DNA of 61,359 nt, counting the filler, from Circinaria calcarea (lineage: Eukaryota), in assembly GCA_051942165.1 (NCBI GenBank). It is 15 parts of 15 records of this genome, joined end to end, with 100 filler letters (N's around TTAATTAATTAA, not from the genome) between each part and the next. Parts side by side here need not be neighbours in the genome. Positions count along the whole stretch, not along the records: positions 32,837 to 36,830 come from JAVECS010002513.1; 14 more parts are not named here. The stretch is one strand, 5' to 3'. How positions within the stretch are numbered: the stretch's first letter is position 1; every line of letters begins with the position of its first letter. A model generated the notes under the pieces. It saw nothing but the letters and a program-made list of their open reading frames with translations, was not told where the DNA came from and did no database searches. Shown here in pieces: positions 1 through 61,359 of this stretch. Position numbers and translations under genes: made by a program.

Positions 1-837
1 CTCCACCTCGACACTGCCCACCGGAATGAAGCGCTGACTCAATTCGAATCTGCCCTCCGGATTCGAGAATCTATCTTGGGGCCGGACGATGCATTTGTTA
101 CCTCCAGCTTAAACAATCTCGGTCTCGCATATACAGAGCTCAACAAGCTGACCCAAGCATATACCTACCATCAAAAAGCCATGGATATCCGCCTTCGAAC
201 GAGTAGCGATCACATTAGGAATTCATATAGCAACATAGCCAGTACTCTCCGAATGAGCAAAGCAGATGATGCCGAAGAAATGCTCGCTCGGTGTCCTTCA
301 CTCAAGAATTTCAACGACGAGACTTTTCTCCGTTCTGGTAACCCACGGTTTTCTGGGTAAGCTCAGCGATTCAATGGATCTGTTGTACTTTGGATCTGCT
401 CGGCAATCACTGACATTCGCATCAGCGACATGATTCTCCTTAGCCGGATCCGACAATGTCAAGGCCGCCTGAACGACGCCATCCGCCTCAGTTCCAAAGC
501 CCTAACCCTCCCTCAAAGCATGTTAGGCAACCGTCTGAAAACTTGCGACTCCCTCTATTTAGTTGCCGAGATGCTGCGGCAAGGCGAGAATATTGCCTCT
601 GCGATAAGTCTAATGCAAGAATGCATCTCGATTTCCGAGACTCTACCAGAGGGCAAGGGGTATCTAGCTCGAGCTCACTACAAGATTAGCTTATTATATA
701 CCGAGGATAGTAACGAGCCACAGATGCAGGTACACCAAGAAATTGCCCGAAGTCTCAAGCAGGAGATATTGGGAGAAGCGCTGGGGGAGGGTACGACTGA
801 CGCTTATGAAGGGCTGGTGGTTTGGATGCTTTGGTGA
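1..837 (+). CDS. TPR-repeat protein, C-terminal part (5' truncated); probably the sensor end of an NB-ARC/NACHT-TPR NLR-like protein
   Basis: Frame 1 is open from base 1 (LHLDTAHRNEALTQFESALRIRESILGPDDAFVTSSLNNLGLAYTELNKLTQAYTYHQKAMDIR), matching kinesin-light-chain-type TPR consensus. Intron 357-425 (GTAAGC..CTGAC..CAG) joins FSG to DMILLSRIR; stop at 837. Confidence 0.75.
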
Positions 838-1259
838 CGAATCATAACCGGTTTACTTTTATTTGCTCCAGTGGGTCCTAATGGAAGCTCGCTTGCTCTC
901 TATTTCCGGTTGAGCCATTTTTCACCAGCTGATTCGTTGGCCTAATTGACTGTCTATGTAAGGAAATAGAGCGCGGCGAAATAGTAGATAGGTTATAAAC
1001 TGAATAGTAGATAGTAGGAAGCCTTTTTTTCAAGACCCTTGTTTGTGGATCATCTAATTTGATATGTGGCATCATTGAAGTTTGAAATCCTATAGTCCTG
1101 GGAGTTACCAGATTGCCTTTTTGGCAACATATCATCGAAAACCTTAAATCTAGAGTCGTTGCATGATTGGCATAGTAGACACATGGTTCGCAAGTCAGGA
1201 TTGTATATACATATGCTCTCATTGCGATATCGATATCGATCCTCTCATAAATCTACGTG

Positions 1260-3831
1260 ATGACGGCTAACGATGATGAAATCCTGACTCCTAGACATCC
1301 GCCTGTTGGAAGGCTTTCTATCCGCAAAGCCTTTGATTCACTTAGCTCGACGCAGAAGCTCTATGCTCATCATACAGCCAGGTAGGAGAGAACTTTATTT
1401 ATAGATAATCACAGTGGTGGATTAAGATTCTCATGACTTGAAGCCTACTAAAGTATTAAGTTATCCAGAGCAGCATGGCATGGAGCACGTGTAATCCTAC
1501 GGCAGGTATCGCCGGAGTCTACACATATCTTTGACCTCCTTCTCGAGCTATACCGAACGTGTAACGGGCAGTGGGAAGACTTCGCCGACCAGGTCTCTAT
1601 CCCAAAGAGTAGTATAGAGGAGTTTCTCGAATATGCAGCGGTCTTTCTGGGCAACATTGGGAATTACTACGTAAGTTGACAAAGCTCAGCATAAAGGCCC
1701 CCGGTATTCAGCTCCTCTAGGGACGAGGAGATCAAAAGTTCATCCCTCGTCTCCCCAAAGAAGACCTACGAAGAATATGTACGCGCTCCACGAAAGCCAC
1801 AGAGCTGTATAATGCTGTTTCTGAGCCAATGTACGCAAGGCGCCCCAGCAGCCTGGGATTCCCGAGCAAGGTGGCGCAAAGCTCGTACTATCCAGGAGAC
1901 CTTTGTCTGACTCGTCAAGAGATTGACCAGGTATCGAAAGAGCTGGAAGTAGCATCAATTTACCCGGAAAACACCAGGATTACCAAAGTCAATGCGAACG
2001 GTAAGACTATCTACAATGTGCTTCAAGCTTCAGTAGAGAAAAACGATGGACATTCGCAAAAGATCTCTTCTCAGGATTCCTCGATAAGCCTCTATCTCCT
2101 CCGAGGAGATCACTCTGAAGAACTAAGTCGAGTGTGCAGTAGCCTTGAGAAGGCAAAGCAATACGCTGCGAACGGATTACAGAGAGATATCATCGAGCAG
2201 TACCTCCTCAGCTTCCGCTCCGGGGACATGGAGATATTCCGAGAATCGCAGAAATTGTGGGTCAAAGATATCAAACCCTCGGTGGAAACCCAGTTTGGTT
2301 TTGTCGAGCCATACCGCGATCCTTACGGGATCCGGGCAGAGTTTGAAGGATTAGTAGCGTTTGTGGATGAGGAAGAGACAAAGATGTTGACCAGACTGGT
2401 AGACGAGTCTGCAAAGTATATACGGTTGTTGCCATGGGTCAGTTCCGCTTGGAAGAGTGATGACAAAGGCCCATTCGAGAAAGAACCTTTTGAGCCTCCA
2501 GACTTTACTAGCCTACAAGGTGAGCAATGGGCCTCGATAGAGATCATCTGAAACTCATAAAGTTATCCCAATATAGCACTCGCCTATTGCTCAAGCATCA
2601 TCTTTCCTGGGATCAATCTTCCAAATGTACCAGCTAGGCTCTTCCCTTGAACCCCCTTCCCACACCTCTTCTAAGTCGAATCACAGTTCAACGACATCCG
2701 TCAGGATGTAGGGTTTAAAAATTTCATGATCTCCAATCAGATCGCAGCCGAATACGACTCCACCCGAGCGGCCCCAGCCTTTATCGATCCGTCAGATGTA
2801 GAGGTATACATGGCGTCAGAATACGAAGCCTACTACATCTGGGTCGTTTTGCATGAGCTCCTCGGTCACGGAACCGGGAAGCTTCTAACACAGTACGGGC
2901 CCGACTCTTTTAACTTTGACATCACCAACCCTCCGCTTAGCCCACTGACGGGAAAACCGATTAAGTCATGGTATAAGCCCGGGCAAAGCTGGACCGGTGT
3001 CTTTGGGGATCTCGCTACGAGCATTGACGAGTGTCGTGCAGAATGTGTAGGAGCTTACCTAATGGATAATGAGGAACTCCTTGAGCTGTGTGGATTCGAT
3101 CGTGACAAGATGTCAGCTGCGGACAGTACGGACCCGGTGCATATGGTCTGACCGATGATGAAAACCTGACGGGCAATCAGTCACATACAATGTCTACCTG
3201 CAGCTTGGTCTTGGAGGCCTCCGCGCCCTTGAAAACTACATTGAAGATGATCAAGTAAGACGTCATTTACATTACTCGATCCCCTCACTCCTGTTACCAT
3301 ACCATACCAAATCATTACAAACACTGACTGACAACTGTCTAGACTTGGGGCCAAGCCCACAGCCGCGTTCGTTCCATCCTCGCACTACCCATCTCCATCT
3401 CCATTACTATCACTAACAATCCTCCCCTTCTTCCTCCACAGGCCCACTTCGCCATTTTCCGTACCCTCCTCTCCGCCCCGGACTCATTCCTCACCATCCA
3501 CCATTCCCCCCTCTCCCAAACCCTCACCCTCCGCATCGACCGCTCCAAGCTCCTCACCCACGGCAAACCCGCCCTCGCCGCCTTGCTCCTCCGTCTGCAC
3601 ATTTACCGATGCACGGCCGATGTGGCGGCCTGCCGACGCTACTTTGAAGACCTGACGAGCGTCCAGGGCGTGTTTGCCGAGTGGAGGCGGATTGTACTGC
3701 GGGAGAAGCGGACGAGGAAGGTGCTGGTGCAGGCGAATACGGTACTGGAAGCGGATGGAAGTGTGGCGTTGAGGGAATACGAGGCGAGTAAGGAGGGAAT
3801 GGTGAGGAGTTGGGCAGAGAGGGGGGTTTGA
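1260..3831 (+). CDS. DPP3: Dipeptidyl peptidase III (M49 zinc metallopeptidase), about 8 exons
   Basis: HELLGH zinc motif, GFVEPYRDPYGIRAEFEG, GINLPN-FNDIRQDVGFKN, DECRAE and WGQAHSR-AHF. ATG at 1260; GT-AG introns starting near 1382, 1671, 2520, 2627, 3127, 3254 and 3367 keep the frame. Confidence 0.93.
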
Positions 3832-4010
3832 TCGTATCATGCTGAAAGGTCATATCCTTTCCTCCTTAACACCAGACCTCCTCCCAACTCAAAAACCTCA
3901 CGCAAGTAGAAATAGATTAATTCCGGACACGAACTATATTGTTTATACAGTCTTGTCTAGAACCGTCAGAGCCCTCCATTCCCATTCCCCCATTCTTCCT
4001 TCCCCTAGTT

Positions 4011-4110
4011 NNNNNNNNNNNNNNNNNNNNNNNNNNNNNNNNNNNNNNNNNNNNTTAATTAATTAANNNNNNNNNNNNNNNNNNNNNNNNNNNNNNNNNN
4101 NNNNNNNNNN
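4011..4110. other. Artificial contig-joining spacer (44 N + TTAATTAATTAA + 44 N); first of 14
   Basis: Identical 100-nt spacers at 4011-4110, 8120-8219, 12229-12328, 16335-16434, 20439-20538, 24542-24641, 28642-28741, 32737-32836, 36831-36930, 40925-41024, 45018-45117, 49109-49208, 53196-53295 and 57280-57379. TTAATTAATTAA gives stops in all six frames. Confidence 0.99.
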
Positions 4111-4449
4111 CCCCCAAACATCCAGTGAAATCTATTGTGCCGCCACCTATGCATCGTGGGATGCGCTTGGCAGGATTGGGCTAAAGGCGTTCATATACGC
4201 GCTTGGCAATCGTGCGGCCCCTTCGCAAGTCAACTCAAACTCCTTTCGACGTTCTCGAATCCTCAATTCTGTATTCAGGACTTTCAACATCACTGCTGTA
4301 TTCTTGTGGCCTCTCCTTCGCCGCTAATTTTAGTCCGTTCTTCCACGACATTCTAAAATGCCAAGGCTACAATACCGTGAGCTCCCAGAGCTTACGAACT
4401 GCCAAACGATGATCGAGCCACGACGAACTTCGTTTGCTGCTTCCCAGCA

Positions 4450-5451
4450 ATGGCCCCGAACCTTGCTGTGTCTCAGCATGCTATGATTCACGACATGCTT
4501 CTTGATGGTTCCCTCAAGTATGCCGAAATGGCGGCTGCTGCTCGCTGCAGCGAACGCGCCATCTATCGCATTGCGTCCAACATGAAATGCTTCGGGACCA
4601 CCAAAGCCCCTCACAACGGCGTAGGACGACCTCGACAAATGACTCGACTCATGCTAGATGCTCTTCGCGAACATTTGGTCGAAAAACCGGAGCTGTACCT
4701 CGAAGAAATGGTCGTCTTCTTGTACGATGACTTTAGCGTTCTCGTTGACCCTTCAACTGTCAGTAAAGCTCTGAAATCCATCAACTGGTCAAAGAAGAAG
4801 ATGCGCCAAATAGCTCGAGAACGCAATCCGGACCTTCGAGACTTCTATCTCCATGGAATATCATCCTTTCCATCCTGGCAGCTTGTCTATGTGGACGAGT
4901 CAGGATGCGACAAGCGAATTGGCTGTCGAAAAACGGGATGGTCTCCTCGTGGTGTAGCACTAGTGCATGTCACCGAGTATCACCGTGAGTCTAGATATCA
5001 GATACTGCCAGCTTACACCCAAGAAGGTATCCTGCTTTCCCGAGTATATCAAGGGAGCACGAATCGCGAGTTATATGAAGACTTCGTCGCGCAGCTTCTC
5101 CATCATTGCGGACGTTGGCCAGAGTCCAGATCTGTCATCATAATGGACAACGCATCATTTCACTATAGCGAACGGATCGACGAGATGTGCGCCGATGCCG
5201 GAGTGAAACTCGTCTACCTTCCTCCGTACTCCCCAGACCTAAATCCGATCGAAGAACTCTTCGCCGAACTAAAAGTATTCATCAAGAAGAACTGGAGGGG
5301 ATACGCAGACAACCCGGAACAAGAGTTTGAGGCATTCTTGGAGTGGTGTGTTAGTGTCGCTGGAGGGAGAAGACAGAGTGCAGAGGGACATTTCAGACAT
5401 GCAGGTCTCAATGTAGAATCATCTGAGGCAAGCAGTCGAGGAAAACCGTGA
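4450..5451 (+). mobile_element. Tc1/mariner-IS630 superfamily transposase (DD34E), intact 333-aa ORF
   Basis: N-terminal HTH region with GRPR linker; catalytic YVDESG, IIMDNASFH and YLPPYSPDLNPIEE; 34 residues between the second D and the E. TIRs not identifiable within the contig. Confidence 0.93.
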
Positions 5452-5897
5452 TGTAAAAATGTGTTGCGAATAGGAGTAATGGAGCTATATACATGTCGAA
5501 TCTACACCTCTTAGTTCCCAAGCGCAAGAGAGTGGTGGGCAATTTTGACAGAGATTGTCTGTTATTATTCACTGTGATATCGCCCATGACCTCGTGTGCC
5601 GCTATCGTGGTGTTGAATTACGGGCCGACCAGCAGCGTTTGCTATCTTTCGTCTGATTGGCTTATAAAGGGTCCTGAATTGGACCCTCCCTTTTCCCGCC
5701 AGAATAGTTTCCGAAAACCAATGACGTATTTATAGACAATCTGTGATTGGCGGTCGGTGTAGGTCACTTTTTGACCCTTCGCGCCGAGACTCTCTCACCT
5801 TCCCTTGCGTTCTCCACCGTGAGTGTAGATTCCAAAGTGACCGAATGCGACAGCAACGCACTCGTCACATCCGCTCATTATTGACTTTTGATTTGTT

Positions 5898-7256
5898 TTG
5901 AATGACCACAACGCACCCGCTGCTGGACAGAGGGATACATGCACTCCTTCTCAAGCGAACAACATCAAGACGCCAGGCGGCGCTTTCCCAGTACCCTCTT
6001 CGACGATGATGACCGGTGGCGCTCTTGCTCGTGAAGACGATCGCCCATATGGAACCCCAGACTACTGGAACTTTGTTGACGGACAATATGTAGATGCGGC
6101 AATGATAGACCCTTTGTCGACGCCAGCCAGTTTCGCACCAACTCCTGCTAGCCATTCCTGCCGGACACCTCCCACCCTTTCACAACCACAGTATCATCCA
6201 GACAAGCTGCGATTCCTTGAGTCGGACGAATGGGATCCGATGAACAACTATGAAGAAGTCGTGCCCACTTGTCTCCATTACAGAATCGTGTGGAAGGTCG
6301 TGGTGAACAACAAAAGGGTCTCCGAGGACACCGAGGAAGACGTTGTTTTAAATCCTTTCTCGTATTGGCACAGTGTCCTTTTGCCAAAGCTTGAGACGCT
6401 ACTGCGCAAGAAGCTGGCCCAGAACAGGGAGGTGAGATGCGACGACACGAATGTCAATGAATCGGTGTCGGCTTGTACCGAGAAGGACCTAGTCAAGCGA
6501 TTCGATGACTTGAATATCGATTGGCCAGTCATAGCGAAGACACTTATGGGATTGGGGGAGCTTTTCCGCTCCGGTAAGAAACTCACTGTCAACCTCTCTT
6601 TCAACTATATAGACACGAAACCCCCACCGGCTGGCTCCGCAAGGCGAGGGAACAAGAGAGGCGTGTCAGCCACCCAGACAATGCTCGCCAATCGAGATGC
6701 GCAGCTCGATGCAGAGGAAGAGGAAACTGGAAAAGCTCCGACGTGGCAAGGAGTATACTCCATTTTCCGTTGCCCAGGATCACCATGCGACCGTGGTCCA
6801 CATTGCTGGATAGATCCTGTCGGCAAGAGGCATTATAAACAGAGGACAGATCATCTTAGGGCACTCGTTTCCTTCAAGGAGCAGGGTAACGCCTTGAACA
6901 GCCACGATGATGTTCCCCAGCATGTCCGTGATCAGTTGCATCTGGAAGAGCGCCAACGACTGGAGAGGCAACCCAAGTCTAACAATGTGTCGTCGCCTTT
7001 CCCGCCTATCAATATCACCAACGTCCTGCCCCACTCACATCAGTCCCCAATGAACACTTCCACTGAACCAACGCCAGCAGCTGACGTCCGCCCTTGCGGC
7101 AACATCTGCTTCACCGTCCCAGGCCTCAGAGACGACGCAGTGAGAGAGTACAGCGAGTGGCAGCAATCGAATGTTGGGGACGAGAGACTAAAGGCGGAGT
7201 TTCGGAAGGCTTATGAAGTAGCGTTGCGATATGGTTTGGATTTGGAACAAGTGTAT
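5898..7256 (+). CDS. Uncharacterised protein with Cys/His motif (CPGSPCDRGPHCW..HYK), transposon-adjacent; 3' end apparently replaced by an insertion
   Basis: Long open frame (first in-frame ATG 6006) with protein-like composition up to LDLEQVY near 7256. The remainder of the 540-aa ORF is antisense read-through of the Mutator relic. Confidence 0.7.
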
Positions 7257-7993
7257 GCAGTGGCCCAATATGCGCCTCCTGCTGGACCTGAATCTTCTTT
7301 CATATACCAACGGAATTGGGCTTCCTCTGGATCTTCTTTCATTGCCCAAATGGCTTCCGCTTCGCTGTCGTCGCTATCTCCATCGTCCTCGATGCTTGGA
7401 GTAGAATTACGCGGAGTAGGATTACGTAGTAAGGCATCTTCTTCCTTTTATCGTTTTTGTCGGATAAAAGCTTGTGTTTTTTTTGTAATTCTTTATCGAA
7501 TTGCAGCTTGTATCTTCTGAACTGATTCTTTCTTCTGTCTTTCTTGCAGAACAGTAGTATTAACAAATTCTCCAGGTATTCCACTTCCGTCCTCTCTCTG
7601 GCCACCACCTCTCTGGCCGCCGCCGCCTTCATTAGGCTCAGCATCATCAAACCCCTGCCATTCCTCCTCCTCCTCCTCCTCCAAGCCTTCCCATATGGCG
7701 TCGCTGTCGTCTGCACTTCCTGCGGAATTATTCTCTTCGTCGCTTGCCCGGTCATAATTCCTTCTATTATACTGATTGTTTTTATAATAGAAATACCGCC
7801 GTACCTTCTTATTCGCGTTTAACGCCCTTTTCCGAATGCGCTTTTTTCTTGGCCGTCCTTTAGGCTTAATCTATTTAAAAATTATATAAAAATCGTTTTT
7901 TTCTAAATCTTTAACCTAGATAAAAGATATAGATATTATATAAATCTTTTTATATATTTCTATTTTATAGAAATTATTAATATAATCTTCAGG
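7257..7993 (-). mobile_element. RIP-degraded Mutator (MULE) transposase C-terminal relic
   Basis: Minus strand reads PEDYINNFYKIEIYKKIY..*..*IKPKGRPRKKRIRK..RRYFYYKNNQYNRRNY, then acidic tracts. Restoring TAT to TGT/CAT gives the GRPRKKR..CxxCxxxxHxxxxC knuckle typical of MULE C-termini. Very AT/TpA-rich, with TAG/TAA stops. Confidence 0.7.
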
Positions 7994-8119
7994 TGTCAGG
8001 GACTGAAGTTGGGTTCCAATATTTATTATAATTTAAATGTGGGGATTTCATCCCCACACGCAACGGAAGCTAAATATATTATAGGTCACGTGATCTCGGT
8101 CTATCCCGGCCCGCGAAGC
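7994..8119. mobile_element. Possible LTR retrotransposon terminus inserted into the MULE relic
   Basis: MULE coding similarity stops abruptly at TGTCAGGG (TG start). The segment contains GGTCACGTGATC and a hairpin TGTGGGGA-tttca-TCCCCACA; the contig ends within it. Confidence 0.4.
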
Positions 8120-9192
8120 NNNNNNNNNNNNNNNNNNNNNNNNNNNNNNNNNNNNNNNNNNNNTTAATTAATTAANNNNNNNNNNNNNNNNNNNNNNNNN
8201 NNNNNNNNNNNNNNNNNNNGCATGGGAGGGGCTTGGGATGGTTTCGGGCTGGGGGGTTGGGAGGATGAGAGTAGCTGTCGCCAGCGCGGTTATCCCTTCC
8301 AGGTCCGGTGGCTCCTGGAAGTACTCGGGGGCGGCATGAGGCAGTATTCGCCGACCAAAGTGCATGGTTTTGCGACTGAGATCGGTTCGCCAGGTGCATT
8401 GATCGATGGTTGAGGAAAGTCGATGATTTGGGATTCTTCTTCACCCCGGACACGAAGTTGGGATATAGAAGGAGAGAGGTCTGGGACGGGCTTGCTTGCA
8501 AGGCGGGGGCAAGGAGACAACAGGGGAGGGCTTTTTCGCCCACTTTGGCGGTTTGGAGTCAAGAAAATCCGACAGGAGTTTAGTTTCCGCTTCTTGGTTT
8601 CCAGAAGACATTGGACGGAAAAAAAAACACACATTGTGGAATAAATAGACAACCATGTAGAGGGAGCAAGAGGGTTATAACAAATCCAATATATTAATGC
8701 TCTCCGCAGGGCTGAGACACGGGACTGGGTTTTTGGAGAGAAGGGAAGCCTATCTCGCCTCGGTAGATATACCTACGTTGAAGATAATTTTTACCAAGTT
8801 GCTTGCCTCTAGCATGGTGTCATTAGTTAGTTAGTGCCATATAAAATTGACGTCTGAGATCAGCCTCGATAAGCGCCGGGAGTACCCGTAGCTACGGCAG
8901 CTAATCCTAACCTAGCTAATCCGTTTTCCGTGAATTACCTTTTTGGCCTTCCCGTGAGATGATCGCATTTACTTGTTCTATTTATTTGGGATAAATCTTA
9001 ATAATGGATCTTAGGCTCGTTACATCAAAGGGATTAATTATATCGCGGAAGGTTGCCGCCATAGAAAATCGCTGCCCGAGAAGTGGTTTCATTAAACATA
9101 TCTTTCTTCTGTTTCTTTCTATAAGCATCACCAAAAAAGTCCAATTTCGAAATTATCCAATCACCAAACCCAAAAGTACCCGACACAAAGCC

Positions 9193-10143
9193 CTATAGGG
9201 TACATTCATTATCATACCAAACGTACGAACTTGACGCGTCAGCGTAGAATCCGGCACCCACAGCATTCACCCTGTAGAGATTGCATTCGCCATTATAGTA
9301 GTAGATGCCCTTGCATGGCGGGTTGTATATACAGGAGCTGTGACAATACGACGCCGAACTCGGGGTCCGGCTACCAATTCGGTTGTAGGTATCATTCGTC
9401 TTTCCACGTACGCCGCAGACGGGTCCGGTAGAAACAAGGGCGGCGCTTGTTGTGCTGGTGCTAGTAGAAGTGGTGCCGGTGGTGGTATCAGCGGTGGTGG
9501 TATCAGCGGTGATGGTATCAGCGATGGTGGTATCAGCGGTACTGATGCTGGTAGAAGGGGTTACAGTTATGATGACGGTTGTCGTGGTTTCAACCGTAAG
9601 AGTTGTTGTGGAACTGGGAACAGTTACTGTAGCAGAGGGTGAAGCGGGAGGTGTAATGATGCACGAGCAGGCAGAACTGACGCGGTAAGTACCGTAGAGG
9701 CTGAAGTTAACGGTGAAGGTGCTGCTAGTAGTGGCACGTTTGATGATGGGGAGGTCGCGTTTTGCCAGGGCTATGGTGGATGTGATGGATTCGGTACGGG
9801 TAACTGTTGCCGTTGCCGTAGAGAGTCCGGTGCTAGAGGGAAGTCTCAGTGCTGGGGCTCATAATGGAGTTGGTGAGCCATACGTAACAGTAGGATTCGC
9901 CGAAGCGATGTAGGTGCTGCAGAAGGAACTTGCTGGTGAGCTGTGGCGCGGGTCGATGAAAGAGCGGTAGAGGTTGTCTTGGTGGCAGGTGGTGGCCACT
10001 GAGCACGCGTTAGATGTGTGATATATCTCTAAATGTGAAAACGATCAGATGTGGAAGGCTTCTTTACCACGCGGTTGAAGTTGCACAACCCCACCCATAG
10101 AGTGGCCGGTTAAGGCAGCAATTACTAGTATACCGAGATACAT
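9193..10143 (-). CDS. Secreted Ser/Thr-rich protein (276 aa) with N-terminal Cys module and C-terminal PAN/apple-like domain; absent from the ORF track
   Basis: Exons 10143-10068, 9998-9884 and 9832-9193 (GTAAAG/GTATGG donors, CTAAC branch, YAG acceptors). Signal peptide MYLGILVIAALTGHSMG; CHQDNLYR..FC..SSACSC; Thr stalk; CGVRG..CHSSC.....C..ECNLY..WYDNEC*. Confidence 0.85.
9481..9540 (-). repeat. 15-bp coding minisatellite x4 (TADTT)
   Basis: ACCGCTGATACCACC and variants in tandem on the minus strand. Confidence 0.9.
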
Positions 10144-11937
10144 GACGGAGGGTACGAAACGATGTCACAGCTCAATGGCGGAGGAGAAGAGACGAGAATC
10201 AGCACAAGATGAAGATGGGTACTGGAATGAGCAAATATCAGACGGTTTACATGTTCACTATGAGTACTCCGTATACGACTCCTTGGTATTGGAGACATTA
10301 ATAACATACTTCGGCGAATTAAGCAGGCGGAGTAACTATAGCCGCGTTTTCTTGATAGGAGATGAAATAGGACATCAGGGCGTGCTGCTCAAAACCGAAA
10401 GAAGCATTTTTCCGCCATCTGCCGATGTAGAAGCTCTCATTCCTACCAATAACGAGACGGATAAAGCGAGCGCAATCGACCGAGTGAAAGCCATCGCTTA
10501 TGAGATTGAAGCTAAAGCGGAATTCACAACCTTATGGCGGGCGGGATATTGCCAAGCAACCGGTTGGAGAAATAAGGTAGCCATGTGGGCCACGAGGCAA
10601 AAGGTTCTACTCCGTACCATATGGTAAGGCTGTGCGCACGGGGACGCTGCCTCGCTGCGTGGCAACCTGTGCCGAGGTAACTCCTACAGGGGTGAATCCT
10701 TAGTATACAGCTGTTCTCGCTACCACGATCTCGACCAAAGCCGACAATAACTATTCCACCGAACACAAACCAGGGAAGGCAATATACCCTTAGATCTTAT
10801 TGACTCAACGAAGGGTGAGACAGAACAACGACAAGAAACCGGAGGACTGGTCCCGGATATGCTATTCCGTGGAACGCCTTAATCAATCGGGCGGAGGAAG
10901 CTAAGCGGAATCCTTTCGAACGGCGTATTGCGGCACCGAAGACTCGAGATATCCTCGTTAAGCTAGGCGTAACCCTAGCTTCATAGCCCCCTGTCATTCC
11001 TTATTCTGGTCGCATCGAACCATGGCAGGCGTTTGAACGCGATCAACATGCGGACCGAGAGGGAGGGGAATGGAAAGAATTTACGAATAATGTGGTGTAA
11101 AGAGGACGGAGGTGGAGAAAGAGTTGGAGTTGGTAGATGAAGGTAGAGGTGAGGGAGAAGAAGGACAGGGTAGAGAAGAGCGCAACATAGAGCTCCGTAG
11201 TAAAGATGTCAACAATAAGAAGGTGGGGAAGAAAGACATGCGACGAAGAGGCCAATGGTGAAGAGGAAGCGAGCCTGCGAGAACTGCAGGAGCAAGGATC
11301 ACGAGTTTCTCTGCTGTGCTAGGACGAAGACGAATGCCACATGGATGGGTTCTATACATAACCAAAAGGATATGCTGCGACAATCAGCTCTTTGACGCTG
11401 AATGATCTCCAGCGACCACAAAGGACCAGATCTCTGCCTTCCATGATCCACGTTATTCAAGCCGTTATCCTGTTGCATTGGAACTCGAAGTATTTCGGAA
11501 TTTTAGCGTCTTGAGGTCGTATCCATCTTGACACAATGGTAACCAGATCGGCAACGTCATCTTAAAGATGTTACTGTGCGCCGCGATGCGCATTCTCGGG
11601 AAAGGAACTCGAAGAGGAGGAGGTGGGCCTCAAGGGATCTTAGAGAAAAGGAGAAGCTATTTGTTAGGGTTGTCTGTCTTCGCTTCTTTCGCTCCACATT
11701 GATTTGAACGAGTCATCGAACTCGGATTCATGTATCTTCGGCCTACTATCGAGCGTATTCTAAGCTGGTTTTCTGATACAAGAAGAGAAATCTAAAGCTG
11801 ACGCAGAGGTAATTAACAAGATAAGAAATTGTCATTAAATTTGGATTAGGCCAAAGAGAAGTTTGATAGATGAGAGACGGAAGGCGGTTTACAGGTTTGG
11901 CTGCAATAAAGATACGCTTGTGAAAAGGATGTGCACA

Positions 11938-12228
11938 TCACGTCAACGGATCTAGTAGTTCCGGCTCAACGAAACCCGTCTGCTGTGTTATCAGTCTGTA
12001 TGAGTCAATTCTTCGATGTCGTCCAAAATCGAACGTCTGCCACACCAAGTCAGTATTCTCAATTACCGGCCCTTGGCGAGAGAGGAAACTCACCTTCGTT
12101 TTCCCCTGTGCACATTCCTCAAGATCAATCTCCACCACCACGGCCTCATCCCCTTTGCCGCTAGTCTCCTTCAATATTCTCCCCTGCGGGCTCACGATCG
12201 AACTCCCTCCGATCAAGTCATACTTCCC
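11938..12228 (-). CDS. Carbon-nitrogen hydrolase (nitrilase superfamily, N-carbamoyl-D-amino-acid amidohydrolase-like), C-terminal fragment
   Basis: GKYDLIGGSSIVSPQGRIL..DEAVVVEIDL..TFDFGRHRRIDSYRLI; in-frame 57-nt intron 12093-12037. Confidence 0.8.
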   Translation of the reverse strand, partial: GKYDLIGGSSIVSPQGRILKETSGKGDEAVVVEIDLEECAQGKTKVSFLSRQGPVIENTDLVWQTFDFGRHRRIDSYRLITQQTGFVEPELLDPLT

Positions 12229-12328
12229 NNNNNNNNNNNNNNNNNNNNNNNNNNNNNNNNNNNNNNNNNNNNTTAATTAATTAANNNNNNNNNNNNNNNN
12301 NNNNNNNNNNNNNNNNNNNNNNNNNNNN

Positions 12329-13747
12329 AGCGAACAGACTCCTATCGAAGATAATCCGCCCTGGAGCAAATGGCTCCGCTGCCAGCCTGAGCTCAACTAG
12401 GATGAAGAGGACGAACAGTGGAAGCGTAACAGAGAGAAAGGAAACTGTCGCCTTGTCAGACCAAGCAACATTACTACCTCGGTCGAGTCCGAATAGCAAG
12501 GTGAAAACGGCCAAGATGAGAATGAATGTACCGGGGAAGTCAATTCTCCGAAGACCCTTTCTCCAGCTGACCCTGTCCTTGGCTGGTAATCTTAATACGG
12601 TGCCGACAGTGACGATAGCTAGACCACAAAGCGGCACCTGAGCGAGAAAGGGCCTAACAGCTGTCAGCCCATGCTACAGAACAATGTGGTCCGAAAAAAA
12701 AACTCCCACCATCTCCAGCTCAAATAATCTGCTAATATACCTCCTACCATTTGTGTCAGTGTGACTCACTTCGATATCTCCATTTGCATTCAGGGTAGAG
12801 GTTTGGCTAGAACGAGAGCTCTTTCCAAGGCACCAATGTCGCTCATGAGAAGGATATTGCGGGAGGCTACTGCAGAGATTGTACTTGCATAGAGAGAGCT
12901 GACGAAGAAGGGCAATGAGGTAGGTAGAGCCATACCGAGTGGAGCACCACAACCTGAACCGGCTGCGTAGATGATATTTATAATGCCCTGCCAAGTCCCC
13001 TTTTCCCGGAGCGGGACGATTTCGCTAAACATGATGGATACCACAGTGGTCATACCACCGCCACCAATTCCAGCAAAGGCCTGTTCCTCACACATTAGTG
13101 ACTTTACCCCTGCTAAAGACAGACTCGGCCTACTCTCGCAGCAATGAGCTCGTGGATATTCCTCGCAAGCCCGCAGAAGAGATAACCAAGTCCAAATACT
13201 CCATAGGCAAAAAGGAGTACGGGTTTCCTTCCAAAGATGTCGCTGAGCTTTCCATAAAGGGGTTGGAAGGACGTTAGGGTCATGAAATATCTAAGGCACA
13301 TATCGTCAATGCTCATTGCCAATCCCAGAAAGAACTGCTTTGCTCACGCTGTTGCGACCCAAGAAGTCTTGTCCAATGCCTCTAGGTCACTGCCAATTTT
13401 TCCATAGCACGCGACAACGATTGTCTGGTCCGTAGCAGCCAAAAAAATCTATCGATCATTTATTATTCGCCAATTCACGTTTTGGAACAGCTGCTGAAAC
13501 AAACCCCGAGGCCGAGTGCAGGCATAATATATTTGAGCTTTACTTTAATCGCTGGTAATCCATCATGGTTTTCTATTCTATTGTCCTGTTTCTTCTGGCT
13601 CTCCTCATCCTCGTTAGACCCAATGTGACCATGTCGCTTGATAGAGCAACTGCCATTGGTAAGGGTGCTGCTTCCATAACCATATTCGACATTACTATGG
13701 GAGCTCTGCCGGAGCAGAGGGCTTGTCTCGCCGTCCTTTACAGACAT
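12329..13747 (-). CDS. MFS drug:H+ antiporter (14-TMS DHA2/Vba-like), multi-exon, 3' truncated
   Basis: MSVKDGETSPLL start; TSFQPLYGKLSDIFGRKP (MFS motif A), AGIGGGG (motif C), PLREKGTWQG, RIDFPG and EPFAPGRI. Confidence 0.9.
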
Positions 13748-15356
13748 AGATGTATAGAAGCCCTGCTCAACAATAGGGAATTCCAATCTTAGTATGGAGG
13801 AAGAGGACGTATCAGCTAGCACGAAGCTTTATTCAGGGGGTTTGGAAGCATTGCAAGTAAAATATACCACAAATCTTCTGTACCCACACTCCCTTGGCGG
13901 AGGTGTATTGACACAGTTGTGTCAGAGCAACCGAAGATTTCCGAATTGTTTCCTTTCCCAATCACCCCATTGAACGACCAGGCCGTACGTGGCCAGACAC
14001 ATACTTTATTAAACGCCATAACGATCCAGTGACCCAGCGCAGCAGTACGAAAAGGAACCCCTCGCTGACGCCCGGCGAAACTTCCCCTCGACGTGGGAGA
14101 GAAGACGCTGTATCCCTCTCCGCAAAATCTTGGCCTCCTCCGTTGGGCCAACTGACCCGAGTACGTCCGCCTCGAATTCACTGCACATCATATCATATCA
14201 TATCATGTTGATAATGACGCCTCGATCGAAAAATTGCGTACTTAGGGCTGTCATATATGGCGCGTGACACCAGTAGAATATGTAAAACCGACGAAATGTG
14301 GTTCTCGACCCAAGCGGGACGGAAGCCGACTGGCTGCTTCAATCAACGCCATGTCTTCTTCTTCTTCCTGATGTTTGGAAGAAGTTGGAGGCTGGTGGAG
14401 CGAAGTATCTTCATGGCTTCTCGTAAACATACTGATAAGGCTTGAGTGAGGTACGTTTGTCCTCGCACCGAATTTCGCCGACCTTAGGCCCCAAGCTCCC
14501 ACCACTCCGCTCACTACGCTCTTTAGACCTACCTTTAAGTCAGTAGTCTCCGCACCGCACCTAGATCTCGCCATACAAATCCAGCATCCCATCTCTCTCT
14601 CCCGCTTCAACAAATCTTCCGCATGACCTAACCATCCCGAGTCAACCCCAGCAACTATAGCAGTAGCAGTAAAGACAAAGGGGGTTTCATCGCCAGCGCC
14701 AAATTTGGTGTACCGAAAGGGTTCTACGTACAATAGCTGCCTTCGGACCACTGGTGGAATTTGACCCGCTCGACCGCTCGGGCTACCCATTATGATTATG
14801 TCAAACGTACCAGGAGCCCTGAAAGGGTTCGGGTAGAAAGAACCTTTATCGCCGGGGGAGAGAGGAGGGGCGGGGGTTTGGTTTATCGTGGAGATTTCTA
14901 TAATGGTCGGATGGGGGTAGGGTTGGTATAGGGTTTGGTAGTAGGAGATGGGCATGGGGGAATAGGCGAACTGAATATGGTTTGGTTGGACGTGGGGTGT
15001 TGCTGCGCAGTGTGGTTGTTTAGGGTTCGAGGTCGGGTTCGGTTAGATAGTGCAGTAAACAGTGGGACTCGTCAGCGGAGGGCATGGAGCTGTGAAAGAG
15101 ATCTTTCAATGTTAGGTAGGACTAATTGGTAGTCAACCAATGATATGATCTGGTACGGTAAGCAAAATCCGCTATTTTGTACAAGCATTGCTTTTCCGAG
15201 GTAAGTTGCCCGCTCCTCCGAGTACAGAAAAAGCAAGCAGACCAAGCAATAACGTACAAGGGGGGTATTGATACATGCTAGTCAAGGATAATGCAGTCTT
15301 CTTGCTTTGATGCAACCCCCGGATACTCAAATGCCGCCCTCCTGCGAAGCCATCAC

Positions 15357-16334
15357 TCAAGAGTTGAGTAGGGGCTGTCTCTCCCGATCTTCATCGATAA
15401 GATCATCGCTGTCACGGGTAAGCGTAAGCTCCTTCCCAAAATATGCTGGGACAGCCACTGTTAGACTGGCAATGAAGAGGAGCGACATGATGACAAAAGC
15501 GAAAATCCACTGAAAAGCAACTACTTTGATGCCGAGCTGATGGACCGCGAGGGCTATTCTATCATATTAGCTTGAAACACTCCTGAAAATTCGAAGGATA
15601 AGGCATGAAGAGAAAGGCGTACCAGTGGTAAGAACGCTCAGGTTGAACCCCATGGTATAGTCCTTGAAAGCCACCAAAAAGGCCAACCCGAACCCCAAAA
15701 TCGACCAAATCGCCAGATTCGCCAGTATTCTCGCCGCTAAGCCATGAGCCCCGACCATGGCGGCTCCATTCCAGAAGATAGCCACAAAAGTCCAAGCCAA
15801 CGGTCCCGAAATGACAGGGATATGGATAAGGCGACGAGTCTGATGATGACGGAAATAGAGAATCATGAGATTGAAGAAGTTGATGATCAAGAGAAGCTCC
15901 GCCGGCCAGAAATGACCGTGAACCCACAGGAGAACGAAGCCAAATTGAAGGAGATTGTTGATGATGAAATGGCTCCCGACGTTGGCAGCGGAGGTCGCCC
16001 AGGTATCATCGAAAAGGTGGTAAACATAACCAAGTTGAAGAAGAAACAGGATAATCCTACGTAGATGGGTTAACTATGTAGTCTTCGTATTTCCTTTCAG
16101 CCTGAACTACCAATAGATATCCGTGATAAACGGGTTCAATGAGAACGGGGTGGGATGGGCTTTGTTCTGTCCCCAGATGGTTCTGTTCGACTTGCCGCCA
16201 TTTGGAGCATCAAATGAATATAGGATGCTGACGACGAATACAGCAAGCCAAGATGCAATCGTGAGGAAGCGGTATATAACCAGGGAACGCTTGTCATGGG
16301 CTTCGCGCCTCGAGAACGGGTTCACTAAGGGGGG
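15357..16334 (-). CDS. DUF1774-like multi-pass membrane protein, 5' truncated
   Basis: NPFSRRE..TPFSLN..IYW; HFIINN..F..LWV; HIPVISGPLAWTFVAIFWNGA; KDYTMGF; QWIFAFVI; C-terminal ERQPLLNS* with stop at 15359-15357. Confidence 0.78.
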
Positions 16335-16434
16335 NNNNNNNNNNNNNNNNNNNNNNNNNNNNNNNNNNNNNNNNNNNNTTAATTAATTAANNNNNNNNNN
16401 NNNNNNNNNNNNNNNNNNNNNNNNNNNNNNNNNN

Positions 16435-17377
16435 ATATCTCTTGCCTCGTGTCCCAGAAACCACAACCTTGCTACGCGGACAGAAATCTACTGGTTTGTC
16501 AAGAGTTTTCAGGAACAAGCACGCGAAGATCGAACGCCGCATGGCCACGCTAGGAGCCTTGACCGGGGCAACAAATTGCGATGATATGAAGGTCATGGAA
16601 TGTGCTTTAGTCCGCGAATACTTTCGCTTCGAAAGAGAATGGACCGTCAAAGAGGAAGAAAAAATCACGGCTGCGGATGGCCGAAAGGTGCGGTGGATCG
16701 TAATCTACGCCATCCTGCAAAACCTTGTATCCGTTACACGGGCACCAAGGGAAGTGCGAGATACGGAGGGTGTTTCATATCCGCTTTGTTGTCAAGTAGC
16801 AGGCACACCGCCATGGAGAGTTGGTACCATCCCCCAGAAAATTACTGGAAGTAGGGTTTCAGTTGCCACGCCTGTGGAGACGACCATGGAGATTACACCG
16901 GACCTGGATCGTTTCATTTTCAAATATCCCGTTACGCCCCCGCAGGTACAAACCCCTGACACGCCTCGATCCCGAACTGTCTCTGTCAGCAGTCTCGCCA
17001 CCATACATTGCCCGCAGCCGCTCAGGAAGATTTCGGGAATCTTGACCAACGGTCATGGATATGGTTCAAGCATGGAGGCCGCCGACTCCCCATCCACTCC
17101 ATCTGTTGCGAGCGATGGCAATGATAGTGGGTGGAGTGCCAAGGAAGGCTCCAGTGATGATGGGTTCTCGATAATGGATCATATCAGTATGGCGGGGAGT
17201 GCGAGCGTCAACGGAGACCACGAAGAGAAATCCGCAACCCCCACAAAGGACACGTTGGCCAAGTCCTCGGCGGCGAAGACAGACAGTTCACACAGTTGCG
17301 TCAACAAGGCCTACTCGGTGGATAGCTTCCAGACAAGGCATAGTAATCCCGAGCTCGATCGATATATCATGTCTTGA
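16435..17377 (+). CDS. Conserved fungal protein of unknown function, C-terminal part
   Basis: Open 311-aa frame with conserved-looking block DGRKVRWIVIYAILQNLVSVTRAPREVRDTEGVSYPLCCQVAGTPPW and a Ser-rich tail. Confidence 0.8.
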
Positions 17378-20143
17378 AAATCTTTCGGAAGGAGAGTTTG
17401 TTGGGGTTTGTTTATTAAGCGAAGGCGTTTGATACCCTCATGATCGTCTGTTATGGTAGCCGAACAGATGATCAAATCTTAGTTCACAACTGTTTACACA
17501 TTTTGCAGCGTCCATGGTCGCTTGATTCTCGAATTCTAGTGGAGCTCCGAATTAATGATGCCCGCAAAGACTCATAGATCGGTCGTGTTTGGTCAACCCA
17601 GCTATTCATTTGCCATTGTACAGTCTTGGCTATAAACACTCACTTCTCCGACGGGTTCCGGTCCACGGAGTTTGGACTGAGGCCCGTTGCGTATCGGTCT
17701 GGAGCATCCAGATTAGGCTGGCACGGTCAATCAAATCACCACAGTTATCCCTCGTCAAGCTTCAGGCTCGAGCCATACGTACGGCATGGGGGAGGCCCTC
17801 GGTTTTTCGGCACTGGGATTTAGGCAATTCAAACTACACGGATGATGGGATCCAGTCACTCTATTATCATCCGTCAGTTTAGTTTCCTCCATCGCGCAAG
17901 GCCAAAAAGATGAATTGGCCGATGGTTCCCTTTCCGGACGGGTTGGCCACGCGCGTAATCGTAGTCTAGTTTGTCATGTGACAGGGAGTACCGATTTGCT
18001 TTGGAGATACGGAGAGCGTGGCAGGAATGTGATCAGCTGCATCCGCAGTACCGTTGTTGTTATCTTGCAATATGATAATACAACGTCAGACTGCCTAGAT
18101 TGCAGTGGATTTCGCTGGCTCGCTCGCTTTTGGCGTTTTGCTTTTCTCGCTTCCATTATAGAACCCCCCCCATGCTGCCGGTAAAGGCATCTTCTAGTTC
18201 ACTCCCCCCTCTCCTGTAGACAGCACCACCAGGCGGTATCGAGCACCTTGATATCGGCGTATAACAGGCTGGGAGCGGATTCTGAACTGAAAGACGGATC
18301 CTTGGGACGGAGAGATGACTTTGTGGTTTGCAGAGCCTGCAGCAACCCTCCGGATACAATCACGTTACCCGTGCATCACTGCCTGTCTGGATATGGGATC
18401 GAGATTCGCGGACGTTGGTAGCAGCAGCAGATGATGCATCTTGCGGAGATGCAACGGCCCCCTGAGTCGAAGTTTCCCACGCCCAAGGGTTGAGGTATCT
18501 TGCCTTCGATACACGATAGCGATTCTCCGTAGCCGGACGAAGCTGCATGTCTGGAATTCTGTGATCCCTCGGCCGGCCCTCCAGCCAAAATTTCCACAGT
18601 GACACTGCCATCATAGGTAGGGGGATAGAAGACCGGATCACGGATCGGAGCTCAAATGCCATGTAAAGTCAGCGTGGATGCCCGTTATCAGTCTTCTAGG
18701 ATCCCACCTGCGTGTACAGCCAAGGGTTCTGCGTCGCTGTACGTCGACTGGGAAGTGTTCAGTGGTGGTCTAGCCGTAGATGGCAGAAGCAAGCCTGAAG
18801 ATACCGCTCAAGCTGATCCCGCTAACGCTATATATGGCGCCCTAGGTCAGCGTCAAAAACAGGCTGGAAACGCATGAGGACGATACGGAAAATGTGACGA
18901 GTAAGTTCTGTCCGTGAGGATCAGACACGGAGAGGTTCCAGTTGGACTACCACAAGACTACACGATCAAGTAGCATCTTGACGTCAGAAATATCCTCCCA
19001 CCTTTGTAGGAGCTAAAGATTCTCTTTGGGTGGAAAATCTCGCTTTCTACATGTGAGATGCACACCGGCCGACTACCCTGACCCATTGACCGTCAACAGA
19101 ACGCAATGCACTTCTTAAGAGACTGACCTAACAAGCCATAATCTATGATAACCTCAATGTAATATTAGCTGTCTGAGGCCGTGAGGCAGAGCTCCTATCC
19201 CCAGCTGAAATGGCATCCACTCTTGACTCCTCCTTTCCCCCCATAGATACCTAGATATACACCACAGCAATCGCAATTTGCAAACAGCAAGGTAACACCG
19301 CCCCCACCCCTCCTCCTACCGATATTTATCCTCATTAGACCTTTGCACAGACTGACTCTCTTCCAGCATCTGAGGGAGAAGAAAGGGTGAACGGCTTGAT
19401 AGGGTAGTAAGCATCCATAGTTTCAACCAACAACCAAGGTCCGCCAGAAAAAGGCCGGCGGTCGAGACTGGTTCCGTCAGACTAATCAAATGGACGTCGT
19501 AGGAAAAGGAGGGGGGGGTCTAAACTTGACGGGCGTGAGCATTCAGGGGTGGCCAGTGGACAAGTCCCTCGAGGCCAGGAAGACGGAGCGATTAGAAGGT
19601 AAGGTGCATTTGGAAACACGCAACGTCGTGATTTACGGCAAAGGACAGATACCCTCCCCGACACGGTAAAGGATGCACGCCTTGCTGCGGAGGGGAAGCG
19701 GAAAGAGAAAGAGGGCAACTTGGGAGGTGAGCCAATACCTCCGTAGACGAAATTCCTGTACTCGGTTTGTTGGTGGGTTAAGTACCGATCACGAGTTTAC
19801 CAATTATGATAACATCTAGGAAATCCCTACTTGGAAACTGCTTAAGGATATCTGTAGCTGTAGCAATACCCAGACATGTACAGACAGCACACCACCACCA
19901 ATACCGTCCATTTCTTTTGCCGTGCCGTGTCGTGTTAGAGCAGTGCTCGGAAGAAGGAAAAACAGGAACAGCACGTTAGCAAGAAACAAGGAGTCTTCAT
20001 TAACTTAATGCAGCATGACAGATATGAATACCAGGTTGAGACACGAATCGAGGAAAGGGTTGGAGTAAGGATTTCATGGGAACCGATTATGCTCTGCCAG
20101 TAAGGCACTCCGAATGCTAGATCTGATAGGAAATTTAGATCTT

Positions 20144-20438
20144 TCATATTTTGCCCTCAGCCCTAGCTTCCTTGACCTGCTCAAAAACCTAGGCGGATTT
20201 TAGTAGAAGCCCAAATTGCAGACTCGAGCACACAAACCTTTAGCATCTTCCTTCTCGCCCCGAGTGCATTAACACCGCGTTCATCCAGACCTTTATCGTC
20301 AAGCTCAATCAATTCGGTCCAGTTCATGTCCTTGAGGTTATCCGTGTATTTGTGAAGTCTCAGACTTCTCAACCAGCTCGGTATATCTTGCAAGAGACTC
20401 GGATCGGTTGGATCCTCAGGAGGTTTCGACGTCCCTCG
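20144..20438 (-). CDS. VTS1: Vts1/Smaug RNA-binding protein, C-terminal SAM domain (5' truncated)
   Basis: [42 protein letters not shown], intron, then [14 protein letters not shown]. Confidence 0.93.
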
Positions 20439-20538
20439 NNNNNNNNNNNNNNNNNNNNNNNNNNNNNNNNNNNNNNNNNNNNTTAATTAATTAANNNNNN
20501 NNNNNNNNNNNNNNNNNNNNNNNNNNNNNNNNNNNNNN

Positions 20539-21768
20539 ACATGGAAGAATGGAAGGCCAGTGTCGTCCGCAACATGGTTTTTGGTCATGACCGCCTGAAC
20601 TTCTGCATCCGACATATCGTCCGTAGCTTCTTGTCCTACCTTCTCCATTCCCTCGTATTGCACCACTTTGAGTTGACCAAGTATCTTTGCACACAGGGAG
20701 GTGAGATTTGAGTTTTCGACCTTCTCGAAATCCTTTGATTTCAACTCTTCAGGACGAACAGCATCCCGGGGATCCCGTTTTTGAAGCCGTTCTCTCCGTT
20801 GTGTTTGCTTACGAAACTTTTTCTGCACCGATAATGGCCCAAGAAGAAAGCCTGGCACCGGAGGTCGTAAATTGTGAGGAAAACATGCTTTTCGACCAAG
20901 CCACTCCCAGTTAAACGCGTCGCCTTCATCCGCACTTCCCTCTGCAGCACTTTCACCATCATCACTATCGTTCCGTGCGCGTCGACTTCGCTGTGTAGCA
21001 GGGCCTGAGAGGCCAGTCTCACCATCACTTGGGCCCTTTCTCATGAAGGATATGCACTTAGTCACGAACTCGTTCACGTCAACCCCTTGCTGGGAGTCTC
21101 CGAGCTTAAGATGTTGTGATCTTCTGGCAGAAAGATCTCCCGTAGTGACAAGTAGTCGTGAATCAAGGGTGGCATCGGAGGTCTGCTTAACATTGGTATA
21201 TATGTCATTGGCTTTGTTGACAGTGTCCACTAGACCAGTAGAATCTGCGGTCATGTATTCCGCGCGGGAGTCTGTCGAAAAGCGATTAGTCTTTTCCCGG
21301 CCCAAGTGGTATAACTTCAGATTTACCGGCTAGTTCTCTGAACAAATCCCTGATTCCTTTACGGACCACACGGCGCTCTTCAATGGGTTGATCAGGATCA
21401 TAGAACTTGGTATCTTCAACTTCATCCAGCTCTCTTTGATGGGCGATCTGGCTAGCGTTATTGGGCGCATGGCGCTCACCTAACCTCCTCCTCTTGTTTG
21501 CATGGGGTGTGGCTGGCTCGACCGACGAAGGCGTCGGCATCTTAGGAGGGGGCATGGTTCTTGATTTGCCATTCGCCTGTCGACTCGTACTGGCAGAGGC
21601 TTCCCGATTTTCTTTATCGGATGAGAAAGAGGCAGCAGGCGATGGTGATAATGAGCCTGGGTTGACTGACGGGCGACTGGGTGGCTGGCGCGTCGAAGTA
21701 GAGCGTGCTGATGGTATGTCTTCGTGGTCATCCTCCTCAGCCGATGGCCTTCGAGCTAATCGTGCCAT
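20539..21768 (-). CDS. NSE4: Smc5/6 complex kleisin subunit Nse4, 3' truncated
   Basis: FYDPDQPIEERRVVRKGIR; NVKQTSDATLDSRLLV; FNWEWLGRKAC; FLLGPLSVQKK; one intron near 21330-21273. Confidence 0.9.
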
Positions 21769-22032
21769 CGTGAAGTATAATGCCGTGATCGTCTAACTAA
21801 TGTAAATGGCTGTATTGACGGTGAAGTGAAGTCAGGGCGTGATTGCCCATTTACGCGCGATGGTCCAAGCTTCAAGGTGTGCCTAGAGATGACTGTCACA
21901 AACGGCTCGCCTACAGGATGGATCACAGTCTAAGCCCTACCCGCCCTAAGCTCTAGTATACCTTAGTTCTAGAGGAAGCTGTTGATACGGAAGGTTCTCC
22001 GTTTCAATGTCGACTCAATAGAGCGAGATGAC

Positions 22033-24541
22033 ATGATGATGGAGGAATATACATTCGCCGGCTCCAGTGCGCTTGACTTTCCCGTCAATGTGAGAATGTC
22101 GGTCCCTGGCGAAATCAAGCCCAAGACGCCCAGACTGATTCAATCATCTTTTAGAGGCAGCTTAGAGGGGCACCAGACTCCATTACCGTATTCCGTTCTA
22201 CTCAAAAACCCTGAGCTACGCCATGTGGGATCAAACACGAGGTAGCAGGACTCAAGTACTTCTGTTGGTCGACCTCTGATCAATGCAGTGCCCATTCCGA
22301 TATTTATGCGACTGTTCAACTATGGGCCGACTCCAAACCTCTGACTGTTCCTGTCCAAACATCATACCGCTCGTTCAAGAATGAGCGTAAATGGAATGAT
22401 TGGTTACAGCTTCCCTTTAGCATTTCGACGCTCCCTTTGAGTTCGCAACTCGCCATCACCCTCTGGGATGTCTCCCCTATAGGGGGAAAGGGAGCTCGAG
22501 GCCATGCAATACCATTCGGCGGAACCACGGTATCCCTCTTTGATCAAGAAAACACGTTACAAAAAGGTCGACAAAAGTGCCGACTACACCGTCACAAGGC
22601 TGCTGATGGGTTCTCGTCAACTACCACTCCAGCGATTCCCCCAACTCCGCGAGCCCGATCGCGGAAGAGCACGAATGCAGCTGAGGTCAAGAGTGCGGAA
22701 CAGGATGAACTGGAAAGACTAGAGAGACTCTTCCGGAAGCACGAGATGGGCGAAATACCTCGAGTCGACTGGCTAGACATATTGGTTTTTGAGCAGGTAA
22801 GGAAGAAGCAGCTAGAGATAGAAGTTTTGGAAAGGTTATCTAGGAAGAAGAAAGGCAGCAAAGGCCGTATGGAGGATTACGATCAGAAGTCTTCCGCCAA
22901 CAGATCATCCAAGCAGCTACCACAGTCAGGTCGGCAGGATGACACATCCGACGACACTGACCCCGAAGAGATTCTATCTTTAAACATCGATTTTCCACGA
23001 TTCGACTTCCCGGTGGTCTTCACAGATCACGAGTATCCTCCACCACCAATATCATCTCAGCCACATCTTCCACCCACGGCGAACAATGTCAACCTCAAAC
23101 CACCACCGGAAGTTCAACTTGGTCCGGGTATCAACGGACCAGGGCCTGGGGATGGTGACGACGATGCTAATGCTCCCCCCCTTATCAGGGTCTACGATCC
23201 TGAAGTTGGCGCAAAGGATAACCCGGCGGAGAGCAAACACCGACGCCTAGTCCGCAGCCACCGCACGGGCGTCTTGGATAGAGATCTGAAACCAAACGCT
23301 AAGATACGCGATGAGTTCAATACTATCATGTCTTATGGGCCTACTCAAGAGTTGAATGGTGAAGAAAAGGATCTTGTGTGGAAATTTAGACATCATCTCA
23401 CACGCGATAAGCGGGCACTTACTAAATTTGTCAAATCTGTTAACTGGCAGGATCAGGGTGAAGCCCGTCAAGCTCTACAAATATTACCAAAGTGGACGGA
23501 GATTGATGTCGACGATGCTTTGGAACTCCTGGGTCCTACATTCGACAATCAGACTGTGAGGGCCTATGCAGTGGATCGACTGCGTAAGTCGGATGATGAG
23601 GAGCTACTTCTCTATCTGCTTCAGCTGGTACAGGCGCTCAAGTTTGAGAAGATATCACTGGAGAAAGATGATGACCACGCTTTGGACTCCTCACTGGCCA
23701 ACTTCCTCATATCACGTGCTACAAGTAATTTTATGCTCGGCAACTATCTACACTGGTACCTTATGGTGGAATGTGATGACCGAAGCTCTGATCAGGTGAA
23801 GGAAAACCGTAAGCTTTTTGCCAAGGTGGAATTCGATTTCATGACTCAATTGATGCAAGTACCTGGTGGACCAGAACGGCGAAAGCAGTTGTTGCGACAG
23901 GGGGAGTTGATAACGGTGCTCTCCAAGATATCAAAAGACATTCGTTTCTCGCGCGAGGACCGGCCACGTAAGGTAGAGAAGTTGAAGAAATATCTAGCTG
24001 ATCCAAAGAACGAGCTCACATCATTCGATCCACCATTGCCCCTGCCGCTGGATCCTAGCATTTCCATCATCGGCTGTTATCCCGAGGATTCAATGGTCTT
24101 TAAATCCTCCTTATTTCCTCTCCTTATCCATTTCAAGACATCAGACGGTAGGAAATACCCCATCATTTTCAAAACAGGCGACGATCTTCGGCAAGATCAA
24201 CTCGTCATTCAGATCATCTCCCTCATGGACAGGCTACTACGTAAAGAAAATCTGGATTTGAAATTATCACCCTACCGAATCTTAGCGACCAGTGCGAACG
24301 CGGGAGCTGTACAGTTTGTGGCATCCATGAGCTTGGCAGCTGCTGCGGCCAAATACAAAGGTGGCATACTGGCATACCTACGGTTGAACAACCCGGATGA
24401 TAAAGCGGAGCTGGGTGTCCGGAGAGAAGCAATGGATACATACGTAAAGAGCTGTGCGGGTTACTGTGTTGTAACATATTTGCTAGGAGTGGGCGATAGG
24501 CATCTGGACAACCTCCTCCTTGCCCCAGACGGTACATATCC
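22033..24541 (+). CDS. VPS34: Class III PI 3-kinase Vps34, 3' truncated
   Basis: C2 region (WNDWLQLP..SSQLAITLWD), helical domain (VDDALELLG, LLLYLLQLVQAL), kinase IFKTGDDLRQDQL and YLLGVGDRHLDN; two short 5' introns. Confidence 0.97.
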
Positions 24542-24641
24542 NNNNNNNNNNNNNNNNNNNNNNNNNNNNNNNNNNNNNNNNNNNNTTAATTAATTAANNN
24601 NNNNNNNNNNNNNNNNNNNNNNNNNNNNNNNNNNNNNNNNN

Positions 24642-26569
24642 CCTCTCCTCCATCCTTCCCATCCCCATCCCCATCTTCTTACCCGGCGTCGACCTCCCCA
24701 TGCCCATCCCAAATCCCCCTCGCCCTTCCGCTCCCCCGACCAAACTCAACGTCTCCAGACTCCCAATTACATCCGCAAACTCCGTCGCCGTGAGCGCGTG
24801 CAGCGCGTTCTCCCGCTTGCATAGCGCGCAGTACATATCGTACAGTTTCCGGATCGTTGGTACGGTGTTAGCGGATTTGGACGGCGTGGCGAAGAGGTTG
24901 CGGCTGCGGCTTTGCTGTTTCTTTTCGAAGGCGACAAGGGCACACAGGGCTGCTTTTTGCTGGAGGTTGAGTGATTGCAGGCGTTGGGCGGTGCCATTGT
25001 TGAAGGCGGATGCGGTGACGCGCGCCATGTGTACTATGGTCGCTCGAGGTGCTGTTTCTGGCGTCAGGCGAGCTAAAGAGTCGGAGAGACTGGGTGTTTT
25101 AAGAGCGAGACGAGATGGTGAGCATGGAGAAGAGAGATTGATATTTTCGACTAGGGGAGTTTTGGAAGGACTGGCTTGCAGAGCTTCTGACGTCAATTCA
25201 TCCTGGTGTTTCTGTTTCGTTTCGGCCTCAACAAGGTCGATTGTGCGGCGGACAATGTCGAATGCTTTCCTGAGATCGCCTGTCTGCGATGCTACCTTTT
25301 TCGAGCAGAATTGGATCGCGACTGGATGGAGGAATGGAACATAGTTTGGTCCTGCGGTCGTAGGAGGTGGGAGGAGAGATTGAAGCTTGGTGGTGATGAC
25401 GGAAGCGATTTGGGAAACCGTGTAAGGGAGAAATGGAAGGAGTTGGGGCTTGAGATTCCTGGCTTTGAGTCGGGGAAGGAAGCGGTCGGTTAAGTCGAGC
25501 GCATTGGCAATCCCAAGGAGGATGAGGCGTGAGGAGCGGTGAAGAGACCATTCAAAGAGAGTATGGAGAATTTCCAGATCCAAAGTAAGGAGATGGTCAA
25601 TCTCATCGAGGGTGACAACATAGACATGGTTTGATGTGCCTTTCTTTGGCAGGAACATTGTTTTTAGTTTTACCGTTTCATTGCCTTGCTGAAACGCATC
25701 ACCTCCAAGATCTCCAAGGAGTTTGCAGTAGATGTCCTTCGAGTTCTTGACGCTCATGCAATTGATGTAAGCGGTCCGGACATCTTCTGTTCCCTGTAGG
25801 TCTCCACAGACCTCCCCAACCAGTGCACTCTTGCCTGTCCCGGGGGGGCCGCTCACATACATGCAACGACCTGATTTAGACGTGACTCCTTCCTGAATGA
25901 AATTGGTGAGGGTAGAGCGTTCGTTGTCTCGACCGATTAGCCGACCTGGATTCGCACTTCTTACAAACAGCTGTCGTGCACAATTATAGACAGTTGGCGA
26001 ATTGCTTGGCGTCGATGATGTCCGAGGCGTCCTTGGTGTAAATGGCTTTCCTCCGACAATGACTCTGTGTCGAGGAGTAATTGGTATCCTCTTTGAAAGA
26101 GCGTCTCGGTGTCGCGGTGTTTGCGGAGTGGGAAGTTGCTTTATCTCCTCGGGCTCCCCTACAACTTTTAGTGATTTCATAGCAGCCGAAGGGCTTTTCG
26201 ACATACTCTCGTCATATTTTGAGCGCTTCAGCCGTTCGTTGACCTTTGCGGGTGACAGCGCGACTCTTCCTGCTGTCGCGGTATGTTTGGAACATACAGG
26301 GAAATCATTCGAGGAATTATTGAGAATATCCAATACATTTTGCGAATTTTCCACGGGCAAATCACCATCATGGCGGACAGCTTCTTGATCGCGCTGAACA
26401 AATTCCGGATCTGCATTCTCGTCGTTGATGATTGAGAAACGGGTCCTGCGTTTGCGCGAGACGAGAGACGATGGATTATCTGTCAAGTATAAGTGTGGTG
26501 CGTGGCAGCATGATCGTTCCTTTGATGCTTACCTGGAGCTCTTGCCCTTTTACCCAACGTACTTGCCAT
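24642..26569 (-). CDS. CDC6: Replication licensing AAA+ ATPase Cdc6/Cdc18, 3' truncated
   Basis: YVSGPPGTGKS Walker A, LDEIDHL Walker B, GIANALDLTDR, GDLRKAFD and winged-helix tail. ATG 26569 (MASTLGKRARAP) with an intron near 26532-26482. Confidence 0.96.
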
Positions 26570-26644
26570 AGTTCGTTCGCTGCTTTTCGATGTTCGAGGA
26601 ACTCACGCTGCTTGAAGTTGAGAAAACGGGGAAAGTGTTGGCGG

Positions 26645-26650
26645 ACGCGT
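26645..26650. promoter_or_regulatory. MCB box (ACGCGT) upstream of CDC6
   Basis: Perfect MluI cell-cycle box about 75 bp upstream of the CDC6 ATG; CDC6/cdc18 are established MBF targets in yeasts. Confidence 0.6.
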
Positions 26651-26713
26651 TTTAGCGTGACTGCTGAAATTTATATCCATGCTAGTACGACAGGATTGGG
26701 CTCGGGTCCAAGC

Positions 26714-26994
26714 GAGGCCGGTTGTGCAAAAGTCGTTGCCGAGTTGCGAGCATTTTTACCCTGTGGGGAAAATCAACCACTAACTGTTAAGGAGGAGCTA
26801 CTCTAGCTCGTTTCTTGGAAGTGTATGGATTTGGCATGATTCAGAGAAGAGTTAGAGAAGTTAGACAACATATAGTTTATCTGTATATGAGGTTTTACAT
26901 GTGGTATTGACCATGGAATGTCCAAAAAATTTTGAAGTTCCCGCGGCACACTAAATTATTTCTAAGTCGGCAACGACTTTTGCACACCGGCCTC
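26714..26994. mobile_element. MITE-like element A (about 280 bp, 31-32-bp imperfect TIRs)
   Basis: Left end GAGGCCGGTTGTGCAAAAGTCGTTGCCGAGTT (26714-26745) versus reverse complement of 26964-26994 GAGGCCGG-TGTGCAAAAGTCGTTGCCGACTT; non-coding AT-rich interior; no clean TSD. Confidence 0.75.
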
Positions 26995-27663
26995 TCTGTG
27001 ATAACGCTTCTTGGGGTTTCCTATGCTTAAGGCTTAAATAAGCCTCTGACTGGATATACCACCGAGCGTCCATCTAGCATTATCATTGCTTTGCCAAACC
27101 GACGCAAGGGCAACAAGCCGTTATCCAAAAAGCAATGAATATAATTATGCCAATAATATCTGCATTCATATACAAATTATTCTTTATGGGGGTAGCCAGC
27201 AGTGCAAACTGCGTTTTCCATCACCCCTATCAATAACCCAAAATATTCTCATGGCTACAACATAACCACTGTCCGGAATTGGTGTTCCAGTCGTCTGGTA
27301 CATTAAAATCTCCCCCGTATTGACATAGATTGTGGTTTCATTTGATCCTCCTTTCAACTTAGCCCCTGTAGAACAAGTCCAAAGTAGCCTGCCCGGGGTA
27401 ATTGGCATGAGTGATAAGATATGTAATGGTCAGTGGGACAGAATATGATCCTAGTTTGGATATTTACAAGGTGGAGAATGCTCTATCGAGTATCTATTAG
27501 ATACGAAGATGACACAGGACACACCTTCATACTTCCTTGTAATTAACAAGAATTGGCAGATGTACACCTACAAATGGAAGACACGGGGCCCCAAGGATAT
27601 CTCCTGCCAAGTACAGGGTATCAAAGAATCTATCAAAACTTCCATACAGGAAAGGAGTACGTA

Positions 27664-27900
27664 AGAGTATGGAGCAAAAGTCACCGGACACCCTGAACCT
27701 TTTCCAAGTCCGCTCACCGCAGGGTAAATTAATAATTTCGTAAATTACGGCCCACCTGGCCAAATTAGCCGGGACAACTCTATTCTGGTACTGCGCAAAA
27801 TTCAAACGCCTTACGTAATTTACCGGTATTATCAACTTACCCTACGGTGGGCGAACTTAGAAGAAATTTAGGGTGTCCGGTGACTTTTGCTCCATACTCT
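27664..27900. mobile_element. Tc1/mariner-type MITE/foldback element B (237 bp, TA TSD)
   Basis: TA|AGAGTATGGAGCAAAAGTCACCGGACACCCT ... AGGGTGTCCGGTGACTTTTGCTCCATACTCT|TA: perfect 31-bp TIR, extending imperfectly to arms of about 90 bp. Confidence 0.88.
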
Positions 27901-28254
27901 TACCTTGGGCGGATGCCGGCGCTTGCTCCACGCAATGCAAGGATTCGAAGTAATCCGTCGGAACTTCACCAACCAATGACGCCCGGCGGCTATGTTGCAA
28001 GTATGCGGTCTGAATATGGGCTGCATCTGCCTACTTTTGTACCTATTACGTACTTTTATGTGACTGAAGAAGAGACTGCACCTCAACCTCTCAGCTCAAA
28101 GCCACTCACCGTGTTTGTATCTCTTCTCCTCACTATCGCGTCCCAAGAACCCCTCCAATTCAAAGTGCGAGACGCTGTGAGCAGTCTTCGAAATTTGGTG
28201 CAAATCATATCAGAGCGAGCCTGAAGTATCCTCACCTGCAGCACCAACAATTCA

Positions 28255-28641
28255 ATGGCGGGGCGGTATGGGACAGCAGGGGAAGACATGTTCTTGCAAA
28301 AGCCATCGAATTCCGACACACCAACCGTCGGACCTCTAAGAATCAACAAACGAGAGTCAGCGTCTCCAGAGCCTCGCGCGACATCGACAACCGGTCAGAA
28401 ACTCAGCTATCCACCGCCGAATACGTATGTTCTTCCACCAGGCGCATCAAGTTCGCCCGCTCCTTTACCCTATCCTGATGACCCCCAGCAACCTGTTGGC
28501 ACTAGTCGTGCCGGTCATTTACCATATCCCGATCGCTTCGAAGCTGCTGAGCAAGGGAGGACTTCGCCAGTTTACAGCTCGTCTTCATCCGCACATTCGA
28601 CATCAGCGGATCCAAGTAGAGCCGGCATACCAGAATATCCT
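28255..28641 (+). CDS. N-terminus of a Pro/Ser-rich protein of unknown identity (3' truncated)
   Basis: CAATGG start context; open frame to the contig end; repeated LPYPD motif. Confidence 0.65.
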
Positions 28642-28741
28642 NNNNNNNNNNNNNNNNNNNNNNNNNNNNNNNNNNNNNNNNNNNNTTAATTAATTAANNN
28701 NNNNNNNNNNNNNNNNNNNNNNNNNNNNNNNNNNNNNNNNN

Positions 28742-29401
28742 ATTGCTGATAAGTGAGACCAGGAGAGCTTGGGTTCGGTTCACCGTAACCTGTCCTGGGT
28801 GGAGGAGCCTGGTTCGCTACCAAGGGTGCCTTTTGTTCCTGCATCGGATCCAATCTGCCCAACTCCACATCTTCCTGTTTGCGCTCCTCAAAGACCTTTC
28901 TCGAATTTGCAGTATCCCAGCTCGGCATCGCAGGCAGAGAATCGTCGTGGGGGTTTCCCTGTTGACTAGCATCAAACCGAGCGTACTGCGGTTGAGCATT
29001 GTATACCGGTGGGGCAGGTGTTGGCTGGTAACCTTGGTAAGGTTGATACGGTGGGTGAGAGTCGGCGTATTTTGCCGGCCTGTTCCGACGCCTTCCAGAC
29101 GGGCAACATGCGTTGAAACACGCGAAGCAGCCACAGCAGCACTCGACCCCGCAACAGAGGCAGCGCACAAGGCACCAAATTATTGAGAGGACAATGACAG
29201 AGGCGATGATGATACCGATGATCGCTGGCCATCTGGGATAAATCAGTGGTCTAGCCTTGTGGGTCAAATGATGGATTTCGCAACAACGCACTTGCAGTAT
29301 GGCTTGGACATGCAACTATTCCAGCTCGAGAAGGTCTGTCTAACCCCATTGACATCTGATGATATGCTTTGCCGTTGCACAAGGGTTACGAATGCCGCCA
29401 T
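28742..29401 (-). CDS. Pin2-like single-pass membrane protein with Cys-rich juxtamembrane cluster (3' truncated)
   Basis: ATG 29401: MAAFVTLVQRQ..TFSSWNSCMSKPYCK, intron 29291-29233, WPAIIGIIIASVIVLSIIWCLVRCLCCGVECCCGC; DSLPAMPSW. Confidence 0.75.
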
Positions 29402-30071
29402 AACGATGGAAAGTCAAAGAGACTTGACGTGGATGCGATCGCAGAACGAGGCAGGAATCAAACGAGTGAAGAAGTGAGAGTAGTGTCCTACGAAAGGCTT
29501 CGGTTCGTGTCTGTCGTCGAGGCTCTTGCGGAGGGGTAATGAATCGGCTCGAAGGCAAAGAACCGTAGCGGAACTCGTCATGCGTGATGGCTGGGGGGTT
29601 ACCTCTAATGATTGTATACTGATGATCTGCAGGGGCAGTGTTTCGTTTTCCTTAATTAGATTCGCCTCGCTTAAGTACCTTACCCTTACCTCAGGCCTTA
29701 TCGATAGGCTGCGACTACTCTAAAACAGATTCGTCACCTTCAGTCCATCACGATCCTTAGACTGACTTGTACAGCCTCTGCATAGAGACGATTCACTCAT
29801 GCATGTGGAAAGCATGGGCTCTTTGATATGACCGGCCGTCACGATTATGGTTAGAGATGTTATTGCAATGATAATTCGAGATCCAGGCTGGCTAAATCTC
29901 CATCGGATATTTCCCGCATTATGATACATGGACACCGAACTTGGGGTAAGAAAACTTCAACATATACCAGAACCTAGAATCCGTACCTCTTGAAATGGTG
30001 TAAATTGCCAATGCTCGACACGCCCAGGCCTCGTAGGTTCAATCGACAAGCCGTATACAGCGACAACCACC

Positions 30072-30492
30072 TTACAGAGCGTGCAGCAGAATACCCCCCA
30101 CGGCGACCCCTATGAGCCCGGTGAGCGCAACCAGATTCGAAGACGCCGTGTTAGTGCTCGTCGTGGTATCTCCCACGCTGCCGCCGCTTGCCGCCGATCC
30201 TCCTGACTGGGCGGTTGCTAACGGGGTGTTGGCGGACATGGACGAGCTACTCGTGGTACTAGAGGAGGCGGCCGAGCTGGTCGTAGTCATCGAAGACATG
30301 CTAGACGATCCGCTCACTGACGAGGTCATCGGGGCCGCGGGTACGATGTCGTTGCCTCCGCTACTGAGTGACACGGTGGCAGCTTGGCTATTTTCCTGAG
30401 GGTTGCGCTCGTGTAACTAGACCACGTGAGACAAGCTGCCATGGTATGGGAATAGATGACAGGGAGGTGAGAAGAAGTTGAAAGCTTAGCAT
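30072..30492 (-). pseudogene. Small Ser/Thr-rich GPI-anchor-type protein, apparently disrupted at its 5' end
   Basis: Ser/Thr stalk ending NTASS-NLVALTGLIGVAVGGILLHAL* (GPI signal). The upstream frame has an in-frame TAG (HVV*LHERNPQ), and the signal-peptide-like MLSFQLLLTSL is in another frame. Confidence 0.5.
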
Positions 30493-31381
30493 TACATTCG
30501 AGTTCGCGGAAGTGCTGAGTAGGAGGAAAGTGACAGCGAACGCGGCTATCGTTCGGAAGTGATACATAATGTCGACACTGAAAAGTGCAAGTTTCCAACA
30601 GCGGGTAGCGATAGTTCTAGCAGAAAGTTTGTTGAGCAGAGGATCAATCGAGATTATTATAGATTATTATAGATTGTTAACCCTTTATCCGGTCCATGTG
30701 ATATGCCCGACAAACCATGACATATGTACATTGACATTACGAGACCTTTTCCGAGTGTCGATCCTCTTCGAACAGCAGGAGAGCCACCAATTGGTTGACC
30801 GTGTCCGTCAACGTGGGCATGATTGGGAGGGCCATCTGCTCATGTTACTGGTACGGAGACGTTTAGAAATGAACGTCATCAACACCCAATCCAGGAAGGT
30901 GCCTCGCTAGATAAGTTCTTTTGCATTGTGCAGAGAGAAATCCAACGCCTCGAAAACCATGAGGGTCGGAAATGTAGAATGAAGCTCTTTATTTGCGACC
31001 TTCTCTTGTAGGCTACACTATCATTTATCGATCAAGTACTTGGCCTATTCTAACCCACAGGCGTTATCATTGACGAACCCCGGCTACACACACGGAAGAC
31101 TCAGCCAGCCAGGCACAGCCTTTTATAAAATCCTTTCCCGTGCGGGGACGATCCAGATGAGCTGCATTGAAACCGGATGCCGATCAACCAAACGTTCATG
31201 ACCTCAAACCGAAAAAAAGGGGTCAGAAACTATATATTTACAAGGAATCCGCAAAACTACCGACGGTAGCCTTGGAATTCATCTTGCATTCTTACACAGA
31301 CAGACTGTGTACATGTGGACGGGAGCACATAGCAGTCCTCTTTCTTCCACCCAACCCGACTCCTCTCCCTGTCCTACTTCA

Positions 31382-32736
31382 TCAAAATGCCAACCGGCCT
31401 AAACCCCTTTCCACCACAGCACCTTGAACGCCCTCTTCCACCCTCTCCAGCGCCACTTTCCACGGTCCCTCCCCTCCTCCCTGGTCGACTACCCAGCGCA
31501 GCCACTTCACCACCCCCACCGCCTTCGCCATATCCTTTTCCTCCAGAATCACCCGTCGTAAATAGAGCACCAGGGCATCCACATCCTCATCGTAGGGCTT
31601 TTCGTCTTTGAACTCTTCAAACCAAGCACTCGCCGCTTCCCTCAAATCCGGCAAGGCACTCAACTTGTTAGCCGTAAATGTTGGTTTGGCAGGACGTGGC
31701 GGTAGATGCAGTCGACGTTGCCCTGGTACTGGTTGGTCAGGGGCTTGCCGTTGCTTCTTCTTCGCGGCAATATCGATCCCGCCCCGTCGTTTGAGACGGT
31801 CGCGACGTTGCTGGGCAAGCACTTCACGACGAATGTCTTCTGGGAGGGCCGAGAGAAATTCAGCAGACACTTCTTCACTTTCGCCTGCCAAGTTGGAATC
31901 ATCTGCTTCGGTAGGGGCGCGGCTGGCGACGAAGTTGGATTGAGTTAGGGTGGAGTTGGAGCCGAATTTACTCGATCGCTTGCCTCGGAGAAGAAGGCCT
32001 GTACGCTTTTTGGCAGGAGTAGTGGTTTTCTTACCAGAGGCTTTGATAGAGCGATTCTTACGAGGAGATTGAGGTAACACAGACTGATTGCGAGGCTTAA
32101 CTGGAGATTTGTTATAGTATGCAAGGATCTCGGCTTGAACGTCGGGAGGGAGGGCTTCGAGTGTCTCTTGATCAACCTGGGACTGAGTTGGGAAAGCATC
32201 AGCATGTACTGCCGGGGAGTTGGATGGCGGTTCAAGAATAATTTGTTCGGTCATAGGACGGTGCGGACTACCTGATTTGTTAAGCCCCAAGTTCGGTAAC
32301 AGTTTGGACCTGATATCAGCGGGAAGTTCCGCGAGTACCTCGGGATCAACTTGCGTAGGTAGTACAAATTGCGTGCCCAGCGTATTCAAGGGTTTGCGAT
32401 GCTCAGGATCTGAAGGTGATGCGGCTGCGATAACAGCGGCTGGATGCATCGGTCTAGGAGGACTTTCGATGTCGTCCATAATTTGATCCGCGTTTGGCTG
32501 CTTTGGAGGCGCCATGAATTGGAGACGCTTTTGACTGCTTTCCAAAGGCGCACCTGCAGACGCTTTCAGAGGCTCTAATTTTGTCACCTGCACTCCTATC
32601 CCCCTGAGCTCTCCTGGAGGAAAGCCCCATCCTCGCATGATTGAAATCGCTTCTCGACCAAGAATTTCTTTCTGATTTGTCGCTACGCCAAGAACGACAC
32701 TCTTGTTGAAGACGTCGCATTTGCCATGGCCCAAGT
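31382..32736 (-). CDS. REV1: Translesion polymerase Rev1, C-terminal part (5' truncated)
   Basis: GHGKCDVFNKS..ELRGIGVQVTKLE (end of PAD), three UBM-like motifs (DPEVLAELPADIR, LEALPPDVQAEI, FLSALPEDIRRE) and the Rev1 C-terminal domain. Confidence 0.93.
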
Positions 32737-33382
32737 NNNNNNNNNNNNNNNNNNNNNNNNNNNNNNNNNNNNNNNNNNNNTTAATTAATTAANNNNNNNN
32801 NNNNNNNNNNNNNNNNNNNNNNNNNNNNNNNNNNNNTTTACAAGGAGCTTAGATGCAGTGGCTGTGATGGGTCGGCCGGGCTGAAAGGTAGAGAATCCCG
32901 GGTGGGAGTGGTGATAAAATCTTCACGTGTAATAATTTCACTCTATGAATGGTTTCGGCGTAAAAGATGTCTGTAATTATGAAGGCTTAAACATGTAAGA
33001 TATATGGTACAGCGACGATATATCTTACTACGTGGATATATTTGGTGGGTACATAATCATAGGAACTCTCCCCGGTACGAGCGGTAGGAGCTCTGGCCCA
33101 CTCACCCGTACTCGGTCGGTTCCCTTCGAGTTTAGGGCGGGTGCTTTCTTTGAACGTTCCTGGCAAGTCCACCATATTATCCTTCAACGTCCCTTCGCCA
33201 TGGTGTAGAAAACTCTCTAACCTCATCCTCATACTCTTCCATCCACGCCTTTTCAAAGTGTAGGAGCAGAGATACTATTGTACGCCTGTTGGGATTTTCT
33301 GTTGTGGCTATCTCCAATGCTTGTCCGCGTATTCCCTCTTTTCTCGAGCTCCTGTAGCCTAGGCTTCACGCCTGTTTCACGC

Positions 33383-34075
33383 CTATCCCCGGATCTGCTC
33401 CTCGGTGAATAGCGGTCTGAGATGGAACAGCCAATGCCAGAATCTGTTCCAGTAGTTCGTTCTCTTCATGATCACGCCATTCCTTCTCGCTGACACATCC
33501 CCTTTCTCCTCTTTCCTCGACTTTACAGATTTCTCTGCGTCCCAGTAGGGCTTGCACAATCGGAAGCGGTTATATAAATTCTTGGGACGGTAATTGAGGC
33601 GATTGCTGTATTTGTATTTGCAAATTTTGGGCATTCTGGGGAATTTGACGAGGGCGATTGGATCAAGGTCCGTATCTTCCGCAGTGGCTGTGGTCATAGT
33701 CGCTACGGAATCTTCGACAGCGGTGTTTCCTTTCATGTCAACAATATCACGTTTCCCAGACTTGGCCAGTGTCTTGGCGTCCTCCGCGTCCCAGTATTTC
33801 TTGCAGAGCAGTTCGCGATAGTAGAGTTGCTGAGGGCCATAGTAATGATGGAGGCGGTTTTCGTGTTTGCGGCGACATATCTTGGGCATGCGTGGTATCC
33901 CGTAATTGATAGAAACGAGGTGCGGGTCGAAATCAGTCACATTCAATGCAGTGGCGAGATACTCCATAGTGAGATTTTTGGGAGGATTGACAGTGTCTGC
34001 AGAGAGTGGAGCGAGTATAGGTGCTGCGTACACAGCTGCTTCGAGCAGCACACCGAAGAGAAGACTGAGCTGCAT
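33383..34075 (-). CDS. Secreted 230-aa repeat-containing peptide precursor (KEP-like)
   Basis: Signal peptide MQLSLLFGVLLEAAVYA-AP; two internal repeats PRMPKIC..NRL..LY..LCKxYWDAE; dibasic sites KR108-109, RK187-188, RR197-198 and KR204-205; intronless. Confidence 0.8.
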   Translation of the reverse strand: MQLSLLFGVLLEAAVYAAPILAPLSADTVNPPKNLTMEYLATALNVTDFDPHLVSINYGIPRMPKICRRKHENRLHHYYGPQQLYYRELLCKKYWDAEDAKTLAKSGKRDIVDMKGNTAVEDSVATMTTATAEDTDLDPIALVKFPRMPKICKYKYSNRLNYRPKNLYNRFRLCKPYWDAEKSVKSRKEEKGDVSARRNGVIMKRTNYWNRFWHWLFHLRPLFTEEQIRG

Positions 34076-34849
34076 GTTGTGATTGTTGGCAGAGTGGACT
34101 ATCTACCTTGGATGAGACGGATTTGCTGTAAGAGCTTGAGGAGCTCTTCAGTGTTAGAGAGATGTGACTGCTCGCATAAGACCTTGCCTGTGCACTTTAG
34201 ACTTATACCACTAAGCTCACTAACACAGAGAGAAGAAACATGGAAAACAATCCACCCGAACCATGAAAGGATGAAGTCCAGCAAAACATAAAATGTACGG
34301 AACGTCATCAGCACGAGAGATACTTTTACGTATCTTGGGATGATGCATCTGGTAGCCAGTTCCCACCCCCATTTACTTGGGAAGATATTCTAGTGCAAGT
34401 CATCTGCCGAGACCAGAAGGGAAGCGGAGGAGTATAATGCTGGAACGAAAGGCATCTTCCTGTTCTGGAGCTTAACTTTGAGAAAAGAATCTTTGTACGG
34501 TGACTATCAGAAGAATCCATGTCTTCCTAAGAAGCCAACCATCTGGCCTACACGCTTTGCGGGGAAGACTAGACATACGTAGTTGCAGATTAGTGCATTG
34601 CAACCAGCGCTTTGAGAATAAGGTTAAGCTATTGTACTCTCGAGGATGGAAGGCCGTCTCATGTACTGCACCAGAATAGAATGTTTTAGCGTGTGTAGTG
34701 AGTGACCCAGCGCAAAGGACGTCATAGCATCCAATTCACTTGTTGCTCTGAATCACTTTCCTAATCTTTCCTACCTCCCCACTCTCTCCAGCACGCTTCA
34801 ATCTAAAGAATCCACACGTTCAATCCACCAATCAAGCAACCTAGTCAAA

Positions 34850-35569
34850 ATGGTGACCAACACCACCGACCACGCCGGAGCCCGCTCAGGCACCGACACC
34901 ATGAACGCCCTCAAGTCCGGCGTAGCTGGCATCCATGTACATTTTCCCCTTCCTACCTTCCTCCCCTTCCTCGACCCTTTCTAACCCTACCCCGCAGGGC
35001 GTTGGCGAGACCATCCGTGGAAACTTCAACCAAGCCGTCGATACCGCTTTCAACGACAAGGCCGGGCAAGCCAAGAATCAGCAGGTCGCCAACCAAGGGC
35101 TCAATGAGATCAATGATGGCCAGTACAGAGGCCATCACGAGACCTCGGGCGCAGGGATGGGGATAGGCGCGACGAATACCGGGATGGGTCCTGCTACCAC
35201 TACCACTACCACTACAGGTACAGGGACGACGGGGACGATGAGCGGGGGCGGACTCGGCGGGTCTTCAAATCACGGGCCTCATGGGAGTAATCTGTTGAAC
35301 AAGCTGGATCCGAGGGTGGACAGCGATATGGGTATGTAATCGAACTGCATTTCCCAGGTTTTTATTATTCAAATTCTCTTCTCCCCTCGCCCCGCAAAAT
35401 ATCCCCGAGTGACTAACTTTCCCACCCAGACCACCGCGGCACCACAACCACCACCGGCCAATCCACCACGAGCAATCCGAGCGCAAACGCAAATACAAAC
35501 ACTGGGTACTCCAGCACCCTAGGGAACAAGCTAGACCCGAGCGTGCACTCGGGGGGCCCTCGGTACTGA
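34850..35569 (+). CDS. Fungal dehydrin-like hydrophilin (DPR motif)
   Basis: Exons 34850-34936, 34998-35331 and 35430-35569. GIH-GVGETIRG N-terminal block; Gly/Thr-rich; GPHGSNLLNKLDPRVDSD-D and a second GNKLDPSVHS. Confidence 0.82.
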
Positions 35570-36221
35570 TCTGGCACAGCTTCGATACTGACACCTTTCG
35601 TGACCGGGAACGAATGATGGGAACAATGGCAGCTCAGGGAGGAAGAGGGATGGAGTGGAATGATGCGACTTGCAGGGGAAGAAATGTTTTGCTTGCTATG
35701 AGCGGACATGCGTGACGAACTTGATGCTTTTAGATACCCGATAGCAATGTTGCTAATCACTCAGGCAGAGAAATGATACCCAAATTACTCCATCACGCAG
35801 GTCAATCAAGCGAGGGATGCTTCGCGATCTTCTCCCAATAGTGACTGCCTCAATTGAGTGAGTGAGTGTTCCAAGGACTTTGGTTTCCCGGGAAGAATCC
35901 AAGGGTATCACGAATACAGCTTCGAAGCCACTGTCAACCTACATGCACATGCACACGCACACCTGGTTGACATGATTGAGGCGAATAAAGCCCATAATGA
36001 ATAGCTAAAATCTTACAGAGTAAGCCCCCCCTAATACAAACCCTCTAAAAAAGAAAAAAAAAAAAAAGGATAAACCCAGCCCAGCTTTTTACTTTAAGCA
36101 ATATCCCTGCAAAATATGCCACTCAAGCCCCATCTAAAAAGGATAATAGCCATTCTCCCTACATCTATCGTCACTCCTCACTCCTCACTCCTCATTCGGT
36201 CCTCATTCAACCATACACTAC

Positions 36222-36830
36222 TCAAACTACAAACCACAAGTCAGCCAAGGCCCTCCTACCGACCCACACCGAAAAGGAAAAAAGGAGGTACTCACATCTC
36301 AAGTCCCAGCCAATCTGCGGCCCCAACTTCGGCAGCTCATCCGCCACACTCTGCACGTCCTTGTCCCCCCTTCCACTGAGACAAATCACCACATCCTCCT
36401 CCTTGCCCATCGTCTTCGCCAGCTCCAACGCGCCCCAAACCGCATGCGACGTCTCCAGCGCGGGGATAATGCCCTCCAGTTGACTGAGTAATCGGAAGCC
36501 CTTAAACGCCTCGGCGTCAGTCGCGGCGATGAATTTCGCCCTCTCGGTATCTTTCCATGAACTGAGCTCAGGGCCAACACCAGGGTAATCGAGACCTGCA
36601 GAGACAGAGTGAGTGTCGGAGATCTGGCCGTGTCTGTTTTGAAGGACGTAGGTTCGGACGCCGTGGAGGACGCCCTTTGTACCGCCGGTAAGAGTCGCGC
36701 TGTGGCGTTCCGTGTCGAGACCATCGCCACCGGCTTCGACGCCGAGGAGTTTGACAGATGGGTCTTGAGAAAAGGGGTAGAACATTCCTGCAGCGTTACT
36801 GCCACCACCAACACATGCGACGACAGCGTC
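36222..36830 (-). CDS. TRP5: Tryptophan synthase (beta domain), C-terminal part
   Basis: [41 protein letters not shown] and CLSGRGDKD; terminal intron 36295-36227 before the final F*. Confidence 0.97.
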
Positions 36831-37467
36831 NNNNNNNNNNNNNNNNNNNNNNNNNNNNNNNNNNNNNNNNNNNNTTAATTAATTAANNNNNNNNNNNNNN
36901 NNNNNNNNNNNNNNNNNNNNNNNNNNNNNNGGAGGAGGAGGAGGGGTTTAAACGGGCTCATGGAGAATAATGTTCAGCCAGTCAATAGGGGCGCACAAGT
37001 AGTCAGACGATGATTCTATTCTCGTAGTTCGGGCAGCTAGCTCCAAGCGGGCTTCCCATACGGTGTCAGCAGACAAAACTCTTCCAAGAGCTACACTGTC
37101 CAGCAAACACTCGGGAATCCCTCCTATGCGAAGCACAGCACAAACAACAGCTATTCAGCAAGGGAACATCGGAAATTCAACAGGGGCACCTCATGAATGC
37201 CGTTGCACTCCCCCCCCCAAAAAATGGCCAAAGCAAAGGGTATAGTCAGACACGCCCGCTCTGATGCAAATTGACACCGCTATGCAGAATCGAAGGTTGG
37301 TATAGTAAGCAAAAGGAAAGTAAGCAATCAAGCACACGACGCCAGCCAGTCCTTATCAAAATTGAAATGAGAATTCGCCGTTGATATCATAGACAGGATG
37401 CATCAAAAAGCGAGACAACGAGTAGGCGATCTCGTTCCGTGCAACACGGTTCGGAAGGTTATTGAGA

Positions 37468-39667
37468 TCATTCATCATTACGGTCTTCCCTGAGTGGTCG
37501 TACGAGCTCCTTCAACAAACCATCAAGTTCCTTCCAATTCTCCCGATCAACTGCGAACTTGCGATGCTTCCGTCCAAGTGTATGCTTTGAATGAATGTCA
37601 GCTTTGTCTAGAATCAGACTAGTATAGTAGACTCACCTCTTCAAAGTCCTCAAATTTCTCACGGCAGTTTTCACAGTACCCAGGCTTAGGTTCTCTTTTC
37701 TCCCCTTTCAAAGATTTTAGAGCGTTAATCATAGCAAACTCAGACTTCCGTTTTGCCTCCGCTTCTTCTGAAGGAGTATGCTCCTCTTTGATATTGCCAA
37801 GCTTCTTCTGACCCAGCTTCTCTTGAGCCTTTTGTTTGGCTAAACGCGCAGGAGGGAAATCTCGCAATTGACGAACGGTGTTTGCGGTGCCAGCAGCACC
37901 CCTAGATGCTCCCATTCCATTGAGAGATGGTCCAGTATTCCTTTCAAGGACCTTTCTCTTCAGCTCATGGACCTCTTTACTCATCCCAGCTTTTGCACCA
38001 GGTGCAGCAGCTGTAGAAGATATCATTTGCGAGCGTATAGCGGAAGTGATATTGGACCGCTGCAAACCAGACGCTTGAGGTTCGCCCCCATAGAAGCCTG
38101 GCCCGATGCCAGGTGGGAAATGTCGACTTCCTTTCACAGGGCTTGGAACTTTTCCTATTACCGATTGTTTAGCAGTTGCTGCTGGCAAAATCCGCGTAGG
38201 TTGCGCTATAAGGTTTGCACCATGCTCGACGTTGGTGAGCGGCTGCTTTCGCGTAGCATGTGCTGGTGGCTGCATTTTGATGGACTCAATCGCAGCTGAA
38301 GCTCTTGTTCGAGGAGCTTTCGGAATGTCCACTTTCGCTTGCGCGAGTCGTCTTTGCTCTCTAGCCTCCTCCCTCTCGATATCGCGTCTGCTGTGCGTAC
38401 TTTCTTCAATAAAGGGACACTTTCCTAAGCTTACACTTCGGAATTGGGGCCATGCACCATCTTCCCGGGTTTGGACCTTGGCATATTCTCGGATCATGAT
38501 CGGCTTGCACTTCTCGTTCATGTCACGTATGATGATGTGTGGCCCTTTGAATTGACAGTATTCACCTGTAGCTAAAGTGGACTCACGATCCGAAGGCCCA
38601 TTAAGCTGCTCGTTCCGAATCAGATTCGATAGGTCAACCTGGCGACCGGGGTTTGCAGCCAATGTCGCGATAGCAACGTTACTCCGCGTGTTGTGACCGT
38701 GCTGAGACTGGAAACCCGTTTCCCGGTCCTCAAATATCACATGGATGATTCTTTCAAACTTCTCCAGTTGCCATATCTTGATACCCATGTCCTTGGCTTT
38801 TCGTAAAATATCATTACTGCCCGACGGTTGTTTTCGTAACGTAGCCAGTTCGCTCCTCTTGGCTGCAAGACCATCGAGAAGAAACTTACTTTTCGGAAGT
38901 GTCCCGTGATGGTTATGTGGATAGTCAGAAGATTTCTCTAATAGCGATGGATTGATAGTCCGTGGTTGGGTATTCTCCTGTGTAGTTGCACTGGCAGAAT
39001 GGGCATCCACCGACGTATTGCCATCGCTCTCGGTGGGAATGGACCTTGTCGTGACGATGTGGGTTACATTCCTGGAGAAGAACTTTTCTTCTCTCTATAT
39101 GGGCCAATGATTAGCAAAGACGTGGAATCATATTATAGATGATTGATCAAACCCTACCGCACCTAGCCCAGCAATCTGCCGTGAGCATTGCTTCCGAACG
39201 TCTTCGGTGACGCTTTCGAAGTAAAACACAAAGCTCGGAAACACCTTTCTATAGTGTTTCTGCCATTGCCTCACTGTCTCCAACGTTTCATCCAAAGTCT
39301 TTTCATGCTTGGTCGGCCTGGCATGTATGGGCTTGTCCTTGACTGCCAATAACTTTCGATCAAAGGCGGTTGGCTGGGAATCTGTAGGCCGTTTGTTAAA
39401 GACCCGTCCCTCGGCGAGATTCCCTTGTCTCCGTGACGGCGTTCGCGGAGCTGACTCTTCGACCTCAACGATCTGTTTCTTTGCCGGTGGTTGGCCATAT
39501 GGTATTTCCCCTGCCACAACGCTCTGGGCTCTTGGGCGCTTCGAGGCCGCACCGGTGGCAGTACGGAATGGTGAATTGAGGACATTGGGAACATCTGCCA
39601 GAGGCACTCGTCTGTTTGACATGATGCCCAATGTGTGTGGTGATGGCGGAATCGACACGGCTGCCAT
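37468..39667 (-). CDS. DBF4: Cdc7 kinase regulatory subunit Dbf4/Dfp1/NimO
   Basis: Motif N (WQKHYRKVFPSFVFYFE..LGA, VTHIVTTR, AKDMGIKIWQLEK), motif M (FKGPHIIIRD..PIMIREY..WPQF) and C-terminal zinc finger KPGYCENC..H....H. Confidence 0.94.
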
Positions 39668-40567
39668 GCGTAATAATACTGGACGGACTCAAGATCCCGA
39701 CTGGAGGGGTACTTGTAGACGCCCACCACGCGACGTGCCCAAACGAGCAGGACAAGACGATAAACGTAAGTTTAAGATAGCATAATTACTGTCCGGTTCT
39801 GTACAGGTGTGGGGCATCAGGTAGATACCTCAATGAAGGAGTGTGGGGTGGTTATTGTTGATATTGTCCGAGTCGAGAAGCCCTCCAATGTTGCTGTCGG
39901 GAGATTCTGATGCGGCTGTATTTGTTGACGCAGTGCTAGCGCGAAGCTCGGACCAGCCACGCCCTACGAGATTCATCCGACAGCAACCAACAAAGATGCT
40001 CCTGTTCACTCAACCTCCCAGCCATCGATCTTCTTCTTTCAATTGGATGAAATGCTTATGGCGGCTTGAGGGAGCTCCTCGCCATTGCGCAAGTTATTTG
40101 CGACATATAAAAGACTATTCGAAGGGCGTTCAGCGCCAGACCGCAAAATGGCTGCAACCGGATGCACCTCCTGCTCCTCGATTCATCCCTACTCAGTGGA
40201 TGCTGTCTTCTGTTTTCAATTCTATAGAGTTAAACCGTGTGGCTCCGAATGGAGTTCCCAGAATGGGAGATAATCCACGATTGCAGACGTCTTTCGAAAG
40301 CGATATATTATGTAGGGATTCGTTCTATGAAGCGGGCAACCAGCACAACCCGAGCTTGAGCTACAGCGATTTTGACAATCATGACATGGCAAGATCCAAT
40401 CGAGAATTGGAAACCTTTCAACGTATTGACCCGGGAAACGTGGGCACTCATTATTCCCTTGCGTCCTCCACCTTCACTAATGAACCCCCTTCAACCCTCA
40501 AACTCCCTAATATCTCTACCAGTTAGCCCTCCCTCCTTTATCTCATCCCCCTTCTTCTCCAAACCCA

Positions 40568-40924
40568 TCACGCAGTTCGCCCTGCCAACGTCCTAGCCGT
40601 AACTAGATCCTCCACCGTAACCGTCTGAAACTCGGAATGCTGCTCGCGCCCGTCGCTCGCCAACTTCAAAGCATACCTTACCGCCGAACACCAGTCCCTC
40701 TCCAACGACGTTGGGGGAGGACGCGTCTCGCCTTCAGACTCTCGATGGATAGCTTCATTAGCATTGTATGTATCCCGCCTGAGCCGATGTACGAGACCAT
40801 TGAAGCCACGGCGAATGCGAGCTTCGGCCTTGAATCGCGCGTCGGCATTGTCGTATCGCTCGTCTGGGGTCCAGGACGGGGTTTGGAAAAGTTCCGCGGC
40901 TGTGACTTGGGCAGCGGCTTCGGT
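40568..40924 (-). CDS. Possible 3' end of an unknown protein-coding gene
   Basis: Frame open from the contig end: TEAAAQVTAAELFQTPSWTPDERYDNADARFKAEARIRRGF..DWCSAVRYALKL..*; no recognisable motif. Confidence 0.35.
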   Translation of the reverse strand, partial: TEAAAQVTAAELFQTPSWTPDERYDNADARFKAEARIRRGFNGLVHRLRRDTYNANEAIHRESEGETRPPPTSLERDWCSAVRYALKLASDGREQHSEFQTVTVEDLVTARTLAGRTA

Positions 40925-41319
40925 NNNNNNNNNNNNNNNNNNNNNNNNNNNNNNNNNNNNNNNNNNNNTTAATTAATTAANNNNNNNNNNNNNNNNNNNN
41001 NNNNNNNNNNNNNNNNNNNNNNNNGATGGGAGTTGTGCTTTAAAGGGGCGGGGAGGGGGGAGGAGTTGTGATTTAATGGAGGTGCCACGGGTCGGTAGGA
41101 TAGAGTAGGTTATTAGGAGGTTGGTAGGATCGTGCTGGTAGGGACGGAGTATATACAGTGTAGAATCTTGTTGCCAGGTACAAGAAACAATATTCGTCTA
41201 TAGCGTGAGTCTCTTCCATCTAATTTCTATGTAAAGGTCTAGAATCGCCTCATGCGGTAACAGTAATGGATTCGCGTCCCAATTGAAATGGGTATCATAC
41301 AATAATCCACCCAATCGAA

Positions 41320-44300
41320 TCAAAAAATCTCCTCCACCCTCTCCCACTTTCCTCCCTTGCTGACACTTTCTCGTACCCTCCAGTAATCCCCATTCGTGAT
41401 CCAGTACTCCTCCCCCGTAATCTTACACTTCGCCTTACTGAACCACTTGGGCACAAACTCTTCGCCGCTCGCTTCGCGCTCTCTCCTCCTCGCCCGCTGC
41501 TTCTCCTCCACTCGATTCTTCTCCGCGGCGGCGAAATCGTACTTGCCGTCTTCCATGGCGCGCTGATCGGGTCGGAGACGCGTGTCGGTTGGCGGCAGAA
41601 GCGGGCGAAGACTGTCAGGAAGGGCGTTGAGGGTGATGACGAATGGTGTGAGGTTGAACGGAATACCGGTAGGTCGCTGATGCGCCTCCCAGACCAGAAA
41701 CGCCTGCATAGAATTTGGTTCATGAGCGCGGAGCTGACCCTTCGGCGCCTCAACCGGGGCTTCGAATCCGGGAGTCAGCCGAGCATAGATCTTATCGTTC
41801 CAGCGACCTCCGATGCTGAACCTGGTCTTTCCACTTGCATCAACGACCTTGCCGCTGACTTGGTTGGCAGAGGCAGCGGTCCAGCCTCGGGGCTTGAAAT
41901 CGAGCATGCAGAATTCTCCCGTGGTCCAGTTCTTGACTTCCATGACCCCGTAGCTGTCGACTGTGGGGGAGCCGGTGATGATACCGATCACGGTCATGGT
42001 GATTTTCTTCCATGTGTACAATTCCTCACCGCCTGAAGGTAGGCGGAGCTTGAGGAACCAGGTGCCAAGTGGATTGATGTCAAAGGACTTTCCGTAAAAC
42101 TTTGACTTTACTGCAGACTCGCCCTTGTTGTGATTGTCAGCAGGTAATACATCTTGACCCTATCCTATAACTCACATAGTACTCCCATTTTGATGATTCG
42201 GCCCATGCCGCTCCGATCGGTGGATGATGGCTGACTTGTTCGATGAGAAAGCGGTAGCCTTTGTCTGGCCTAGCGTACTCGTACGTTTCCCCCAATAAAG
42301 GATTAAAGGGCTTAGCTACACGGCCGATAGTTGACGAATATTCACTAGCCGCAAAGGCAGCAACATACACCATGCGCTCCGTAGGATCCATTAGGCTTGC
42401 AGCCGTGTCTAAAAGATCTGTATACTCCATGTCCTCTGCAACACGCTGGAGAAGTGATGTAGGCTCGTTGAACGAAACCGGAAGAGTCATCTTGGTCATG
42501 TCCTTACCAATCATAGACTTTAGAATGCCCTGCATACCGGTTAGTGGACTTAACATTGTACTCTAAAGTGCTTACCCATAAAGATATCTTCGGCCTATCA
42601 TCTGCGTCCATGTTGAGGCGTTTGCGTACAGGTTCTTCGTAGCCCTTGAAAGCAGAGGTAATATCTAACCCTTTGCTTCCCTCTTGTACTTTCTGGCTCG
42701 GTTCCATAGCAGAAGATGAAGCCAGGACACTAGAAGTCGATGAGGGCATTGCGTCCACGATCTCAACTTCACCAGCGTCTACTGCATCAAAGAATTCTTC
42801 GTCCGCTTCGGTATCTGAACCAGAAAGATCGGCCAATGCTGTAATAGTGGATTTCCGCCTAGCTCGACCTCCCAGAGATTTTCGCCGTGGAGAGAAAGCC
42901 CCCTCAAGATTCGGACTCATTTGATCAGGGCTCCCCAACGTCTGATTACCCTCCTCAGGTAAACCATGGTTATCTGAAGGACTTAGAACACCAGGACTAA
43001 CATCTAGAACGTCCCGTAATGCTCGTTTTGTCCGTTTCCGCTTCTCCTCTGATTCCCCTATGCGACTCTCGAGGACCTCTTGTTCTTTAGCAACCTTTGC
43101 CATACTGTCTTCCCACAGCCGTCGCATGTCGGCTTCTCGATCTACCCTATACTGCCAATATGCCTCCCGGTCTCGAGCAATCTTGAGCAAGTCTGCAACC
43201 ATGTTTTGCAAGCTTTGTACAGCACCTTCATACGTAGAGATTGCTTGAGATATCGTGGGTTCCGATATGGGAGTTGCCGGTCGGTGGGAAATCTCTGTTT
43301 GAAGAGCAGTCGATACCTGCGCGAGTAAGTCGAGCTGAAGCTTTGCAGAATTGGCTGTAATGTTGAAAGCATCCTTTGGTGCAGGTTTTATGTCGTGGCT
43401 ACTAGCATCGTCGCCGTATTCCTCGTCATCGTCCAGATCTCCAGCGATCGTCATTGTATGTGCTGCGCTAAGAGTACGGGTCAAGTCATTATTGCCTATA
43501 CTAGGCTCATAAAATACATAATCTGGTTCCTGAATTTCGGTTGGATTGCCCGGTCCCGTGGTGGATCCCTCCAGGGACAACAGTGAGGCATTATTTGAAG
43601 TCATACCCACTGCCGTAGCTGGAATAAGACCTTTTCCTCCATGTTTAGAGTTATCAAACCCCGTCTGCTCGGACTTTGATTGGCGGGCTCCCTCTGCATC
43701 TCGATTCTTTTTTTGTTCGCTACCTTTTGCCTCATCTTTCGCCCATTGAATTGCATTATTTAATGCCCAAACCCAGCGCTTTGCCTCGACCACATGGTTA
43801 GCTTTCAAGTGATACTTTACCGAAGATTTGCCTTGTATCTCGAAACGTGTCTTGTCCTGAGCATCCATGACGAGGCTTGCAATCCGCATATTAATGGCGC
43901 CACGGCATGCTGAACCAGCATCATCTAAACAATGTCAGCCGCATGACCAGTTTACAAGAATCTAGATAACGCTACCTTGATGCTTGTAATAGCTCAGGAC
44001 ACCATCCTCGAGGACAAACCAGCGCAGCTTGTATCCGGTGGTATAGTTGGTCCATTTCTTGAGATATCCCTTTATCTCTCGGCTCTCTTTACTACCGATT
44101 GGATTCTCGACTTGCGAATTACCAAGTATAGCTTTCTCTTGTATGCCTCTTTGCGCAGCGGCCGCAGCTGGAGATCTCTTCAGAATACTCCTTGTCTTCT
44201 CATCTTTGGTAACGTCCTGAGGAAGCTTGCCCTTCCTGTCGCGGCGAAATGGATCTGCGCCGTGTAGTAGTAGGATCTGGATTAAGCGTAGATCTCTTTT

Positions 44301-45017
44301 CCTTGCAGCCTCATGCAGTAGCGTTCCACCTGTTTCCAGCGTTGCAGGATCTACCACAAGCTCCACCCAGTTGACATCGAGAACGGCTTCCACACGCGGC
44401 TCCTCAAGTAGCTTCTCCAGTCCATCATAATCTACCTTGTTCAGAAGTTGCTGAATCGCCTTGACCTTGCTCTCAATGAAGACAGATCGAGATAGTTGAA
44501 GTTGCTGAAAAATCTCTGGGTTTCGTGCGAGGTCCAGCGGAGACCGTCCCTGATAATTAAGGATGGAAGCATCGATATCGGATTGCATGAGTAACGCTCG
44601 GACTATACTAGCTCTTCCCAGCATGGATGCTAAGTGGAGAGGCGTGTTACCGGCCTTATCTTGGCTATTGATGTCGATCTCCACGTGAGGTTCGGTGGTT
44701 GCGACTGACAGGATTTGGTCTACGACCTGGGGTTCTGCACATTGAATTGCCAGGTGCAATATCGTCGTACCCTCTAGAGGACTATGTGCTTTTTCGCGTG
44801 TGCCTGATGTGCTGGATGTTTCTTGGACTGCTTTGGTAATCGCGGCGTTGTCGCCACTCCTTAATATCTCAAAATAGCGAAACATGCGAACGGACTGTTC
44901 AATACTGATTCCCTGTTTACCCGTGTTTGTCGGTTCCTGACTCGAAGCGTCACCCGCCGCGCCCGAGGTTGACTCCACGACCCCGGGTTCAGAGGTTTGC
45001 GGTCTTGATCTTTGAGG
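41320..45017 (-). CDS. OSH1: Oxysterol-binding protein with ankyrin repeats, PH domain, FFAT motif and ORD (Osh1/Osh2 type), 5' truncated
   Basis: Ankyrins (GNTPLHLA), PH ([20 protein letters not shown]), [44 protein letters not shown] and [12 protein letters not shown]. Confidence 0.95.
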
Positions 45018-45703
45018 NNNNNNNNNNNNNNNNNNNNNNNNNNNNNNNNNNNNNNNNNNNNTTAATTAATTAANNNNNNNNNNNNNNNNNNNNNNNNNNN
45101 NNNNNNNNNNNNNNNNNGAATTGAGGGGAGTGGACTAGGAGAAGGTCAGGAAGGGGGGGGGGAAGCGGTTTGGAAGAGAAATGGGTTGGGAGATTAGGAG
45201 AGGTAGGGAGAGAAGGAAAGAGAACAGAGAATGCGAATAGAGGTTAGAGAATAGAAGAGCAGGAAGTAGGATACAAAAAAGCAGGGAGCAGATCGAAAGC
45301 GTGGGTGTAAAATGGTGGGAGTGAAGAAAACAGGCGTAAAAATATTGTTTCCAACCCTTGCCAGGCCCATTCGTAATCCCTTATTAGTACTTCGAACCTG
45401 GCCGTTAACACCGTGCACACTTCCCCCCCTAACCACAGCCAATAATGAATCCACACAAGCCAGCAATATGTAAAGATATGCATTTCATGCAAAATACTAT
45501 GGCCTCCCACTTTAGCTATCTCGCACAAAGAATGCCGCCAAAGCAAAGCAAACCGCAACAAGAGTCGATACATGGATGATGGTATTGTTCAACTTCTAGC
45601 CAGCTTTTCTCCATTCCACTCCATTCCATCCCATTCTTCCAAATAAACAAACAAGCAATGCTTAGATGGTTTTCCAACGCAAATCATAAAATCCCCAACC
45701 ACT

Positions 45704-47479
45704 CTACTCCTCGGCTTTATCCTCTATACTAGCCTTTTCCAAATCTTGAGCTACATCCGCTTCGGCGTCTTTTTCTTGCGCCAGCTCTGCTGAAGCAGAT
45801 ACGTTGCCGTCCGTGGATTGGTTCGCTGAAGCAGGTTTCTTGGCGGAATCGTGGGTTCTTCGGGTGTTGAATGAGGGGGCCGGGGTGGAATTGGATTGTT
45901 CGGTTGCTTCGGCTTCTAGGCGGTCGATTTCGGCTTGGGCTTTTGCAATATTCTAATAAAATATTTAGTATAGTTGAAGGTACAATAGACAGAGATCAGA
46001 ATACTCCTTACCTCCTTTGTCTTCTTAGCCTGATCACCCTTCCAAAACTCTAGCTTCTCCCTCAATTTCTCCACCACTGCACTAACATCTCCTTGATTCA
46101 TCGGTGGTTCGACATTGACCTTGGCCAATTCCGTAATGACTCCCATGCTCAGATTGAACTTGCCCTCCGTTGGAGTGGACGGCACAGGTGACGCAGTCCC
46201 ATTTTGACCAGCCTGTTTCCGCCCTTTCTTTCCCTTCTTCCCACCAGTACCCATAAAGTACGTCTCATCTCGGTCGTCTTTTTTCGAAACCTTTGTCCCT
46301 TTGATATCCGAGTCGTCAATTGTACGCTGTGGTTCAGCGGCCATACCACTAGGTCCTCGTAAAGACCTAGTCGCAGCAGGAGCAGAAGGGTCAAAGTGAC
46401 GGATCAAGTTCTCAGCGGTAATGATCTCATCACTATACGCAAGCTGGCTGGCTTCTTCAAGCTTTAGGTCCGCAATTCTCCGACGCTTCTCTTTGGCATA
46501 CGCATCTCGTTCGGCTTTCTGACGCTCTTGCTTTTGCCTCCATGCCTCCTGCTCATAATCTCGATAGGCAACACGGGCCTTGTAGAAGGCGTCTCTGATA
46601 TCTCGTACAGCAGCGTACTTTTCTTGCTGTTCCGCATGCAGTTTGGTCCGTTCGTCGCGCAAGGAACTAAGAGATTTGTAGGCCGACTCTTGTTCCGCTT
46701 TGATGGCTTCGAGTTCTTGCGTTATAGCAGTGTACTTGTCGCTGAGAGCTTTCGCTTCGGGGTTATCAAGAGTTTTGCGGAGTTCGGTGATTTGCGCTTT
46801 GACATCCTCGATGCCTTTTTGTGCTTCTTCGAAACCGGCAAATCCTTTTCGTTGTTTGCGGAGGCTTGAGATTTCGGCAAGTGCTTTCTTCTCATCAACA
46901 AGTTTCATGGTACCGGCGTCGACTTGTTTTTCAAGGCGTTGGATTTCGCGGTCCACTTCCTCGACATTTTTGAAGGAAACCCGGGCACGAGCGGTTTTTT
47001 GTTCGGCGATACGAGACTTTAGTTGAGCGTCCAATGACGAGATTTTATCCTGGATATTACCTCGTGACGATTTGAAGCCGGATTGCTGTTGCCGAATGGA
47101 CGATAGTTGGGATCGAAGTTCTTGCTGCTTTTTCGCGGTAGGAGATTCTTTGTCATGCGGTTTTGCCAGATCCAGCTTTGCCCTAACAGCATTCTATATA
47201 AGTCGTCAGTACGCTATCATGAATCATGTATATATATGCGCCGTTGGGAACGAAGAGGTTTGGGAGCATATATAAGTTGCTAAATGTAGCAAGCCGAAGC
47301 AAACGTACTAATTTCTCCTGCACCACGGCATGTTCCTTTTCCGCATTGCTCAAGTCGGCTTTGTACTTTTCCTCATCCGGTTTCTCTGGTCTTGATTTGG
47401 GAGCTTGTTTGTCAACAGTATCTGGAGCAGTCTTTCCATTCGGTGGGTTGACCGACGGGGCCATTGTAACGTCAGCCAT
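45704..47479 (-). CDS. BFR1: Nuclear segregation/mRNP protein Bfr1
   Basis: RPEKPDEEKYK; FKNVEEVDREI..LEKQVDAGTMKLVDEKKALAEISSLRKQRK; GTGGKKGKK; two introns; stop 45706-45704. Confidence 0.88.
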
Positions 47480-47797
47480 GTTGTTCAAACTGACACCAGT
47501 TCAATCGAGAGAATACAGGTTAAGTAGACACGTATAATAAGATATAGAGGAGGACCGGCTTCGTTATATACCAACCATTGAACAGGCGGCCATGTAGTCC
47601 AAGCTGTTTCGATTCGAGCTGTCGGAATTGTGGTAAATTTCGGAGGAATTTTGACATCAACGCTCGGACCCGCCAAAATTGAAATCCATCCCTCTGGAAA
47701 TGACTGTTCATCCATTGTCTTAACTCACCAACACTTTACATACCGCACTTTACCTCCTTCTTCAATACTGTCCACGACTTGGTTCAACTTCAATAAG

Positions 47798-48664
47798 ATG
47801 TCGTCTTCCAACGGAGAAATAGTCAGAGGATCTGCAGAGGCCGAACGAGAGCTGGTCAGACTATGGCGGGCATGGCGAACGGCAAAGGAAATGTGCTCGG
47901 ACAGGGTAATGCGCCTGGCAATATACAGCCTCAGAAAGATGTTCATCATACTGAAAGACTTTACTCGCAGGGCTACGAACTGGCAGAAGACGAAATCCAC
48001 ATATCTCTCGACGACTTTCGCGCCAACTACACCGACCCTACTGGGGCCCCAGAGTAAGGCCCTATTCTCAAACACCTTCCCCCCCCCCTTCTTTCACTAC
48101 TCCTTTCAAGTACCCCACTGATAAATACCGAACAATTGCAGTCGCCGCAAAATGACGTTTCAAGCCAAACCCACCGAAGCAATGATCACCAAATATTCCG
48201 TCCCCTCGTCCGCCGCCCACCCTAACCCCCAACCCTCCATCGGCACCATCTGGGTCGAATTCTCCACCGACAGTGCCATCGGCATCAAACAAATGCGTGC
48301 CTTCGCCCAACACATCTCCACCAACAATTTCCACACGGGAATCCTCATCACCCAAGCCACCATCACCCCCGCCGCCCTCAAAATCGTCCCCGTTGTGCTG
48401 CCTAGTATCATCGAGACATTCCAGGAAGTGGATCTCCTGGTGAATATCACGAGGCATGAGCTCGTACCGAAACATGTGCTGTTGAGTGTGGAGGAGAAGA
48501 AGAGGTTGCTGGAGCGGTATCGGTTAAAGGAGAGTCAGTTGCCGAGGATTCAAACGGGGGATCCGGTGGCCAAGTATCTGGGGTTGAGGAGAGGGCAGGT
48601 GGTAAAGATAATCAGGAGGAGTGAGACGGCGGGGAGGTATGCGAGTTATCGATGGGCGATATGA
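47798..48664 (+). CDS. RPB5: RNA polymerase I/II/III common subunit Rpb5
   Basis: [75 protein letters not shown]. Confidence 0.98.
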
Positions 48665-49408
48665 TCAAAGGGAGCGGAGGGATTTCTTCTAGGTCAAGAG
48701 ACCAATCTTCCATTCCTCGTGGCCTATTCCTTTCCTTGGCATGCGAGCAGCAGTGAAACTACTGGAGTCAACGGCGTCCTCCATACCCAATTCAGCATGT
48801 CATTTCGGTACCCCTTGTTTGCAAACAAGCAAAACCAAAGCGGGTAAAATAAAAAATAAAAGAAAAGAAAAGCTAGGCGGGTACGTCCCGGATGCCGACA
48901 ACACACCAACCATGTCCAATTAGACTAGACACCTACTCGCTAGCTAGATAAAACCCATCAATGTCCACACCACCACCGAAGAAAAAAAAGACGAAAGCCA
49001 CTACCATAATCGAGTATCTCAGTGACAAAATCGTCGTATCCTCTTCTCCTAGTACGCAGTACCTCTTCTCAAGTTTCCCTTCCCCTCCCTTCCCTTCCCC
49101 CCCCCTTGNNNNNNNNNNNNNNNNNNNNNNNNNNNNNNNNNNNNNNNNNNNNTTAATTAATTAANNNNNNNNNNNNNNNNNNNNNNNNNNNNNNNNNNNN
49201 NNNNNNNNGCGTGTCATTACTATTAAGGTTTCTAGCCGCCGCCGTATCCAGGTGGGACATGACGCTCTGTATACAACAATGCATGTGCTCTCGGGATCAC
49301 AAGACCGTGTGAACAGGCAGCTCTAACTCAAACTGTTTGCAATGGTAAGCAGCGTATTATCACTATTGTCATGTAACAAACTCTCACACAGAGATAGCTG
49401 AGTTCGAC

Positions 49409-50842
49409 ATGGACCGAATTTCCAAAGCCTTCAGGCGGCGTCGAGGATCTCAGTCATATGAACCATTACAAGATGGGAGCATATCTAGTGATGAGACTCT
49501 TCTTGGAGGCCCATCAAAGACGCGCTTCTCATGGCTTGAATACTCCATATTCCTGCTTCTTGGCATCTCCATGCTATGGGCCTGGTAACTCACGCCTTCC
49601 ACCTTGACCTTATCCTGATCTGCTAGGTTCTCGTCCAGCATTGCTAACATATTCGTTTTCCACTCCAGGAATATGTTTCTCGCCGCCGCTCCGTACTTTC
49701 AATCGCGCTTCTCCTCCTCGCCCTGGATCTTGACTCACTTCCAGTCGGGCATACTCTCTGTCTCCACTGTCACGAACTTGGGCTCCATGCTCCTCCTCAC
49801 CAAACTCCAAAAAAACGCCTCGTACCCTAAACGCATTGTCGCGTCCCTAACACTCAACATCATCTGCTTCACCCTCCTCGCCCTCTCCACCGCACTCTTC
49901 AGACATGTGTCCGCAGATGGCTACTTTGCATTCTTGATGGTTATGGTCTTTACAGCTAGTCTGGCTACAGGACTCTGCCAAAACGGCGTTTTCGCATTTG
50001 TTACAGGTTTTGGGGTAAGGGAATACACTCAGGCGATCATGACAGGGCAGGCTGTCGCAGGTGTCCTACCTTGTCTCACACAGATCGTTTCGGTGCTCTC
50101 AGTGTCCAGTCAAGATGATGAGGAGGGAGCAGGCCAAGAAAGCCCCAAATCAGCATCTGCATACTTTTTAACCGCAACAGCAGTCTCTGCGCTGGCGTTG
50201 GTCGCTTTCATGTACCTCGCACGGCAACATAGGGGCAACAGTGCCGCCAAACGAGCACTGGAAAGCGTTGAGGGAGTCGAAGAGGAAGAGCAGGCTGAGC
50301 GCAAGGTTGTGGGCATGTTGACACTGTTCAAGAAGCTTAGATGGCTTGCGCTGGGCGTGTTCTTCTGTTTTGCTGTGACGATGGTGTTTCCTGTGTTTAC
50401 GCAGGAAATTCTAAGCGTGCGGTCCCCAGAGACGTCTTCAAGACTCTTCCAACCAGCGTCCTTCATTCCCCTCGCACTTCTATTCTGGAACACCGGCGAT
50501 TTAGCAGGTAGGCTGGCAACATTAATCCCGAATCTTGCCCTAGTTCACTATCCTCGGACTGTGTTTCTGATCTCTATACTGCGGATTGCTTTCATTCCCT
50601 TATATCTTTTGTGCAACATTCGTGGACGCGGCGCCATCATAGCAAGTGACTTCTTTTACCTTTTCGTTGTACAGTTTCTTTTTGGTATCACGAACGGTTA
50701 TCTGGGATCTACATGTATGATTGGCGCATCAGAGTGGGTCGAGATCGAGGAAAGGGAAGCTGCGGGTGGGTTTATGGTGTTGATGCTAGTGGGAGGATTG
50801 ACAGTAGGGAGTTTACTGAGCTTTCTCGCTGCGATGGCATAG
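49409..50842 (+). CDS. FUN26: Equilibrative nucleoside transporter (ENT/Fun26-like)
   Basis: FLLLGISMLWAW, intron, NMFLAAAPYF; YTQAIMTGQAVAG; WNTGDLAGR; FGITNGY; multiple TM segments. Confidence 0.9.
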
Positions 50843-51302
50843 AGAGATCTGCCTCGATTTTACATTGGTAAGGAGTTTTGATGGAGATATTCACATGGAG
50901 CGTTCAGTGTCCGAAGGGATGTCTTCTTGAGTCCAGCGTTGGCGCGAGGTTTAACCACTCAAACGATTTGGCCAAAGAACTTTAGTTGGACTGGATTAAT
51001 TGAGACTGAAGGTCAGCCCAGTTAACCCCAACCCTACTCAAGGATCCGAAATCGAACATTACTATATCTGAATTTCACACACTGTCATATAGACTCCAAG
51101 CAGAACCGCGGCATTATTACTGGTTGGTGTGTATCCGCCACATTGAGCAACTGCCACGTAGCCTTCGAGATACGACTGCTTCCAAGCACCTCATGCACGT
51201 AGAACAGTATCAAATCATCAGGCTGTTCTACAAATTGATGACTATGACGTCTCCCACTTCACAAGAATCACGCTTCTCGCATATCTGCTCTTGCTTCTGG
51301 TC

Positions 51303-52338
51303 TCAATGACTAAATCCCTGTTTTATCCTCTCCTGCCAAAGCTCAGTCTCCGGATTCCTCTCAATTCTTGCCATCATTTCGACCGCCTGCTTCGCCGCTG
51401 CTTTTGTTTCAAATTCTAACTCCTTGAGACCCTGTACCCACGCGAATCGGCTCTTCCAAAAGTTCCACCGTTCGCGGCAAAACCCATTTTTCCCTTTCCA
51501 CAAACCCTCACCGAAACCCTGGTCTTCCCCGGTGCCTTGTGAGGCCCTCCATTCGTCTTGGGAATGAAAGATCATGCGGCCTGCGTGGAAAATCCACTGG
51601 GCGGCGGCCGGGACGAGGCAATTCAAGCGACCAACCGTTCGACGATACATGACGAGCTCTCGATCACGTTCGCGAATATCTTCCAGTGGCGGTGACCGGT
51701 TCCATGGCTCGTCTTCGAGGGCCTTGTGCAAGGAGAGGATTGCTATGTACTTCAGGTCGCAGATGCTGTCGGCCACGAGACGGGCGGCGAAGGCGTTATG
51801 GTTGAGCCATTCGTATTCTTGCTGCGGTTGGTCGGGGTGAGTGGGCGGAAGATCCTCGTCTGCCCAGAAAATCAACGTTTTTGAAACAGGCCCGATGCGA
51901 GCATATTTGAAAAACACAGCAGGTTCCTCAAGGGGGCATGTCGAACGGAGAGAAAAACCTACAGTACTCATCCCGCATCAAATCCGCAAACATGGGCAGG
52001 TCCCTCCACAACCTCGTACGCCCACGATCCCCCGCAACCTCGACGATTTCGCCCCGGCGCACAAAGTCCGGCAGGCCCCCGATAGCCGCGAGCAGCTGCA
52101 CGAGCTTATCCTGCGAGCCGGGGATCTCCTTGGCAGCGTCGATCAGGAGCTCCCAGAGCTCGCCCACGTGGACCTGAATGCTCTTTTCATCCGGGAGCGT
52201 CTGGATGGTTGTGGTGACGCGTCTGGCGGCTTCGTCGCTGGAAATCCGGCCGTTGAAAAAGTCTTGGAGGGCTCGCCGTGCTTGGGGGCCCGGGCGGTAC
52301 TTTTGGGAAGCAATGAGGTCGAACCAGGCTTCAACCAT
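51303..52338 (-). CDS. DUF3632-like fungal protein
   Basis: QDKLVQLLAAI..LWRDLPMF, intron 51962-51860, WLNHNAFAARL, AAAQWIFHAG and GFCRERWNFWKSRF. Confidence 0.75.
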
Positions 52339-53041
52339 TGTGGGGAGGCGGAAGGTTAGGGTTGGACGTTGCAGACGTTTATCAAAGGAGACGGTATATC
52401 AGAAAATTGGGTTCAAAGATCTGCAATATTTTCTTTTTTTTTGGCGTGTGAAGAGGATCTCATCCGTGTTGCCTCGGTTATTTGTATCATGTCTGTTTTG
52501 GACTCTTCCGCATGCGGGGGCATTCCTCACTTCCTGCCTGCGCGCGGAGGCAAGAAAAAACCGGACCCCCTTTTGTATTCTCAGCATTCCATCCAGCCTC
52601 CGCCCCCTGGAACAAACGCACATTCCTGTATTACCGAGGATTTGTACCACCTTCACTGGAACCCCTGTGTCGCCTCTTGCCAAAGAGCCTCCTATCTATT
52701 CGCATACAAAGCCCAATATCTCCCACACCATACCTACCCCAATCCTATGAATCAATTCTCCCCTTGCGTCAATACGCTTTTTCTATCCAATCACCCCATC
52801 CATCCTGGGGATCCAACACGTCCCCTCAAACCACAAGAGGGCTCCGAGCACTGTCGTCTTTCCGCTCGGCTACCAAAATCCAATGGGCTCAGGGCCAGCA
52901 GGGACTTTTTTCCCCTTTCTTCCTCTGCTCTCAGTTAAGAGTTAGGAAGGAAGAAAGTAGGTTTGGAAAACACAACCCGTTCTCGATGTTACGGAACACG
53001 ATAGCATTTGCGATTTTTGCCTTTTGATGTTCTCTGTTTAT

Positions 53042-53070
53042 GAAAACGAAAACGAAAACGAAAACGAAAA
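53042..53070 (+). repeat. (GAAAAC)n hexanucleotide microsatellite
   Basis: About 5 tandem copies. Confidence 0.9.
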
Positions 53071-53295
53071 TGGGAAACCCAGTCGGAATATCAACCTCCA
53101 GAGCGAGCGGGCGGAAGGGGGAGGGGTGGTTCAAATCTATCCCCATATTTCCCTTTCCCTTCCCCTCGTTCTCTCCCCTCAAGTATCTATCTAGCNNNNN
53201 NNNNNNNNNNNNNNNNNNNNNNNNNNNNNNNNNNNNNNNTTAATTAATTAANNNNNNNNNNNNNNNNNNNNNNNNNNNNNNNNNNNNNNNNNNNN

Positions 53296-54308
53296 GGAAT
53301 TGATGTAGCCTTGTATAGATCTCGATGCTGACTGACAACGATCCGCAAACTCTTTGAGTAACTCGTTGCCGTGTACTTCGGCTTGTGGAGTTGTTTGTAC
53401 AACTTGGAGAAGGAGTTTGGCCGATGTCTTGGCCTCTTCAATGCGCGATGCTAGCTCATGCGGCGGTGGCAATCCACGTGCTGGTCGGTGATCACGAGAA
53501 AAGTAGTTTTGTTGTTGATTATATTGCTGATTGGGATTATAAGGGGGTGCGATAAGAGGCCTTGGTGGTGGAAGTACCTGAAACTTTATCAGGAACCCGA
53601 ACGGTAGTGATTGAAGGTTGTGGACTTACAGCGGTGCCTTTCTTGACATACTTTGCTTTCTCGTTTGCCCACATCGTCATTAGAGGTTTCAAAGTATCGT
53701 CTCCCGCTTTCTGAGTCTCAAATGTATCTAATGTTTCTCGCAGTATCTGCTGAACGCTCATGTCTCTGCCATCCCGTAATAACTCCTTTGTAGTGATGAC
53801 GAACTTGGAATCGAGGTTTTGTGTGAAGGATCTTCCTGGATTGTCCGCCAATATTCGTACCAGCATAATGGCATTGTACTGCACGTAGGCTCGTTGGAAA
53901 TTGTCCTTGGAAAGGAACTTCCGTATGACATTGGCGGCTTCCTTCGCAGCGGCTGGGCTCGATTCGGCAGATTCGACTATGACTGGCAGATGTAGGACCT
54001 CTTCGCCCTAAGTGTAGGAAGTAAGCTGCTGCTACTCGATAACATCCAGATCCGTACCGAATTATTCGGACCGCCAGATTCGCAGAATAGACGCTGAATG
54101 CGTTTGTCAGCGTCGAAGAACGTTTCTTATGTACATCTAATGCTAACCACTCCGCGTGAGGCATTGGCCTCTGGGGAGTCCAAATTTGCATTTGTGGTCT
54201 CAGTTGAATCTATGCTGGCTGTCAGCAAAGTCCCAAAAACATTGTATCCACTTTTTGCCGGGGCCCCGCACCTCCCCGTTTCGCCAATAGGCTCTTGAAG
54301 CGCTTCAT
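53296..54308 (-). CDS. VHS-like/GAT domain trafficking adaptor (Lsb5/Tom1-like), 3' truncated
   Basis: ATG 54308 (MKRFKSLLAKR); RLFCESGGPNN, GEEVLHLPVIVESAESSP, QYNAIMLVRILADNPG; GAT LPPPHELASRIEEAKTSAKLL..EFADRCQSASRSIQGYI. Confidence 0.8.
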
Positions 54309-55175
54309 CGTGAAGCGGGAAGCTTAAGTCCGCCAGTAAACTCGATCAAACGCACGCACGCCAGCTGTCAAATATCAACCGCAACGTTCGGGCAGATTTC
54401 CGGGCAGATTTCAAGGCAGCCTTGCAAGAGCGGCGTTGGAAATATAGCAGCTCTTGACAGCTACTCAAACTTGGCTGTGACTTAATGCACTTCGAAATCA
54501 CTGCTTAGCACATACGATTATAGGATAATGAGCAGTAAGTAACTGCTTACGTCTTCCATCGCATCGGATCTCAGTACTTCAAGTTTAAGCCGCGTCATTT
54601 TTAGATATGCTTACCGTAGCTTGCCAGATTTCGGAAAGCGGCGGGTTAACTAAGATTTCCGACACAACGGCCCGGGCAGCTTCCGGCCGGGTATAATGGC
54701 TTCATGATGGCAGAATCATGACCATTACCATAGAGCTTCACCCTCAATAAGTCTGTTGGTTAGGGTCAACCTCATCCCGAGGCTGACGGAAAAGTTCATG
54801 TAGGTGATGTGTTGATGAGTGAGTTGAGCTATGCTATCAAGATACGGGCTTTCCTATAAAAGACTTCCTCAACTCGCAGCCTGGGATCCTAACCACCCAT
54901 GAACTTGAAATCTCAATTGCACGCTACTATTGATAATCTCATCGAAGTCTCATTCCTGTCTCAGTTAATCTAGCTGTTTTCGCAAAAGACACTGTAACAA
55001 TTTGCCGTTTACTTTTCACTTCATATGCGCTTCACCACCTCTTCTTCACATAAGTTACACATCGCCATGGCAGCTCCCTACCCCTTCACCCATATCTATG
55101 TGACTCCTAGGAGGTATAAAACATCTTGCAACTCCCATTCCTACACTATACCATCAACATCATCCTCACAACAAT

Positions 55176-56333
55176 ATGGATTGCCAACCCCCCAAACCCA
55201 TCATCTCACTCCTCAAAAGCACAACCGAACCTCCTGATTTCCCCGTGCTGCACCCGTCCATCTCTCTCCTCGCCTATGGTATCTTTCCGGCCTATCCGCA
55301 ACTCTCCATTCCCTCCTTCAACATCTCCACCTTCCCTTTCATCCTCCGCGCGGCGCAAGTCCTCGACCCCACCCATACCGCCGCTAACACCCTCCTCGAT
55401 ATCCACAATCTCCTCGCCGGGAAATGGGACGTAGAAGCCAGCTACGGCTTCTGCGATATTATCGGCCTCGCCACGCCTGTCCTACGAGACAGGGGAAACA
55501 CGGCGACTAAGATACTAGTGTCAACGCCTTGTTCTACCAGCATCATCAGCAGCACAGAAGGTTTCGTGGTATTCTATCTCCGGCTGTTGGAGTACATCAC
55601 CCAGCGCGAAGAGCAAGGAATGAACGTCTCAATGCAGACCAAGGGCATACTCCAATCCTACGAATCCCTCGTCAAACGCTTTCCGGAATGGGAATCCGAG
55701 GCCTTAGCCAATGATCCCAAACGTCCTCACGATCTAGCGTTTTTGGAGGCAGTGCATGACTGTTGGAATAGCTGTGAGTTTTATTTCCTGAACCTGGCCG
55801 AAAGAGACTGTCTCCCCGGAACCCACCCATTCCGATACTCCGACCTCATGGTCACTCACATCAAACACGCCGTGAACTGGTGGGGTGACGCTTGGGAGAA
55901 CATCCGCAACGGAACGTGTCACCCTACTCCCGCTTCGACCCTTCCCTCTTCCTCTAAGCTTCAGACCTTACGCCTGCTAGAAGCAGAAGGCATGCACCTC
56001 TACTTCTCCTACCTACCCCGCATAGTAGCGGATTTGCGCTCAAAATGCTACCCGACGCATAATGAGAAACCGAATACCAACAGTAAAACGAACGACAGCG
56101 AGGTGTCAAGAGACATACAGGAAGCCAAGGAAGCAGATCTGGAAGACCTTGACGTAGACAACTACAGGGAGTGGGAAGCCCTAGTGCACGAAGCGTGGTT
56201 TACGATGATCTTCCGCGCCATGTGCTGGTGGAGGTTGCATCGGATTCAGCGGGGCAAGAGACAGGTTTCTGGAGCATGCGAAACTGGACAGGGAGAGGAC
56301 GGGGAGGGGGACGAGGCGTGGGAGTTCATTTAG
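55176..56333 (+). CDS. Uncharacterised 385-aa protein, possibly modin (Mod-A)-like C-terminal domain
   Basis: Long ORF; blocks FLEAVHDCW, YSDLMVTHI and EAWFTMIFRAMCWWRLH are recalled as similar to modin-family C-termini (from memory, unverified). Confidence 0.5.
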   Translation: MDCQPPKPIISLLKSTTEPPDFPVLHPSISLLAYGIFPAYPQLSIPSFNISTFPFILRAAQVLDPTHTAANTLLDIHNLLAGKWDVEASYGFCDIIGLATPVLRDRGNTATKILVSTPCSTSIISSTEGFVVFYLRLLEYITQREEQGMNVSMQTKGILQSYESLVKRFPEWESEALANDPKRPHDLAFLEAVHDCWNSCEFYFLNLAERDCLPGTHPFRYSDLMVTHIKHAVNWWGDAWENIRNGTCHPTPASTLPSSSKLQTLRLLEAEGMHLYFSYLPRIVADLRSKCYPTHNEKPNTNSKTNDSEVSRDIQEAKEADLEDLDVDNYREWEALVHEAWFTMIFRAMCWWRLHRIQRGKRQVSGACETGQGEDGEGDEAWEFI

Positions 56334-56513
56334 AATCATGAGTACGTTTGAAGCATGCTTTGCCACGATATGAAGTTTCTTTTGCCAGCATATAAAGTAT
56401 GCTTGCCACCATTTTGAAAGACGCAATGAGACTTTTTGTGAATCTTGTATTATTTCGTGCGTTACCTTATCTCCACTCGGATTACTCTTCCTCTACGATT
56501 CCATCAACCCCAT

Positions 56514-57279
56514 TCATAATGCCCTCCTACTCGCCTTCAACAAATCCTGCCACGCACTCTCAATCGCTCTCTTCATCTCCTTAAAGGTAACGATGATGCA
56601 AATCTGATCATCTCGACTCGTTAGGACAATCTTCTCCTCCACCCCCGCATCCAGTTTATTCAAGCATCCCAGCACATGGCCCAGATCCAATACCGGATTT
56701 CCCTGCGCATCCACTTGGTGGAATAAATAATCTCTAAACAATTTGATGGGGAACCGTTCGCCGGTCTCCGACCACTGGCGATCGAGGCTGTAGTCGGGAC
56801 GTTCGGTGATGAAGTTGAGTTTTGTCATGAGGCGAACGATCCGAGAGTTTTCAAGCTCGCGGTTCAGCTCACTGTTGAGTTGATCGTCGAGATGTAAGCT
56901 TGCGTCGAAGCTAGCCATAACTTGGGAGGCGAGACCGTTGATAAAGGTATCGATGTTTTCGGCTTTGTTTGAGGTGACCATGCCAAGAAGCCAGAAGACG
57001 CGGTCCTTGACTTGTGCGCTGTAGGATCGCGAAAATTGCTCCATGGCTTTGGGAATGTTGTGCACTACAGTCGGGCTGTTGGTGCCGACGGCTAGGATGA
57101 GCCGACCGAATTGTAGGAGGTCCTCTCGTTGAAGCTCCATGAGAGGACGGGGGGAGTCGTGCTGGACGACATCTAAGATTGCACACGCGTTGAGTCGTAT
57201 GCGGTTTTTGCTTGTGAGAAGGACCTTGCTAGGGTCGACCACTCTGGCAGCGAGCGCCAACGCATGAATGGCTTTGAGA
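56514..57279 (-). CDS. PAN3: PAN2-PAN3 deadenylase subunit Pan3, C-terminal part
   Basis: IHALALAARVVDPSKVLLTSKNRIRLN, QREDLLQFG, RELENSRIVRLMTKLNFITERP, WSETGERF and LNKLDAG. Confidence 0.96.
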
Positions 57280-57556
57280 NNNNNNNNNNNNNNNNNNNNN
57301 NNNNNNNNNNNNNNNNNNNNNNNTTAATTAATTAANNNNNNNNNNNNNNNNNNNNNNNNNNNNNNNNNNNNNNNNNNNNCTAGATCCCCTCGGACAGGAA
57401 TAACAATAACAAACTTCTTCTTCTTCCGAACTCTTCCTCTTGAAGCCGCCATCGCCCGAGATAAATAACGATCTCCATACTTGCTCTTCGCTTCGCTTCT
57501 TGTATTCATCCGTATATATACGGCCTTCCCCCCCCCATTATTGGGAGTTATCCACC

Positions 57557-57593
57557 CATACCGGCCATACCGGGACATACCGGACATACCGGG
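57557..57593 (+). repeat. Short tandem repeat (CATACCGG)x4 with 1-2 nt spacers
   Basis: cataccggc cataccggga cataccgga cataccggg, downstream of KAR2. Confidence 0.75.
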
Positions 57594-57991
57594 CTTTCAA
57601 ATCGGCCAGGCCAGGCCTGGTACAACCCTCAAGGGCGGTTGGTTGGGTTTTCTTAAATGAGAAGAAATCTGGATGTTGTCATTTTTGAATGCATTTGTCT
57701 TGATCAGTCAGTATACCTGATTAGAGGAGCAGCGGATAGGATACATGGTATTAAGCAATGGCATTGATAGTAAGCAGCTAAAGACTGCAAAAGCAAAACG
57801 AAAGAGATACCACCCACCTTGAACAATAATACCTCGATAAAGGAAAAGCCCTGGACACTAAAAGGAAACAATTCTCACTACGTATACCAGACAATGAAGG
57901 ATGAAACTTATATTTCTAGTTCCTAGGTACTGTACAGGTCTCTTCGATCTTTATCTCGCAGCTAGTATATTTCCTCACAAAACAATGCCAT

Positions 57992-60243
57992 CTATAGTTC
58001 ATCATGGGCATTCGATGGTTCATCGTCTCCTCCAGTCGGTGGCATATCTCCACCGCTGTACAACTTGCTCGTAATTGGGTATGCCACATTGCTCAGCTTC
58101 TCCTTTTGCTCTTCAAAGTCTTCCGTGGTGGCCGTCGCGGCGTTTTCTTCTAACCAATCGGTGGCTTCCTTGACTGCTTCCAATAGCTGTCACAACAATG
58201 TTAGCAATGCTCTAAGCGGTAAGGCGATAGAACTGGTACTCACAGTCTCCTTGTCGTCCTCCTCAATCTTGCCGCCTAGTCCCTCCTCATCGTTGACTTG
58301 ATTCTTCAAATTAAATGCGTAATTTTCCAATCCGTTTCTCGCCGTGATCCTCTCGGCCGTTGCCTTGTCTTCCTCCGCAAACTTCTCCGCGTCGGCGACC
58401 ATGCGATCAATCTCTTCTTGTGAGAGACGCCCTTTATCATTGGTAATGGTGATAGATTCGGCCTTTCCAGTACCCTTATCTCCAGCGGTTACCTTTAGGA
58501 TTCCATTGGCGTCAAGTTCGAAGGAAACCTCGATCTGAGGTACGCCACGCGGAGCCGGAGGGATTCCAGTAAGTTCAAATTTACCGAGAAGGTTGTTATC
58601 CTTGGTCATGGAACGTTCACCCTCGACTGAGAGTCCGTAGTTAGTATCTGATCCTATCAGAGTAACCGATGATAAACTTACAAACTTGGATCAAGACCAC
58701 GGGTTGGTTATCAGCGGCGGTCGAAAAGATTTGACTCTTTCGGGTTGGGATGACAGTGTTTCTTGGGATCAACTTGGTCATGACACCACCAGTGGTTTCA
58801 ATTCCGAGCGTCAATGGGTTTACGTCCATGAGGACAACACCGCCAGAACCATCGGCCCCAGACAAGACACCTCCCTGAACAGCGGCACCGAAAGCAACAG
58901 CTTCGTCCGGGTTAATACCCTTGCTAGCTTTCTTACCGCCAAAGAATTCTTCGAGAAGAGCCTGAACCTTGGGGATACGGGTGGATCCACCGACGAGGAC
59001 GATATCGTTGATTTCACTCTTCTTGACTTTAGCGTCCTTGAGAACCTGTTCAACAGGCTTCAGCGTCTTCTTGAATAAATCCATGTTGAGCTCTTCAAAT
59101 TTAGCTCGAGTAAGAGTTTCGGAAAAGTCCTTGCCCTCATGAAAAGCTTCGATTTCAATGCGTGTAGACATTTGCGAGGAAAGTGTACGCTTGGCCTTCT
59201 CAACCTCACGCTTCAGTTTACCCATAGTCTTGAGATCTTTCATGATGTCGACGTTGTGCTTCTTGTTGTACTGCTTGGCCAAGAAGGTAATGACACGTTG
59301 GTCAAAGTCCTCTCCTCCCAAGTGAGTGTCACCGGCTGTTGCCAAGACTTCGAATACACCATCCTCAATCTGGAGAAGTGAGACATCGAAAGTACCTCCA
59401 CCGAGATCATAAACGATGATCTGGCTCTCAGGTCCTTTCTTATCCAATCCGTAGGCGATGGCGGCCGCGGTGGGCTCGTTGACAACACGAAGGACGTTCA
59501 GGCCAGCAATGATGCCGGCGTCTTTGGTGGCTTGTCTCTGGTTGTCGTTGAAGTATGCCGGGACCGTCACAACGGCGTTCTCAACCTTCTTTCCTAGATA
59601 GCTTTCGGCGATTTCCTTCATCTTTCCGAGGACCATGGCCGAGACTTCTTCGGGGGTAAAGGACCTGTCCTTTCCGGCAACCTCCACAGTGACGGCCGGT
59701 TTGCCGTTATCATTGGTAACCTTGAATGGGAAGTGCTTGATGTCGTTTTGGACGTCCTTGTCGTTAAACTTTCGGCCAATCAAACGCCTTGTCCCAATAG
59801 TGAGTATAGGGGTTCGAATGATTGACCGTGATGGTGTACTTACTTGATGTCAAATATGGTTCTCTTTGGGTTTGCGGCAAACTGATTCTTTGCCGCGTCT
59901 CCCACCAATCGTTCTTCGTCGGTGAATGCTACGTATGAGGGCGTTATTCGGTTTCCCTGGTCGTTGACTAGAATCTCGACTTTTCCATTCTGCATCACAC
60001 CGACACAGGAGTAGGTAGTTCCCAGATCAATTCCGATGACTAGCAGTCGATTCCATTAGTTGCCGAATATCTGTAAGTAGCATGGAGAGGAGACCTACCA
60101 TCACCATATTTCTCTTGTATTGGGACCTGGTCTTCTGCGCTGGCTGTGTTAAGGAATGCGAGAGGGGCGATGAGAACAACTAAGAGGTAGAGGACGGTGG
60201 ACCATGCCAAAGGGGACGAGCTTCTCCGTAAGTGACCAGCCAT
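57992..60243 (-). CDS. KAR2: ER Hsp70 chaperone BiP
   Basis: Signal peptide; [33 protein letters not shown] and [11 protein letters not shown]-terminal HDEL; about 4 introns. Confidence 0.98.
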
Positions 60244-60663
60244 CTTGATAGATGCTGTCGGTAGGTGAAATGGGCGTTAGGAAGGGGATGTACTCTCGAT
60301 CCCTTGACCGGAATGAATGTAAAAGCAAAACTCTGTGAACAGCAGGCTGTGTACCTCCAAGGAGTACTGATTGCTCTCACAAGTCTGGGGGGGTGGTGAG
60401 AGAGGTGTGTTACTGATTCCGTGGTTATCAGGACGAAGAGCTGCTTTTTGTGCACCCAAAATTTGGCGAAATGTTTAGTTGTCCTTTCATAAAGTGTAAA
60501 GGCCAAATGGCAACTTCCAGCAAATGGGCCAATCAAAACTAGCGGATCTTTAGCCGGACTGCCGCCCAAAGTGCCACGACTGCTCTATATGTATCATCTG
60601 CTTTCTGGTAGATCCCCATTTAGCATCATGCCACACATGCTTGACGCATCTGATAGCAATGGG

Positions 60664-60676
60664 GAATGTTCTAGAG
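60664..60676. promoter_or_regulatory. Heat-shock-element-like motif upstream of KAR2
   Basis: GAAtgTTCtaGAG, i.e. nGAAnnTTCnnGAA with one mismatch. Confidence 0.35.
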
Positions 60677-60882
60677 CAAAAGGTGATTAGTTCTATGAAA
60701 CCCCCTCCATAAGAGGGCCTTGTCGCTGCTTCCACGTTTCCGCGAGTGGCATTGTGTCTCGCTTTGCCGCATGCAGGCTGAAGATTCATATGTTGGACAG
60801 CTCAACCGCCATCACAGGCATGGTCTGTAATCTCTCAGCATCCCTGGGCCCTTGGATTTCCAAGGTCTCCTCGGCTGCGCCT

Positions 60883-60890
60883 TACGTGTC
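60883..60890. promoter_or_regulatory. UPRE-2/Hac1-like site upstream of KAR2
   Basis: TACGTGTC (GACACGTA on the minus strand), about 640 bp upstream of the ATG; BiP genes are established Hac1/HacA targets. Confidence 0.4.
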
Positions 60891-61329
60891 AGCCTTCTTG
60901 CGAGCCTTTGGGACCGCCTTGCGAACCTCTCGGTCTTGACCTCCTTAACTATCGGGTCACTAGAGCTGCGCCTCGCAACCTTCATAACGCTATGATAGTG
61001 TACCAACAGCAACAAACCTCTCATACCCTTCATACGTATTCTAACACGGCTCATCTCCTTGATGGATAGTTCGTCGAGTATATACATTCTGCTGCCTTTC
61101 TTCCTCCACATCACTCCTTCTGTTGTATCCTTAGCTCTGCAATATCTTGGAGCGGATCTCCGTCGTCTGCTTCGTCTCTAGGCGGGTTCCTACCAATATA
61201 TGTTAAGATCTATTTAATCGTCATTCCTATTCTTCAAAGGACTCAAAGCTCTACAGCCGTATTGAGAAACTTTGATCCTCTCCTCCCCGCGAAGCTTCTC
61301 TCCCCCGAATCCACACACCACTTACCACA

Positions 61330-61359
61330 ATGGGCCTCATGTGCTTCGGCAAAAAACCC
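61330..61359 (+). CDS. Gene start MGLMCFGKKP (truncated), possibly a lipidated protein such as a group II G-alpha
   Basis: CACAATGG start context after a pyrimidine-rich leader; MCFG resembles the Gna-2/MagC N-terminus; only 10 codons visible. Confidence 0.3.
   Translation, partial: MGLMCFGKKP

Follow-up and report, generated by a model that had tools for sequence, protein, structure and literature searches.

The window (the whole stretch of DNA analysed, 61,359 nucleotides) consists of 15 unrelated contigs of ~4.0 kb each, ordered by decreasing length and joined by 14 spacers, each made of 44 N, TTAATTAATTAA and another 44 N. The gene described here lies on the contig at 32837..36830 (3,994 bp, no strand assigned), and the rest of the window is unlinked to it. 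An open reading frame (ORF) at 33383..34075 on the minus strand comprises 230 codons and a stop, starts with ATG in the context CAACATG, needs no intron and has an in-frame stop 9 codons upstream of the ATG, in agreement with the intronless 230-aa ORF of an earlier note on this DNA. A TATAAG hexamer at 34202..34207 (minus strand), 132 nt upstream of the ATG, gives weak support, such hexamers being common by chance. On the plus strand, a divergent neighbour at 34851..35569 encodes a low-complexity protein rich in G, T and N and contains at least one intron, at about 34937-34997 (exon structure by our own reading); its start codon and that of the ORF are 775 bp apart, and its two largest ORF pieces have no Pfam match. 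At 36222..36830 on the minus strand lies the 3' part of a PLP-dependent enzyme gene with a PALP domain (Pfam PF00291, E = 2.8×10−13), truncated by the contig end, which we take to be tryptophan-synthase-beta-like. Rfam gives no match over the whole window, and no paralog of the gene is found in it by tblastn (next-best matches at E 0.37-8.6). As a practical lesson, the apparent genomic context here is an artefact of concatenated contigs.

The 230-aa protein of this ORF is referred to as P0001. Among about 15 billion proteins, only two relatives of P0001 were found, both colinear with it: P0002 (230 aa, 80% identical) and P0003 (257 aa, 46-51% identical), the latter with three modules. The family has three members, and statements on conservation below rest on two comparisons. 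The codon-usage log-odds of the ORF are +0.108 bits/codon in the sense frame and negative in the other five frames (-0.04 to -0.34 bits/codon in the antisense frames, and -0.087 for the ATG ORF on the plus strand). Five Pfam-supported genes of the same assembly score 0.15-0.22 bits/codon, and this shortfall, together with a 237-codon stop-free frame on the opposite strand, would fit a chance or decaying ORF, or a true gene in the antisense frame at 33578..34291 (plus strand). Such a reading is scarcely credible, however, because the homologs are full-length, their indels are all in frame, their Cys and Trp motifs are invariant, and the antisense frames score negatively. Moreover, nonsynonymous differences between the two repeats of P0001 are well below synonymous ones (pN = 0.34, pS = 0.85), pN being higher in the loop (0.40) than in the flanks (0.29); synonymous sites are saturated, so that no dN/dS ratio can be computed, and pN far below pS suggests selection on both modules. 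Judged from the sequence, with a single positive-scoring frame and two colinear homologs, the ORF is a real coding gene.

A profile built from P0001, P0002 and P0003 recovers the same three proteins only, out of 6219 candidates. Run against longer proteins, a module profile of two rows recovers P0001 and P0002 only (13 candidates), and it is insensitive, as it misses the known P0003. In Pfam, P0001 has one sub-threshold match (14.5 bits against a cut-off of 25) and P0002 and P0003 have none; the best hit of a profile search against PDB sequences is at E = 1.3, and Foldseek with the module model yields no PDB match at E ≤ 10. Searches of the literature for the module motifs as text return nothing relevant, with 0 matches for two Y-W-D motifs, and six motifs have 0 matches in the supplements of PMC6339444 and PMC7329392, which means little since Table S2 of the latter lists accessions instead of sequences. 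In a language-model Atlas, the whole protein leads to the "Pheromone 1" and MF_alpha_N clusters with scores of 0.75-0.77, and the module alone gives no usable match; the tool itself places scores below 0.8 at chance level, and these leads would suit a processed precursor as well as a protein cut once. The motif had not been recognised as that of any named family, and neither Pfam, PDB sequences nor known folds supply one. On this sequence evidence, the three proteins are a new sequence family of an ordinary kind, orphan and probably lineage-restricted.

The first 17 residues (34025..34075, minus strand) are a probable signal peptide, as had been proposed, with the cut expected after V15-Y16-A17. 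By rule of thumb, these three residues match the -3/-1 rule; hydrophobicity in 19-aa windows peaks at aa 3-21 (Kyte-Doolittle 2.01), AlphaFold2 (AF2) places a helix at aa 4-17, and the hydrophobic N-terminal segment is kept in both homologs (3/3 proteins). The n-region of this putative signal peptide contains no basic residue. The N-terminal region that follows, aa 18-46 (33938..34024, minus strand), has pLDDT below 50 and bears two N-glycosylation sequons, N34 and N45, at the same positions in all three proteins. The hydrophobic N-terminus and the two conserved sequons suggest that the protein is probably secreted.

P0001 contains two diverged repeats. Their positions in the earlier note, aa 61-98 (nt 33895-33782) and aa 146-181 (nt 33640-33533), are exact, each is preceded by D-x-D-P (D48-F-D-P51 and D136-L-D-P139), and each has two Cys, C67/C91 and C152/C174, the only four in the protein. 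The repeat unit is nevertheless longer than had been drawn, because it begins already at T-D-[FL]-D-P. Module 1, aa 47-101 (33773..33937, minus strand), reads T-D-F-D-P, M-P-K-I-C67, a 23-residue loop and L-C91-K-K-Y-W-D-A-E, and module 2, aa 135-184 (33524..33673, minus strand), reads T-D-L-D-P, M-P-K-I-C152, a 21-residue loop and L-C174-K-P-Y-W-D-A-E. The duplication is clear in a BLASTP comparison of aa 1-120 with aa 121-230 (65 residues aligned, 47.7% identity, E = 4.6×10−17), and the local score of 141 is reached by none of 1000 shuffles (mean 26.0, sd 4.6, maximum 50). In all seven modules of the three proteins, M-P, both Cys, a Lys at position +3 from the first Cys, an Arg three residues ahead of the L-C pair and L-C..Y-W-D.E are invariant. 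Because the modules were picked by a pattern requiring the flanks, the independent fact is the Cys count per protein: P0001, P0002 and P0003 have no Cys outside the modules.

It had also been suggested that fixed flanks around a variable loop reflect diversification, and the homologs speak against it. Of all parts of the protein, the loop of module 1 is the best conserved (22/23 residues, 96%, identical to P0002 and 16/23, 70%, to P0003), and drift is seen only in the later modules. The core of module 1 is identical at 35/36 positions to P0002 and at 26/36 to P0003, and that of module 2, which is less conserved, at 27/34 and 15/34; the linker and the tail are 45% and 22% identical to P0003, respectively. 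The cationic character reported for the repeats holds for P0001, where the modules have net charges of +4 and +9 (+4 and +8/+9 across P0001 and P0002), but not for P0003 (+2, 0 and -3), so that charge is not conserved. The AF2 model of module 1 has a mean pLDDT of 67 (4 alignment rows) with a core at 73-83 and a long helix at aa 81-105, whereas confidence is poor for the full-length model (mean pLDDT 47.5, pTM 0.25), in which pLDDT exceeds 50 in the modules only. In the module model, the conserved residues L84, R87/E88, C91, Y94/W95 and E98 are predicted to fall on one face of the helix, and with this arrangement the module would be more like a small stapled domain with a fold of its own than a floppy loop of variable sequence.

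Between the modules lies an acidic linker, aa 110-134 (33674..33748, minus strand), which is predicted to be disordered: aa 110-145 have a pI of 4.05 with 8 D/E against 2 K/R, and pLDDT is below 50 over aa 107-145. Beyond module 2, a basic stretch at aa 185-205 (33461..33523, minus strand) contains R187K188, R197R198 and K204R205; the last pair is kept in P0002, and P0003 has none of the three. Directly after K204R205 comes an aromatic tail of 25 residues rich in W, F and H, aa 206-230 (33386..33460, minus strand), with a low-confidence AF2 helix at aa 208-217. The region aa 182-230 is identical to P0002 at 41/49 positions and to P0003 at 11/49, a third module being present there instead. MAFFT set aa 195-230 against this third module of P0003, and a degenerate third repeat in the tail was considered for that reason; it is unsupported, as the local score is reached by 1091/2000 shuffles for P0001 and 1383/2000 for P0002. 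An HMM of the seven modules finds only two domains each in P0001 and P0002, and tblastn finds no frameshifted repeat remnant downstream of the gene.

The acidic middle linker between homologous N- and C-terminal modules, in a pre-pro-protein of ~230 aa, recalls the alpha/gamma/beta layout of killer-toxin preprotoxins. The gene could accordingly encode two homologous subunits around an acidic glycosylated spacer, separated by Kex2 but remaining paired as a heterodimeric antifungal toxin, and a K-R pair at the start of the linker and a sequon at N117 in P0002 and P0003 are in keeping with this. We consider it improbable, as the C-terminal end of the linker has no conserved basic site, each module has one disulfide at most and is predicted to be helical, not alpha/beta, P0003 has three modules, and solved structures include no sequence or fold match. 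A complex prediction of aa 18-107 with aa 110-230 scored 0.00, which gives no verdict either way.

Dibasic pairs in P0001 begin at residues 68, 69, 92, 108, 187, 197 and 204. The modules had been described as separated by KR, RK or RR sites; one such pair, K108R109, does lie between them, and there is no other. K108-R109 (33749..33754, minus strand) is also the sole canonical [KR]R site at the same alignment column in 3/3 proteins. It is located in a block of nine residues, K-S-x-K-R-[DN]-[IV]-V-D, of which six are invariant amid a poorly conserved linker. The extended preference of Kex2 for acidic P1' and P4' residues, as given in PMC2515848, is matched by the residues after K108R109. Additional canonical sites occur as R68R69 and K204R205 in P0001 and P0002 and as R197R198 in P0001, and these could yield more pieces in this lineage. 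With site conservation among the homologs taken into account, only one credible cut is left.

The earlier note read the protein as a polyprotein from which the two looped peptides are freed. In its fuller form, this reading holds that Kex2, perhaps with other proteases, releases each Cys-looped cationic module as an antimicrobial, signal or effector peptide, as in the Kex2-processed repeat proteins (KEPs), and a 25-residue tail after K204R205. A signal peptide, internal repeats and [KR]R sites at residues 69, 109, 198 and 205 of P0001 would fit it, as would the strongly basic modules of P0001 and P0002, the tail conserved in P0002 and, were they above chance, the Atlas leads; there is also a precedent for long repeats in Ustilago Rep1, which yields 11 peptides (PMC3133707) of 37 aa (PMC6339444). 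The sites, however, are out of register with the repeats. In silico cuts at KR/RR produce 5 fragments from P0001, 4 from P0002 and 3 from P0003, and they split the loops: R68R69 lies inside the module 1 loop, and P0003 has no site from residue 110 to its module-3 loop, which itself contains K235R236. No basic pair precedes module 1 in 3/3 proteins, and modules 2 and 3 of P0003 are not positive.

The two published KEP rules lead to the same answer, each calling for at least 3 site-delimited repeats. Le Marquer et al. (2019, PMC6339444) specify a signal peptide, KR/RR cuts yielding four or more fragments, three or more of them alike, and repeats amounting to at least 15% of the protein. P0001 has the signal peptide, by rule of thumb, and two 36-39-aa modules in 230 aa (about 33%), but no three fragments alike (judged by eye against the module boundaries). 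Umemura (2020, PMC7329392) specifies a minimum of three tandem repeats, none shorter than 8 aa and all bounded by KR/KK/RK/RR sites; there are two modules in P0001 and P0002 and three in P0003, and cuts would fall after C-R-R and C-K-K within the modules. With a single conserved canonical site, the release of two looped peptides is unlikely. The lesson is that repeats and scattered dibasic pairs are insufficient to call a Kex2 polyprotein.

The Tyr content of the loops raises the further question of a dikaritin-like RiPP precursor, in which a UstYa/DUF3328 enzyme, from a gene close by but beyond the contig, would cross-link the Tyr-rich loops. P0001 has 5 Tyr per module along with the signal peptide and K-R sites, and a DUF3328 gene is found near 22% of KEPs (PMC7329392). 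That no such gene is on the contig had been taken to point to simple disulfide peptides; this absence carries no weight, because only 3,994 bp of the 15 joined contigs are linked to the gene, and an enzyme gene may lie beyond. Over the whole window, Pfam detects no DUF3328 in 42 further ORFs of 150 codons or more (the window has 58 such ORFs, and 15, mainly overlapping shadow frames, were left out of the scan), which says little either way as those contigs are unlinked. The module itself makes a dikaritin-like product very improbable: known dikaritin-type precursors contain numerous short cores with Kex2 sites on either side, in the account of PMC7329392, whereas here there are 2-3 long modules whose conserved Cys, Trp and helix-face residues are typical of a folded domain, and the number of Tyr is not maintained (2 in module 2 and 3 in module 3 of P0003).

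Taken together, the protein may be a small, lineage-restricted secreted glycoprotein of an ascomycete-like fungus, composed of disulfide-stapled helical modules and acidic disordered linkers and probably cut once by Kex2, an explanation that could as readily prove wrong as right. From the N-terminus, it would comprise a signal peptide that is cleaved off, a short leader bearing N-glycans, two modules (three in P0003) of ~40-55 residues each with acidic disordered linkers in between, and a variable C-terminus. Within each module, a strand-like M-P-[KE]-[IL]-C segment would be tied by a disulfide to the L-C-x-x-Y-W-D-x-E end of the long helix. The modules most likely stay whole and work as folded units, module 1 being the conserved working part. 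In the Golgi, Kex2 most likely cleaves at K108-R109, and the products would be a module 1 piece (aa 18-107, about 10.4 kDa without its glycans) and a module 2 piece (aa 110-230). The pI of 9.6 of the mature protein prompts the guess that it binds an anionic surface outside the cell, either cell wall or membrane; P0003 does not retain the charge.

As things stand, this is an orphan secreted protein of a fungus, like many others. Should the module prove to be a stapled mini-domain that acts on a target outside the cell, one more small fold would be added to the poorly charted lineage-specific secreted proteins of fungi, and its roughly 40 residues and single disulfide would make a compact scaffold accessible to synthesis. 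There is a rather small chance that the family represents a novel class of fungal peptides, matured by Kex2, that serve as ligands or in host defence. The stapled module 1, about 90 residues with its leader or ~40 if trimmed by a second protease, would then be a signal or an antimicrobial, the faster-evolving later modules and, in this lineage, the Trp-rich 25-residue peptide after K204R205 would add activities, and the peptide fold marked by the motif M-P-K-[IL]-C ... L-C-x-x-Y-W-D-x-E would have no relative among those solved or catalogued.

Several known systems share parts of this architecture. Ascomycete alpha-type pheromone precursors have a similar pre-pro layout, and the weak Atlas leads point to them. 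Their repeats are 9-24 aa long and each follows K-R and X-A/X-P dipeptides, and some bear two conserved Cys and a C-terminal Trp, as described in PMC6339444; here the modules are 36-39 aa, the loops alone 19-23 aa, and K-R is followed by D-I-V-D or N-V-V-D, with no STE13-type dipeptides. For dikaritins, many short Kex2-flanked cores are replaced by the modules. A UstYa/DUF3328 gene stands close to such precursors, and one may lie beyond the 3,994 bp linked here, which also hold the low-complexity gene and the 3' end of the PALP-enzyme gene. The K2PP effectors such as SnTox3, as characterized in bioRxiv 10.1101/2020.05.27.120113, are alike in that aa 18-59 are predicted to be disordered (pLDDT <50) and in having a conserved site, K108R109 being residues 91-92 of the 213-residue mature chain in 3/3 proteins. 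Unlike a K2PP pro-domain, which is predominantly disordered, the region ahead of this site carries module 1 (aa 61-106, pLDDT 57-83), the best conserved and best predicted part of the protein.

Similarly, repeat-containing secreted effectors such as Rsp3 are small and secreted and have tandem repeats in varying number (2 versus 3 here). They differ in lacking sequence similarity to this family, which has the distinct motif described above, and they belong to plant-associated fungi, a habit of which the source fungus gives no sign. Like KEPs (alpha-factor precursors, Ustilago Rep1 and Candida Ece1), the family combines a signal peptide, an N-glycosylated leader and internal repeats with at least one canonical K-R between repeats and acidic residues after it. 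Unlike KEPs, for which at least 3 site-delimited repeats are specified in the rules cited above, it has 2-3 modules of about 40-55 aa and one conserved site, and in place of linear cores its modules resemble folded disulfide domains.

The reading frame at 33383..34075 (minus strand) is a real gene. It encodes 230 residues and begins at the first ATG downstream of an in-frame stop. Codon-usage log-odds, for which five genes of this assembly with Pfam support served as the training set, come to +0.108 bits per codon in the sense frame and are below zero in each of the other five and in the long antisense ORF. On the opposite strand, a frame of 237 codons free of stops (33578-34291, plus strand) overlaps the gene, and its negative codon-usage score marks it as a shadow of the real frame. 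When the two halves of the window protein, P0001, were compared by BLASTP, 65 residues aligned with 47.7% identity (E 4.6e-17); the local score of 141 was approached by 0 of 1000 shuffles (mean 26.0, maximum 50). Synonymous sites between the two repeats are saturated (pS 0.85) and pN is 0.34, and therefore the duplication is old and selection has kept both copies. A non-functional ORF, to which one might point because the reference genes score higher (0.15-0.22), is thus extremely improbable. It is also seen that pS between the repeats (33524-33937, minus strand) exceeds the 0.75 expected at saturation, in a small sample of 30 synonymous sites; the excess may come from codon choice that differs between the two copies.

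Both repeats lie in the sequence exactly where the earlier note had placed them, and they stand far above shuffles, but the unit extends beyond the boundaries drawn there. In the full unit, hereafter the module, T-D-[FL]-D-P comes first, then P-R-M-P-K-I-C, then a loop 21-23 residues long and, at the end, L-C-K-x-Y-W-D-A-E. All four Cys of P0001 (67, 91, 152 and 174) are inside the repeats. Hydrophobicity peaks at the N-terminus (aa 3-21, ending V-Y-A), and this peak together with V-Y-A fits a predicted signal peptide.

Two homologs were found, P0002 (230 aa, 80% identical to P0001) and P0003 (257 aa, with three modules and an identity of 46-51% across tools); both are colinear with P0001, and each comes from read-archive assemblies and forms a cluster of one. 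An exhaustive phmmer search of 1.84 billion cluster representatives returned only P0001 itself and P0003, a word-indexed search of 5.8 billion clusters returned only P0001 itself and P0002, and searching with a profile built from all three added no further relatives. In Pfam, P0001 has a single sub-threshold match (14.5 bits, where the cut-off is 25) and P0002 and P0003 have none. When a profile was run against every PDB sequence, the best hit had an E of 1.3, and a Foldseek search of the module model against PDB gave 0 matches at E ≤ 10, bearing out the claim that the motif belongs to no named family. A language-model Atlas search with P0001 gave leads of only 0.75-0.77 ("Pheromone 1", MF_alpha_N; all Ascomycota), chance level according to the tool, and the module alone gave no usable match. 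The module motifs brought up nothing relevant in a literature search and 0 matches in the supplements of both surveys of Kex2-processed repeat proteins (KEPs), where Umemura file 2, Table S2 holds accessions only. These three proteins are a new sequence family within the very large, ordinary class of orphan fungal secreted proteins.

M-P, both Cys, L-C-x-x-Y-W-D-x-E, a Lys at the third position past the first Cys and an Arg at the third position ahead of the L-C pair are invariant in all seven modules; as the modules were extracted with a pattern that demands these flanks, the independent fact is the Cys placement in each protein, with 0 Cys outside modules in P0001, P0002 and P0003. The earlier note had proposed fixed flanks around a variable loop. 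Conservation does not fit this: no segment of the protein is better conserved than the module-1 loop, which shares 22/23 residues with P0002 and 16/23 with P0003, and the module-2 loop matches at 15/21 and 6/21, respectively. Identity to P0003 is 45% in the linker and 22% in the tail. Past the middle of the module, the conserved residues (L84, R87/E88, C91, Y94/W95 and E98) recur every 3-4 positions and thus lie on a single helix face. AF2 with 4 alignment rows gave module 1 (aa 44-109) a mean pLDDT of 67, rising to 73-83 in the core, and a helix at aa 81-105; in full-length P0001, pLDDT exceeds 50 in the modules only, and the linkers are below 50. The modules are cationic in P0001, as had been claimed (net charge +4 and +9), but those of P0003 carry +2, 0 and -3, and cationic character is therefore a trait of P0001's lineage and not of the family. 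From the pI of 9.6, one might guess that P0001 binds an anionic surface.

The Kex2 matrix that Bader et al. give (PMC2515848, section 7) admits only Arg at P1, and Lys or Arg at P2. By this rule, canonical sites (P1 residue) are at 69, 109, 198 and 205 in P0001, at 69, 109 and 205 in P0002, and at 109 and 236 in P0003. The only site common to all three, K108R109, lies in a nine-residue block, K-S-x-K-R-[DN]-[IV]-V-D, with six invariant positions in an otherwise poorly conserved linker, and its acidic P1' and P4' agree with the extended Kex2 preference (PMC2515848). No basic pair is found upstream of module 1 in any of the three proteins, or in P0003 between residue 110 and the third-module loop, and both R68R69 and the 235-236 site of P0003 fall within loops. 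Of the dibasic pairs in P0001, only K108R109 stands between its two modules. One KEP rule asks that cutting at every KR/RR yield at least four fragments, at least three of them similar (as worded in PMC6339444); the other asks that KR/KK/RK/RR sites bound three or more tandem repeats, each 8 aa or longer (PMC7329392, section 13). When both were applied, the resulting fragments did not line up with the modules, and the proteins fit neither rule. A Kex2 polyprotein of diversifying cationic disulfide peptides is unsupported.

From a true polyprotein, the looped peptides would be set free, and so would an aromatic 25-mer that follows K204R205. Trp, Phe and His abound in the 25 C-terminal residues (aa 206-230; 33386-33460, minus strand), which are well conserved in P0002; P0003 lacks them and carries a third Cys module in their place, which they resemble no more than shuffled sequences do. 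On balance we consider this alternative unlikely. Module 2 of P0001 (33524-33673) resembles module 3 of P0003 (57%) more than it does module 2 of P0003 (41%), suggesting among these three sequences that a middle module was gained or lost, i.e., that copy number may have changed.

Fifteen distinct contigs, each about 4.0 kb long and ordered from longest to shortest, make up the window; they are joined by 14 spacers (each 44 N, TTAATTAATTAA and 44 N; positions 4011-4110, 8120-8219, ... 57280-57379), and gene order across the spacers is therefore meaningless. Because the gene's own contig is 3,994 bp (32837..36830), a length that the protein database also gives, the reported absence of a UstYa gene holds for 4 kb only, and says little about a RiPP precursor, which we regard as very improbable. 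The contig carries two neighbours: a divergent gene (34851-35569, plus strand; at least one intron, no Pfam match), which shares a 775-bp upstream region with ours, and a gene for a PLP-dependent enzyme (PALP domain), of which the contig holds the 3' end. The product of the divergent gene is of low complexity, rich in G, T and N, and repeats the motif N-K-L-D-P-[RS]-V. The remaining pieces hold unrelated eukaryotic, largely fungal-type genes: a Vps34-like PI3-kinase, Cdc6/Orc1, the REV1 C-terminus, Dbf4, Hsp70, Rpb5, DUF1774 (described in Pfam as "fungal protein") and a DDE_3 superfamily endonuclease (transposase) ORF (4381-5451, plus strand; E 5.5e-31). Also away from the gene's contig, a peptidase M49 (dipeptidyl-peptidase III-like) gene (1721-3831, plus strand) lies in three ORFs, as short introns would give, which speaks for a eukaryotic genome of fungal type.

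We put at about an even chance that P0001 is a lineage-restricted small secreted glycoprotein with tandem disulfide-stapled helical mini-domains and acidic disordered linkers, probably cut once by Kex2, at 108/109. Such a cut would place module 1 in the N-terminal product and module 2 in the C-terminal one; the conserved working part would be module 1, with faster change in the C-terminus and the later modules (two versus three modules). A killer-toxin-like pro-protein with two subunits is quite improbable here. The one conserved Kex2 site is similar to that of the Kex2-processed pro-domain effectors; however, as these are described in the preprint, a disordered pro-domain lies upstream of the site, whereas the upstream part of P0001 contains its best-conserved folded module (bioRxiv 10.1101/2020.05.27.120113).
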